Shown here: piece after piece, positions 1 through 64,000 of the stretch | How the letters are laid out: the number at the start of each line of letters is the position of its first letter | Position numbering within the stretch: the first letter of the stretch is position 1 | From: Escherichia coli | Lineage (GTDB): Bacteria; Pseudomonadota; Gammaproteobacteria; Enterobacterales; Enterobacteriaceae | Length of the DNA: 64,000 bases | Direction: 5' to 3' (one strand) | Assembly: GCF_041248615.1 (NCBI RefSeq) | Contig: NZ_CP158426.1 | Notes under the pieces: model-generated | Database searches by the model: none | What the model saw: the letters and a program-made list of their open reading frames with translations, nothing else | What the model was told of the DNA's origin: nothing | Translations under genes and position numbers: made by a program

Positions 1-18549: not shown

Positions 18550-21500
18550 ATGAGTAAACTTTTGGATCGCTTTCGCTACTTCAAACAAAAGGGCGATACC
18601 TTTGCCGATGGTCACGGACAGGTGATGCATAGCAACCGCGACTGGGAGGACAGCTATCGCCAGCGTTGGCAGTTCGACAAAATCGTGCGTTCCACCCACG
18701 GTGTTAACTGTACAGGCTCCTGTAGCTGGAAAATCTACGTTAAAAATGGTCTGGTGACCTGGGAAATCCAACAGACCGACTACCCGCGCACTCGCCCTGA
18801 CCTGCCCAATCATGAACCTCGCGGCTGCCCGCGCGGCGCAAGTTACTCCTGGTATCTCTACAGCGCTAACCGCCTGAAATACCCTCTCATTCGTAAACGA
18901 CTGATTGAACTGTGGCGCGAAGCCCTCAAGCAACACAGCGATCCGGTACTGGCGTGGGCATCGATTATGAACGATCCGCAAAAGTGCCTGAGCTACAAAC
19001 AAGTACGTGGACGCGGCGGCTTTATCCGCTCCAACTGGCAGGAGCTAAACCAGTTGATTGCCGCCGCTAACGTCTGGACCATCAAAACCTACGGCCCGGA
19101 TCGCGTTGCCGGTTTCTCGCCGATCCCGGCGATGTCGATGGTTTCTTACGCCGCCGGAACACGTTATCTTTCACTATTAGGTGGCACCTGTTTAAGCTTC
19201 TACGACTGGTATTGCGACCTGCCGCCCGCCTCGCCGATGACCTGGGGCGAGCAAACCGACGTACCGGAATCTGCCGACTGGTATAACTCCAGCTACATCA
19301 TCGCCTGGGGGTCTAACGTACCGCAGACACGTACGCCGGACGCCCACTTCTTTACCGAAGTACGCTACAAAGGCACTAAAACCATCGCCATTACCCCTGA
19401 CTACTCTGAAGTGGCCAAATTGTGCGACCAGTGGCTGGCACCAAAACAAGGCACTGATAGCGCCCTGGCGATGGCAATGGGCCATGTGATTTTAAAAGAG
19501 TTTCATCTCGATAATCCCAGCGACTACTTTATCAACTACTGCCGCCGCTACAGCGACATGCCGATGCTGGTAATGCTGGAACCTCGCGACGATGGCAGCT
19601 ACGTACCCGGGCGCATGATCCGCGCGTCTGACCTGGTAGATGGACTGGGCGAAAGCAACAATCCGCAGTGGAAAACCGTGGCGGTTAATACCGCAGGTGA
19701 ACTGGTGGTGCCGAACGGTTCGATTGGTTTTCGCTGGGGAGAAAAAGGCAAATGGAATCTGGAATCCATTGCCGCCGGTACGGAAACCGAATTGTCGTTA
19801 ACTCTGCTCGGTCAACATGATGCCGTTGCAGGCGCGGCCTTCCCCTACTTTGGCGGCATTGAAAATCCGCATTTTCGCAGCGTAAAAAACAATCCTGTCC
19901 TGGTGCGTCAATTACCCGTTAAAAACCTGACATTAGCCGATGGCAGCACCTGTCCGGTGGTCAGCGTTTATGATTTGGTACTGGCGAATTACGGCCTCGA
20001 TCGCGGGCTGGAAGATGAAAACAGCGCGAAAGATTACGCTGAAATCAAACCGTACACCCCAGCCTGGGGTGAGCAAATTACCGGCGTGCCGCGCCAGTAT
20101 ATTGAAACCATCGCCCGTGAATTTGCCGATACCGCCCATAAAACGCATGGGCGCTCGATGATTATCCTCGGTGCTGGCGTCAACCATTGGTATCACATGG
20201 ACATGAACTACCGTGGGATGATCAACATGCTGATCTTCTGCGGTTGTGTCGGGCAAAGCGGTGGCGGATGGGCACACTATGTCGGTCAGGAAAAACTGCG
20301 CCCGCAAACTGGCTGGTTGCCGCTGGCCTTTGCGCTCGATTGGAACCGACCACCGCGCCAGATGAACAGCACCTCGTTTTTCTACAATCATTCCAGCCAA
20401 TGGCGCTATGAAAAAGTCTCTGCTCAGGAGTTACTTTCACCGCTCGCCGATGCCAGTAAGTACAGCGGTCATCTGATTGATTTCAACGTTCGTGCCGAAC
20501 GTATGGGCTGGCTACCTTCTGCGCCGCAGCTGGGGCGTAACCCGCTCGGGATTAAAGCTGAAGCCGACAAGGCCGGATTATCCCCCACAGAATTTACCGC
20601 CCAGGCGCTGAAATCGGGCGATTTACGCATGGCCTGCGAACAACCAGATAGCGGCAGCAATCATCCGCGTAATTTGTTTGTCTGGCGTTCTAACCTGCTT
20701 GGCTCCTCCGGCAAAGGCCACGAGTATATGCAGAAGTATCTGCTGGGAACCGAAAGTGGGATTCAGGGTCAGGAACTCGGTGCCAGCGACGGGATCAAAC
20801 CAGAAGAAGTCGAGTGGCAAACTGCGGCGATTGAAGGCAAGCTCGACCTGCTGGTGACGCTCGACTTCCGTATGTCCAGTACCTGCCTGTTCTCCGATAT
20901 CGTTCTGCCCACCGCCACCTGGTACGAAAAAGACGATATGAACACCTCGGATATGCATCCGTTTATTCATCCCCTATCTGCGGCGGTCGATCCGGCGTGG
21001 GAATCACGCAGCGACTGGGAAATCTACAAAGGTATTGCCAAAGCCTTTTCGCAAGTGTGCGTGGGCCATCTTGGCAAAGAAACCGACGTGGTATTACAAC
21101 CACTGCTGCATGACTCTCCGGCAGAACTCTCACAGCCGTGTGAAGTGCTCGACTGGCGCAAAGGCGAATGCGATCTGATTCCAGGTAAAACTGCGCCCAA
21201 TATTGTGGCGGTGGAACGCGACTACCCTGCTACCTATGAACGCTTTACCTCGCTCGGGCCATTGATGGACAAACTTGGCAACGGCGGTAAAGGGATTTCG
21301 TGGAATACCCAGGATGAAATCGATTTCCTCGGCAAACTCAACTACACCAAGCGTGAAGGCCCGGCACAGGGGCGTCCGCTGATTGACACCGCCATTGACG
21401 CATCAGAAGTGATTCTGGCTCTGGCACCGGAAACCAACGGTCATGTTGCAGTCAAAGCGTGGCAGGCGCTGGGCGAGATCACCGGACGCGAACATACCCA

Positions 21501-22290
21501 TCTGGCGCTGCACAAAGAGGACGAGAAGATTCGCTTTCGCGATATTCAGGCGCAGCCACGTAAAATTATCTCCAGCCCCACATGGTCTGGTCTGGAAAGC
21601 GATCACGTCTCCTATAACGCGGGATACACCAACGTTCATGAGTTAATTCCGTGGCGCACGCTGTCGGGACGCCAGCAGCTTTATCAGGATCATCCGTGGA
21701 TGCGTGCCTTTGGTGAAAGCCTGGTGGCTTATCGCCCGCCTATCGACACCCGTAGCGTCAGTGAAATGCGCCAGATACCGCCAAACGGCTTCCCGGAAAA
21801 AGCACTTAACTTCCTGACGCCGCATCAGAAATGGGGCATTCACTCAACCTACAGTGAAAACCTGCTAATGCTGACGCTCTCTCGCGGTGGACCGATTGTC
21901 TGGATTAGCGAAACCGATGCCCGTGAACTGACCATTGTCGATAACGACTGGGTGGAAGTGTTTAACGCCAACGGCGCGCTGACTGCCCGCGCGGTGGTCA
22001 GCCAACGTGTACCGCCGGGTATGACCATGATGTATCACGCTCAGGAACGCATTATGAATATCCCGGGCTCGGAAGTGACCGGAATGCGCGGCGGCATTCA
22101 TAACTCGGTCACCCGCGTTTGTCCGAAACCAACGCATATGATTGGCGGTTACGCGCAGCTGGCCTGGGGCTTTAATTACTACGGCACCGTCGGCTCGAAC
22201 CGTGACGAATTCATCATGATCCGCAAGATGAAGAACGTTAACTGGCTGGATGATGAAGGTCGCGATCAGGTACAGGAGGCGAAAAAATGA
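18550..22290 (+). CDS. narZ: Respiratory nitrate reductase 2 alpha subunit
   Basis: 1246-aa product from MSKLLDRFRYFKQKGDTF...; molybdopterin oxidoreductase. Confidence 0.93.
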   Translation: MSKLLDRFRYFKQKGDTFADGHGQVMHSNRDWEDSYRQRWQFDKIVRSTHGVNCTGSCSWKIYVKNGLVTWEIQQTDYPRTRPDLPNHEPRGCPRGASYSWYLYSANRLKYPLIRKRLIELWREALKQHSDPVLAWASIMNDPQKCLSYKQVRGRGGFIRSNWQELNQLIAAANVWTIKTYGPDRVAGFSPIPAMSMVSYAAGTRYLSLLGGTCLSFYDWYCDLPPASPMTWGEQTDVPESADWYNSSYIIAWGSNVPQTRTPDAHFFTEVRYKGTKTIAITPDYSEVAKLCDQWLAPKQGTDSALAMAMGHVILKEFHLDNPSDYFINYCRRYSDMPMLVMLEPRDDGSYVPGRMIRASDLVDGLGESNNPQWKTVAVNTAGELVVPNGSIGFRWGEKGKWNLESIAAGTETELSLTLLGQHDAVAGAAFPYFGGIENPHFRSVKNNPVLVRQLPVKNLTLADGSTCPVVSVYDLVLANYGLDRGLEDENSAKDYAEIKPYTPAWGEQITGVPRQYIETIAREFADTAHKTHGRSMIILGAGVNHWYHMDMNYRGMINMLIFCGCVGQSGGGWAHYVGQEKLRPQTGWLPLAFALDWNRPPRQMNSTSFFYNHSSQWRYEKVSAQELLSPLADASKYSGHLIDFNVRAERMGWLPSAPQLGRNPLGIKAEADKAGLSPTEFTAQALKSGDLRMACEQPDSGSNHPRNLFVWRSNLLGSSGKGHEYMQKYLLGTESGIQGQELGASDGIKPEEVEWQTAAIEGKLDLLVTLDFRMSSTCLFSDIVLPTATWYEKDDMNTSDMHPFIHPLSAAVDPAWESRSDWEIYKGIAKAFSQVCVGHLGKETDVVLQPLLHDSPAELSQPCEVLDWRKGECDLIPGKTAPNIVAVERDYPATYERFTSLGPLMDKLGNGGKGISWNTQDEIDFLGKLNYTKREGPAQGRPLIDTAIDASEVILALAPETNGHVAVKAWQALGEITGREHTHLALHKEDEKIRFRDIQAQPRKIISSPTWSGLESDHVSYNAGYTNVHELIPWRTLSGRQQLYQDHPWMRAFGESLVAYRPPIDTRSVSEMRQIPPNGFPEKALNFLTPHQKWGIHSTYSENLLMLTLSRGGPIVWISETDARELTIVDNDWVEVFNANGALTARAVVSQRVPPGMTMMYHAQERIMNIPGSEVTGMRGGIHNSVTRVCPKPTHMIGGYAQLAWGFNYYGTVGSNRDEFIMIRKMKNVNWLDDEGRDQVQEAKK

Positions 22291-23831
22291 AAATACGTTC
22301 GCAAGTCGGCATGGTGCTTAACCTCGATAAATGTATCGGCTGCCATACCTGTTCGGTGACCTGTAAAAACGTCTGGACCGGACGCGAAGGCATGGAGTAC
22401 GCATGGTTTAACAACGTCGAAACCAAACCGGGCATTGGTTATCCGAAAAACTGGGAAGATCAGGAAGAGTGGCAAGGCGGCTGGGTGCGTGATGTGAATG
22501 GCAAGATCCGCCCGCGTCTGGGCAGCAAGATGGGCGTAATAACCAAAATCTTCGCCAACCCGGTGGTGCCGCAGATTGATGATTACTACGAACCTTTCAC
22601 CTTCGACTACGAACATTTGCATAGCGCACCGGAAGGCAAACATATCCCTACTGCTCGCCCGCGTTCACTGATTGACGGCAAACGGATGGACAAAGTGATC
22701 TGGGGGCCAAACTGGGAAGAACTGCTGGGCGGCGAATTTGAAAAACGCGCCCGCGACCGCAACTTCGAGGCCATGCAAAAGGAGATGTACGGGCAGTTTG
22801 AAAACACCTTCATGATGTACCTGCCGCGCCTGTGCGAACACTGCCTCAATCCCAGCTGCGTGGCGACCTGCCCAAGCGGTGCTATCTACAAACGTGAAGA
22901 AGACGGCATTGTGCTGATTGATCAGGATAAATGCCGTGGCTGGCGTTTGTGCATTAGCGGTTGTCCGTACAAAAAAATCTACTTCAACTGGAAAAGCGGC
23001 AAGTCAGAAAAATGCATCTTCTGTTATCCGCGAATTGAGTCAGGCCAACCCACCGTATGCTCAGAAACCTGCGTGGGTCGCATCCGATATCTGGGCGTGC
23101 TGCTTTACGACGCTGACCGCATCGAGGAAGCGGCGAGCACCGAGCGCGAAGTTGACCTCTATGAACGCCAGTGCGAAGTATTCCTCGATCCACACGATCC
23201 CTCAGTGATCGAGGAAGCCCTGAAACAGGGTATTCCACAAAACGTGATTGAAGCTGCCCAGCGTTCGCCAGTCTACAAAATGGCGATGGACTGGAAACTG
23301 GCGCTACCGCTGCACCCTGAATATCGCACCCTGCCGATGGTCTGGTACGTTCCGCCGCTGTCACCGATTCAGTCTTACGCTGATGCGGGCGGTTTGCCGA
23401 AAAGCGAAGGCGTGCTCCCAGACATCGAGAGCCTGCGTATTCCTGTGCAATATCTCGCCAATATGTTAAGTGCCGGCGATACCGGTCCGGTACTGCGGGC
23501 GCTGAAACGGATGATGGCGATGCGCCACTATATGCGTTCACAAACCGTGGAAGGCGTTACCGATACCCGCGCCATTGACGAAGTAGGCCTGAGCGTCGCC
23601 CAGGTCGAAGAGATGTATCGCTACCTCGCCATTGCCAACTATGAAGACCGTTTTGTCATTCCAACCAGTCATCGGGAAATGGCGGGCGATGCCTTCGCAG
23701 AACGCAATGGCTGCGGTTTTACCTTTGGCGACGGTTGCCACGGCTCGGACAGCAAATTCAACCTGTTCAACAGTAGCCGTATCGATGCCATCAACATCAC
23801 CGAAGTGCGCGACAAAGCGGAGGGCGAATAA
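22287..23831 (+). CDS. narY: Respiratory nitrate reductase 2 beta subunit (Fe-S)
   Basis: 514 aa, multiple Cys clusters; 4-nt overlap with narZ stop. Confidence 0.93.
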   Translation: MKIRSQVGMVLNLDKCIGCHTCSVTCKNVWTGREGMEYAWFNNVETKPGIGYPKNWEDQEEWQGGWVRDVNGKIRPRLGSKMGVITKIFANPVVPQIDDYYEPFTFDYEHLHSAPEGKHIPTARPRSLIDGKRMDKVIWGPNWEELLGGEFEKRARDRNFEAMQKEMYGQFENTFMMYLPRLCEHCLNPSCVATCPSGAIYKREEDGIVLIDQDKCRGWRLCISGCPYKKIYFNWKSGKSEKCIFCYPRIESGQPTVCSETCVGRIRYLGVLLYDADRIEEAASTEREVDLYERQCEVFLDPHDPSVIEEALKQGIPQNVIEAAQRSPVYKMAMDWKLALPLHPEYRTLPMVWYVPPLSPIQSYADAGGLPKSEGVLPDIESLRIPVQYLANMLSAGDTGPVLRALKRMMAMRHYMRSQTVEGVTDTRAIDEVGLSVAQVEEMYRYLAIANYEDRFVIPTSHREMAGDAFAERNGCGFTFGDGCHGSDSKFNLFNSSRIDAINITEVRDKAEGE

Positions 23832-24526
23832 TGCAGATCCTCAAAGTGATCGGCCTGTTGATGGAGTATCCGGACGAGCTGTTATGGGAATGTAAGGAGG
23901 ACGCGCTGGCGTTGATCCGCCGCGACGCACCGATGCTTACGGATTTTACCCGCAACCTGCTTAACGCGCCGCTGCTGGATAAACAGGCCGAATGGTGCGA
24001 AGTGTTTGACCGTGGACGTACCACATCGCTGCTGCTGTTCGAACATGTTCATGCCGAGTCCCGCGATCGCGGCCAGGCAATGGTGGACCTGCTGGCGGAG
24101 TATGAAAAGGTCGGCCTGCAGTTGGATTGTCGAGAACTGCCCGATTATCTGCCGCTGTATCTGGAGTACTTAAGCGTACTGCCGGACGATCAGGCGAAAG
24201 AAGGCTTGCTCAACGTTGCGCCGATCCTCGCCCTGCTTGGCGGACGCTTAAAACAACGCGAGGCTCCGTGGTATTCGTTGTTTGACGCCCTGCTGCATCT
24301 GGCGGGAAGTACACTTTCAAGTGACAGTGTCACAAAACAAGTAAACAACGAGGAGCGCGATGACACCCGCCAGGCGCTTGATGCAGTGTGGGAAGAGGAG
24401 CAGGTGAAGTTTATTGAAGATAACGCCACGGCGTGTGACAGCTCGCCGCTTAATCAATATCAGCGACGCTTTAGCCAGGATGTCGCGCCGCAATATGTCG
24501 ACATCAGTGCGGGAGGTGGGAAATGA
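23831..24526 (+). CDS. narW: Nitrate reductase 2 delta subunit (assembly chaperone)
   Basis: 231 aa, NarJ-like; operon position. Confidence 0.9.
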
Positions 24527-25203
24527 TTCAGTATCTGAACGTCTTTTTTTATGATATCTACCCGTACATTTGTGCGACAGTGTTTTTCCTCGGCAGCTGG
24601 CTGCGCTACGACTACGGGCAGTATACCTGGCGCGCCTCCTCGAGTCAGATGCTCGATAAACGCGGGATGGTGATATGGTCGAATCTGTTCCATATCGGCA
24701 TTTTGGGGATTTTCTTCGGGCACCTGTTCGGCATGTTAACGCCGCACTGGATGTACGCGTGGTTTTTGCCAGTGGCAGCGAAACAACTAATGGCGATGGT
24801 GCTCGGCGGTATTTGCGGTGTGTTGACGTTGATTGGCGGCGCAGGACTGCTGTGGCGCAGGCTAACTAATCAGCGTGTGCGTGCCACTTCCACTACGCCG
24901 GATATTATCATCATGAGCATTTTGCTGATCCAGTGTCTGCTGGGGCTAAGTACCATACCGTTTTCAGCACAGTATCCTGATGGTAGCGAAATGATGAAGC
25001 TGGTGGGTTGGGCGCAAAGCATTGTCACTTTCCGTGGTGGATCGTCAGAGATGCTCAACGGCGTAGCGTTCGTCTTCCGCCTGCATCTGGTGTTGGGAAT
25101 GACCATCTTCCTGCTCTTCCCGTTCACCCGACTGGTGCATGTGTGGAGCGCGCCGTTTGAGTACTTTACTCGTCGGTATCAGATTGTGCGTTCGCGGCGA
25201 TAA
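24523..25203 (+). CDS. narV: Respiratory nitrate reductase 2 gamma subunit (cytochrome b)
   Basis: 226 aa, multi-TM; operon position. Confidence 0.9.
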
Positions 25204-25281
25204 TTTCACCCTGGCCGGATAGCTCTTCGCTCTCCGGCCACTTGCAGGCTATGATAGTTCTCCAGCCACAGGAGAACGTTA

Positions 25282-26175
25282 ATGAAACCGCAGGTGTACC
25301 ACATCGATGCTTTTACCTCACAACCGTTTCGCGGCAATTCTGCCGGTGTTGTTTTCCCCGCCGATAATCTCAGTGAAGCGCAAATGCAGCTTATCGCCCG
25401 CGAATTAGGTCATTCCGAAACTGCTTTTCTGCTGCACAGCGACGACAGCGATGTGCGCATCCGCTACTTTACGCCAACAGTTGAAGTGCCGATTTGTGGT
25501 CACGCGACGGTAGCAGCGCATTATGTACGTTCGAAGGTATTAGGTTTGGGAAATTGCACGGTCTGGCAAACATCGCTGGCAGGAAAACACCGCGTGACTA
25601 TAGAAAAGCAAAATGATGATTATCGTATTTCGCTGGAACAAGGTACTCCTGGCTTTGAGCCACCACTGACAGGTGAAACACGAGCGGCAATTATCAACGC
25701 GCTTCATCTCACTGAAGACGATATTCTGCCAGGCTTGCCAATTCAGGTGGCTACCACAGGACACTCAAAAGTGATGATTCCACTGAAGCCGGAAGTGGAT
25801 ATCGACGCCCTTTCGCCTGACCTTAATGTGCTGACCGCTATCAGCAAACAGATTGGCTGCAATGGTTTCTTCCCGTTCCAGATCCGCCCTGGCAAAAACG
25901 AAACCGACGGTCGTATGTTCTCGCCTGCCATTGGTATTGTGGAAGATCCGGTGACCGGCAATGCCAATGGCCCGATGGGTGCATGGTTGGTACATCACAA
26001 CGTATTGCCCCACGATGGCAACGTGTTGCATGTTAAAGGCCATCAGGGGCGCGCATTGGGGCGTGACGGCGTGATTGAAGTGACGGTGACAATTCGCAAT
26101 AACCAACCGGAGAAAGTCACCATTTCTGGCACAGCGGTGATTTTGTTTCATGCCGAATGGGCAATTGAACTCTGA
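25282..26175 (+). CDS. yddE: PhzF-family isomerase-like protein
   Basis: 297 aa, MKPQVYHIDAFTSQPFRGNSAGVVF... PhzF/DAP-epimerase-like. Confidence 0.9.
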   Translation: MKPQVYHIDAFTSQPFRGNSAGVVFPADNLSEAQMQLIARELGHSETAFLLHSDDSDVRIRYFTPTVEVPICGHATVAAHYVRSKVLGLGNCTVWQTSLAGKHRVTIEKQNDDYRISLEQGTPGFEPPLTGETRAAIINALHLTEDDILPGLPIQVATTGHSKVMIPLKPEVDIDALSPDLNVLTAISKQIGCNGFFPFQIRPGKNETDGRMFSPAIGIVEDPVTGNANGPMGAWLVHHNVLPHDGNVLHVKGHQGRALGRDGVIEVTVTIRNNQPEKVTISGTAVILFHAEWAIEL

Positions 26176-26189
26176 AACCGTTGCCTGAT

Positions 26190-26260
26190 GCGCTTCGCTT
26201 ATCAGGTCTACAACCGAGCTAATGTATGCCGGATAAGGCGTTTACGCCGCATCCGGCAAC
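26190..26260. repeat. REP/BIME-type extragenic palindromes between yddE and nhoA
   Basis: Two palindromic units gcctgatgcgcttcgcttatcaggtctac and atgccggataaggcgtttacgccgcatccggc typical of E. coli REP sequences. Confidence 0.7.
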
Positions 26261-26270
26261 CTGACATAAA

Positions 26271-27116
26271 TTATTTTCCCGCCTCCGGGTGCGTATCAAA
26301 CGCCGCCATCACCAACGCTAACTCATCCACAGTAAAGCCATGTTTCACATCATCCACGCCCAGACCAAACTGTTCTTGCATCACAGCATATAACGACGCC
26401 ACATCCGCTAGATTTCGCTGTTCCACCGCGTGCCCATTTTCATAATGGGTAAAATGAAAATTGGTCAGTGTCAGCTTGCCGCCGTCCGGCAAATGGCGGC
26501 ACATCAGCAAATGATGGCGAAAATGCGACTGCGGCCAGTGTGCAGACCAGAAATTGCCCATTACATAATCGCTTTGTTGCTGCTCGCAGAGATCAAAACG
26601 GTACATCGACTGCCAGTGCTGATGATGATTAAACTGCAACACCCAATCATCACCCTCCTGTAACAACCGATACTCTCCGTGTGGCGTGAACTGCACGAGA
26701 TCGGGAACTAACCGAATCGGCGCGGTTAGCGTCTGTCCACCGAAACCGACATCAGCAATCCATTTTTCCCCTTCCAGTTCCACCAACAGCAAACGATGGG
26801 TGCGCGGCGGTAATGCTGGCGGATTTGATAACACTACGCGCCCTAACAAGCTGCGAACGTTAAACCCCAGCTCGCGTAACACCCGCTCAAACACGCCATT
26901 CTGCTCAAAACAGTAACCGCCACGACGGGCTGTCACCAGTTTCTCTTCCAGCGATTGATCATCAAGCTGTATTTCCCTTGGCAGCAAAACGTCGAGGTTT
27001 TCAAATGGAATGGTGCAATTGTGTTTCAGGTGCAATGCACGCAGCGTATCAATATTGGCCGCAGCAGCTCCCAACCAGTTAATACGGGCAAAATAGTGAT
27101 TCAGAATGGGCGTCAT
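26271..27116 (-). CDS. nhoA: Arylamine N-acetyltransferase (N-hydroxyarylamine O-acetyltransferase)
   Basis: 281 aa, NAT family with catalytic Cys context RRGGYCFEQN. Confidence 0.92.
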   Translation of the reverse strand: MTPILNHYFARINWLGAAAANIDTLRALHLKHNCTIPFENLDVLLPREIQLDDQSLEEKLVTARRGGYCFEQNGVFERVLRELGFNVRSLLGRVVLSNPPALPPRTHRLLLVELEGEKWIADVGFGGQTLTAPIRLVPDLVQFTPHGEYRLLQEGDDWVLQFNHHQHWQSMYRFDLCEQQQSDYVMGNFWSAHWPQSHFRHHLLMCRHLPDGGKLTLTNFHFTHYENGHAVEQRNLADVASLYAVMQEQFGLGVDDVKHGFTVDELALVMAAFDTHPEAGK

Positions 27117-27290
27117 CAGGCGTTTCCCTTAGTGGTTTTCTCAACTTATAACCTGGAATAGACGCTGCACCGGCTATTTTGTGCGATCGCGGACATGCAT
27201 CACGTTCGCAAATCGCCAATCCCGTTAATTTCGTTACTTATTGCGTTACGAGCTACGCTTTTAAAACACCCTTCATAGCGAGGCGATACC

Positions 27291-27860
27291 GTGAGCCGAT
27301 TCATCCCTGTCGAATTACACCATGCCAGCCGTCTGTTAAATCATGGCCCAACTGTCTTGATCACCAGTTTCGATGAGCAATCCCAGCGGCGTAACATTAT
27401 GGCAGCCGCCTGGTCAATGCCGGTGGAGTTTGAACCGCCACGCGTGGCGATTGTGGTAGATAAATCGACATGGACCAGGGAGTTGATTGAACGTAATGGT
27501 AAGTTTGGCATCGTTATCCCGGGTGTTGCAGCAACTAACTGGACGTGGGCGGTGGGAAGTGTGTCGGGGCGTGATGAAGATAAGTTTAATTGCTATGGTA
27601 TTCCGGTTGTGAAAGGTCCGGTGCTTGGTTTGCCGCTGGTCGAGGAAAAATGTCTGGCGTGGATGGAGTGTCGCCTGCTACCTGCAACTTCCGCGCAAGA
27701 AAAATACGATACGCTATTTGGCGAAGTGGTATCTGCAGCGGCAGACGCACGAGTATTTGTCGAAGGCCGCTGGCAGTTTGATGATGACAAACTCAATACG
27801 TTGCATCATTTAGGTGCTGGCACGTTTGTTACCAGCGGCCAGCGTGTTACGGCAGGTTAA
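27291..27860 (+). CDS. yddH: Flavin reductase-like domain protein
   Basis: 189 aa from a GTG start; flavin reductase-like fold. Confidence 0.85.
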   Translation: MSRFIPVELHHASRLLNHGPTVLITSFDEQSQRRNIMAAAWSMPVEFEPPRVAIVVDKSTWTRELIERNGKFGIVIPGVAATNWTWAVGSVSGRDEDKFNCYGIPVVKGPVLGLPLVEEKCLAWMECRLLPATSAQEKYDTLFGEVVSAAADARVFVEGRWQFDDDKLNTLHHLGAGTFVTSGQRVTAG

Positions 27861-27863
27861 GCA

Positions 27864-28091
27864 TTACATGCTGTAACCGGGTTTCTTTATCAAAGCCTCC
27901 ATTTGGGGCTCGATTTCGGCATCCCAGATAGCTTGCCAAGATTCTGGTTGAATCTGCTGTAGAGAAATGCTTATCGAGCTATCTTTACTGTTCAGATGGC
28001 GAATAATAACGTCGGTAATATCTGCAGCGAGTGCTGCTTTTTGTTGTTCGTCCAGTTCACGCGGAAAACATTTAATGTCTATGTGCGGCAT
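27864..28091 (-). CDS. pptA: Tautomerase (4-oxalocrotonate tautomerase family)
   Basis: 75-aa product beginning [13 protein letters not shown] (Pro-1 after Met removal, the tautomerase hallmark). Confidence 0.85.
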
Positions 28092-28396
28092 GATTGTGCT
28101 CCTTTTGAAAGATGTCAGTAAAATTAACACACGTTGTGAATGTCGTGTGTCCGGTAATGCGTTTTTACGGCAATAATGCCTACTTGAAATTGTACATATT
28201 TGTACTACACACTTTTAAATAAAGCGCCAATGAAAACGTTAACTTGCAGAATATATTCTTCGCCAACATGCCATTAAGAAAACATCAAGTTCCCGGCTTG
28301 CCAATTGGTTAACGCCCATTATAGTTATTCTTGCCCTCACTAAAAATTTTCATCCGTAATTACCCCCAATAAAAATCCATTCTGGAGACGCTTAAG

Positions 28397-30373
28397 ATGC
28401 AGCTTAATCATATCGTTAAAAGTCTGCTAATAACGGGATTATTCACCACCAGTTCTTTACCTCTCCTCGCGGCGGAAGCTCCTAAAGACGCCACCGCAGC
28501 CACGCAACAAGCAAACAATTTACTCTACAACCAGTTGCCGTTTGCCGATAACACTGACTTTACTGATGCCCATAAAGGTTTTATTGCCCCTATCCCTCAA
28601 GACGTGATTAAGGGCGAACAAGGGAATGTTATCTGGGATCCACAACATTACGCTTTTATCAAAGAAGGCGATAAAGCCCCTGATACGGTGAATCCGAGTT
28701 TATGGCGTCAGGCGCAACTGATAAATATCAGCGGGTTATTCGAAGTAACTGAAGGTGTCTATCAGATTCGCAATCTCGATCTATCAAATATGACCATCAT
28801 TGAAGGCAAAGAGGGTATTACCGTCGTTGATCCCCTTGTTTCAGCAGAAACAGCCAAAGTGGGTATGGATCTCTATTACAAAAATCGCGGCAAAAAACCG
28901 GTAGTGGCGGTTATCTATACACACAGTCATGTCGATCACTACGGTGGTGTTCGTGGCGTAATTGATGAAGCTGACGTTAAATCAGGCAAAGTTAAAATCT
29001 ATGCGCCAGCCGGATTTTTGGAGGAAGCCGTTTCCGAAAACATCATGGCTGGCAATGTTATGAGCCGACGAGCCAGTTATATGTATGGCAACTTATTGAA
29101 ACCTGATGTTAAAGGCCAGGTGGGGGCTGGACTGGGAACGACTACTTCAGCAGGAACAGTCACGTTGATTGCTCCTACTAACTACATCACCAAAACCGGA
29201 CAAAAAGAAACTATTGACGGGTTGACTTATGATTTCCTGATGGCGCCAGGTTCTGAAGCGCCTTCTGAAATGCTGTGGTTTATTGAAGAAAAGAAACTGA
29301 TCGAAACCGCTGAAGATGTCACGCACACCCTTCATAACACCTATTCGCTGCGTGGGGCTAAAATTCGCCAACCGCTGCCGTGGTCAAAATATATTAATGA
29401 AGCTCTCAATTTGTGGGGTGATAAAGCCGAGATTATTCTCGCTCAACATCACTGGCCAACCTGGGGCAACGATAACGTGGTCAAACTGCTTAAAAGCCAG
29501 CGTGATTTGTATCGTTACATCAATGATCAAACTCTGCGCATGGCTAATCAAGGGATGACCCGTGATGAAATTGCCGCAAACTTTAAACTGCCCTCTTCAC
29601 TGGCTAACACCTGGGCGAATCGCGGCTATTACGGTTCGGTAAGTCATGACGTGAAAGCAACTTACGTGCTTTATCTCGGCTGGTTTGATGGTAACCCCGC
29701 GACGCTTGATGAACTGCCGCCAGAAGAAGGCGCAAAAAAATTCGTCGAGTATATGGGCGGTGCTGATGCCATTTTACAGAAAGCCAAACAGGATTATGAC
29801 CAGGGTAATTTCCGCTGGGTTGCCCAAGTTGTTAGTAAGGTGGTGTTTGCCGATCCAAACAACCAGGCAGCGAGAGATCTGGAAGCTGATGCGCTTGAGC
29901 AGTTAGGCTATCAGGCTGAATCTGGGCCGTGGCGTAATTTCTATCTCACTGGTGCACAGGAATTGCGTAATGGCGTACAAAAATTACCAACACCAAATAC
30001 TGCCAGCCCAGACACCGTGCGTGCGATGACGCCGGAGATGTTCTTTGATTATCTTGCCGTCCATATTAATGGTGAGAAAGCGGCAGATGCCAAAACCGTG
30101 TTGAATTTCGATTTTGGTGAAGATGGCGGCACCTATAAAGTGGAGCTTGAAAATGGTGTTCTCAATCATACCGCTGGTGTAGAGGCTTCGGATGCTGATG
30201 CCACTATCACTCTGTCTCGTGATGTATTGAACAAAATTGTACTGAAAGAAGAGACGCTGAAAGAAGCCACGGCCAAAGGAGATGTCAAAATTACTGGCAA
30301 TGAGGAAAAACTCAACGAGCTGTTAGGTTATATGGATAATTTTGAATTTTGGTTCAATATAGTGACACCATAA
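28397..30373 (+). CDS. Secreted alkyl/aryl-sulfatase, SdsA1/YjcS-like (metallo-beta-lactamase fold plus SCP2-like C-terminus)
   Basis: 658 aa; signal peptide MQLNHIVKSLLITGLFTTSSLPLLAAEA; MBL motif THSHVDHYGG; overall architecture of the alkyl sulfatase family; ATG with GGAGA RBS. Confidence 0.85.
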   Translation: MQLNHIVKSLLITGLFTTSSLPLLAAEAPKDATAATQQANNLLYNQLPFADNTDFTDAHKGFIAPIPQDVIKGEQGNVIWDPQHYAFIKEGDKAPDTVNPSLWRQAQLINISGLFEVTEGVYQIRNLDLSNMTIIEGKEGITVVDPLVSAETAKVGMDLYYKNRGKKPVVAVIYTHSHVDHYGGVRGVIDEADVKSGKVKIYAPAGFLEEAVSENIMAGNVMSRRASYMYGNLLKPDVKGQVGAGLGTTTSAGTVTLIAPTNYITKTGQKETIDGLTYDFLMAPGSEAPSEMLWFIEEKKLIETAEDVTHTLHNTYSLRGAKIRQPLPWSKYINEALNLWGDKAEIILAQHHWPTWGNDNVVKLLKSQRDLYRYINDQTLRMANQGMTRDEIAANFKLPSSLANTWANRGYYGSVSHDVKATYVLYLGWFDGNPATLDELPPEEGAKKFVEYMGGADAILQKAKQDYDQGNFRWVAQVVSKVVFADPNNQAARDLEADALEQLGYQAESGPWRNFYLTGAQELRNGVQKLPTPNTASPDTVRAMTPEMFFDYLAVHINGEKAADAKTVLNFDFGEDGGTYKVELENGVLNHTAGVEASDADATITLSRDVLNKIVLKEETLKEATAKGDVKITGNEEKLNELLGYMDNFEFWFNIVTP

Positions 30374-30385
30374 ATTTACTGCATA

Positions 30386-30410
30386 CCGGGCAGGTATCCT
30401 GCCCTTTTTT
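30386..30410 (+). terminator. Rho-independent terminator after the sulfatase gene
   Basis: Stem gggcagg/cctgccc with 3-nt loop followed by TTTTTT. Confidence 0.6.
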
Positions 30411-30419
30411 GGTTAAAAA

Positions 30420-31517
30420 ATGGCTGAACGAAGAAAAACGCATCACTCATGGAAAACCCGCCGCGATATGGTTATTCGCGGCATGACGATTAGTTTGCCA
30501 TGGTTTGCTTTTATCAATGTCAGTTTTGCATTGATAATTTTGCTGCGCCGTGTTCTGTTTAATGACCTTACTCCACCCTGGTTAAATGAAAAAAGCCTTA
30601 TACATTCTATTGATATATCTGCAACGGGTATTCTGCTGATTTGCAGTGGTTTACTACTCATCCCTCGGCAAAAAACATTACCTATCCAGGTGCTATTAGT
30701 TGCCCTGAGCCTGCTATGGTCATGGTGTAGTTATCACTTTATTGCGTACTGGACGCTGCAGTTTGCTTATCCACTATGTGTATTATTAATGCTTAGTGGC
30801 GTTGTCGCACTTTATTTCCATACCCCATCATTGCTCGCATTTGTCATTCCCTTATGGTTCACCACTCCAATAGCGAGTCTTATGCTTAATCAACAGATCA
30901 ATATTCATTTTGCTGTTGTATGGTGTATTTTTTCACTGGCGCTATATGGTGGGCGACTCATTTTGTTACGTTGGTTTGAAGAAGCATGGGTACAAAACAG
31001 TTATAACAACCAGTTAATTAATCGCCTTGATGCATTAGCACATCGTGATCCTTTAACTGGGATAGCAAACCGACGTGCAATGAACAGTATCTTACACGAC
31101 GCGATGGATAACGGCGGGTCATTTGCTCTTATTATGCTGGATGTCGATTTTTTTAAACGTTACAACGACACTTACGGGCATCCTGCTGGGGATCGTTGTC
31201 TAATACAAGTTGCCGACGCTCTACAGCGTTCAACTCGCCAGTCGGAGGATGTTGTTGTCCGTTATGGTGGCGAAGAGTTTGCCATCATACTTTTTAATGC
31301 AACATTGCCGGAAGCAGAGACGGTAGCAGCCAGAGTGAAGCAAGAACTTAAACTGGCAGCTATCCCACATCAGGCATCTGCTGTTAATGCATTTGTTACG
31401 GTTAGTCAGGGGATTACCTGTTCTGCTCCCGCAAAAACGGCTGAACAAATTATTTCAGATGCCGACGCTGCGTTATACCGGGCGAAAGAAAGTGGGCGAA
31501 ATCGATGGGCTTTATAA
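30420..31517 (+). CDS. Membrane-anchored diguanylate cyclase (GGDEF domain)
   Basis: N-terminal about 190 aa with multiple hydrophobic TM segments, C-terminal GGDEF domain with active-site motif RYGGEEF; start codon uncertain (ATG 30420 lies only 10 nt after a terminator; alternative in-frame ATGs at 30468 and 30483). Confidence 0.8.
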   Translation: MAERRKTHHSWKTRRDMVIRGMTISLPWFAFINVSFALIILLRRVLFNDLTPPWLNEKSLIHSIDISATGILLICSGLLLIPRQKTLPIQVLLVALSLLWSWCSYHFIAYWTLQFAYPLCVLLMLSGVVALYFHTPSLLAFVIPLWFTTPIASLMLNQQINIHFAVVWCIFSLALYGGRLILLRWFEEAWVQNSYNNQLINRLDALAHRDPLTGIANRRAMNSILHDAMDNGGSFALIMLDVDFFKRYNDTYGHPAGDRCLIQVADALQRSTRQSEDVVVRYGGEEFAIILFNATLPEAETVAARVKQELKLAAIPHQASAVNAFVTVSQGITCSAPAKTAEQIISDADAALYRAKESGRNRWAL

Positions 31518-31590
31518 GCATTAGGGGACTGGACAGATTACGTCTCTCCTCGCTTAACAAGGGCTGACGGAGGGTAATAATTGTCTATAG

Positions 31591-32142
31591 CTATCTTCTT
31601 AGCGATGTCTTTCTGGTATCACATTGGATCGGTGCAATTATTTTTCCTTTAATACCCATTATGTTAAGAAATTCAGAAACAGCTGTAATCTCATTGTTTT
31701 TTTCATTCGTCTTGATCTTCCAAGGAATCTGACTGTGCATTATTGAGAACACACTAATAACGTGAATCGCTCCCTTGCGACGACTCTTGTCATAAGAGTA
31801 CCGGAGCGTTTTTCCATCAATTGCAATGACGTCTTTATCATCTGAAGAATGGCAGTCAAGCATCCAGTTAATAAAGCACTCATGAAATTTTTCAGGACTG
31901 ATACAGGATACAACTCTGGCAATGGTATCGTGAACAGGAATACCATTATCAAAATCACCATATTGCTTCAAAAAATCGAGATGTGTTTCCCCAAAATCCT
32001 CTATATCTTCCCAGCCTTCTGCACCCGAAATAACGGCACAAATAGTCAACAGTAGAATATCCGATAATTTATGTTCCACTTTCCAGGCTTGTCTGTAATC
32101 GGGGATAATAGAAATATGTCCCATCAATTTTTTAAGTTCCAT
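31591..32142 (-). pseudogene. ISAs1-family (H-repeat) transposase, N-terminal fragment only (3'-truncated remnant)
   Basis: 183-aa ORF aligning to the N-terminal half of the second H-repeat transposase in this window (shared ...DYRQxWK...AEGWEDIxDFGExHL...GxPxHxTIARV...AIDGKxLR...); remainder absent; upstream end shares the ISAs1 terminal region with the other copy. Confidence 0.75.
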
Positions 32143-32727
32143 TTTGTTCTCCTTAATTATGTAAGGAGTATTTGATCATGTATACGCAATAAAAAACAGC
32201 TTCAGGTAATGAGGAATATCTCAATTGTTAAACATAAAATGCGAATTGTCTAGTACAAAAAAGCAGCGTTACGTGATCTTTCCGTGGATCGTCAAATTGT
32301 TCGAGAGAAAATACCAACATGATGGATTTTACTGTAAAAGTAATGTCGTAGTTTAAAAACTCATCATCCGGTAAAGCCTTGTGGGGCGTGGGCTTTCATA
32401 CTTTTACCCTGATGTCTGCTATACGCCGGACACCCTTTACGTAGCATTCGGAATTCACCCGTAAATTTATCACGGCGGTATCACGAAACCTCCGGTTCTG
32501 ATGCCGCTTAGGACTAACGACACGTCAACACAGGTTCGGGTTTATTCATTTCACTGTATCTCATATAATCTGAGCACTCCCCCTGCGCTCGCTACTATGA
32601 CTCTTTACCACAGCAACCGGGGTTGTTTGGGATCGGCTTTCAACAGCAGATCCCGGTGGCTATTGCAAGTAAGTCTACTTTCCACATCAGTGTTACTGAC
32701 ACAGAAAATAATGAGTTATGATCCTTG

Positions 32728-33213
32728 TCATATTTTTAATATAGCCCCATGAGCTATAGGATCAAAACCTTCTAACCATGAGGTGTTTTTATCGAATAAT
32801 GCACCTGTTATATTTATATCGCCATATCTATCACATAATAAATTAGCGCCACATAAGTCAGCACCAGAAAAATTTGAATCTTTAACGTCTGCATTGCAAA
32901 AGGTTGAATTAGTTAATATAGCACCCTCAAAGTTTGCACCTATTGACCTTGAATTACTAAAGTCACTTCCAGTGAAATCTGAGTTATTAAGAATAGCGTT
33001 CATCAGAGCCGCATTGCGAAAGACAGCATTTCTAGTTGATGTATGTTGAATCATTACATTTCTTAAATGGGAATTTTCAAATTTCGCCCCATCAAGACAA
33101 TAACCATTGAGGATGGCACGATGTAGATCCATCCCGCTAAAATCATATCCAGCAAGAGTGGTACTATCTATATCAAGAAATTTATTGGTTATTAAAAACG
33201 CGATTCTTATCAT
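32728..33213 (-). CDS. Pentapeptide-repeat protein, candidate Rhs immunity protein
   Basis: 161 aa with about 20 consecutive pentapeptide repeats (central L/F every fifth residue, e.g. [20 protein letters not shown]); AT-rich; start overlaps the Rhs stop codon (ATGA). Confidence 0.8.
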
Positions 33214-36200
33214 CTATTCCCCCAATCATCTAACTCCGGAAAAATTTGGCTAAACGGATATAGTGGTGCCGATAATGGACGCGTACCTGGCCGCTCAGGA
33301 GGAAGTTTATCACATAACAGACCCGCAACCATCCTGTGATTACCATTAACAATCACATTCCCATCCATATCAACCGGTGGTGCTCCACTACCATCTTCCA
33401 GCATTTGTACGTAGTGAGCTACTACGGGTACTGAGACTTTTTGTTGTACTGTCAACAAGGGACTGTTGGCCACAACCATCCTGATGTTTTCAGGTGTCGT
33501 AGGTAAACATTTAGTCTTCTCTTGACTAAAGGTATCATCCCACAATTTTGTTAAACCCATCACTGCCTGTTGTCTGTATTTATCCATGGGGTCAGCAATC
33601 AACCAAGATGGACCTGACTGCTCTATGGAATCTTCTCCGGAGAGACCCAACGGATCTATCTTAGTAGTTGGATTCAATGGATACTGATACAGGTTCCATG
33701 CACCTCTTAGCCCAATGGGATCCTGGGTGATATACCGCCCCTGCAACGGGTCATAGTACCGGTTGCGGTTATAGTACAGCCCCGACTCCTCATCATACTG
33801 CTGCCCCGGCAGACGGTACGGCTGTTGCAGTTGCTGCGCGCTGGTTTCGCCCAGCAGGTTTCCCCACTCGTCATACTCCCCCTGCCACGCCGTTTCCCCT
33901 TCCGGGCTGATGAGCGCCTGCGGCAGCCCCCGGTGGTCGCAGTGGTAAAGATGAAGTGTCCTCTCCGGGATGTATTCCGCCTCCATCTGGTTTTTCATCT
34001 GTTCCGCCGTCAGCCCGCACTGCTGAAGCCATGCCTCACTCTCCGCACTCACCGCACCCGCGCGCAGTTCCCGCTCCAGCCTCCCCAGCATCACCGACAG
34101 CTCCGCCGGTAGCGTCACCCCCGTGTCCTCCTGCAACACCTCCGCCAGACTCCGGTGCCGCGCCTTCGCCTGTTCACCATTCTCTGTTTCGATTCTGATG
34201 AGCGGCGTGAAGCTCCCCGGCTGGTATACCGTCTGGATACGCGTGGTGCCGGTCTGTACCGTCGTCAGCCTGTCACCGTCCCACCCGTACCAGGTCTCCT
34301 CCGGTTTACGCGACAGCGACATCCACCCCGTCAGGTCACGCTCCCGCCGCCACACCCGTTTCCCCGTCCGGCGGCCCAGCGGGTCATAGAGGTAGCGGCT
34401 CTCCACCTGTGGCTCGCCGTGCTGTATCCGCGTGTAGAACACCAGGCGGTGCTGGCTGTCGTAATGGTAGTGGTGCGTCCGCTCGTCGTGCATCCGTATC
34501 ACCCCTTCCGGGATACGGTCCGTCTTCTCCGCCAGCCTGCCGTATTCATCGTAGCGGTAGACATAGTGCGCATCTTCCGTGATGCGGTTATCCGGCCACG
34601 CCGTGAAGGTGCTGTCCGGGTGCAGTTCCGGGTCCGGCAGCCGGTTTCCTGCCGGGTCCGTCGCATACGGGATATCGATATCCAGGTTCGCCGCCGTGGT
34701 GTGAACGCCCGTCAGTCTTCCCGTGTCGCTGTAACGGTACTTCCGGCTCTCCTGCGGGCCGCTGATGCGCACCAGTTGCCCGTTATCGTTCCACGTATAC
34801 TCACGGTCAAGCTGCGGAAGGTTCAGGTGCCTGCTCCGGAGCTGCCCTGTGAGGGTGTACGCCGTGGCCTGTTCGTACCCCGCTGTACTGCCCGCCCCGC
34901 CGAAGCTGCGGGCCGTCTCACGGTGCAGCCGGTCCCGCGTGTACTCGACCAGCGGCGTTCCGCCCAGCTTCATCCCCGCAAGATAACCGCTGCCATACGT
35001 CAGCCACTCCACCGGCGGCAGACCGTCCGGCTCCTGACGGGTCGCCAGCCCCTGTTCGCTGTAGACGTGCCTCGTCTCATGCTCCCACAGCATCTCCCCC
35101 GTCTCCTGGTTCTCCACCGTCTGCCGTTCGCCCGTCAGGCGGCCTTTATCGTCATAGCCGTAGTGGACCGCCACACGGTGGCCTTCGCTCAGGTGGCTGA
35201 TTTCTGTCAGCCAGCCGTGGTCGTCATACTGCCACTGCTCCGCCGGGTCGCCGTTCACCGTCCGGTGCGTGATGCGCCCGGCGTCATCGTAGTACCACTG
35301 CGTGACCTGCCCCTCATCCTCGCTGCGGATGAGCTGCCCTGTGGCGCTGTACCGGTAACGCTGTGTCCTGCCGTCAAAGCCGCGCTGCTCCGTCAGCCTG
35401 TCCACCGGGTCATACCGGAACGTGGACTGGCTGCCGTTCTCGTTGGTCAGCACGGTGATGCGCCCGGCGGCGTCATACTCCATGCTGCGCGTCAGTCCGC
35501 CCTGCGTGGTGCTGACGGCCTTTCCCCACGCATCATACTGTGTCTCACTCCGGCTGCCGTTCGGGGCAATGATAGCGGTGAGGTCGCCTGCGGCGCTGTA
35601 CTCATAACGGGTTTCACGTCCCTGCGCATCCTTCTGACTGACCAGTTGACCACGCGGGTTATAACTGCTGTAAGTGCTGATGCCTTCCTCCCGGTGAACC
35701 GCCGTCCTCTGACCGTACCGGTCGTATTCATACCGCGTCGTGTACCCTGAACAGTCCGTAAATGCCTGAAGCTGACCGTACCGGTTTCGCGTTATTCTCC
35801 GCCTCACCCCGGTTCCGTCTTCCACCGCACAGGGCAGGCCACTGCGGGAAGAATCATAAAACCAGCGCGTAATGTTACCGTTGCGCGAGACCTCTTCCGC
35901 CAGCCTGCCCTGACGGTCATATTTCCGGCTGCGGCGCAGCCCGTCCGGGTACGTCACTGACGTCAGTTGCAACTGGTTGTTGTAACCATACCGTACCGTC
36001 CTGCCGTCCGGCAGTATCACTGAAGTCAGCTTTCCCGACGCCATATGCAGCCGGTACTCCGTCCGCCGTCCCGCCGCATCCGTCTGCGCCTTCAGCCTCC
36101 CCGCCTCATCATACTCGCTGCGGGTGATGCTCCCGTCCCCATACTCCTTCTTCACCACCCGCTTCAGGCCGCCCTCGCCCTCCGTGTACAGCACCTCCCG

Positions 36201-37421
36201 CCGGTTCAGGCTGTCCGTGATGGTCACGCGGTCCTGCCCGTACTCAAAGCGGTAGTCCAGCCCCTCCGGGTTGACCTGCTCCGTCACCCGACCGGTATCA
36301 TCATACCGGTAGCGGCTCTCCGGCCTCCCCGCATAATGGTGCGCCACCATCCGCCCGGCGTGCTCCGCATCATAAGTAAACCCGCGCACCTGCGTCCCGC
36401 TGCGGTCATACACCGCCCGCAGTTCTCCGCTGGCCGTGTACGTGTAGCGCGCCAGCGGCGCAGTCGGCAGTTCATCCGGGTATGCCGGGTCGTGTGTCAG
36501 CCATACCGCCTCCAGCCGGATACCGTTATCGGCACCGTACTCTGTACCGGTGGGCAGCGTGTCGGGGAAAAACTGAGAAGAGGAAACAGAACGGGGACTG
36601 GCCGGAGAAGATAAAGAAGACTCGCGCTGTTTACGGAAGGCTTTCGCCCGCTGCGCCTGTGTGGTCAGCGCCAGATGAAAACGGCGGCCCGCGCCGTCCG
36701 TCACCCCCGTCACCGCGCCCGCCGCTTCCCCCTCTGCCGCCCGGTGGAAGGCCAGCGTCCGCCCGAAGCCGTCCACCACGCCCGTCAGCACCCGGTATGC
36801 GGGCGGCTCCGGCGGCAGCACCTCGTCCGCCTCCGGCACCCGCTCCGGCCAGCCGAGTATCCACCACGGCCCCTGAAGGCTGTTTGTCGCCAGGTACACA
36901 TGCGGGCTTAAGCGGAGACTCTCCGGCAGCACCTGCCAGAGCGCGCTTAGCGGCTGCGAACTGTGCTGCTCCGCCACCCCGCCCCTTGCCAGCCAGAACG
37001 ACTCGCTGCGGCTGTAGCTTATCTCGCCGGGAAACAGCGGCTCAAAGTGAATGCTCCTGCCGCCACTGTCGTTGAGTATCAGTTCCCGCTCATGAACCTG
37101 TAAGCGGATATCGAAGGGCGCTTTCCAGCCGGGACCAAACACCCCCACCGGCGCGGGTGTCCTGGTCCGGTAGCTGCTGTAGGCGCGGGAAAGAATAAAC
37201 GGCAACGGGCCGGGCAGCGCAAGATCCGTCTCGCCCGGCAGCACCTTCGCACCCAGTAGCGGGTTCACCGGGTTACCCTTCTGCTCCTCCACCGGGCTGT
37301 TGGGACACACCGAGCAGGCCACTCCCGTCGGCGCACCTATCAGCACCCCCGCTGAACCCTGCACAATATCCAGTCCCTTGCGGGTCATATCGCCCTGTCG
37401 CGCCGCCGGTTTTCCGCTCAT
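33210..37421 (-). CDS. Full-length Rhs family protein (YD-repeat shell) with a variable C-terminal toxin domain
   Basis: 1403 aa; N-terminus [13 protein letters not shown]... and YD repeats closely resemble E. coli RhsA-type core; PxxxxDPxGL demarcation motif ([10 protein letters not shown]) followed by a 143-aa low-GC tip (33210-33641). Confidence 0.92.
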
Positions 37422-37831
37422 GGTTTATTCCTTAAATTATTTATGGTTTTATTCTGAGTGCAATCCATACTGATTCATAACCAGTGAATAAGATTTCCCC
37501 GAATAATCTATATAAATTAGCGAAGTCCTCTTCACTAATTAACCGTAAAATCCCGTACCAATGAAATATAAAAATAACCACCCACACAAATTTATTGCAA
37601 ATATTATTTATTATTGTATATACATCATTCACTGAACGTTCTCAAACTGCATACCTTAGAACCATCAATTAAAGCCACAACAAAAAAAATCGATTACTTT
37701 ATGTCGCATGACAAATATGAATTACATATTAATCAACCTTAAAAACAATCATCTCTTATAATTAACAGCATACCATGAGAAACACAAAATCAATTTACCA
37801 TGCATACCAGGAGCATAATTAACCTCTCACC

Positions 37832-39158
37832 GCAGGGCGAAATCATGAAGGCCCGCAGCCAGCAAGGATTAGAGAAAGGTATTCATTCTTACGTCCTGCC
37901 CGCTTTTGCTTGCGTTTAATACCCGCTTTAAAGCTATTCTCTGCGGTCAGTAAATTCATCGCGATATGTCGACAAACTGCCAGATTTTCTCCCGCTTCTC
38001 CACGAACAATCTGGCATTCATCTTCCCGCATCCCCATATCAAGTCGCCAGTGCAGTTGATTTTCTACCGACCAGTGTGCTCGTGTTGCTTCCAGGAGTTC
38101 TTTCGCCGTAAGCGTCACCGAACTTATGTAGTAGCGAAGAATACACTTCTCTGATTTCACCGCTGTTTCTCCTTCCTGTCTGCTCGCCAGCACTATTCCT
38201 ATCGTGCTCAGCTCTGACCATTCATAAGCTAAATCACCCAGAGCGGTTAAATCATGGCTCACAATGCAGCATCGTGTATCTTCCCGTCCATGCCCTTTTT
38301 CCTGCGTGCTGTAACTGTCATACCTCTCACCCAGCCACATTGTCGGCGAGTACCCGTTATCAAACGCCTCCGCTAATTTTCCCTGATTTCCTTTCAGCGC
38401 CAGCAGGTAACCGGCTTTCTTTTTCAGAATTTCACGGGCGATTATATGCTGGCAACCCATTGCATCCAGCGTGACCAGACACCCTTTTAATTCCAGCAAC
38501 TGGAGCCGTTCCGGGATCGCCGTTATCTCATTCGATTTTGCCCCTGTTTTCACCTGCCCCAAAACCAGACGATTTTCTGCGCTAAAAGCACTGACCCTAT
38601 GGATCACGGCATTACGTTTCGATTTATCGTAAGTACCCCGTAATGACTTACCATCAATCGCCACAACAGAGCCTTCAGACAACGTGTGACAGTCCTTCAT
38701 CTACTGGATAAAAAGGGGCTGTAATTGTTTTGCTGAAATCATTCCCATCACTCGGGCAATCGTGTGATGGGAGGGGGTGCCATTTTCAAAATCACCATAC
38801 AGGCGTAACCATTCCAGATGCTCCTCACCAAAATCAGCAATTTCTTCCCATCCTTCAGCGCCACCGATAATGGCGGTGATCGTCAGAAAAAGGATATCCG
38901 CCAGGCTGTAACTGGTTTTCCAGGACTGGCGATAATCGTGAATAATTGAAATTTGATCCAAAAGGCTTAGTCCGTTCATGGTGTGCTATCCATCAAAAAG
39001 AAAGGATAAGATCACACTGAAATAAGATGGTCAAATTGATCGAAAAAAAAGATCAACATGATGGGTTTTACGATAAAAGTAATGTCGCGATTTAAAAATT
39101 CATCATTCACCAAAGTCTTGTGGGGCGCGGGCTTTCATGCTTTTTCCCTGATACGCTA
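37832..39158 (-). mobile_element. ISAs1-family (H-repeat) insertion sequence, about 1.3 kb
   Basis: Imperfect terminal inverted repeats atcatgaaRgcccgc at both ends; carries the H-repeat transposase frame; boundaries approximate. Confidence 0.7.
37843..38979 (-). pseudogene. ISAs1-family H-repeat transposase interrupted by an in-frame amber codon
   Basis: Two adjacent ORFs (92 aa and 285 aa) in the same frame separated only by TAG at 38701-38703; together they form a roughly 378-aa DDE transposase of the H-repeat-associated family. Confidence 0.75.
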
Positions 39159-49430: not shown

Positions 49431-49946
49431 ATGTCCATCCGTTTTGCCCGCAAAGCCGACTGTGCTGCCATTGCGGAAATTTATAACCACGCCGTGTTGT
49501 ATACGGCGGCTATCTGGAATGACCAAACGGTGGATGCTGATAACCGCATTGCCTGGTTTGAAGCGCGGACCATAGCAGGTTATCCGGTGCTGGTGAGTGA
49601 AGAAGATGGCGTCGTTACAGGATATGCCTCGTTTGGCGACTGGCGTAGTTTCGATGGTTTTCGCCATACCGTGGAACATTCGGTTTATGTCCATCCCGAT
49701 CATCAGGGCAAAGGTCTGGGGCGTAAATTGTTAAGCCGATTGATTGATGAAGCGCGGGATTGCGGGAAGCATGTCATGGTCGCCGGGATCGAATCGCAAA
49801 ATCAGGCTTCGCTGCATCTCCACCAGTCGCTGGGATTTGTCATCACCGCACAAATGCCGCAGGTGGGCACTAAATTTGGGCGCTGGCTGGATCTGACATT
49901 TATGCAGTTGCAACTCGACGAACGCAGTGAACCGGACGCAATCTGA
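49431..49946 (+). CDS. mnaT: L-amino acid N-acyltransferase (GNAT)
   Basis: 171-aa GNAT acetyltransferase; position and sequence as recalled for MnaT/YncA. Confidence 0.85.
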   Translation: MSIRFARKADCAAIAEIYNHAVLYTAAIWNDQTVDADNRIAWFEARTIAGYPVLVSEEDGVVTGYASFGDWRSFDGFRHTVEHSVYVHPDHQGKGLGRKLLSRLIDEARDCGKHVMVAGIESQNQASLHLHQSLGFVITAQMPQVGTKFGRWLDLTFMQLQLDERSEPDAI

Positions 49947-50395
49947 TGAATCAGTCGCTTACCCTTGCCTTTTTGATTGCCGCCGGGATTGGTCTGGTAG
50001 TCCAGAACACGCTGATGGTGCGCATCACTCAGACCTCCTCAACCATTCTCATCGCCATGTTGCTGAACTCTTTGGTAGGAATTGTGCTGTTCGTTTCTAT
50101 TTTATGGTTTAAACAAGGCATGGCGGGGTTTGGCGAACTGGTGTCCAGCGTGCGCTGGTGGACACTTATACCTGGCTTGCTGGGATCGTTTTTTGTCTTC
50201 GCCAGTATCAGCGGATATCAGAATGTGGGAGCGGCGACAACTATTGCGGTACTGGTCGCCAGCCAGCTGATTGGCGGTCTGGTGCTGGATATCTTCCGCA
50301 GCCATGGCGTACCACTACGGGCGTTGTTCGGCCCAATTTGTGGCGCAATTTTACTTGTGGTTGGTGCCTGGCTGGTGGCCAGGCGCACATTTTAA
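49946..50395 (+). CDS. ydcZ: Inner-membrane protein, DMT-like
   Basis: 149-aa hydrophobic protein; start overlaps mnaT stop. Confidence 0.85.
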   Translation: MNQSLTLAFLIAAGIGLVVQNTLMVRITQTSSTILIAMLLNSLVGIVLFVSILWFKQGMAGFGELVSSVRWWTLIPGLLGSFFVFASISGYQNVGAATTIAVLVASQLIGGLVLDIFRSHGVPLRALFGPICGAILLVVGAWLVARRTF

Positions 50396-50629
50396 TCAGA
50401 GGATGGTGCCGCCTTTGGTTAACTGTTCATGGCGCGCTTCCATATCTTCTTTATGCTTGCGACCGTGATGGGCGATCGCTGTGCGCAGACGCTGCTGCTG
50501 GGTGTAGCGATTTTCCCGACTTAACTCCGCGTCATCGCTCAGGGCGATTAATAATTCGTTCATATGGGCAATGACGCTCTCTTCAATCGCGGCATCCACG
50601 CGCGCGATGACTTCATCCAGATGCGACAT
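50396..50629 (-). CDS. ydcY: Uncharacterised small protein
   Basis: 77-aa ORF, conserved position. Confidence 0.8.
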   Translation of the reverse strand: MSHLDEVIARVDAAIEESVIAHMNELLIALSDDAELSRENRYTQQQRLRTAIAHHGRKHKEDMEARHEQLTKGGTIL

Positions 50630-50714
50630 ACTTTCTCCTTAGGCACTTGTGAAATTTATCGATTCATCCAAATGATATAAGTCTGCGTGGTGCCGTCAAG
50701 CCAGTGAGTAAGAT

Positions 50715-50888
50715 TTAAAACAGTGAAAACAACAGCGCCACCGGGAAACTCATCGGCCATGTTGCCCCCACCAGAAAGGCGCTTAAGAAACGGATGCGTT
50801 TCTTATCGTGAGAAAGAAACCAGGTGATAAGAAATGCGATTGCTGCCATAACCGCATAAAAAACAAGCATGTGTTGATAGAGAGACAT
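50715..50888 (-). CDS. ortT: Orphan membrane toxin related to TisB
   Basis: 57-aa hydrophobic peptide MSLYQHMLVFYAVMAAIAFLITWFLSH... Confidence 0.8.
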   Translation of the reverse strand: MSLYQHMLVFYAVMAAIAFLITWFLSHDKKRIRFLSAFLVGATWPMSFPVALLFSLF

Positions 50889-51274
50889 GTACGGGCGTCC
50901 AGCCAGATGAATAAAACGCGCGCAAATATGCGTCATTTTTTGACATGCATCAAGTTTTTTCACCAGTTTGAGAAAAAATCATCAAACAGCAACTTGCCCT
51001 TATCCATCTTCAGAATGAGTATTATTGCGGATTTTCTTAACCCGTACTATACACATAGGGGCAATGATAAAAGGTGGCAAAAATGAATGTTTCCAGTAGA
51101 ACTGTAGTACTGATAAATGTCTTTGCTGCTGTTGGTTTGTTTACTCTTATCTCTATGAGATTTGGCTGGTTTATTTGATGTAGTGATTTTGCACGCAGCA
51201 CGTACTGTCAGAGAAATCAGTGCTCTGACAGTACGCAAGATCTTCTCATACTCTTACGATCTGCAATATTATCC

Positions 51275-52699
51275 TTAATGTTTAACCATGACGTGGCGGA
51301 CGACGGTGTAATCCTCCAGCCCATAAAGTGACATATCCTTGCCGTAACCAGAAAGTTTCTGCCCACCGTGCGGCATTTCACTTACCAGCATGAAATGGGT
51401 ATTGACCCAGGTACAACCATATTGCAGCCGCGAGCTGACGCGATGCGCCCTGCCCACATCTTTCGTCCATACCGAGGATGCAAGTCCGTACTGGCTGTCA
51501 TTTGCCCAGTTTACCACCTGTTCTTCATTGTCGAAGAGCGTAACACTCACTACCGGACCAAATACCTCTTTTTGCACGATGGCATCGTCCTGTAATGCGC
51601 CAGCCAGTAGCGTCGGCGCATAGTAATAGCCATTACCCTTGCGCTTTTCACCGCCAGTGATCACTTTGATGTGCCCTGTCGCTTTCGCCTCTTCTACTGC
51701 CTTGCTGACGCGTTCGAGATGCGCCAGCGAGCTTAAAGGTCCAAGCTCCGTAGACTCGTCATCCGGCGCACCCGATTTTAACGTTGCCACCGCAGCACCC
51801 AGTTTTTCCACCAGCGTATCGTAAATGCCTTTTTGCGCGTAGATCCGACAAGCCGCAGTACAATCCTGTCCGGCATTGTAATAGCCAAATGTACGTACAC
51901 CTTCGACCACTGCTTCAATATCCGCATCATCAAAAACAATCACTGGCGCTTTGCCACCAAGTTCCATATGAGTACGCTTAATGGACGGCGCAGTATGGCT
52001 GATGATGTGTTCCCCAGTGGCGATAGAGCCCGTCAGCGACACCATCCGCACTTTGGGATGACCGGTCAGCGGATCGCCCACCGTTTTGCCTCTGCCAAAC
52101 AGTACATTAATCACGCCAGCCGGGAAGATATCTTTCGCCAGCTCTGCCAACTTCAACGCGGTCAGCGGGGTAATTTCTGATGGTTTAAGCACTACGCAGT
52201 TCCCTGCCGCCAGCGCCGGAGCCAGTTTCCACGCAGCCATCATCAGCGGATAATTCCACGGTGCGATAGAAGCCACGACCCCCAATGGATCGCGACGGAT
52301 CATCGAAGTATGACCTTCAAGATATTCACCTGCCGCCAGACCATTCAGGCAGCGAGCTGCTCCGGCGAAAAAGCGAAAGACATCGACAATCGCCGGGATT
52401 TCATCATTGAACGCACTATGCAGCGGTTTGCCACAATTACGGGACTCCAGTTCGGCAAAAACCTGACCATTTTCTTCGATAACATCAGCCAGTTTCAGCA
52501 GACATTCCGCACGCACTTTCGGCGTGGTTTGCCCCCATTCGGCAAATGCTGCATCTGCCGCGCGCACAGCAGCATCGACCTGCTCTGCGGATGCCTCGGC
52601 AATCTCCAGTAAAACGTCCCCCGTTGCCGGATTATAAACAGGCTGTTTTTCCCCTTCGCCGCTAACCAGTTCTCCGTTAATCAGTAACTTATGTTGCAT
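51275..52699 (-). CDS. patD: Gamma-aminobutyraldehyde dehydrogenase
   Basis: 474-aa aldehyde dehydrogenase with catalytic Cys context (GQDCTAA) and Glu (ELGGKAP). Confidence 0.92.
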
Positions 52700-52720
52700 A
52701 GCATATTCCTGTATCAGTGG

Positions 52721-53515
52721 TTATTGACCATTGTCGCCTTCGCGGGTTAGCCACCAGGCCCCCAGGATCGGCAAGGTTGTTACCAACATAACCAGCAGTG
52801 CCACCACGTTGGTTACCGGTACATCACGCGGTCGCCCAAGCTGATTGAGCAACCACAACGGTAACGTTCGTTCATGACCTGCCGTAAAGGTCGTCACGAT
52901 GATTTCATCGAACGACAAGGCAAACGCCAGCATTCCTCCTGCCAGTAGCGCCGAACTGAGATTCGGCAACACTACGTAGCGGAAGGTTTGCCAGCCATTG
53001 GCCCCAAGATCCATTGATGCCTCAACCAGACTCCACGAGGTGCGGCGAAAACGGGCGATGACATTGTTAAACACCACCACTACGCAAAAAGTCGCATGGC
53101 CGACCACGATGGTGAAAAATCCCGGCTCCAGATTGATGGTTTTAAAGGCGGTTAATAGCGCCAGACCAGTGACAATGCCCGGCAGCGCAATGGGCAGCAG
53201 CAGTAACAGCGAAATGGCATTTTTGCCGAAAAAGTCTCGTCGCCACAGCGCAGCAGCTGCCAGCGTCCCTAACACCAGCGCGATTAATGTCGCCAGCGCT
53301 GCCACTTTAAGTGACAGTGTCACTGCATCAAGAATATCACTACGCTGTGCTGCCACGCTAAACCAGCGCAGCGTCAGGCCTTGCGGTGGAAAACTAAACG
53401 CCGCATCTTCAGTGTTAAAGGCATAGGCGGCGATAATCAGGATGGGAAAATGTAGGAAAACCACGCCGCCCCAGGCCGCCAGTTTGAGGAAAAACGGTGC
53501 GCGTTCAGAGTGCAT
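52721..53515 (-). CDS. ydcV: ABC transporter permease
   Basis: 264-aa polytopic permease; operon ydcSTUV. Confidence 0.88.
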
Positions 53516-54446
53516 CGAACGCTCCCAGACGTTTCACGAACGCCAGGTACAGTGCGATAAGAACAATCGGCACCAGGGTGAATGCCGCCGCCATCGGCAT
53601 ATTGCCAATCGCTCCCTGCTGGGAATAAACCATATTGCCGATAAAATATCCTGGAGGGCCAACCAGCTGAGGAACAATAAAATCGCCCAGTGTGAGTGAA
53701 AAGGTAAAGATAGAGCCAGCGGCAATACCAGGGATTGCCAGCGGCAGCACCACATAGCGAAAGGTTTGCCGTGGACGCGCGCCAAGATCAGCCGACGCCT
53801 GCAACAATGACAGCGGCAAACGCTCAAGCGCCGCCTGCACGGGCAGGATCATGAACGGCAACCAGATATAGAGAAACACCAGAAAGCGCCCCAGCCCGGA
53901 AGTTGACAGCGTATTGCCGCCCACCGCAGGTAATGTAAGGAACGCAGTCAGCAGTGGTTCCAGCCCAAGATGTTGTAAAAACCACTGAGCCACGCCATCT
54001 TTTGCCAGCAATAACGTCCAGGCATAGGCTTTAACAATGTAGCTCGCCCACATCGGCAACATTACCGCAATATAAAAAAACGCTTTCATTTTCCCGCTGG
54101 TATAGCGCGCCATATACCACGCCATTGGAAAAGCCAGAATGGCGCTGGCGATAGTGACTGCCACAGCCATAGTCAGCGTGCGGAGAATGATGTCGTAATT
54201 CGCCGGATTAAACAGCGCACGGATATTCGCCATCGTCAGTTCCGGCGTTACCGACATGGTGAAATCGTCAAAAGTATAAAAGCCCTGCCATAACAGCGTT
54301 AGCAGCGAGCCGAAATAGACAATGCCAAACCACATTAGCGGGCCAAGCAGCAGTAAAAACAGCCCCAGCCCCGGATTACGCCAGAAGAAACCGGACACCT
54401 TACCCAGACCTGGACGTGAAGGTGATTGCAATACATTCATCGCCAT
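53505..54446 (-). CDS. ydcU: ABC transporter permease
   Basis: 313-aa polytopic permease; 11-nt overlap with ydcV. Confidence 0.88.
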
Positions 54447-55460
54447 TCACCTCTCCTCAACCAGCGGCACCATCACATCACGCGACCAGGAAACCATCAC
54501 CTGTTGTCCGGGCGTGAGCGTGGCAGGCAGTTCTTCGCCTGTCATATTGGCCTGACTCACCAGCAGTTTTTCACCGCCGTTCAATTTCAGTTCAAAACGA
54601 GTTGCCGCGCCCTGATATTGCACCGCCTGGATCGTGCCATTGGCCTGCAGTTCACCAGGGGTGTTGAGGCGGATATGTTCCGGTCGCAGGGCGAAGCTTC
54701 CCGTCATGCCACAAAGTTTCTCTGCCATCAGTCCATCAAAAACATTCGATGTACCAACGAACCCGGCAACAAACGGCGTGCGCGGGCGCATATAGAGATC
54801 GCGCGGGGAATCGACCTGCTCAATGCGTCCATTATTGAAAACCGCCACACGATCGGACATCGATAACGCTTCGCCCTGATCGTGGGTAACGAAGATAAAA
54901 GTGATACCGAGAGACTGTTGCAGTTTTTTCAGTTCCAGCTGCATCTGCTCACGCAATTTGAGATCCAGTGCGCCGAGCGGTTCATCCAGCAATAACACAC
55001 GCGGTTCGTTCACCAGTGCTCTGGCGATGGCGACTCGCTGGCGCTGACCACCAGAAAGTTGTGACGGTTTGCGTTGCTGTACAAACCCCAACGCCACTTT
55101 CTCCAGCGCCTCTTGCGCCATTGCGTGCCGCTGCTTTTTATTCACGCCTTTGACCATCAGCCCATAGGCGACATTGTCAAGAATCGACATATGCGGAAAT
55201 AGTGCGTAGTCCTGGAAGACAGTATTCACGTCCCGCTCCCACGGTGGCAGATTGCTGGCGGGTTTACCAAAGATAGAGATAGCCCCGCCGGAAAGCTGTT
55301 CGAAGCCAGCAATCAGGCGCAGGCAGGTGGTTTTGCCGGAGCCGGACGGCCCCAGCATAGAGAAGAACTCACCATCTTTTATCGCAATACTGACGCCATC
55401 TACTGCGCGCACGTCACCGTACAACCGCGAGACGTTGTCAAACTCCACTGCGTACGTCAT
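54447..55460 (-). CDS. ydcT: ABC transporter ATP-binding protein (PotA-like)
   Basis: 337 aa, Walker A GPSGSGKTT, signature LSGGQRQR, Walker B LLLDEP. Confidence 0.9.
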   Translation of the reverse strand: MTYAVEFDNVSRLYGDVRAVDGVSIAIKDGEFFSMLGPSGSGKTTCLRLIAGFEQLSGGAISIFGKPASNLPPWERDVNTVFQDYALFPHMSILDNVAYGLMVKGVNKKQRHAMAQEALEKVALGFVQQRKPSQLSGGQRQRVAIARALVNEPRVLLLDEPLGALDLKLREQMQLELKKLQQSLGITFIFVTHDQGEALSMSDRVAVFNNGRIEQVDSPRDLYMRPRTPFVAGFVGTSNVFDGLMAEKLCGMTGSFALRPEHIRLNTPGELQANGTIQAVQYQGAATRFELKLNGGEKLLVSQANMTGEELPATLTPGQQVMVSWSRDVMVPLVEER

Positions 55461-55477
55461 AAAACACCCCAGCGAAG

Positions 55478-56623
55478 TTAGCGACCGCCCATAATGGCAA
55501 TGTAATCCTGCGTCCAGCGACTGTAGGGAACAAACTTGCCCCCTTCTGCTATAGGTGTTTTCCAGAAGGCGATTTTATCGAAATAGTTAAAACCGTTTGT
55601 TTCACACCCTTTCTCGCCTAATAACGGACTGGCTTTACACCCTTCCGGCACTACCGGTAACGAGCCAAACCAGGCCGCCACATCGCCCTGCACTTTTGGC
55701 GTTAATGACCAGTTCATCCATTTGTAGGCGCAAACCGGATGTTTCGCTTCACTATGTAGCATGGTGGTGTCAGCCCAACCGGTAACGCCCTCTTTCGGGA
55801 ATACGGTCGCGACAGGCTGGCCTTCGGCTTTCAGGGCGTTGGCCTGATAGGGCCATGCACTGGAAGCAACCACACCCTCGTTTTTGAAATCGCTCATTTG
55901 CACGGTAGTGTCATGCCAGTAGCGATGGATCAAACTATGTTGATCGCGCAGCACTTTCAGCACCGCCTGGTACTGTTCTTCGGTGAGTTGATACGGATCG
56001 CTGATGCCCAACTGCGGCTGAGTGGCTTTAACGAACAACGCAGCGTCCGCAATGTAGATAGGGCCATCATAAGCCTGAACGCGGCCTTTATTGCTCTTGC
56101 CGTCCGGCAGATTCTGCTCAACAAAAACCACTTGCCAGCTATCCGGCGGCGTCGGGAAGGTTTTAGTGTTGTACATCAGCAGGTTCGGCCCCCATTGGTA
56201 AGGTGTGCCATAAACTTTGCCGCCAACGTTAAACCAGTCGCCTTTAACCACGCGCGGATCGAGCGCTTTCCAGTTGGGAATCAAGGCGGTATTAATCGGC
56301 TGCACGCGTTTGCCCATAATCAGGCGCAGCGAGGCATCGCCGGATGCCGTAACCAGATCGTAACCCCCTTTGGTCATCAGACTGACCATTTCATCGGAAG
56401 TCGCGGCGGTTTTAACATTCACCGCGCAGCCTGTCTCTTTTTCGAATTGCGTTACCCAGTCGTATTGTTTATCAGTTTGTCCGCGTTCGATGTATCCCGG
56501 CCAGGCGATAATATCCAGTCGCCCTTCCGGTTTATCTAAATTGGTAGGCGGTTCGGCGGCGTGAGCGGTCATTATTGTCATGGTGAGCGCACACAGGCTG
56601 CTGCGGGCAAATGTCTTGCTCAT
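55478..56623 (-). CDS. ydcS: Periplasmic substrate-binding protein (PotD/PotF-like)
   Basis: 381 aa with signal peptide; operon position. Confidence 0.88.
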   Translation of the reverse strand: MSKTFARSSLCALTMTIMTAHAAEPPTNLDKPEGRLDIIAWPGYIERGQTDKQYDWVTQFEKETGCAVNVKTAATSDEMVSLMTKGGYDLVTASGDASLRLIMGKRVQPINTALIPNWKALDPRVVKGDWFNVGGKVYGTPYQWGPNLLMYNTKTFPTPPDSWQVVFVEQNLPDGKSNKGRVQAYDGPIYIADAALFVKATQPQLGISDPYQLTEEQYQAVLKVLRDQHSLIHRYWHDTTVQMSDFKNEGVVASSAWPYQANALKAEGQPVATVFPKEGVTGWADTTMLHSEAKHPVCAYKWMNWSLTPKVQGDVAAWFGSLPVVPEGCKASPLLGEKGCETNGFNYFDKIAFWKTPIAEGGKFVPYSRWTQDYIAIMGGR

Positions 56624-56867
56624 AAGGTCTTACTCCTGTCGTAATTAATTGTTCAGCCGCCGTGCCGTAAAAATATCTCCTTGTTTAACCATAGACGGCG
56701 GCTAGCAGGCACACCTTCGCCCCTGAGAAAATTTAATCAGGTTGTGAGCTACCGCGCATTATGCCGTCTGTAAGGTTATCTTCTGGAGTATAGACAAGGA
56801 GTTAGGAAATATGACTGCTATTCGAAATTCATATTACCCAACCTGAGAGGAATTTAATTAAACGCTA

Positions 56868-58274
56868 TTACAGCCGTTCTTGAATAAGTTTGCCTAATTG
56901 TTTAACCGCCTGTTCTTCACGTTCTCCCCACTGCCACGCGGTATTAAAACGGAAAAAACGTGACCAGTTTTCACCGGTAGAAAACATTTTACCCGGCGCA
57001 ATACTGATATGATGCGCCAGTGCCGCCAGGCTTAATTCGCCCGCATCTAACGGTTCGGGAAGCTCCAGCCAGAGAAAATAACCGCTGTCATTATGATGAA
57101 TTTTCACTTCCGCAGGCAGATAACGCAGCAGTGCTTGCCAGGCACGTTGTTTACGTTCCGCAAGCTGGCGACGCAGGCGACGAAGATGGGCGTCGTATCG
57201 GCGCGTGGAAAGGTAATCCACCAGAGCAAGCTGCATCGGTGAGCTGGTGGAAAGCGTACTCATCAACTGCAAGCGTTGAATTTTACGTGCATGTTTTCCG
57301 GCGGCGACCCAACCAATACGAAAACCAGGCACCAGACATTTCGAAAACGAAGAGCAATGCAAAACACCATCGTGGTGATCCCACGCTTTCGCAGGCAGCG
57401 GTTTTTCCCGTCCAAAATAAAGTTCGCTGTAAACGTCATCTTCAATCAGCGTTACGTTGTACTGATTGAGCAACGCTACCAGCCGCGCTTTTTTCTGCGG
57501 CGTTAAGGTAAATCCGAGTGGATTCTGGCTATTAGTCATCAGCCAGCACGCTTTCACCGGATACTCCTGCAACGCCAGTTCCAGCGCCTTGAGATCAATC
57601 CCTTCTTTAACGTCCGTCGCCACCGATAACGCCTTCAGCCGTAACCGCTCCAGCGCCTGCAACGCGCCGTAGAAACAAGGATTCTCTACTATCACCCAAT
57701 CGCCCGGTTCAGTGACCGCTTGTAAACTGAGGTTTAATGCCTCTAACGCCCCGGCGGTAATGACAATTTCATCAGGAGAAATAGTGATGCCCTGTAAGGC
57801 ATAACGACGAGCAATAGCCTGACGCAGTTCTGCGTTTCCTGGCGGTAAGTTTTCAATCACGCTCATCGCCGTGGCGGTTTTGCTTACCTGCGCCAGCGAG
57901 CGGTTTAGTTGTTGGAGGGGGAAAAGTCGCGGGTCGGGAAAGGCCGAGGCAAACGGAACTACCGACGGATCGCGACTGGCCTGCAACATATCAAAAATAT
58001 AGGTGTTGATATCGACTGCTTCATCTCGAGTGACAGGAATGACTGGCGCTTTCGGCATTTTTATTGCCTGTGGCGCAACGTAATAACCCGACTGCGGTCG
58101 AGCGATAATATGTCCCTGACTTTCGAGCAACTGATAGGCATGGCTGACAGTCATAAAGCTCATGCCAGAAAGCGCCACCTGGTCACGCAACGAAGGCAAA
58201 CGATCGCCAGGTTGCCAGATACCCGACGCAATCTGCTCGCGTAATTGTTCTGCAAGCTGCTGGTATTTTTTCAT
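56868..58274 (-). CDS. ydcR: MocR-family regulator (GntR HTH fused to aminotransferase-like domain)
   Basis: 468 aa; N-terminal GntR HTH, C-terminal PLP-fold domain. Confidence 0.88.
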   Translation of the reverse strand: MKKYQQLAEQLREQIASGIWQPGDRLPSLRDQVALSGMSFMTVSHAYQLLESQGHIIARPQSGYYVAPQAIKMPKAPVIPVTRDEAVDINTYIFDMLQASRDPSVVPFASAFPDPRLFPLQQLNRSLAQVSKTATAMSVIENLPPGNAELRQAIARRYALQGITISPDEIVITAGALEALNLSLQAVTEPGDWVIVENPCFYGALQALERLRLKALSVATDVKEGIDLKALELALQEYPVKACWLMTNSQNPLGFTLTPQKKARLVALLNQYNVTLIEDDVYSELYFGREKPLPAKAWDHHDGVLHCSSFSKCLVPGFRIGWVAAGKHARKIQRLQLMSTLSTSSPMQLALVDYLSTRRYDAHLRRLRRQLAERKQRAWQALLRYLPAEVKIHHNDSGYFLWLELPEPLDAGELSLAALAHHISIAPGKMFSTGENWSRFFRFNTAWQWGEREEQAVKQLGKLIQERL

Positions 58275-58352
58275 TATCGAATCGTAATTATGTGCAGATG
58301 ATTCGGCAGTCTATATCAGTTGTTAAAAATGACAACTTTTCGTTAACTGTAA

Positions 58353-58769
<417 letters not shown>

Positions 58770-58814
58770 AATTTCGACTGTCTCTCGCATGTCATTAACC
58801 TTTTTAATTGGCGA

Positions 58815-58991
58815 TTAACTCAAACCGAGTTGCTTCAGGATTGCTTTACGCAATGGTTCTTTTATCTCATCACTGGGGTGACGCGGCATGACACTGCGTC
58901 GCCCTTGAAACCTGAGTTTCAAATGGTTGCTGCCATTCGCCACATCGACGCCCTGAGATTCGAGCCAACGTCTGAACTCGCTTTGTTTCAC
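58815..58991 (-). CDS. hicA: HicA mRNA interferase toxin
   Basis: Manual translation from a GTG start: (M)KQSEFRRWLESQGVDVANGSNHLKLRFQGRRSVMPRHPSDEIKEPLRKAILKQLGLS (58 aa); too short for the ORF track. Confidence 0.8.
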   Translation of the reverse strand: MKQSEFRRWLESQGVDVANGSNHLKLRFQGRRSVMPRHPSDEIKEPLRKAILKQLGLS

Positions 58992-59212
58992 ATCACCTCC
59001 CTGCCGCTGAGTATATCAACAAAGTAAACATTAGTGTTTACCTCCGTGTGTAATTTGCTCGAAAATAGCACTAAATCGCCGCAACGGCAGAATGCAATGC
59101 AAAATCAGGAAGGAAGATTCCAGAATTTCTTTGCGCTAATTTGCAAAACTGAATAATAACCTCAAGAAACGATCGGCATCATAGCGGCAAAAGGTCAGAA
59201 AAAGGTGGTGGG

Positions 59213-59443
59213 ATGTTTTCGAAGGTGTTATCGGTTGTCTTATTAACGTGTGCGCTGTTCTCAGGACAACTCATGGCAGGGCACAAAGGACATGAATTTG
59301 TGTGGGTAAAGAATGTGGATCATCAGCTGCGTCATGAAGCGGACAGCGATGAATTGCGTGCTGTGGCGGAAGAGTCGGCGGAAGGTTTGCGCGAGCATTT
59401 TTACTGGCAAAAATCGCGCAAACCAGAAGCGGGACAGCGTTGA
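59213..59443 (+). CDS. yncJ: Uncharacterised secreted small protein
   Basis: 76 aa with signal peptide; sequence as recalled for YncJ. Confidence 0.8.
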   Translation: MFSKVLSVVLLTCALFSGQLMAGHKGHEFVWVKNVDHQLRHEADSDELRAVAEESAEGLREHFYWQKSRKPEAGQR

Positions 59444-59452
59444 GTCATTTGT

Positions 59453-59486
59453 TGCCGGATGCGGCATGACGCCTTACCCGGCAGGC
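59453..59486. repeat. REP-type extragenic palindrome
   Basis: tgccggatgcggcatgacgccttacccggcaggc resembles the E. coli REP consensus. Confidence 0.6.
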
Positions 59487-59534
59487 AATATCATGCAGAT
59501 TTGATGAGTTGTGAGTAACCAGAAAACTGGCGTT

Positions 59535-61496
59535 TTACCCTTTTCGCTTCGGTAAAGTTTTCAGCAGCTCATCCGGACTTACGGATGCCACTACGCTTCC
59601 CGGTAACGGCATTTTCAGTATGTGATTTTTGATTTTGCCAATGACGTGCATCTCGCATGGGCGGCAATCAAACTTTAGCGTTAACACTTCATCACCGTTA
59701 ACCAGTTGCATTGGCGTCGCCTTCCAGCTTTTGATATTGCCTTTCGCCTGTTTCGGGCACAGATTGAAGGCAAAGCGCAGACAATGCTTAGTGATCATCA
59801 CCGGGACTTCGCCCTTCTCTTCATGTGCCTCATACGCCGCGTCAATCAGCTGCACACCATAGCGATGATAAAATTCACGCGCTTTCTGGTTGTATACGTT
59901 CGCGAGGAAACTCAGATGCGTTTGCGGATAAACCGGCGCAGGATCAGCAACCGGTTTACGGCTGCCCCGCTGGTAACAGGCTAGACGTGCAGCATCCAGC
60001 ATGTCGGCGGCTTCACGGCGGAACTGGTTTAACAGACTGTTTGGTACAAACAGCGCCCCGGGCAAATTAATTTGCACATCGCGGGCGTAATAGATGGTTT
60101 GCCCCAGTTTTGCCAGACCATCCTTCAGATTGTTCATTGCTTTTTCGGCGTTATTGGCTTCGTCGAATTGCCCGTCCAGGGTATGCGTGACGCTGACACC
60201 CTCTTCACTGGTGAGGGTCAGAATCAGTTGTTCCTGCCAGCCGCCCAGTTCAATGTCTACCGCCACCCGACGTTCGCTGGATGTTTTTGTCAGTGCCTGC
60301 TGCCAGTTATGATCAAGATTACGGTTTAGTGGGTGATGCGGGCGAATTTTGTGCAAATCTGCTGGCATTTCATTTGGCCAGACGCGGTACTGATTTTCTC
60401 CGGTTTTCTCTACCGTATTGGCACGAAAACCGACTACTTCACGTTTAATCATCACGTTCAGGCCATCGCCATTTGCCAGTGGCTCGGTGACGGCAACATC
60501 AAGATGATCTTTCGCCACTTTCAATACTTCACCCACCGGCAGGCCGATAAATTTCGGCGAATCGAACGCGCCAATATCGCCTTTACGGGCATTCACAAAA
60601 TAATCTGTGCTACCACGGTGGAAAGTCTTTTCCGTCGATGGAACAAAGAAATGTTCAGTACGACCTGATGAAGCACGCGCCAGATCGCCACGTTCTTCAA
60701 TAATGGCATCCAGCATTTGGCGATAATGCGCGGTGATATTCTTCACGTAGCTCATATCTTTGTAACGCCCTTCAATCTTGAAGGAGCGCACGCCAGCATC
60801 AATCAGCGCGCCAAGGTTGGCAGTCTGATCGTTATCTTTCATCGACAGCAGATGTTTTTCATAAGAAACCACCCGCCCCTGATCGTCTTTCAATGTGTAT
60901 GGCAAACGGCATGCCTGCGAGCAATCGCCACGGTTGGCGCTACGCCCTGTTTGCGCATGAGAAATGTAGCACTGACCAGAATAGGCCACGCACAATGCAC
61001 CATGAATAAAGAATTCAATGGTCGCGTCCGTGGCCTGGTGAATCGCGCGGATCTGCTCAAGATTCAGCTCTCGCGCTAGCACTATCTGCGTGAAACCAAC
61101 ATCAGAGAGGAACTTCGCTTTTTCTACTGTGCGAATATCGCACTGCGTACTGGCGTGAAGTTCAATCGGCGGAATATCAAGTTCCAGAATCCCCATATCC
61201 TGAACAATCAGCGCATCGACGCCAGTCTGGTAGAGGTCGGTAATCAGCCGTTGCGCAGGTTCCAGCTCATCATCATGCAAAATGGTGTTAAGCGTGACGA
61301 AAATTTTTGCACCATAACGATGGGCAAATGGCACCAGTTCGGCAATATCTTTCAGGCTATTACTGGCATTATGACGGGCACCAAAACCAGGGCCGCCGAT
61401 ATAAACAGCATCGGCACCGTGCAAAATAGCTTCGCGGGCAATGGCGGCATCGCGTGCCGGGCTTAACAGTTCAAGTCGATGAGAAGATACGGTCAC
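59535..61496 (-). CDS. rlhA: Peptidase U32-family protein (23S rRNA 5-hydroxycytidine synthase)
   Basis: U32 collagenase-like family; 653 aa if started at the GTG I recall as the K-12 start (61496); the ORF-track frame extends to a GTG at 61538. Confidence 0.85.
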   Translation of the reverse strand: MTVSSHRLELLSPARDAAIAREAILHGADAVYIGGPGFGARHNASNSLKDIAELVPFAHRYGAKIFVTLNTILHDDELEPAQRLITDLYQTGVDALIVQDMGILELDIPPIELHASTQCDIRTVEKAKFLSDVGFTQIVLARELNLEQIRAIHQATDATIEFFIHGALCVAYSGQCYISHAQTGRSANRGDCSQACRLPYTLKDDQGRVVSYEKHLLSMKDNDQTANLGALIDAGVRSFKIEGRYKDMSYVKNITAHYRQMLDAIIEERGDLARASSGRTEHFFVPSTEKTFHRGSTDYFVNARKGDIGAFDSPKFIGLPVGEVLKVAKDHLDVAVTEPLANGDGLNVMIKREVVGFRANTVEKTGENQYRVWPNEMPADLHKIRPHHPLNRNLDHNWQQALTKTSSERRVAVDIELGGWQEQLILTLTSEEGVSVTHTLDGQFDEANNAEKAMNNLKDGLAKLGQTIYYARDVQINLPGALFVPNSLLNQFRREAADMLDAARLACYQRGSRKPVADPAPVYPQTHLSFLANVYNQKAREFYHRYGVQLIDAAYEAHEEKGEVPVMITKHCLRFAFNLCPKQAKGNIKSWKATPMQLVNGDEVLTLKFDCRPCEMHVIGKIKNHILKMPLPGSVVASVSPDELLKTLPKRKG

Positions 61497-61568
61497 ATTC
61501 TTATCCAGTAGCTGAAAAATGGCGGCTATTTTAGCCACAAGCGCGACGTTGCGAAATAGTTTTCCCGC

Positions 61569-64000: not shown

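Follow-up and report, generated by a model that had tools for sequence, protein, structure and literature searches.

Two adjacent genes between pptA and yncG in Escherichia coli, encoding a putative periplasmic alkyl sulfatase and the diguanylate cyclase DgcY, are very probably old chromosomal backbone that has mostly been lost through deletions adjacent to an insertion sequence. We found them in a window of 64,000 nt of E. coli contig NZ_CP158426.1. An earlier note, made from the letters of the window, had placed the two open reading frames at 28397..30373 and 30420..31517, and both positions were exact; the length of the frames and the full-length domain matches establish that the two genes are real and not chance. 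The note had also stated that K-12 lacks both genes, and this held. In blastn, homology of the window to K-12 MG1655 ends at 28180, after which K-12 continues with a full ISAs1 (ydcC), and together with the junction sequences this delimits a stretch without K-12 counterpart at 28181..31591.

The pair proved strain-variable, as had been expected: a presence/absence check found it in 438 of 5426 complete E. coli genomes (8%), with 92% lacking it, while the K-12-type junction occurred in 2375 of the 5426 (44%). A clean gene order of pptA, sulfatase, dgcY and yncG, containing neither Rhs nor ISAs1, is seen in E. coli WP2-W18-ESBL-08, SMS-3-5 and SCPM-O-B-8794. The pair is likewise syntenic in E. 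whittamii and in two further Escherichia species-level lineages.

The two genes and their products

In the window, the pair is flanked on one side by pptA (27864-28091, minus strand). The intergenic region between pptA and the sulfatase gene holds a promoter-like site, TTGCCA-16-TATAGT, at 28298..28325 on the plus strand, which matches the consensus at 10 of 12 positions and is a candidate sulfatase promoter by that match, although shuffled sequence gives as many such sites as this region. The sulfatase gene (28397..30373, plus strand) encodes 658 aa and begins with a predicted Sec signal peptide at 28397..28471, read from the sequence as MQLNHIVKSLLITGLFTTSSLPLLA/AEAP with a putative cleavage site at the slash. 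An intrinsic terminator follows at 30388..30410 (plus strand), composed of a 7-bp stem with six G-C pairs, a 3-nt loop and six T residues; its hairpin, GGGCAGG-TAT-CCTGCCC at 30388-30404, has a folding energy of -13.5 kcal/mol, in agreement with the strong terminator noted earlier. Next comes dgcY (30420..31517, plus strand), assigned by Pfam, AlphaFold and orthology as a MASE5 and GGDEF cyclase of 365 aa when read from the ATG at 30420. Beyond its stop codon lie a 74-nt segment (31518..31591), the first ~670 nt of an ISAs1 element of the H-repeat type (31592..32261, minus strand; 91.5% identical to K-12 ydcC) with a shortened transposase frame of 183 aa (31591-32142, minus strand), and further downstream an Rhs core (33210-37421, minus strand). 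An Rfam scan of 27800-32400 at E values up to 1 gave no match.

Pfam recognized three domains in the sulfatase, namely Lactamase_B, the dimerisation domain Alkyl_sulf_dimr (PF14863, E 1.3e-62, profile 1-139/139) and the SCP2-like C-terminal domain Alkyl_sulf_C (PF14864, E 3.1e-44, profile 1-125/125). The motif THSHVDHYGG occupies residues 175-184, and all seven zinc ligands are present (H176, H178, D180, H181, E287, E306 and H351), at the same offsets as H192, H194, D196, H197, E303, E322 and H367 of SdsAP (PMC5426288). Among structures in the PDB, the best match was 7TL5 (1192 bits), followed by 4NUR (PSdsA/SdsAP, 1036), 4PDX (YjcS, 702) and 2CFU (SdsA1, 636), and the crystallised homologues start aligning at residue 26-29 of the window protein. 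Judged by its sequence, the protein is a type III metallo-beta-lactamase-fold alkyl sulfatase of the SdsA1/SdsAP/YjcS family, the type to which it had been assigned before. The predicted signal peptide would make it a periplasmic enzyme, where the Sec-exported, two-zinc sulfatase would split primary alkyl sulfate esters such as SDS-like surfactants into fatty alcohol and sulfate.

The cyclase carries a MASE5 domain at residues 25-206 (PF17178, E 7.5e-44, profile 2-192/192) and a GGDEF domain at residues 207-362 (PF00990, E 1.9e-48, profile 1-161/161), as anticipated from its multi-TM N-terminus and RYGGEEF motif. The motif (residues 281-287) is intact and, as with the DxD and KxYND elements, does not vary across the family alignment. 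Hydropathy analysis gave six hydrophobic peaks ahead of the GGDEF domain, and the AlphaFold model (pLDDT 81.7) shows six helices, the last of which extends into the GGDEF domain. DgcY would thus be an inner-membrane enzyme with six tightly packed transmembrane helices and hardly any periplasmic loops, its last helix acting as a stalk to the cytoplasmic GGDEF domain. By analogy with other GGDEF enzymes it would make c-di-GMP as a dimer upon a change of state of the membrane domain, and the expected output would be raised c-di-GMP, with more matrix and biofilm and less motility. The membrane sensor had been called uncharacterised, which is correct in that MASE5 has no known signal. The RxxD product-inhibition site typically lies five residues before the active site (PMC4287979), whereas the cyclase reads R273-Q-S-E-D277-VVVRY-GGEEF, that is, RxxxD where RxxD is expected. 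The site is not obligatory, but R273 and D277 are both conserved without exception among 18 homologues, and feedback control may therefore depart from the textbook case. No equivalog above cut-off was found in NCBIfam for either the sulfatase or the cyclase.

Both the start codon and the promoter of dgcY had been called uncertain, and there are indeed two candidate ATGs. The NCBI pipeline, and hence RefSeq, starts the gene at ATG 30468, giving 349 aa. The upstream in-frame ATG, with a basic stretch and then a conserved W..R behind it, lies 16-23 codons 5' of an invariant Met17-Val18, and this ATG and its open frame are kept in Escherichia, Citrobacter, Lelliottia, Pseudenterobacter, Enterobacter and Pantoea. 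The ATG at 30420, giving 365 aa, thus has more support than the RefSeq start with its 349 aa. The ATG at 30420 is 15 nt past the terminator stem and 9 nt past the T run, and a similarly placed hairpin and T run occur at the Escherichia, Lelliottia, Pseudenterobacter and most Citrobacter loci, in the last case after yddH. Because the gap is only 9-15 nt, dgcY must be transcribed by read-through of the terminator or from a promoter within the 3' end of the sulfatase gene. A promoter scan yielded no convincing dgcY promoter, with the number of sites in the region not above shuffle expectation, and dgcY may therefore be weakly expressed.

Sulfatase–cyclase adjacency and upkeep of dgcY

An orthologue of the sulfatase gene adjoins a MASE5-GGDEF gene in three chromosomal settings: at pptA/yncG in Escherichia, at tynA/feaB in Lelliottia, Pseudenterobacter, Leclercia and E. 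hormaechei, and at uspF/ttcA in Salmonella, where the two genes are divergent. The sulfatase orthologues there are 85-88% identical, as against 47-49% to YjcS. The repeated adjacency suggests a functional link, and the pair might form a working unit in which DgcY senses the amphiphilic substrate of the sulfatase or its fatty-alcohol product in the membrane and raises c-di-GMP for protective aggregation against detergent-like alkyl sulfates. Apart from the recurrence at three loci, this idea draws on the divergent Salmonella genes, which have one regulatory region in common, and on MASE5 itself, which is nearly free of loops on the periplasmic side, so that any signal has to be perceived inside the membrane or via a partner. 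SDS is also known to induce SiaD-dependent aggregation in Pseudomonas aeruginosa. Against it, the sulfatase occurs without the cyclase in C. sedlakii and E. albertii, and the cyclase without the sulfatase in three Citrobacter species, E. cloacae DSM 26481, Hafnia paralvei and Pantoea agglomerans; the sulfatase gene and dgcY have a terminator between them, and common descent of a two-gene block could account for part of the adjacency. We consider the working unit unlikely on balance. It is likewise only a tentative proposal that MASE5 detects membrane-partitioning amphiphiles, whether alkyl sulfates themselves or the long-chain alcohols that their hydrolysis yields, in a detergent-to-c-di-GMP circuit. 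The adjacency at three loci nevertheless provides a concrete hypothesis for the MASE5 signal.

An alternative in which dgcY is barely expressed or degenerating, has no role today and is heading for loss in E. coli is improbable. The absence of the pair from 92% of complete genomes, a 328-aa form of dgcY cut by ISAs1, the split dgcY frame of C. koseri and the lack of room for a promoter between the terminator and the dgcY start would all fit such decay. However, the dgcY ORF is intact and near-invariant among carriers, with all family-invariant residues present, and orthologues of full length persist across genera with an identity of about 50%, which needs purifying selection. A literature search found no report of activity, expression or phenotype for DgcY, and a 2017 paper gave proven function only for DgcX, PdeY and PdeT.

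Ancestry of the pair and its loss

The slot between pptA and yncG is used in the same way by strain E69, and by E. albertii with the sulfatase alone. In Citrobacter the neighbourhood holds one or the other gene: C. sedlakii has the order yddH-sulfatase-yncG, whereas in three further species of the genus the order is yddH-dgcY-pptA-yncG. One of these three still shows a readable vestige of the sulfatase C-terminus 5' of dgcY (FEFCFTMVTP compared with FEFWFNIVTP), and a second retains similar DNA. Across the Escherichia and Citrobacter species compared, the pair and the core genes flanking it rise and fall together in nucleotide identity. A horizontally acquired genomic island would be missing from this place in relatives, would diverge out of step with its flanks and would have mobility genes within it or on either side; the pair instead shows synteny in relatives, divergence in step with the flanks and clean strains free of mobile elements.

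In E. coli itself, three strains have the identical ISAs1 end joined to the backbone at different places, corresponding to window positions 28180, 28466 and 31414, which links loss of the pair to the insertion sequence. Such a constant end at varying positions would be expected of adjacent deletions mediated by the IS, but also of independent insertions with later recombination between the copies. Among carriers, the exact dgcY|ISAs1 junction of the window occurs in 343 complete genomes and the clean dgcY|yncG junction in 87. The 74 nt after dgcY, together with its last two codons (AL for EK), stand where the clean strains join dgcY directly to yncG. The 74-nt segment is common to E. whittamii, Escherichia sp. 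E1V33 and a metagenome contig with a cyclase of 82% identity; aligned to the ISAs1 end, of which it might be a diverged copy, it scored 18, compared with a mean of 13.6 and a maximum of 20 for shuffled sequences, and this origin was rejected as not significant. The clean junction has no spacer at all and could itself be a secondary deletion, although in Citrobacter this order of genes is also seen, with 25 nt between them.

It is very unlikely that the pair is horizontally acquired, strain-specific cargo brought with or by the neighbouring ISAs1/Rhs region, as the earlier note had supposed: its presence in only 8% of complete E. coli genomes, its absence from K-12 and the ISAs1 and Rhs adjoining it in the window would suit such an origin, but SMS-3-5 and others carry it with no mobile element nearby, its place is shared with other Escherichia and, gene by gene, with Citrobacter, its divergence equals that of its flanks, a Citrobacter species retaining only dgcY keeps a piece of the sulfatase gene, and the IS end lies at nested positions inside the pair. 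We thus favour descent from the chromosomal backbone. The pair would sit between pptA and yncG in the Escherichia ancestor, an element of the ISAs1/Rhs type would then insert at the extreme 3' end of dgcY, and ISAs1-linked deletions of varied length would strip most lineages of E. coli of the pair, in part or entirely. This corrects the history of the pptA-yncG interval, in which the accessory part is the Rhs/ISAs1/T6SS insert and sulfatase-dgcY is eroded backbone.

Comparison with known sulfatases and cyclases

The sulfatase shares family and domain order with YjcS of K-12 (PDB 4PDX; RefSeq linear primary-alkylsulfatase). However, yjcS sits beside mdtNOP/als in K-12, and the different locus together with 49% identity to K-12 YjcS led us to reject orthology. 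As a YjcS paralogue, the window enzyme implies that carrier strains should hold two such sulfatases. SdsA1 of P. aeruginosa (2CFU) and SdsAP/PSdsA of Pseudomonas sp. S9 (4NUR) are SDS-hydrolysing type III alkyl sulfatases, which the window protein matches over its full length and all three domains. In contrast to them, it belongs to an enterobacterial orthologue group whose nearest structure in the PDB is 7TL5.

Comparison of the cyclase with the named strain-specific cyclases of E. coli identified it as DgcY. In SMS-3-5 the gene order is pptA-sulfatase-GGDEF-yncG, and the window proteins differ from their SMS-3-5 counterparts at 5 of 365 residues in the cyclase (360 identical) and at 10 of 658 in the sulfatase. 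According to the SalmoNet2 preprint (10.1101/2021.12.20.473597, citing Povolotsky & Hengge 2016), dgcY was described in SMS-3-5 and CE10 along with the alkyl sulfatase EcSMS35_1714. By sequence and by that account the window cyclase is DgcY, an already named accessory E. coli cyclase, and the pairing with the sulfatase had been noted in the literature before; the name rests on this secondary source and on the matching locus. The locus (pptA-sulfatase-cyclase) and the architecture are those of DgcY of SMS-3-5 and CE10, except that the window protein ends in AL and the SMS-3-5 type in EK, because the ISAs1-type junction replaces the direct junction with yncG. The annotation question is thereby settled, and DgcY belongs to the small number of E. 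coli c-di-GMP enzymes that are not part of the K-12 complement.

The Salmonella homologue, called YreP, is 48% identical to DgcY and lies at another locus with the sulfatase gene in divergent orientation. The sulfatase-DgcY pair is kept across six enterobacterial genera, and in Salmonella it has been reported chiefly from invasive serovars. DgcX of enteroaggregative E. coli O104:H4 (Richter et al. 2014) is likewise a strain-variable, membrane-anchored GGDEF protein with an intact active site (PMC4287979), but domain type and locus rule it out as the identity of the window cyclase. DgcX has a sensor domain of ~270 aa with eight helices, as in the MASE4 protein YcdT, a canonical RxxD, and a position adjoining lambdoid prophages at attB (PMC4287979), whereas the window cyclase combines a six-helix MASE5 domain of ~190 aa with RxxxD and a non-phage locus.

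The sulfatase and the cyclase

An alkyl sulfatase ORF of 658 aa (28397..30373, + strand) and a MASE5-GGDEF cyclase ORF of 365 aa (30420..31517, + strand), both supported by Pfam matches, lie where the earlier note had placed them, and the motifs it had read, THSHVDHYGG in the sulfatase and RYGGEEF in the cyclase, were found again. So was the terminator between the genes, a hairpin with a 7-bp G+C-rich stem and T6 (30388-30410, -13.5 kcal/mol), whose T run ends 9 nt upstream of ATG 30420. The pair is real and intact, and both genes are members of well-known families. It is preceded by narU-narZYWV-yddE-nhoA-yddH-pptA and followed by a partial ISAs1, a pentapeptide-repeat gene and an Rhs core; an Rfam search of the pair region gave no matches.

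The sulfatase matched Lactamase_B, Alkyl_sulf_dimr and Alkyl_sulf_C, each over its full length, and is by sequence a type III, metallo-beta-lactamase-fold alkyl sulfatase. Its best matches among solved structures were 7TL5 with 1192 bits, 4NUR (PSdsA/SdsAP) with 1036, 4PDX (E. coli YjcS) with 702 and 2CFU (SdsA1) with 636, and all seven zinc ligands that PMC5426288 gives for SdsAP are kept at the same offsets (H176, H178, D180, H181, E287, E306 and H351). Since its N-terminus reads like a Sec signal peptide and alignments to crystallised homologues begin at residue 26-29, the enzyme is probably periplasmic.

The cyclase comprises MASE5 (residues 25-206, E 7.5e-44) and GGDEF (207-362, E 1.9e-48) domains. 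Its hydropathy plot has six peaks, and an AlphaFold model (pLDDT 81.7) has six helices (14-41, 55-80, 86-111, 116-130, 135-157 and 162-207), the last continuous with the GGDEF domain. The loops between the membrane helices are very short, so a periplasmic ligand-binding domain is absent, and any signal would have to be read inside the membrane or via a partner protein. Every residue invariant across 18 homologues from several genera is kept, including the DxD, KxYND and GGEEF elements. RxxD normally sits five residues ahead of GGEEF (PMC4287979); at that position RxxxD (R273...D277 in the window protein) is invariant among these 18 family members, which makes canonical product inhibition doubtful.

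RefSeq starts the cyclase gene, here called dgcY, at ATG 30468 (349 aa). Six genera (Escherichia, Citrobacter, Lelliottia, Pseudenterobacter, Enterobacter and Pantoea) keep the frame open upstream of an invariant Met17-Val18, with an ATG 16-23 codons 5' of it and then basic residues and a conserved W..R. This pattern favours ATG 30420, and the protein would then begin with a short, positively charged tail in the cytoplasm ahead of its first membrane helix. The support for the longer start and the non-canonical RxxxD are additions of the present analysis. At most of the loci compared, the gene upstream ends in a terminator-like hairpin within about 15-35 nt of the dgcY ATG, and a promoter scan revealed no credible promoter between the two, suggesting that dgcY is expressed by read-through or from a promoter within the last part of that gene.

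Ancestry of the pair and the ISAs1 junctions

As the earlier note stated, K-12 lacks both genes: its homology to the window stops at 28180, where a complete ISAs1 (ydcC) follows. The pair is indeed strain-variable, at least 80% of window 28131-31600 being present in 438 of 5426 complete E. coli genomes (8%). The exact dgcY-ISAs1 junction of the window occurred in 343 of the 5426, a direct dgcY-yncG junction in 87, and the K-12-type junction of the pptA flank with ISAs1 in 2375 (44%).

The same note took the pair for probable cargo next to the ISAs1/Rhs region, a reading that has the direction of history wrong. Strains WP2-W18-ESBL-08, SMS-3-5 and SCPM-O-B-8794 carry pptA-sulfatase-dgcY-yncG-ansP with neither Rhs nor IS. 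Both genes occupy the same slot in E. whittamii and in strain E69 (79% cyclase identity in the latter); E. albertii has the sulfatase there, then an Rhs element, C. sedlakii has yddH-sulfatase-yncG, three other Citrobacter species have yddH-dgcY-pptA-yncG, and a fourth contig has yddH-dgcY-yncG. In Citrobacter sp. Awk 4 (8900-8990 of its contig), where the sulfatase is absent, about 35-45 nt of the sulfatase 3' end remain directly 5' of dgcY, reading FEFCFTMVTP against FEFWFNIVTP at the sulfatase C-terminus and followed by a terminator-like hairpin; similar DNA occurs in Citrobacter sp. R56 (5810-5860). Finally, from species to species the nucleotide identity of the pair keeps step with that of its flanks: in E. 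albertii flanks 83-85% and sulfatase 86%, in C. sedlakii 77-83% and 80%, and in E69 87-89% and 87%, with the cyclase at 80.5%. These four lines (clean strains, shared slot, remnant and divergence) agree in pointing to backbone, not cargo, and the ancestral status of the pair is new here. The variable material is the segment between dgcY and yncG, Rhs in the window and T6SS PAAR/VgrG genes elsewhere.

The junction of the backbone with one and the same ISAs1 end (CAGGGCAAGATTACGAAAGCCCG...) lies at 28180 in K-12, 28466 in IMT16316 and 31414 in L1PEag1, the last leaving a cyclase of 328 aa. Nested end points in the backbone beside a constant IS end are what IS-mediated adjacent deletion should produce; separate insertion events and later recombination among IS copies would look no different. 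The ISAs1-linked deletion series, with its genome counts, is likewise added here. At 31510-31591, the last two dgcY codons (AL, not EK) and the next 74 nt are unlike the clean strains and are common to E. whittamii, Escherichia sp. E1V33 and a metagenome contig (cyclase 82% identical). The 74 nt, whose likeness to the ISAs1 end was not significant, are followed by the initial ~670 nt of an ISAs1.

Several further features of the region were recorded. In the window (32728-37421) the dgcY-yncG slot is taken up by an Rhs core of 1403 aa and, downstream of it, a pentapeptide-repeat protein; in other strains it holds T6SS PAAR/VgrG genes with small ORFs in L1PEag1 (12707-17531) and IMT16316 (9859-14156). 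In TUM14771, a strain 100% identical to the window, yncG (23261-23867; about window 39391-39997) is annotated as a pseudogene with a frameshift and an internal stop; the clean strains have an intact copy. WP2-W18-ESBL-08 carries IS621 (IS110-family) between yddE and nhoA (4923-5903). The window narV (24523-25203) is identical to K-12 at 226/226 residues and to the SMS-3-5 allele (NCBI: narI) at 204/226, with a similar figure (89%) for WP2-W18-ESBL-08. This gene has two deep allele classes in E. coli, which may have arisen by gene conversion or recombination.

Recurrence of the pair in other genera

An orthologue of the window sulfatase (85-88% identical to it, 47-49% to YjcS) adjoins a MASE5-GGDEF gene (48-52%) in two further chromosomal settings, in tandem between tynA and feaB in Lelliottia, Pseudenterobacter, Leclercia and Enterobacter hormaechei, and divergently, 285 nt apart, between uspF and ttcA in Salmonella enterica. 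The Salmonella pair was noted before, mainly in typhoidal and invasive serovars (SalmoNet2 preprint, 10.1101/2021.12.20.473597). Our comparison adds a third locus for this conserved pair. A functional link, in which alkyl sulfates or the alcohols released from them would be the signal for DgcY, is rather unlikely. As a precedent, SDS-induced aggregation in Pseudomonas is reportedly SiaD-dependent. The sulfatase occurs without the cyclase in C. sedlakii and E. albertii, and the cyclase without the sulfatase in three Citrobacter species, E. cloacae DSM 26481, Hafnia paralvei and Pantoea agglomerans, which counts against an obligatory partnership.

In C. koseri NCTC10786, the dgcY homologue (7216-8302) gives two separate matches, 7216-7356 and 7358-8302, that are not in the same frame; a frameshift in a pseudogene or an error in the sequence is the probable cause. 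The stink-bug symbiont Pantoea sp. Eser has a fragmented copy of this sulfatase (12881-14852), some 3 kb away from the MASE5 cyclase and on the other strand, as if the pair were decaying in this symbiont.

Relation to named proteins

The SalmoNet2 preprint (10.1101/2021.12.20.473597), citing Povolotsky & Hengge 2016, equates yreP with dgcY in E. coli, and states that yreP/dgcY was first described in strains SMS-3-5 and CE10, together with the alkyl sulfatase EcSMS35_1714. SMS-3-5 has the order pptA, alkyl sulfatase, GGDEF protein, yncG, and differs from the window at 5/365 cyclase and 10/658 sulfatase residues. The evidence, a name taken from a secondary source together with a matching locus, points to DgcY; according to that source, both the name and the pairing with the sulfatase are already in the literature. 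A 2017 paper lists proven function for DgcX, PdeY and PdeT only, and the literature we covered yielded no functional data on DgcY. The earlier note had proposed comparison with named strain-specific cyclases, and by locus and residue differences this selects DgcY, not DgcX. DgcX was rejected: its sensor domain of ~270 aa, common to YcdT, has eight helices and its gene adjoins lambdoid prophages at attB (PMC4287979), whereas the window cyclase has a six-helix MASE5 domain. Likewise, the sulfatase is not YjcS of K-12, to which it is just 49% identical and whose locus lies elsewhere, but a second paralogue.

Follow-up and report, generated by a model that had tools for sequence, protein, structure and literature searches.

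A probable relic of a class D group II intron related to E.c.I9 beside a truncated ISAs1 element in the rhsE region of Escherichia coli

Introduction

E.c.I9, named after its entry in the Zimmerly database, is a class D group II intron of Escherichia coli that was listed as lying "in a Rhs region" and is full-length in strain ATCC 8739 (Table S2 of Leclercq & Cordaux, PLoS One 2012, PMC3522654). E.c.I2 and E.c.I9 both target the "Rsh IS (= ISEc1-5)", at two different positions, and fragments of E.c.I9 were reported with a length of 193 bp in O157:H7 and other strains (E.c.I9-1/tr1) and of 159 bp in BL21/REL606 (E.c.I9-tr2) (PMC3522654). In the same work one intron name was kept up to a divergence of 10% (PMC3522654). 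A search for literature joining H-rpt or ISAs1 with a group II intron yielded nothing useful.

The DNA analysed here (hereafter the window) is a 64-kb stretch of an E. coli genome. Within it, the interval between a putative Rhs immunity gene and a truncated ISAs1 element had been described preliminarily as a GC-richer segment with no assignment. Based on homology to a complete intron, the GC-rich part of this interval (32412-32659, minus strand) is very probably an internal remnant, no longer active, of a bacterial class D group II intron akin to E.c.I9. A fragment of the E.c.I9 family beside a Rhs-linked ISAs1 is of a published kind, and this particular variant and its breakpoints appear to be unannotated.

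The rhsE locus and its features

The locus corresponds to the rhsE region of non-K-12 E. coli, and an identical, annotated RefSeq stretch is present in strain CFSAN061763. There the gene order is nhoA, yddH and pptA, an alkyl/aryl-sulfatase and a GGDEF protein, an "ISAs1 family transposase, frameshifted, incomplete", a pentapeptide repeat protein, an RHS element core protein, and a second ISAs1. Between 32142 and 32728, the RefSeq annotation of the identical locus carries no feature. The features recognized in this part of the window are collected in Table 1.

Table 1. Features at and around the intron fragment, in positions of the window
Feature	Position	Strand	Description
Internal fragment of a class D group II intron, E.c.I9 family	32412..32659	-	248 bp, 50% GC; intron nt 80-339, most of ribozyme domain I
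Rfam RF01999 (group-II-D1D4-2) match	32552..32660	-	48 bits, gathering score 36
Putative EBS1 loop of the intron fragment	32479..32488	-	UUUCGUGAUA; CGUGAU complementary to AUCACG of the ISAs1 left inverted repeat
Left-end fragment of a second ISAs1 type	32287..32411	-	125 bp; starts CAGGGTAAAAG; forms the 3' break of the intron fragment
Left inverted repeat of the H-rpt-type ISAs1	32273..32286	-	CACGGAAAGATCAC; homology of ISAs1 copies in 5098 genomes begins at 32286-32288
Truncated H-rpt/ISAs1	31591..32286	-	Left end, 5' UTR and first 183 codons; Pfam DDE_Tnp_1_assoc, E = 4e-34; PGAP "ISAs1 family transposase, incomplete"; 91.5% to K-12 ydcC
ISAs1 transposase remnant ORF	31591-32142	-	ORF list
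AT-rich spacer	32660..32727	-	68 bp, 35% GC; directly after the immunity gene stop codon
Pentapeptide-repeat gene, putative immunity gene of the upstream Rhs toxin	32728..33213	-	Pfam Pentapeptide, E = 1e-19; PGAP annotation; context, outside the relic
Rhs core gene	33210-37421	-	ORF list

The placement of the segment between the immunity gene, whose stop codon occupies 32730-32728 on the minus strand, and the truncated ISAs1 is borne out by both the RefSeq annotation and the ORF list. The preliminary description had reported about 300 bp of raised GC content, spanning 32416-32727 (47% GC). The rise is real and narrower than stated, being confined to the 248 bp of the intron fragment, with values of 35% in the immunity gene, 39% in 32287-32411 and 33% in 32143-32286 on either side. 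The left edge of 32416 lies within 4 bp of the true junction at 32411/32412, and the right edge of 32727 takes in the 68-bp spacer, which is outside the GC-rich element. Taken literally, the statement that the segment lacks ORFs of 60 aa or more is not accurate, as a mechanical ORF of 83 aa occupies plus-strand positions 32501-32752; it is antisense to the intron RNA and extends into the immunity gene. No Pfam domain matches this ORF, and neither PGAP nor the gene calls of 10 public assemblies include it. In K-12, including ydcD and yncI, which the preliminary description had named for comparison, nothing matches the segment. The ISAs1 part alone matches, with 91.5% identity to ydcC, and the intron sequence is absent from the K-12 rhsE locus.

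With respect to the H-rpt/ISAs1 elements that accompany Rhs elements (K-12 ydcC and yncI), the flank from 32286 downwards resembles ydcC and the adjoining 125 bp are the left end of a second ISAs1 type, whereas the GC-rich segment itself is not ISAs1 sequence.

Rfam matches were also observed at a distance from the segment. Two full-length matches to the Hfq-binding RNA STnc490 (RF01405), of 146 bits each, lie in opposite orientations about 38 kb apart on either side of the rhsE region, at 6760-6883 (minus) and 45328-45451 (plus), and this pair may be part of a repeated mobile element. A selenocysteine insertion element (SECIS_3, 84 bits) was detected at 10896-10954 (minus), presumably within a formate dehydrogenase gene, fdnG being located in this neighbourhood of the K-12 chromosome.

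A complete E.c.I9 intron at the same locus

A complete group II intron was found in strain 2014C-3061 (L002) at the same rhsE locus and in the same orientation, next to pptA, yddH and nhoA. It comprises 1887 nt and starts with GUGUG, and its domains V and VI match RF00029 with 61.9 bits, the match ending at the 3' boundary. The ltrA gene inside it encodes a protein of 440 aa with the Pfam domains RVT_1 and GIIM and no other significant domain. Strain O157:H7 (L003) holds nt 1-193 of this intron at 97.4% identity, and BL21 (L004) holds nt 1-159 at 98.7%. Because these two fragments match the published ones in length, strain and class D assignment, the intron of 2014C-3061 was identified as E.c.I9.

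Homology and structure of the intron fragment

The window fragment aligned with nt 80-339 of the complete intron over 260 columns at 83.5-84.6% identity (84.6% by megablast) with a BLAST E value of 1e-77, and carries one 12-nt deletion in one hairpin. The RF01999 match was obtained with E = 3.9e-8 in a 2-kb scan (31400-33400) and with E = 1.2e-6 in a scan of the whole window at gathering thresholds. Other Rfam matches in 31400-33400 fell far under threshold, as exemplified by RsmY with 15.8 bits against 57. At the homologous place, the intron of 2014C-3061 scored 92 bits in comparison with 48 bits in the window, and this lower score is accounted for by the domain I structure being only partly present, with the first hairpin truncated and another hairpin shortened by the 12-nt deletion.

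Covariation was detected in 16 of the 60 pairs of the family consensus structure, 51 of which are kept in the window. Compared with shuffled sequences, the minus strand folds with z = -2.25 and the plus strand with z = -1.36. The number of pairs kept and the residual fold are as expected of a fairly young relic. Nine of the 11 substitutions in paired columns keep pairing, all being transitions to or from G-U, and since such transitions preserve pairing about half the time by chance, this count is only suggestive as between decay and a separate functional lineage.

The remainder of the intron is missing. The 5' boundary GUGYG is absent, the homology starting at intron nt 80, and nt 340-1887 have no match anywhere in the 64-kb window. 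In addition, no RF00029 match to domain V reached the gathering threshold in the whole window, and the reverse transcriptase/maturase gene of domain IV is likewise absent from it. With its 5' splice site, its domains II-VI and the gene for the reverse transcriptase all missing, the fragment is unable to splice or move.

The window copy shares with E.c.I9 the homology over nt 80-339, the rhsE locus, the orientation relative to H-rpt/ISAs1 and the domain I fold. It differs in being about 15% divergent, in having lost both ends where the published fragments retain the 5' terminus (nt 1-193 and nt 1-159), in having the 12-nt hairpin deletion, and in showing the EBS1 loop UCGUGAU instead of UGAUGAU. 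Considering that an identity of about 84% lies outside the 10% naming rule, the window fragment is regarded as a sister variant and not as E.c.I9 proper.

Distribution among genomes

Of 5426 complete E. coli genomes searched by megablast, 144 carry the segment with an identity of at least 99%, in every case at this locus, and a further 42 genomes, 2014C-3061 among them, match at 84.6%, exactly over 32412-32659. The segment is nearly invariant among the 144 carriers, which are close relatives, so that this invariance is uninformative on selection. Sequence related to E.c.I9 occurs in 2702 of the 5426 genomes, and at least 80% of the intron in just 84 of them. No full-length copy of the window variant was found in the 5426 genomes, and the PLSDB plasmids gave nothing closer. 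A scan of 100,044 species representatives with a conserved 31-base pattern returned only relatives of about 70% identity to the window fragment (Xenorhabdus, Photorhabdus and two MAGs), and the parent lineage of the window variant is one that we infer rather than observe.

All E. coli BLAST matches begin at 32659, as if thousands of genomes had a recombination hotspot in common. Such a hotspot was rejected, however, because the introns of O157:H7 and BL21 run 5' to GUGUG; the common boundary arises from the query, whose own intron homology starts there.

A related intron in the ISAs1 transposase gene

A second class D intron, in strain SCU-313 (L005), interrupts the ISAs1 transposase ORF after ...CTGGACG. 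It belongs to the same subfamily (about 70% identity in domain I to the window fragment, and 69% to E.c.I9 over the whole intron) and likewise homes into ISAs1/H-rpt elements. In contrast to E.c.I9, its target lies inside the transposase ORF (...CTGGACG|) and not in the left inverted repeat, and its divergence from the window fragment is far greater than that of E.c.I9. This intron is probably E.c.I2, the name following from the statement that E.c.I2 and E.c.I9 use different positions of the Rhs IS (PMC3522654).

A 2089-bp contig of a Collinsella sp. MAG (JAIJJM010000585.1, L012) gave BLAST statistics identical to those of the SCU-313 intron, each being 69.067% identical to E.c.I9 over 1875 columns and 70.588% identical to the window fragment over 255 columns. 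This suggests the same or a near-identical intron, possibly through E. coli contamination of the metagenome bin.

Homing site and EBS1 loop

The terminal repeats of the H-rpt-type ISAs1, read from the ends of intact copies at the loci of O157:H7, BL21 and SCU-313, are CAGGGAAAGATCAC on the left (IRL) and CAGGGCAAGATTAC on the right (IRR). The junctions in 2014C-3061, O157:H7 and BL21 place the insertion point of E.c.I9 just inside the left repeat, after CAGGGAAAGATCA(C/T)(C)G. In the window, the corresponding homing site is unoccupied and lies after ...GATCACG, between 32272 and 32271.

In an alignment of six family members, a hairpin loop in columns 189-198 behaves as EBS1. In the SCU-313 intron, this loop contains CGUCCAG, which is fully complementary to the final 7 nt of the 5' exon of that intron, and in E.c.I9 it contains UGAUGAU, which pairs with the 7 nt (AUCAUCG) that end the exon in O157. 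By position in this alignment and by complementarity, the window loop would be the EBS1 of the variant, and the unoccupied canonical repeat copy lies about 200 bp downstream of it. The window loop would be consistent with an intron that was once active and whose target register differed slightly. Like the copies in 2014C-3061, O157:H7 and BL21, the fragment is situated upstream of an ISAs1 and in the same orientation; its own 5' exon junction, from which the original insertion site would be read, is lost.

In 2014C-3061, E.c.I9 sits in an ISAs1 left end (positions 6341-6354 and 4453-4300 of that locus), the body of the IS being deleted soon after the 5' UTR, where a remnant of pptA is joined on. 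Between the EBS1 loop of this copy and its 5' exon (GATCACG), no stretch of at least 5 consecutive pairs can be formed, and the copy may no longer be in a cognate site.

Breakpoints and layers of ISAs1

The 125 bp that abut the 3' end of the intron fragment are 83.5% identical to 39026-39152, a sequence that precedes the other ISAs1 transposase gene by 47 bp and belongs to the ISAs1 type present upstream of the Rhs gene. The left end common to the two copies starts at CAGGG (at 32411 and 39152, respectively). Two different ISAs1 types are nested here, the 125 bp standing immediately before the left inverted repeat of the H-rpt type. The 3' break of the intron therefore coincides with an IS terminus, which points to an ISAs1 insertion into the intron or to recombination at the IS end. 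In O157:H7, three partial or complete left ends beginning with CAGGG are stacked before the intron fragment (positions 3875-3921 of that locus), and ISAs1 left ends seem to pile up at the rhsE locus.

A relative of the window locus (L019) has the same left side with the H-rpt ISAs1 intact. A simple insertion of the IS into the intron with both halves kept was considered and is not seen, because the right flank of the IS in this relative is an unrelated AT-rich ORF and the rest of the intron is absent from the window; the other halves have been lost. In the same relative (positions 4623-5218), the intact ISAs1 is followed by a 211-aa AT-rich ORF and yddH in place of the sulfatase-GGDEF segment. 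The ISAs1 of the window is truncated at about 31591 (31518-31600) and adjoins the GGDEF (MASE5) and alkyl-sulfatase genes. As the relative differs at this point, the presence or absence of the sulfatase-GGDEF segment constitutes a second structural polymorphism at the locus.

On the other side of the fragment, the 68-bp spacer was found only in 143-144 genomes with this toxin/immunity cassette and matches the cassette in composition, so it is probably the 3' flank of the cassette. The spacer was also considered as a decayed 5' end of the intron. This candidate was discarded, as the global alignments of the 68 bp to nt 1-80 of E.c.I9 and of the SCU-313 intron were at the level of shuffled sequence, 91 and 39 of 1000 shuffles, respectively, reaching the observed score.

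Proposed history of the relic

The parent element would have consisted of a ribozyme and a reverse transcriptase/maturase gene and would have retrohomed into the left terminal inverted repeat of a Rhs-associated H-rpt/ISAs1, with the EBS1 loop of domain I pairing with the ...GATCACG end of that repeat. Nucleotides 80-339 alone survive in this lineage, the remainder being lost. For the 3' side, the break at CAGGG may go back either to an ISAs1 that inserted into the intron or to recombination at the end of an IS, and the second ISAs1 would have landed 125 bp further in, inside the first ISAs1. On the 5' side, intron nt 80 is joined to the 68 bp of AT-rich DNA that probably came with the toxin/immunity cassette. 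The fragment is probably co-transcribed with the rhs-immunity unit, in whose 3' region it most likely does nothing but ride.

Alternative explanations

One competitor of the intron reading is chance: the segment could be plain spacer DNA, with its GC content and Rfam match being accidental, and the 48 bits in the window are indeed well under the 92 bits of the intact relative. This deficit, however, goes back to the truncation of the first hairpin and to the 12-nt deletion, the BLAST homology to a complete intron is independent of the Rfam match, and the breakpoints coincide with IS termini, so that plain spacer is refuted and has practically no chance of being correct. The first candidate named in the preliminary description was an orphan, a toxin-tip or immunity fragment of a Rhs system that recombination had displaced. 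Orphans of this sort are frequent downstream of Rhs genes, 2014C-3061 has several partial Rhs genes accompanied by small ORFs at the same locus, and the 68-bp spacer has a cassette-like composition. Nevertheless, 248 of the 312 bp are homologous to an intron ribozyme, no similarity to Rhs tips or immunity genes was found, and the 83-aa ORF, the only one present, has the character described above. A query with the toxin/immunity cassette across E. coli gave no second copy of the downstream sequence, and the 68 bp are too short for a recognizable gene fragment. An orphan is thus exceedingly unlikely, and for 32412-32659 it is effectively refuted. The broader idea of a recombination remnant in a Rhs locus survives insofar as the segment is a relic with relatives typical of Rhs/H-rpt regions, and the specific candidates proposed for it were wrong.

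The preliminary description had also raised a small RNA or regulatory region. A functional small RNA or a cis-regulatory 3' UTR element might have been co-opted from the domain I fold, for instance stabilizing the rhs-immunity transcript or pairing with the mRNA or the DNA ends of the ISAs1 transposase. Consistent with this, the minus strand is moderately structured, the putative EBS1 complements the adjacent repeat, and the fragment directly follows the immunity gene on its strand, no terminator-like site intervening. Within 32050-32850, however, sites resembling promoters or terminators were no commoner than in shuffled sequence, and both the structure and the complementarity came with the intron, making a new function unnecessary. 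Moreover, E.c.I9-family relics elsewhere end at 43, 147, 159, 193 and 460 nt, and such variation among equivalent relics (193, 159, 147 and 460 bp) is what random decay predicts and argues for decay rather than a conserved functional module. A functional RNA is therefore very unlikely. In one specific form of this reading, the domain I piece would be the 3' tail of the rhs-immunity message and act as a riboregulator, its CGUGAU loop pairing with AUCACG of the ISAs1 left end and modulating the neighbouring transposase, or the piece stabilizing the toxin-immunity transcript; this form is highly unlikely.

Significance

With the intron fragment, a stretch of 144 complete E. coli genomes that carried no annotation is now assigned, which is mostly of housekeeping value and has no bearing on the diversity of Rhs toxins and immunity proteins. 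The "spacer" between the Rhs immunity gene and H-rpt/ISAs1 is layered debris of mobile elements, composed of an intron fragment, an IS end and a truncated IS. For the published extinction of group II introns in Enterobacteria, the locus provides one more data point, in which a sister variant about 15% diverged from E.c.I9 is left as a 248-bp relic.

Follow-up and report, generated by a model that had tools for sequence, protein, structure and literature searches.

A ParB/sulfiredoxin-type toxin domain and a pentapeptide-repeat partner in a predicted Rhs toxin/immunity module at the rhsE locus of Escherichia coli

The 64-kb stretch of Escherichia coli DNA analysed here (the window) contains the rhsE locus, whose neighbours are nhoA, yddH, pptA, ansP and yncE, and all parts of the module found there lie on the minus strand (Table 1). 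Residues 1-1260 of the Rhs protein match the NCBIfam RHS_core model (NF041261) at 2513 bits, with Pfam DUF6531 at residues 49-126 and RHS repeats thereafter. The model ends at residue 1260, and homology to K-12 RhsE also stops at the PxxxxDPxGL motif, here [10 protein letters not shown], after which exactly 143 residues (33213..33641) precede the stop codon (33210..33212). GC fractions are 0.60-0.72 for the Rhs core, 0.43-0.45 for its tip and, lowest of all, 0.35 for the gene downstream. An earlier note on this DNA had placed the end of the core at this motif, had remarked on a 143-residue tip of lower GC, and had read an ATGA overlap between the Rhs stop and a 161-residue pentapeptide-repeat reading frame; sequence and base composition bear out each of these observations. 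A YD-repeat shell that ends in PxxxxDPxGL and continues into a variable C-terminal tip, and a small immunity-type gene that lies directly downstream and travels with the tip, are marks of Rhs polymorphic toxins that are present here. Components of a type VI delivery apparatus (PAAR, VgrG) were not found at this locus: Pfam recognises DUF6531 but no PAAR in the Rhs protein, and no vgrG adjoins the rhs gene, which has ISAs1 remnants on both sides.

Table 1. Features of the rhsE module and its borders, in window coordinates
Feature	Coordinates	Strand	Basis
ISAs1 (H-repeat) transposase remnant, one boundary of the Rhs element	31591..32142	-	ORFs
Non-coding DNA (~440 bp) travelling with the module	32288..32727	.	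genome coverage
Pentapeptide-repeat protein (PRP), 161 aa, candidate cognate immunity protein, WP_000618048.1	32728..33213	-	Pfam Pentapeptide matches and locus context
ATGA, Rhs stop overlapping PRP start by 4 bases	33210..33213	-	sequence
Rhs gene, full length, 1403 aa, at the rhsE chromosomal position	33210..37421	-	ORF
Predicted ParB/sulfiredoxin-fold toxin domain, tip residues 40-143 (Rhs 1300-1403)	33213..33524	-	
GGGGG, Shine-Dalgarno-like run 6-10 nt upstream of the PRP ATG	33219..33223	-	sequence
G-N-H-R (Rhs G1360-R1363), predicted phosphate-binding P-motif	33333..33344	-	conservation and hhalign register
Variable linker, tip residues 1-39 (Rhs 1261-1299)	33525..33641	-	family matches begin after it
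PxxxxDPxGL, end of Rhs core and expected autoproteolytic release site	33642..33671	-	read from sequence
Second ISAs1 remnant, upstream of the Rhs element	37843..38979		ORFs

The module is carried by 143 of 5426 complete E. coli genomes, and these copies are at least 99% identical. Both flanking remnants are annotated in RefSeq as ISAs1 family transposase pseudogenes. The tip, the PRP gene, and the ~440 bp of non-coding DNA are common to the same 143-144 genomes; at least 80% of 32143..32727 is covered in 144 genomes only, and in other genomes just the first ~145 bases match, these being the ISAs1 end. RefSeq names the two products 'RHS element core protein' and 'pentapeptide repeat-containing protein'. 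The module is distinct from rhsE/ydcD of K-12, as the earlier note had stated, given that RhsE aligns only as far as DPxGL and that the PRP shows no relationship to YdcD (BLASTP E = 1.4). The arrangement of the genes supports the view that the rhsE locus here is an intact Rhs toxin/immunity module, with a protective effect predicted for its second gene.

Within the tip, family matches begin at about residue 40 in nearly all of the 150 homologues listed, and the last ~104 residues match no model in Pfam, NCBIfam, PHROGs or PADLOC. Neither Pfam nor NCBIfam has a model for this toxin domain, and the family is uncurated in any library. It was found by exhaustive HMMER search (a word-indexed protein search gave two fragments only) and comprises 329 clusters at 50% identity. 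The domain is always C-terminal, on Rhs, CdiA/FHA, Hint or wall-associated carriers; at least two family representatives come after a VENN motif, and every near-invariant residue of the family is kept in this E. coli tip. Plasmids searched with the tip by tblastn gave one match, in Pseudomonas. The best PDB sequence matches of the tip or the family profile, to the SRP54 N-domain (E 0.2-0.6), were judged to be chance.

Prediction assigns the toxin domain a ParB/sulfiredoxin-type fold with high confidence. Structure prediction, one of the checks suggested in the earlier note, yields an AF2 model (pLDDT 94) with the characteristic alpha/beta fold of that superfamily, a fold search agrees with the resemblance, and UniProt names homologues of the toxin ParB/Sulfiredoxin proteins. 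A Foldseek comparison of the tip with the PDB, suggested alongside, returned no significant match. The segment [22 protein letters not shown], which the earlier note had quoted as resembling the ParB/sulfiredoxin signature, is present in the tip, and hhalign gives the very register proposed there, setting PPIKV...DGNHRY on PPIDV...GGCHRY of sulfiredoxin (E 0.004, low probability) and on QPILV...AGERRW of ParB (E 0.011, low probability). Judged by sequence, this resemblance is more than chance. G61, H63 and R64 of the GNHR motif are invariant or nearly so in the family, and in the AF2 model the motif lies between strand 57-60 and helix 62-70, which is where the superfamily has its GxxR phosphate-binding motif, opening the helix that follows a beta-hairpin. 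The evidence supports NGNHR as the counterpart of the GxxR or GCHR phosphate-binding motif (GERR in ParB, GCHR in sulfiredoxin); it occupies the strand-to-helix junction at which ParB, sulfiredoxin and the toxin ToxB, discussed below, bind nucleotide phosphates, and similar binding is predicted here from the model. Pfam ParBc (PF02195) matches neither the tip nor, at E<=0.1, any of 68 family members, among which the only related Pfam match is to ddrB-ParB (E 0.35). Box III (ENxxR), an HTH, and the C-terminal dimerisation domain are absent from the toxin domain in sequence and model alike; the domain ends ~40 residues past GNHR, and the model has no further helical domain. When the base-contacting residues ParB S74 and ToxB D75 are mapped on the family, the spacing-based and hhalign-based registers disagree.

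The second gene encodes a pentapeptide-repeat protein whose residues 18-125 match Pfam Pentapeptide (PF00805), Pentapeptide_4 and Pentapeptide_3 (E 1.8e-8, and further matches), with residues 1-17 and 126-161 forming non-repeat caps. The earlier description of a protein made almost entirely of such repeats stands for the central stretch; in view of the caps, 'mostly' fits better. Its tandem A(D/N)LXX repeats are predicted to form a quadrilateral beta-helix, modelled as about six coils of single-residue strands with a period of five, and the protein matches solved pentapeptide-repeat proteins, among them QnrB1, MfpA and AlbG-like proteins. With Qnr, MfpA, AlbG and McbG it shares the right-handed quadrilateral helix and an acidic character. 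It differs from them in being shorter, in lacking the Qnr/MfpA-type C-terminal helix in its model, in carrying family-specific caps (MIxIxxETG...LHRA at the N-terminus, TxWPxGFDPxxxGA at the C-terminus), and in being tied genetically to a protein toxin rather than to gyrase poisons. By sequence it belongs to none of the Qnr, MfpA and AlbG-McbG families, scoring far under their cut-offs (32.3 bits against 240 for Qnr, 37.2 against 360 for MfpA, and 33.5 against 460 for QnrB).

The partnership of toxin and PRP extends well beyond E. coli. In 54 of 67 related loci, from seven phyla, a homologous PRP of ~160 residues begins at the toxin stop (phmmer E down to 5e-31); these loci, of ~8 kb each, come from a pattern-based scan that is incomplete, and only one PRP occurs elsewhere in them. 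Measured from the PRP start that lies closest to the toxin stop, the overlap is 4 nt in 20 related loci and a single nucleotide in 9. In a mirror-tree comparison the identities of the two proteins co-vary (r = 0.59, a value reached by 0 of 2000 permutations), with the PRP diverging faster than the toxin (22-60% versus 32-81% identity). A model in which toxin and PRP were fused through a 30-residue GS linker, with a paired alignment, reached pTM 0.68 against an estimated baseline of ~0.56 for two unplaced domains, which weakly favours contact between them. Taken over these loci, the gene neighbourhoods support the PRP as a conserved cognate partner of the toxin family, and the analysis likewise supports the polymorphic Rhs toxin/immunity module claimed in the earlier note. 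One locus without a PRP (L012, Sinorhizobium) was considered as a Tc-type insecticidal toxin with no need of immunity; the idea was dropped because NCBIfam finds only the Rhs core in it and Pfam finds nothing.

The reading that we favour, with a probability of roughly 0.6, is that the tip is an NTP-dependent enzyme toxin with a ParB/sulfiredoxin-type fold that is blocked by direct binding of the PRP. The toxin domain would be delivered, probably by a type VI secretion system (delivery is assumed), and self-cleavage of the Rhs protein at DPLGL would release it. In the cytoplasm of the target cell it would act as an NTP-dependent enzyme, either hydrolysing ATP or CTP or, more likely, transferring a phosphoryl group to a cellular substrate, an activity that would depend on the arginine of GNHR (Rhs R1363). 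The PRP, as a rigid and acidic beta-helix, may then bind the toxin directly and block its nucleotide or substrate cleft, as iToxB does for ToxB, and the putative translational coupling of the two genes would ensure that toxin is never made without its immunity protein.

ToxB, a CdiA-CT toxin with a ParB-CTPase fold from Erwinia amylovora and other Enterobacterales, was described together with iToxB in a recent preprint (bioRxiv 10.64898/2026.05.05.722872, May 2026). ATP binding is essential to it, ATP is hydrolysed, Box III is absent, the substitutions R108A and G105A abolish toxicity, and iToxB occludes the active site (10.64898/2026.05.05.722872). By motif, architecture and fold class the two toxins are alike: both are small C-terminal polymorphic-toxin warheads with a ParB-type fold and an identical P-motif, G-N-H-R (Rhs 1360-1363; ToxB G105-N106-H107-R108), both lack Box III, an HTH and a dimerisation domain, both families conserve a Trp downstream of the P-motif that is essential in ToxB, and each toxin gene is followed immediately by its immunity gene. 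They differ in their carriers, CdiA there and Rhs here. ToxB was found through Pfam PF02195, a model that no member of the present family matches, in 52 of 68,709 species, against 329 clusters at 50% identity and 67 loci for the present family; and the ToxB paper makes no mention of pentapeptide repeats or Rhs (10.64898/2026.05.05.722872).

Further evidence on the chemistry comes from a sister branch of the toxin family, in which the toxin is followed by HAD-type proteins (L006, L028 and L070, together with the standalone pairs L053 and L060). Toxin and HAD-type gene overlap by 4 nt in L070, the partners in L053 and L060 match PF18143 (E 1.7e-26), and no variation is seen at the residues assigned to the four HAD catalytic motifs. 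Where the toxin branch lacks the C-terminal Trp, the PRP is replaced by HAD-type or helical partners. The HAD-type partners point to a phosphorylated product rather than DNA cleavage, a clue drawn from five loci of a branch other than that of the E. coli tip. The family brings two sorts of partner, the PRP as a putative inert binder and a HAD phosphatase that is probably active, and the two together constrain the chemistry towards phosphoryl transfer. A more ambitious proposal, which we regard as tentative and rather unlikely, is that across bacteria this ParB/sulfiredoxin-fold toxin is a phosphotransferase acting on a nucleic-acid or nucleotide substrate, that the PRP neutralises it by mimicking the substrate, and that the HAD phosphatases of sister branches remove the phosphate that the toxin adds. 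If true, substrate mimicry would give the pentapeptide-repeat fold a second general role, in toxin immunity, beyond gyrase protection.

A different account, closer to that of the earlier note, would have the tip act on DNA, as a ParB-like DNase or modifying enzyme, and would make the PRP a mimic of B-form DNA, as Qnr and MfpA are for gyrase. The PRP has the classic DNA-mimic fold, and the PRPs of the family are acidic, with net charges of -1 to -13; moreover, Tox-ParB domains that have a DGHHR motif and are carried by RHS and FHA proteins were predicted to be nucleases (Zhang et al. 2012, PMC3482391), and the nucleoid collapses under ToxB intoxication (10.64898/2026.05.05.722872). ToxB, however, is without DNA-binding capability and provokes neither DNA damage nor an SOS response (10.64898/2026.05.05.722872), and the present domain has no HTH or other DNA-binding module. 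The ~6 coils of the PRP, with no C-terminal dimerisation helix in the model, would span only ~3 nm as a monomer, and its 32-37 bits compare with Qnr and MfpA cut-offs of 240-360 bits. Add to this the phosphorylated product suggested by the HAD-type partners of the sister branch, and the account appears improbable. Nothing indicates the nuclease activity that the earlier note had allowed for the tip. ToxB, the closest characterised relative by motif and architecture, hydrolyses ATP without binding DNA.

Alternatively, the PRP may not bind the toxin at all and may instead shield a cellular target such as gyrase, another topoisomerase or a DNA-handling machine, as Qnr, McbG and AlbG do. Functionally understood bacterial PRPs of this size all act on gyrase, which is in part established knowledge, and the ToxB phenotype is nucleoid compaction, for which topoisomerases are discussed as possible targets (10.64898/2026.05.05.722872). 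Against such protection, the co-variation of the PRP with the toxin and its faster divergence (22-60% versus 32-81% identity) are typical of a protein that binds a polymorphic toxin and not of one that guards a conserved target; when the toxin branch changes, the PRP gene is exchanged with it, HAD-type or helical partners taking over where the Trp is missing; the fused model has some inter-domain confidence; and immunity proteins of polymorphic toxins are established nearly always to bind the toxin directly. Target protection is, in our estimate, very unlikely. It is conceivable, too, that the locus is an inert relic, not deployed in this strain and with a gene pair kept by hitch-hiking only. 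K-12 rhsE is a pseudogene, the element here has ISAs1 remnants on its flanks with no vgrG or PAAR nearby, and only 143 of 5426 complete genomes carry the module; yet the 1403-residue reading frame is unbroken and covers the RHS_core model over its full length, the tip keeps all near-invariant residues of the toxin family, the overlapping start and Shine-Dalgarno-like run are undamaged, and the 143 copies are at least 99% identical. We consider a relic extremely improbable.

The favoured reading, an enzyme toxin held in check by PRP binding, has several partial precedents. Tox-ParB and Tox-ParBL1 are classes of ParB-fold toxins, defined in silico, that end RHS and filamentous-haemagglutinin proteins (PMC3482391). 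The DGHHR of Tox-ParB resembles the (D/N)G(N/H)HR of the present family, some members of which have DGHHR itself; the immunity families listed for them are Imm20, Imm27, Imm-SuFu, Imm-SUKH and Imm44, in place of the PRP found here, and the word 'pentapeptide' is absent from the text consulted (Zhang, de Souza, Anantharaman, Iyer & Aravind 2012, PMC3482391). In Pfam, no model for either class matches the tip. Sulfiredoxin, the free serine kinase SerK, and SbnI are ATP-dependent phosphotransferases with the ParB/sulfiredoxin fold and 9-19% identity to the toxin domain; all three differ in having no toxin context, and the catalytic Cys of sulfiredoxin is Asn in the toxin domain. As for the partner, the earlier note knew of no characterised Rhs toxin with pentapeptide-repeat immunity, which is almost true, the exception being Tse6, a Stenotrophomonas rhizophila Rhs tip whose immunity protein Tsi6a resembles a pentapeptide-repeat protein (bioRxiv 10.64898/2026.07.13.738213, July 2026). 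Tse6 is thus likewise an Rhs C-terminal toxin paired with pentapeptide-repeat-like immunity, and its orthologues occur on PAAR, Rhs, HINT and TPS carriers in Proteobacteria, Planctomycetes, Myxococcota and Actinomycetes; its authors, however, give no evidence for the label 'nuclease' that they assign to it and do not report a ParB fold (10.64898/2026.07.13.738213). Compared by description, the two families are probably not the same, since no species named in the Tse6 paper is among our 67 loci (from a pattern-based, incomplete scan). The literature on pentapeptide-repeat immunity of polymorphic toxins yielded only this preprint and TagB/TagAB, which were set aside as precedents, being type VI accessory proteins and not immunity proteins.

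To our knowledge, thousands of bacterial pentapeptide-repeat proteins are without a known function, and the only role that is well understood is the protection of gyrase from quinolones and peptide poisons. That a single PRP subfamily accompanies a single toxin domain in at least seven phyla makes a second role, immunity to a protein toxin, open to direct test with two small E. coli genes; it points to a function not yet described for this widespread fold, apart from the resemblance of Tsi6a. ParB-fold toxins were predicted in 2012 (PMC3482391) and first demonstrated in 2026 with ToxB (10.64898/2026.05.05.722872), and the present family, far larger and more varied in its members, includes an E. 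coli representative. The PRP has also left a trace elsewhere in the species: 132 other E. coli genomes carry a decayed copy in their orphan-immunity array at rhsA, where the remnant sits downstream of rhsA among NTF2-fold and Imm57 immunity genes.

In the Rhs protein of the window, 143 residues come after the stretch ...[11 protein letters not shown], and the NCBIfam RHS_core model spans residues 1-1260, ending exactly at DPLGL; the N-terminus matches DUF6531 and gives no PAAR match. The Rhs stop and the start of the gene for the pentapeptide-repeat protein (PRP) share 4 bases, the PRP start lying inside ATGA with a GGGGG run 6-10 nt upstream, and the GC fraction passes from 0.60-0.72 in the core to 0.43-0.45 in the tip and 0.35 in the PRP gene. 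PRP residues 18-125 match Pfam Pentapeptide, Pentapeptide_4 and Pentapeptide_3, and the 161-aa product also matches solved pentapeptide-repeat proteins. The observations of the earlier note (motif, ATGA overlap, low-GC tip and pentapeptide-repeat product) are thereby all borne out.

The tip has no match in Pfam, NCBIfam, PHROGs, PADLOC or among PDB sequences, and HMMER, run exhaustively over 1.84 billion cluster representatives, returned 329 clusters at E<=1e-3, 117 of them at E<=1e-10. Among the matches listed, similarity covers tip residues ~40-143, the toxin domain, and lies nearly always at the C-terminus of the target protein. The family consensus is VTxxxIRxA...T.Q..VS.P.VQRYV..L..G..APPIKVDG..IVDGNHRY.AG.L.G..P...PG...S.....P...I..D..DWGN, and the E. 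coli tip retains every invariant or near-invariant residue (Q27, S31, P33, G45, P49, G61, H63, R64, A67, D100 and W101). Carriers include Rhs proteins, CdiA proteins (with VENN motif, DUF637 or filamentous haemagglutinin), Hint-domain proteins and 'wall-associated' proteins, a range that reads as the signature of a polymorphic-toxin warhead. A family-profile scan of GTDB r220, with one genome per species, turned up 67 loci. The phyla represented are Pseudomonadota, Bacteroidota, Bacillota, Actinomycetota, Planctomycetota, Myxococcota and Verrucomicrobiota, together with a few others that contribute single loci.

An AlphaFold2 model of the toxin domain built on a 68-sequence family alignment reached pLDDT 94.3 and pTM 0.87, and its structure comparison list comprises Atu1540 (5.2), plant sulfiredoxin (5.2), SbnI (5.1), a free serine kinase (4.7), human sulfiredoxin (4.5), PadC (4.4), KorB (4.4), pNOB8 ParB-N (4.0) and Spo0J (3.5, rank 10). 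Foldseek found nothing significant in the PDB, its top two hits, Atu1540 (E 1.1) and pNOB8 ParB (E 3.2), being again of the ParB/sulfiredoxin (ParB/Srx) kind; against AFDB50 it gave 72 matches at E<=1e-3, many with 30-57% identity. Many of the latter are named in UniProt 'ParB/Sulfiredoxin domain-containing protein' or 'ParB-like nuclease domain-containing protein', and automatic superfamily annotation therefore already places relatives in ParB/Sulfiredoxin. No toxin-family member matches Pfam ParBc. With human sulfiredoxin and Caulobacter ParB sequences identical to PDB entries as templates, hhalign recovers the register proposed from the motif in the earlier note, laying PPIKV...DGNHRY on sulfiredoxin PPIDV...GGCHRY (E 0.004, probability 8%) and on ParB QPILV...AGERRW (E 0.011, probability 4%), the probabilities being low because the templates are single or shallow. 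As modelled, a ParB/Srx fold is well supported, with remote similarity to solved structures, and the domain is a minimal version without Box III, HTH or dimerisation domain.

The PRP is a recurrent companion of this domain. Searching all ORFs of the 67 loci with the E. coli protein gave a homologue in 54 (E 5e-31 to 3e-3), in 53 of these at the toxin stop; the only PRP match elsewhere in these ~8-kb loci, in L026, serves as background control. With the candidate start codon closest to the toxin stop taken as the PRP start, 20 loci show a 4-nt overlap of the genes and 9 an overlap of 1 nt, while in 14 more the start lies 0-12 nt downstream. The PRP family carries an N-terminal cap (MIxIxxETG...LHRA) and a C-terminal one (TxWPxGFDPxxxGA), with H31, R32, R51 and W146 among its conserved residues. 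Toxin identity and PRP identity vary together across pairs of loci (r 0.59, reached by 0 of 2000 permutations), as would be expected for co-transferred, co-evolving partners, though shared descent by itself also contributes; the PRP is the faster diverging (22-60% versus 32-81% for the toxin). A linker-fused toxin-PRP chain modelled from a paired alignment gave pLDDT 89.9 and pTM 0.68, where ~0.56 is a rough estimate for two confidently folded, unplaced domains, which hints weakly at a specific complex.

The nearest toxin relatives of the E. coli tip, at 54-61% identity and with the stretch [11 protein letters not shown], are those of Neisseria, Aggregatibacter and a gammaproteobacterial MAG. 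In L002-L005, cysteine-rich pentapeptide proteins (FTNCNFINCSF...) lie downstream and match the E. coli PRP weakly (E 1e-6 to 1e-3); in this sub-branch the immunity protein has therefore changed far more quickly than the toxin. Several loci among L026, L016, L037, L041 and L051 hold toxin-domain fragments that are preceded by only 7-24 in-frame residues and have intact PRP genes after them, and look like displaced orphan toxin/immunity cassettes.

Features of the Rhs element in the window and of related loci from other genomes (locus-internal coordinates for the latter)
Source	Feature	Coordinates	Strand	Remark
Window	Rhs ORF, 1403 aa	33210..37421	minus	ORF reading
Window	PRP ORF, 161 aa	32728..33213	minus	ORF reading
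Window	GNHR codons	33333..33344	minus	motif quoted in the earlier note, present in sequence
Window	ISAs1 (H-repeat) transposase genes, degraded	31591-32142 and 37843-38979		both flanks of Rhs element
L002	divergent PRP	629-1036		beside closest toxin relatives
L004	divergent PRP	1200-1607		beside closest toxin relatives
L003	divergent PRP	3604-4128		beside closest toxin relatives
L005	divergent PRP	4311-4712		beside closest toxin relatives
L026	candidate displaced toxin/immunity cassette	1816-2307 and 4001-4240		PRP gene 2 kb from toxin match
L070	HAD-type partner gene	2716-3063		
L006	HAD-type partner gene	1155-1526		
L028	HAD-type partner gene	273-701		
L053	HAD-type partner gene	4324-4806		
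L060	HAD-type partner gene	4335-4805		
L069	PRP remnant	5920-6285		E. coli TUM14759, downstream of rhsA, between yibH and yibA

The loci lacking a PRP comprise contig ends (L038, L045), weak matches, a branch whose toxins end ...L.IQP without the C-terminal DWGN, and a few others (L012, L056, L064). In three loci of the ...L.IQP branch (L006, L028, L070) a 112-118-aa HAD-type protein lies downstream of the toxin, and in L070 an intact Rhs gene overlaps it by 4 nt. The residues invariant in a four-sequence alignment of these partners, D13, D15, S51, K76, D82 and D83, can be assigned to the four HAD phosphatase motifs (DxDxT, S, K, DD). Likewise, in two Bacteroidota loci (L053, L060) standalone ParB-like proteins are followed by Pfam HAD_SAK_2 (PF18143) proteins (E 1.7e-26), and in L071, also of the ...L.IQP branch, a small helical partner replaces the HAD-type one. 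With HAD-type, helical and PRP partners the toxin superfamily thus uses several immunity types, the PRP going with the branch that bears the C-terminal Trp; a catalytically intact phosphatase partner at five loci suggests that the toxin may make a phosphorylated product. In L012 (Sinorhizobium sp. 6-70, 4001-4294) the toxin domain, at 43% identity, sits on an Rhs-associated protein at least 1430 aa long with no PRP downstream, and a ~1290-aa ORF without NCBIfam match starts ~120 nt later. A metagenome contig (L072, 1292-4081) encodes a 929-aa Rhs protein carrying the domain at an unusual insertion site, between a succinate dehydrogenase flavoprotein match upstream and an iron-sulfur subunit and Sdh5 downstream; no same-strand gene directly follows Rhs, and no obvious immunity gene is seen.

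The class of toxin is already known, since ParB-fold toxin domains with a DGHHR motif (Tox-ParB) were predicted on RHS and FHA proteins in 2012 (PMC3482391) and ToxB, a CdiA-CT with a ParB-CTPase fold, was characterised in 2026. In ToxB, G105-N106-H107-R108 replaces ParB GERR, ATP is bound and slowly hydrolysed, and toxicity requires G105, R108 and W134; it has no Box III and no DNA binding, compacts the nucleoid without DNA damage, and is inhibited when an immunity dimer covers its active site (preprint 10.64898/2026.05.05.722872). What is new is a toxin family that PF02195 does not detect, which far exceeds the ToxB clade in size and is represented in E. coli by an Rhs protein; a dedicated PRP partner, mentioned in neither PMC3482391 nor the ToxB preprint; and the HAD-type partners of the sister branch. 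A Stenotrophomonas Rhs tip, Tse6, of unrecognised fold, has a pentapeptide-repeat-like immunity protein (July 2026 preprint 10.64898/2026.07.13.738213); none of the species named there is among the 67 loci.

We infer function here from sequence, models and gene context. The Rhs tip, freed at DPLGL, would be an enzyme broadly like ToxB that depends on an NTP, either ATP or CTP. Phosphoryl transfer to a cellular substrate is favoured over plain NTP hydrolysis, because the best structural matches include the ATP-dependent phosphotransferases sulfiredoxin, SerK and SbnI and because HAD phosphatases are the partners in the sister branch. For the PRP, direct binding is the most likely mode of action. 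The earlier note had proposed a ParB/Srx toxin with a PRP partner, which stands, and had read the tip as a nuclease or nucleotide-modifying domain neutralised by a DNA-mimicking PRP. The combination of nuclease and DNA mimic is weakened: the acidity of the PRPs (charge -1 to -13) keeps that reading alive, but the ToxB data and the absence of a DNA-binding module count against it, and the PRP is short, lacks a Qnr/MfpA-type helix in the model and scores far under the Qnr and MfpA cut-offs. Qnr-like protection of the toxin's target is likewise disfavoured, given that toxin and PRP co-vary and that the partner is swapped along with the toxin branch, and the intact ORFs and conserved residues argue against the module being an inert relic.

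The surrounding gene order (narH, narW, narI, yddE, nhoA, yddH, pptA, sulfatase, GGDEF gene, ISAs1 remnant, PRP, Rhs, ISAs1 remnant, yncG, ansP, yncE) places the element at the rhsE position. At the same site K-12 carries a truncated rhsE and ydcD; the alignment of K-12 RhsE with the window Rhs reaches the DPxGL motif and no further, and YdcD and the PRP are unrelated, a tip difference that reads as classic C-terminal displacement. The K-12 locus has the same ISAs1 flanking arrangement, but a different tip and a truncated core. The exact tip and PRP module (>=99% identity) is present in 143 of 5426 complete E. coli genomes, where RefSeq names the products 'RHS element core protein' and 'pentapeptide repeat-containing protein'. 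In another 132 E. coli genomes there is a decayed and truncated remnant of the PRP gene, 95% identical to it. In the one remnant genome examined (L069) the annotation shows this remnant as two partial pentapeptide CDS, and its companions in the array are NTF2-fold and Imm57 immunity genes and rhs fragments, an arrangement that looks like an orphan-immunity graveyard.

Follow-up and report, generated by a model that had tools for sequence, protein, structure and literature searches.

The window, by which we mean the whole 64,000-nucleotide stretch of Escherichia coli DNA that was analysed, matches complete E. coli chromosomes at 100% identity and has the chromosomal order ansP, yncG, a variable island and pptA. 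This is the already published yncG-pptA rhs hotspot: the interval from yncG to pptA is locus 6 among the conserved E. coli rhs loci (PMC2935791), and b1455-b1461 / rhsE has likewise been given as an rhs locus (PMC3032704). Read along the minus strand, the window contains a yncG pseudogene, an ISAs1-family insertion sequence (hereafter IS A), a spacer, an rhs gene, a pentapeptide-repeat gene and a second ISAs1-family remnant, beyond which a GGDEF gene and then an alkyl-sulfatase gene lie on the plus strand (Table 1). The Rhs protein has DUF6531 at its N-terminus, its last 186 aa gave no match to Pfam, and the pentapeptide-repeat gene overlaps the stop codon of the rhs gene. A 63-aa open reading frame in the spacer upstream of the rhs gene had no Pfam match and no similarity to K-12 YncH. 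When positions 37380-37860, spanning the spacer, were used as the query in a distant-mode search, 143 genomes covered at least 80% of it, and all other sampled genomes matched its first 54 nt only, corresponding to the start of the rhs gene. On the yncG side, the 37-nt boundary of the island is found at the island edge in K-12, ATCC 25922, NGF1 and wlxctx60, where it adjoins four different cargoes; we take ATCC 25922 and NGF1 to be phylogroup-B2-type strains.

Table 1. Coordinates of the features of the rhs island, in order along the minus strand, with the basis for each.
Feature	Position in window	Strand	Basis
Conserved 37-nt boundary of the variable rhs island, yncG side (ATACGCTACCGC...GATCTGCAC)	39151..39187		Strain comparison
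IS A, complete ISAs1-family insertion sequence, 1318 bp	37833..39150	-	Alignment with L008-L010
IS A left inverted repeat, CAGGGAAAAAGCATGAAAGCCCGC on the IS strand	39127..39150	-	Matches right repeat
Transposase codons 1-92, DDE_Tnp_1_assoc N-terminal domain	38704..38979	-	ORF list; Pfam PF13808
Amber codon TAG in place of TGG (Trp93)	38701..38703	-	Sequence; relatives; 140 genomes
Transposase codons 94-378 and stop, DDE catalytic domain	37843..38700	-	ORF list; Pfam PF01609
IS A right inverted repeat, CAGGGCGAAATCATGAAGGCCCGC read inward	37833..37856	+	Matches left repeat
AT-rich spacer (~400 bp), IS A right end to Rhs start	37434..37832	none	Carrier lineage only
Rhs core protein gene, 1403 aa	33210..37421	-	ORF list; RefSeq 'RHS element core protein'
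Pentapeptide-repeat protein gene, immunity position	32728..33213	-	ORF list, RefSeq, Pfam
A', isolated left end (125 bp) of another A-type ISAs1 element, starts CAGGGTAAAAGTATGAAAGCCC	32287..32411	-	Similarity to IS A
Copy B, 5' 695 bp of a classical H-repeat (ISEc1-like)	31592..32286	-	Similarity to K-12 ydcC element

The limits of IS A were set by alignment with three related elements (L008-L010), with homology running from CAGGG to CCCTG, and these limits fall slightly inside the interval 37832-39158 to which a first, sequence-only reading of this DNA had assigned the element. On the yncG side, other E. coli lineages show homology from 39151 onwards. The stop codon of the transposase gene, TGA (37845-37843), lies inside the right inverted repeat, and with the internal stop read through the transposase is 378 aa long, with DDE_Tnp_1_assoc (PF13808) at residues 8-94 (E 5.8e-29) and DDE_Tnp_1 (PF01609) at residues 102-343. 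There is no target-site duplication at IS A, the sequence at 37825-37832 being TCTCACCG and that at 39151-39158 ATACGCTA, so that IS A may have reached this spot by a route other than simple transposition. Little can be concluded from this absence, as the two flanks of the ISEc1 copies listed for strain 28Eco12 do not match each other either (PMC6963479). No genome with the same flanks minus the element was found, and no empty site can be defined since the 400-bp right flank is unique to the genomes that carry IS A (carriers). IS A may have arrived together with the island.

The IS A transposase scored 386.7 bits against NF033564 transpos_ISAs1 (cutoff 70), aligning with model positions 1-314 of 314, and it retains the acidic DDE residues D109, which is invariant, and D172 and E306, which are nearly invariant, as its putative catalytic residues. 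ISAs1-family elements are 1.2-1.5 kb in size, with a single ORF and terminal inverted repeats that start with CAGGG, and IS A has all of these traits, with a length of 1318 bp and inverted repeats (CAGGG...CCCTG) that match at 20 of 24 positions. Together with the Pfam domain pair, these scores, well above the curated cutoffs, identify IS A as an ISAs1-family element, in agreement with the sequence-only reading.

The closest relatives of IS A are P0001-P0007 and the loci L008-L010, uncharacterised ISAs1-family elements from metagenome and SRA assemblies. They resemble IS A in their termini, their 5' leader and a 378-codon ORF without indels, at 76-83% protein identity, but they are intact, with TGG at codon 93, and their coding DNA is 73-76% identical to that of IS A. 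No intact version of the IS A transposase at more than 83% identity was found among 5.8 billion protein clusters, in which matches of at least 99% were solely C-terminal fragments from E. coli.

The sequence-only reading had also called the upstream element an H-repeat, a description that did not survive comparison with the classical element. ISEc1/H-repeat proteins (YdcC, YhhI, YbfD) and IS A share membership of the ISAs1 family through NF033564 and the Pfam domain pair, and both elements have a single ORF ending in the right inverted repeat, CAGGG...CCCTG termini and rhs neighbours. However, the IS A protein is only 49% identical to K-12 YdcC, and its DNA aligns with the K-12 ydcC element in three short patches only, at 66-70% identity, and so lacks the close DNA identity expected of a classical H-repeat. 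The two also differ in length (1318 bp compared to 1291 bp for the K-12 H-rpt), in position, with IS A upstream of rhs and the ISEc1/H-repeat downstream of the immunity and dsORF region, and in the names given by PGAP, which has only the generic family name for IS A and ISEc1 or ISEc5 for H-repeat copies. By sequence, then, IS A is an IS species distinct from the classical H-repeat. K-12 yncI, at rhsE, is like IS A an inactivated ISAs1-family transposase fossil at the same yncG-pptA locus, but its DNA is only ~66-68% identical to either copy in the window. K-12 also has an H-repeat pseudogene at rhsC, ybfL. Unlike the K-12 H-repeat pseudogenes, the lesion in IS A is one nonsense codon in an element that is otherwise intact. 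The IS table for strain 28Eco12 has only ISEc1 entries under the ISAs1 family, and none of the entries examined lies at the position of IS A (PMC6963479).

On the other side of the cargo, the sequence-only reading had placed a truncated ISAs1-family copy beyond the immunity gene, and this was borne out: the ORF at 31591..32142 has 183 codons and matches only the first 142 of the 314 ISAs1 model positions. Over 672 nt, the corresponding element, copy B, has 91.5% identity to the K-12 ydcC element, which places it among the classical H-repeats. It breaks off after 695 of 1291 nucleotides, near codon 184 of 378, indels shift its frame near its end, and its terminus, as defined against the loci L002, L006 and L007, is degenerate (CACGG). 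RefSeq annotates copy B as 'frameshifted; incomplete; missing C-terminus' and the IS A gene as "ISAs1 family transposase, pseudo, internal stop"; both genes were already annotated as pseudogenes. Additionally, the IS table for 28Eco12 lists a truncated ISEc1 at 2456311-2456957 (PMC6963479), which fits the position expected for copy B, some 6.5 kb away from where IS A matches that genome.

The two copies had also been said to share the same terminal region. The similarity itself is real, with 106 of 127 positions identical between 32287-32413 and 39026-39152, but it belongs to a separate 125-bp segment, A', and not to the end of the downstream H-repeat. A' opens with an end of the type typical of the family, and is 83% identical to the first 125 bp of IS A and in register with it. 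STLEFF_47 shares the truncated H-repeat and the GGDEF gene at 99.3% identity, beside other cargo, and diverges from the window at 32288, which is the H-repeat terminus within a base or two; ATCC 25922 and NGF1 have a 155-bp H-repeat left-end remnant with the same terminus as copy B; and the outer flank of A' (32412-32659) is present downstream of other E. coli rhs arrays that lack A'. A' is therefore separate from copy B, and the shared terminal region is the end of a third, A-type remnant that abuts the H-repeat's own terminus. Within E. coli, A'-like ends were found in the carrier lineage only. We also considered whether A' and copy B together represent a longer natural form of the H-repeat, but among 100,044 representative genomes their junction had only three matches, all by chance, in Paenibacillus, Streptococcus and a Bacteroidota MAG.

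Comparison between strains shows that the island varies. Next to the 37-nt boundary lie PAAR and VgrG arrays, unrelated small ORFs or the K-12 yncH-rhsE array, depending on the strain, and in MMC-J-0091 the GGDEF gene directly adjoins yncG, without IS or Rhs. Six of the 145 genomes that match the region at 99% identity or more cover less than 80% of the 1801-nt query, three of which were examined. Strain U1 has lost 32615-38928, comprising the immunity gene, the rhs gene and most of IS A including the TAG, with an IS1 at the joint, and in NMBU_W05E18 the segment 37626-38938 is inverted between two copies of IS1. The locus thus does vary between strains, with breakpoints at IS ends, which supports the sequence-only reading in a different form; the single loss of the Rhs module observed, in U1, involves IS1 and not an ISAs1-family element.

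Three strains, KE55, GMF065 and XJ6.1, carry an intact ISEc1 within IS A, GMF065 being assigned here by its match to the KE55-type left-end junction. KE55 has a full-length ISEc1, its transposase gene intact, in place of 38177-39025 of IS A. This ISEc1 meets IS A at its exact terminus on either side, and the right-hand junction lies at 38176/38177 in both KE55 and XJ6.1. XJ6.1 shares the right junction of KE55 and an almost identical ISEc1 3' half, but the 5' part of its ISEc1 is K-12-like and is preceded by a classical yncG-yncH-vgrG-rhs-dsORF array. This arrangement is best read as a crossover within ISEc1, and it is the one natural example here of H-repeats serving as portable homology, by way of the canonical ISEc1 and not of the amber-bearing element.

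An A-type left end meets the left terminus of ISEc1 at one and the same nucleotide in the window, where A' adjoins the truncated copy B (32287/32286), and in KE55 and GMF065, where the left end of IS A itself adjoins an intact ISEc1. The KE55 ISEc1 is copy-B-like over its first ~70 nt. The classical H-repeat (ISEc1) has long been described as never seen to transpose. We consider it rather unlikely that ISEc1 has been active recently in this lineage, perhaps inserting site-specifically 125 bp inside A-type elements; alternatively, the proximal A/ISEc1 junction may have been templated, by conversion, from the distal one. A search of 100,044 representative genomes for the pattern of an A-type end joined to ISEc1 gave no relevant match.

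On the model suggested by the sequence-only reading, IS A and the downstream copy would be an active pair of direct repeats through which homologous recombination deletes or exchanges the Rhs-toxin-immunity module. The two copies do flank the module and share the minus strand, related strains have different cargo with breakpoints at IS ends, and the crossover within canonical ISEc1 in XJ6.1 linked this rhs array to a second one. However, IS A and copy B are different IS species, with 52% protein identity and ~67% coding DNA identity, and the repeat formed by IS A and A' (127 nt at 83%) is nowhere identical for more than 14 bp. In E. coli, exchange by RecA usually needs roughly 23-27 bp of uninterrupted identity, so that the in-window pair is not a credible substrate for deletion or exchange, and no direct repeat of RecA length is present to make the module an excisable IS-flanked unit. 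When the predicted product of an A/A' deletion was built and used as a query against 5426 genomes, the product was found in none. The only end-to-end matches to this query were in KE55 and GMF065, neither of which has the predicted deletion, and KE55 keeps the rhs and immunity genes as well as the distal A' and copy B. The module loss in U1 has IS1 at its joint, and the empty locus of MMC-J-0091 has no IS remnant at all. Together, these results make it very unlikely that the two ISAs1-family copies act as such a pair.

Within IS A itself, the in-frame TAG that the sequence-only reading had reported is present and splits a single frame into ORFs of 92 and 285 aa, between the two Pfam domains. 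The 92-aa ORF occupies 38979-38704 and is followed by the TAG at 38703-38701, the entry in the ORF list running from 38701 to 38979. Codon 93 is TGG in L008, L009 and L010, implying that the lesion is a single G-to-A transition, and position 93 is Trp in 11 of 11 full-length relatives (49-83% identity) and in copy B. Met94 is family-invariant in the same 11-relative alignment, and the ATG that follows the TAG is this conserved Met94 and not a new start codon.

To determine how the TAG is distributed, we relied on the complete RefSeq genomes of E. coli (5426 genomes). A 71-nt query centred on the TAG, for which one mismatch would drop a match below the 99% band, matched 140 of these genomes (~2.6%), all at 100% identity, and no TGG variant was found. 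The TAG-bearing stretch occurs at one chromosomal place per genome in the 140 carriers and on none of their plasmids. The carriers span many countries on several continents, with people, dogs, cats, cattle, poultry, wild birds, river water and sewage as their sources, and differ from each other by no more than 0.1% in this region. Two named carriers, 28Eco12 and 266917_2, have been published as ST38 (PMC6963479), and the link of the carriers to this sequence type refers to these two strains. These results, together with the TGG or Trp of the relatives, indicate that the TAG is a real, inherited inactivating mutation, one of the explanations that the sequence-only reading had offered. Draft assemblies may yet include a basal strain with TGG.

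The rest of the frame gave no indication of relaxed selection on IS A, with no excess either of private changes at invariant columns or in branch-specific counts. Beyond the stop, the IS A ORF has 3 private substitutions at otherwise invariant columns, compared to 0-6 in intact relatives, and the ratio of synonymous to non-synonymous changes is 66:35 on the IS A branch and 64:32 on that of the intact L008 (Fisher p 0.88). As there is no decay beyond the TAG, the stop is recent relative to the split from L008; it would be young compared to that divergence, yet old enough to have become fixed in the whole carrier group.

This lack of decay in the 285-aa ORF could also suggest that the stop is tolerated or even used, through rare readthrough of UAG or through separate production of the two halves by UAG-AUG termination-reinitiation, with the 92-aa product acting as a DNA-binding regulator. 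The TAG is placed exactly between the two Pfam domains with an ATG directly after it, and truncated transposase products do act as regulators in IS1 (InsA), IS911 (OrfA) and Tn5 (the inhibitor), to which a short N-terminal DNA-binding product of the 92-aa ORF might be compared. Those systems, however, have a programmed short product, which arises by frameshifting or from an alternative start while the full-length enzyme continues to be made. In IS A the full-length product is lost to a nonsense mutation, and there is no sign of activity: each of the 140 genomes has a single copy, and none has one on a plasmid. The ATG is merely the family-invariant Met94, with no Shine-Dalgarno-like sequence before it, and the absence of further decay is equally expected of a recent pseudogene in carriers that differ by no more than 0.1%. 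Promoter-like sites are at the level of shuffled sequence: a scan of 37300-39300 found 5, compared to a shuffled mean of 5.0, and a terminator scan of the same interval found 2 terminator-like sites, compared to 1.2. We therefore regard a tolerated or functional stop as very unlikely. A programmed split or recoded transposase was rejected on the further ground that all relatives have Trp or TGG and the stop occurs in a single near-clonal set of genomes only.

That the TAG is a sequencing or assembly error in an intact transposase, as the sequence-only reading had allowed, would require a change of only a single base from TGG in an ORF that is otherwise intact, but the same base in 140 independently sequenced complete genomes from varied hosts on several continents, with no TGG variant, leaves this virtually no chance of being correct, barring a systematic artefact common to all the sequencing platforms.

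From the structure of the elements, the fixed TAG, the presence of only one copy and the diverged repeats, all of which were observed directly, we conclude that IS A is very probably a dead, single-copy element inactivated by the TAG, that the downstream region is a nested scar, and that the remnants mark the edges of the Rhs cargo. A G-to-A transition would have changed the invariant Trp93 codon from TGG to TAG at the boundary between the N-terminal and DDE domains, probably once, with subsequent vertical inheritance in one E. coli lineage. With a TAG at codon 93 no full-length transposase would be made, and the protein is presumably non-functional. IS A thus lacks two signs of mobility, an intact transposase and more than one copy or site, since all 140 genomes have it once, on the chromosome and in one place, and it has probably not moved since the lesion arose. 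The downstream scar would be older and nested, consisting of 125 bp of an A-type element joined to the frameshifted 5' half of an ISEc1/H-repeat, so that IS A and the downstream remnants would mark both edges of the cargo formed by the rhs and immunity genes. The remnants probably record a past IS-mediated assembly of the island, and we infer that present-day turnover proceeds through IS1 and intact copies of ISEc1 and not through the pair of IS A and A'.

IS A and the downstream copy are ordinary features, already annotated as pseudogenes, and the association of ISAs1-family elements with rhs is classical. That the stop is a real, lineage-fixed lesion matters little beyond bookkeeping. In the RefSeq records examined, IS A is a distinct ISAs1-family member that goes under the generic family name only. 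The amber-bearing element and the junction of A' with the H-repeat could be used as simple markers to recognise the E. coli group to which the ST38 strains belong. The yncG-pptA hotspot also provides natural examples of turnover, namely an IS1-associated deletion, a nested ISEc1 and a crossover within ISEc1, which fit existing views of rhs loci and IS biology.

The boundary at which an A-type left end abuts the ISEc1 left terminus was the same at two places in this lineage, one in the window and one in KE55, although the A-type ends on which these two junctions lie are just 83% alike. The recurrence of one junction on such divergent ends points to either a site-specific nested insertion or a templated conversion.

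Features of the rhs island and its flanks
Feature	Sequence	Position	Strand
Alkyl/aryl-sulfatase and GGDEF genes	window	28397-31517	+
A-type end/ISEc1 junction	window	32286/32287	
Immunity-position gene	window	32728-33213	-
Rhs C-terminal end	window	33210-33770	-
IS1 insertion site in IS A (occupied in L014, L016)	window	38929-38938	
37-nt island edge	window	39151-39187	
yncG pseudogene	window	39391-39997	-
ISEc31 insertion in Rhs gene	KE55 (L017)	3177-4390	
A-type end/ISEc1 junction	KE55 (L017)	8137/8138	

The KE55 orthologue of the Rhs gene is split by ISEc31, an IS3-family element, so the Rhs module is decaying in some members of the lineage. In the sublineage of U1 and NMBU_W05E18, an IS1 has inserted toward the left end of IS A, the ISAs1-family element with the TAG-interrupted transposase, and the two junctions overlap by 10 bp. 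The insertion was followed by an IS1-associated deletion of the Rhs module in U1 and by an inversion in NMBU_W05E18.

The Rhs end of approximately 186 aa that follows the DPxGL motif is presumed to be the toxin tip. A Pfam search with this region returned no match; it contains a GNHR motif, which we take to be reminiscent of ParB/Srx-type domains. The immunity-position gene encodes a pentapeptide-repeat protein.

Toward yncG, the variable island ends at a 37-nt sequence (ATACGCTACCGC...CCCTGATAACATGATCTGCAC) common to the window, K-12, wlxctx60, and two strains presumably of phylogroup-B2 type (ATCC 25922 and NGF1), with different cargo beyond it in each. The two B2-type strains have the left end of an H-repeat adjoining this edge, 5 nt from the point contacted by IS A in the window, and in K-12 the yncH region sits between the edge and yncG. 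The yncG gene itself, a glutathione S-transferase homologue, is a pseudogene of two ORFs (168 and 53 aa) in the window. For the carrier lineage the RefSeq note reads 'frameshifted; internal stop', and for the two B2-type strains 'frameshifted'; the gene is intact in K-12, wlxctx60, MMC-J-0091, and XJ6.1.

On the opposite side, the sulfatase and diguanylate cyclase genes lie between the rhs island and pptA. This pair is found in the window lineage and some other lineages, whereas the K-12 locus lacks both genes and pptA directly follows ydcC.
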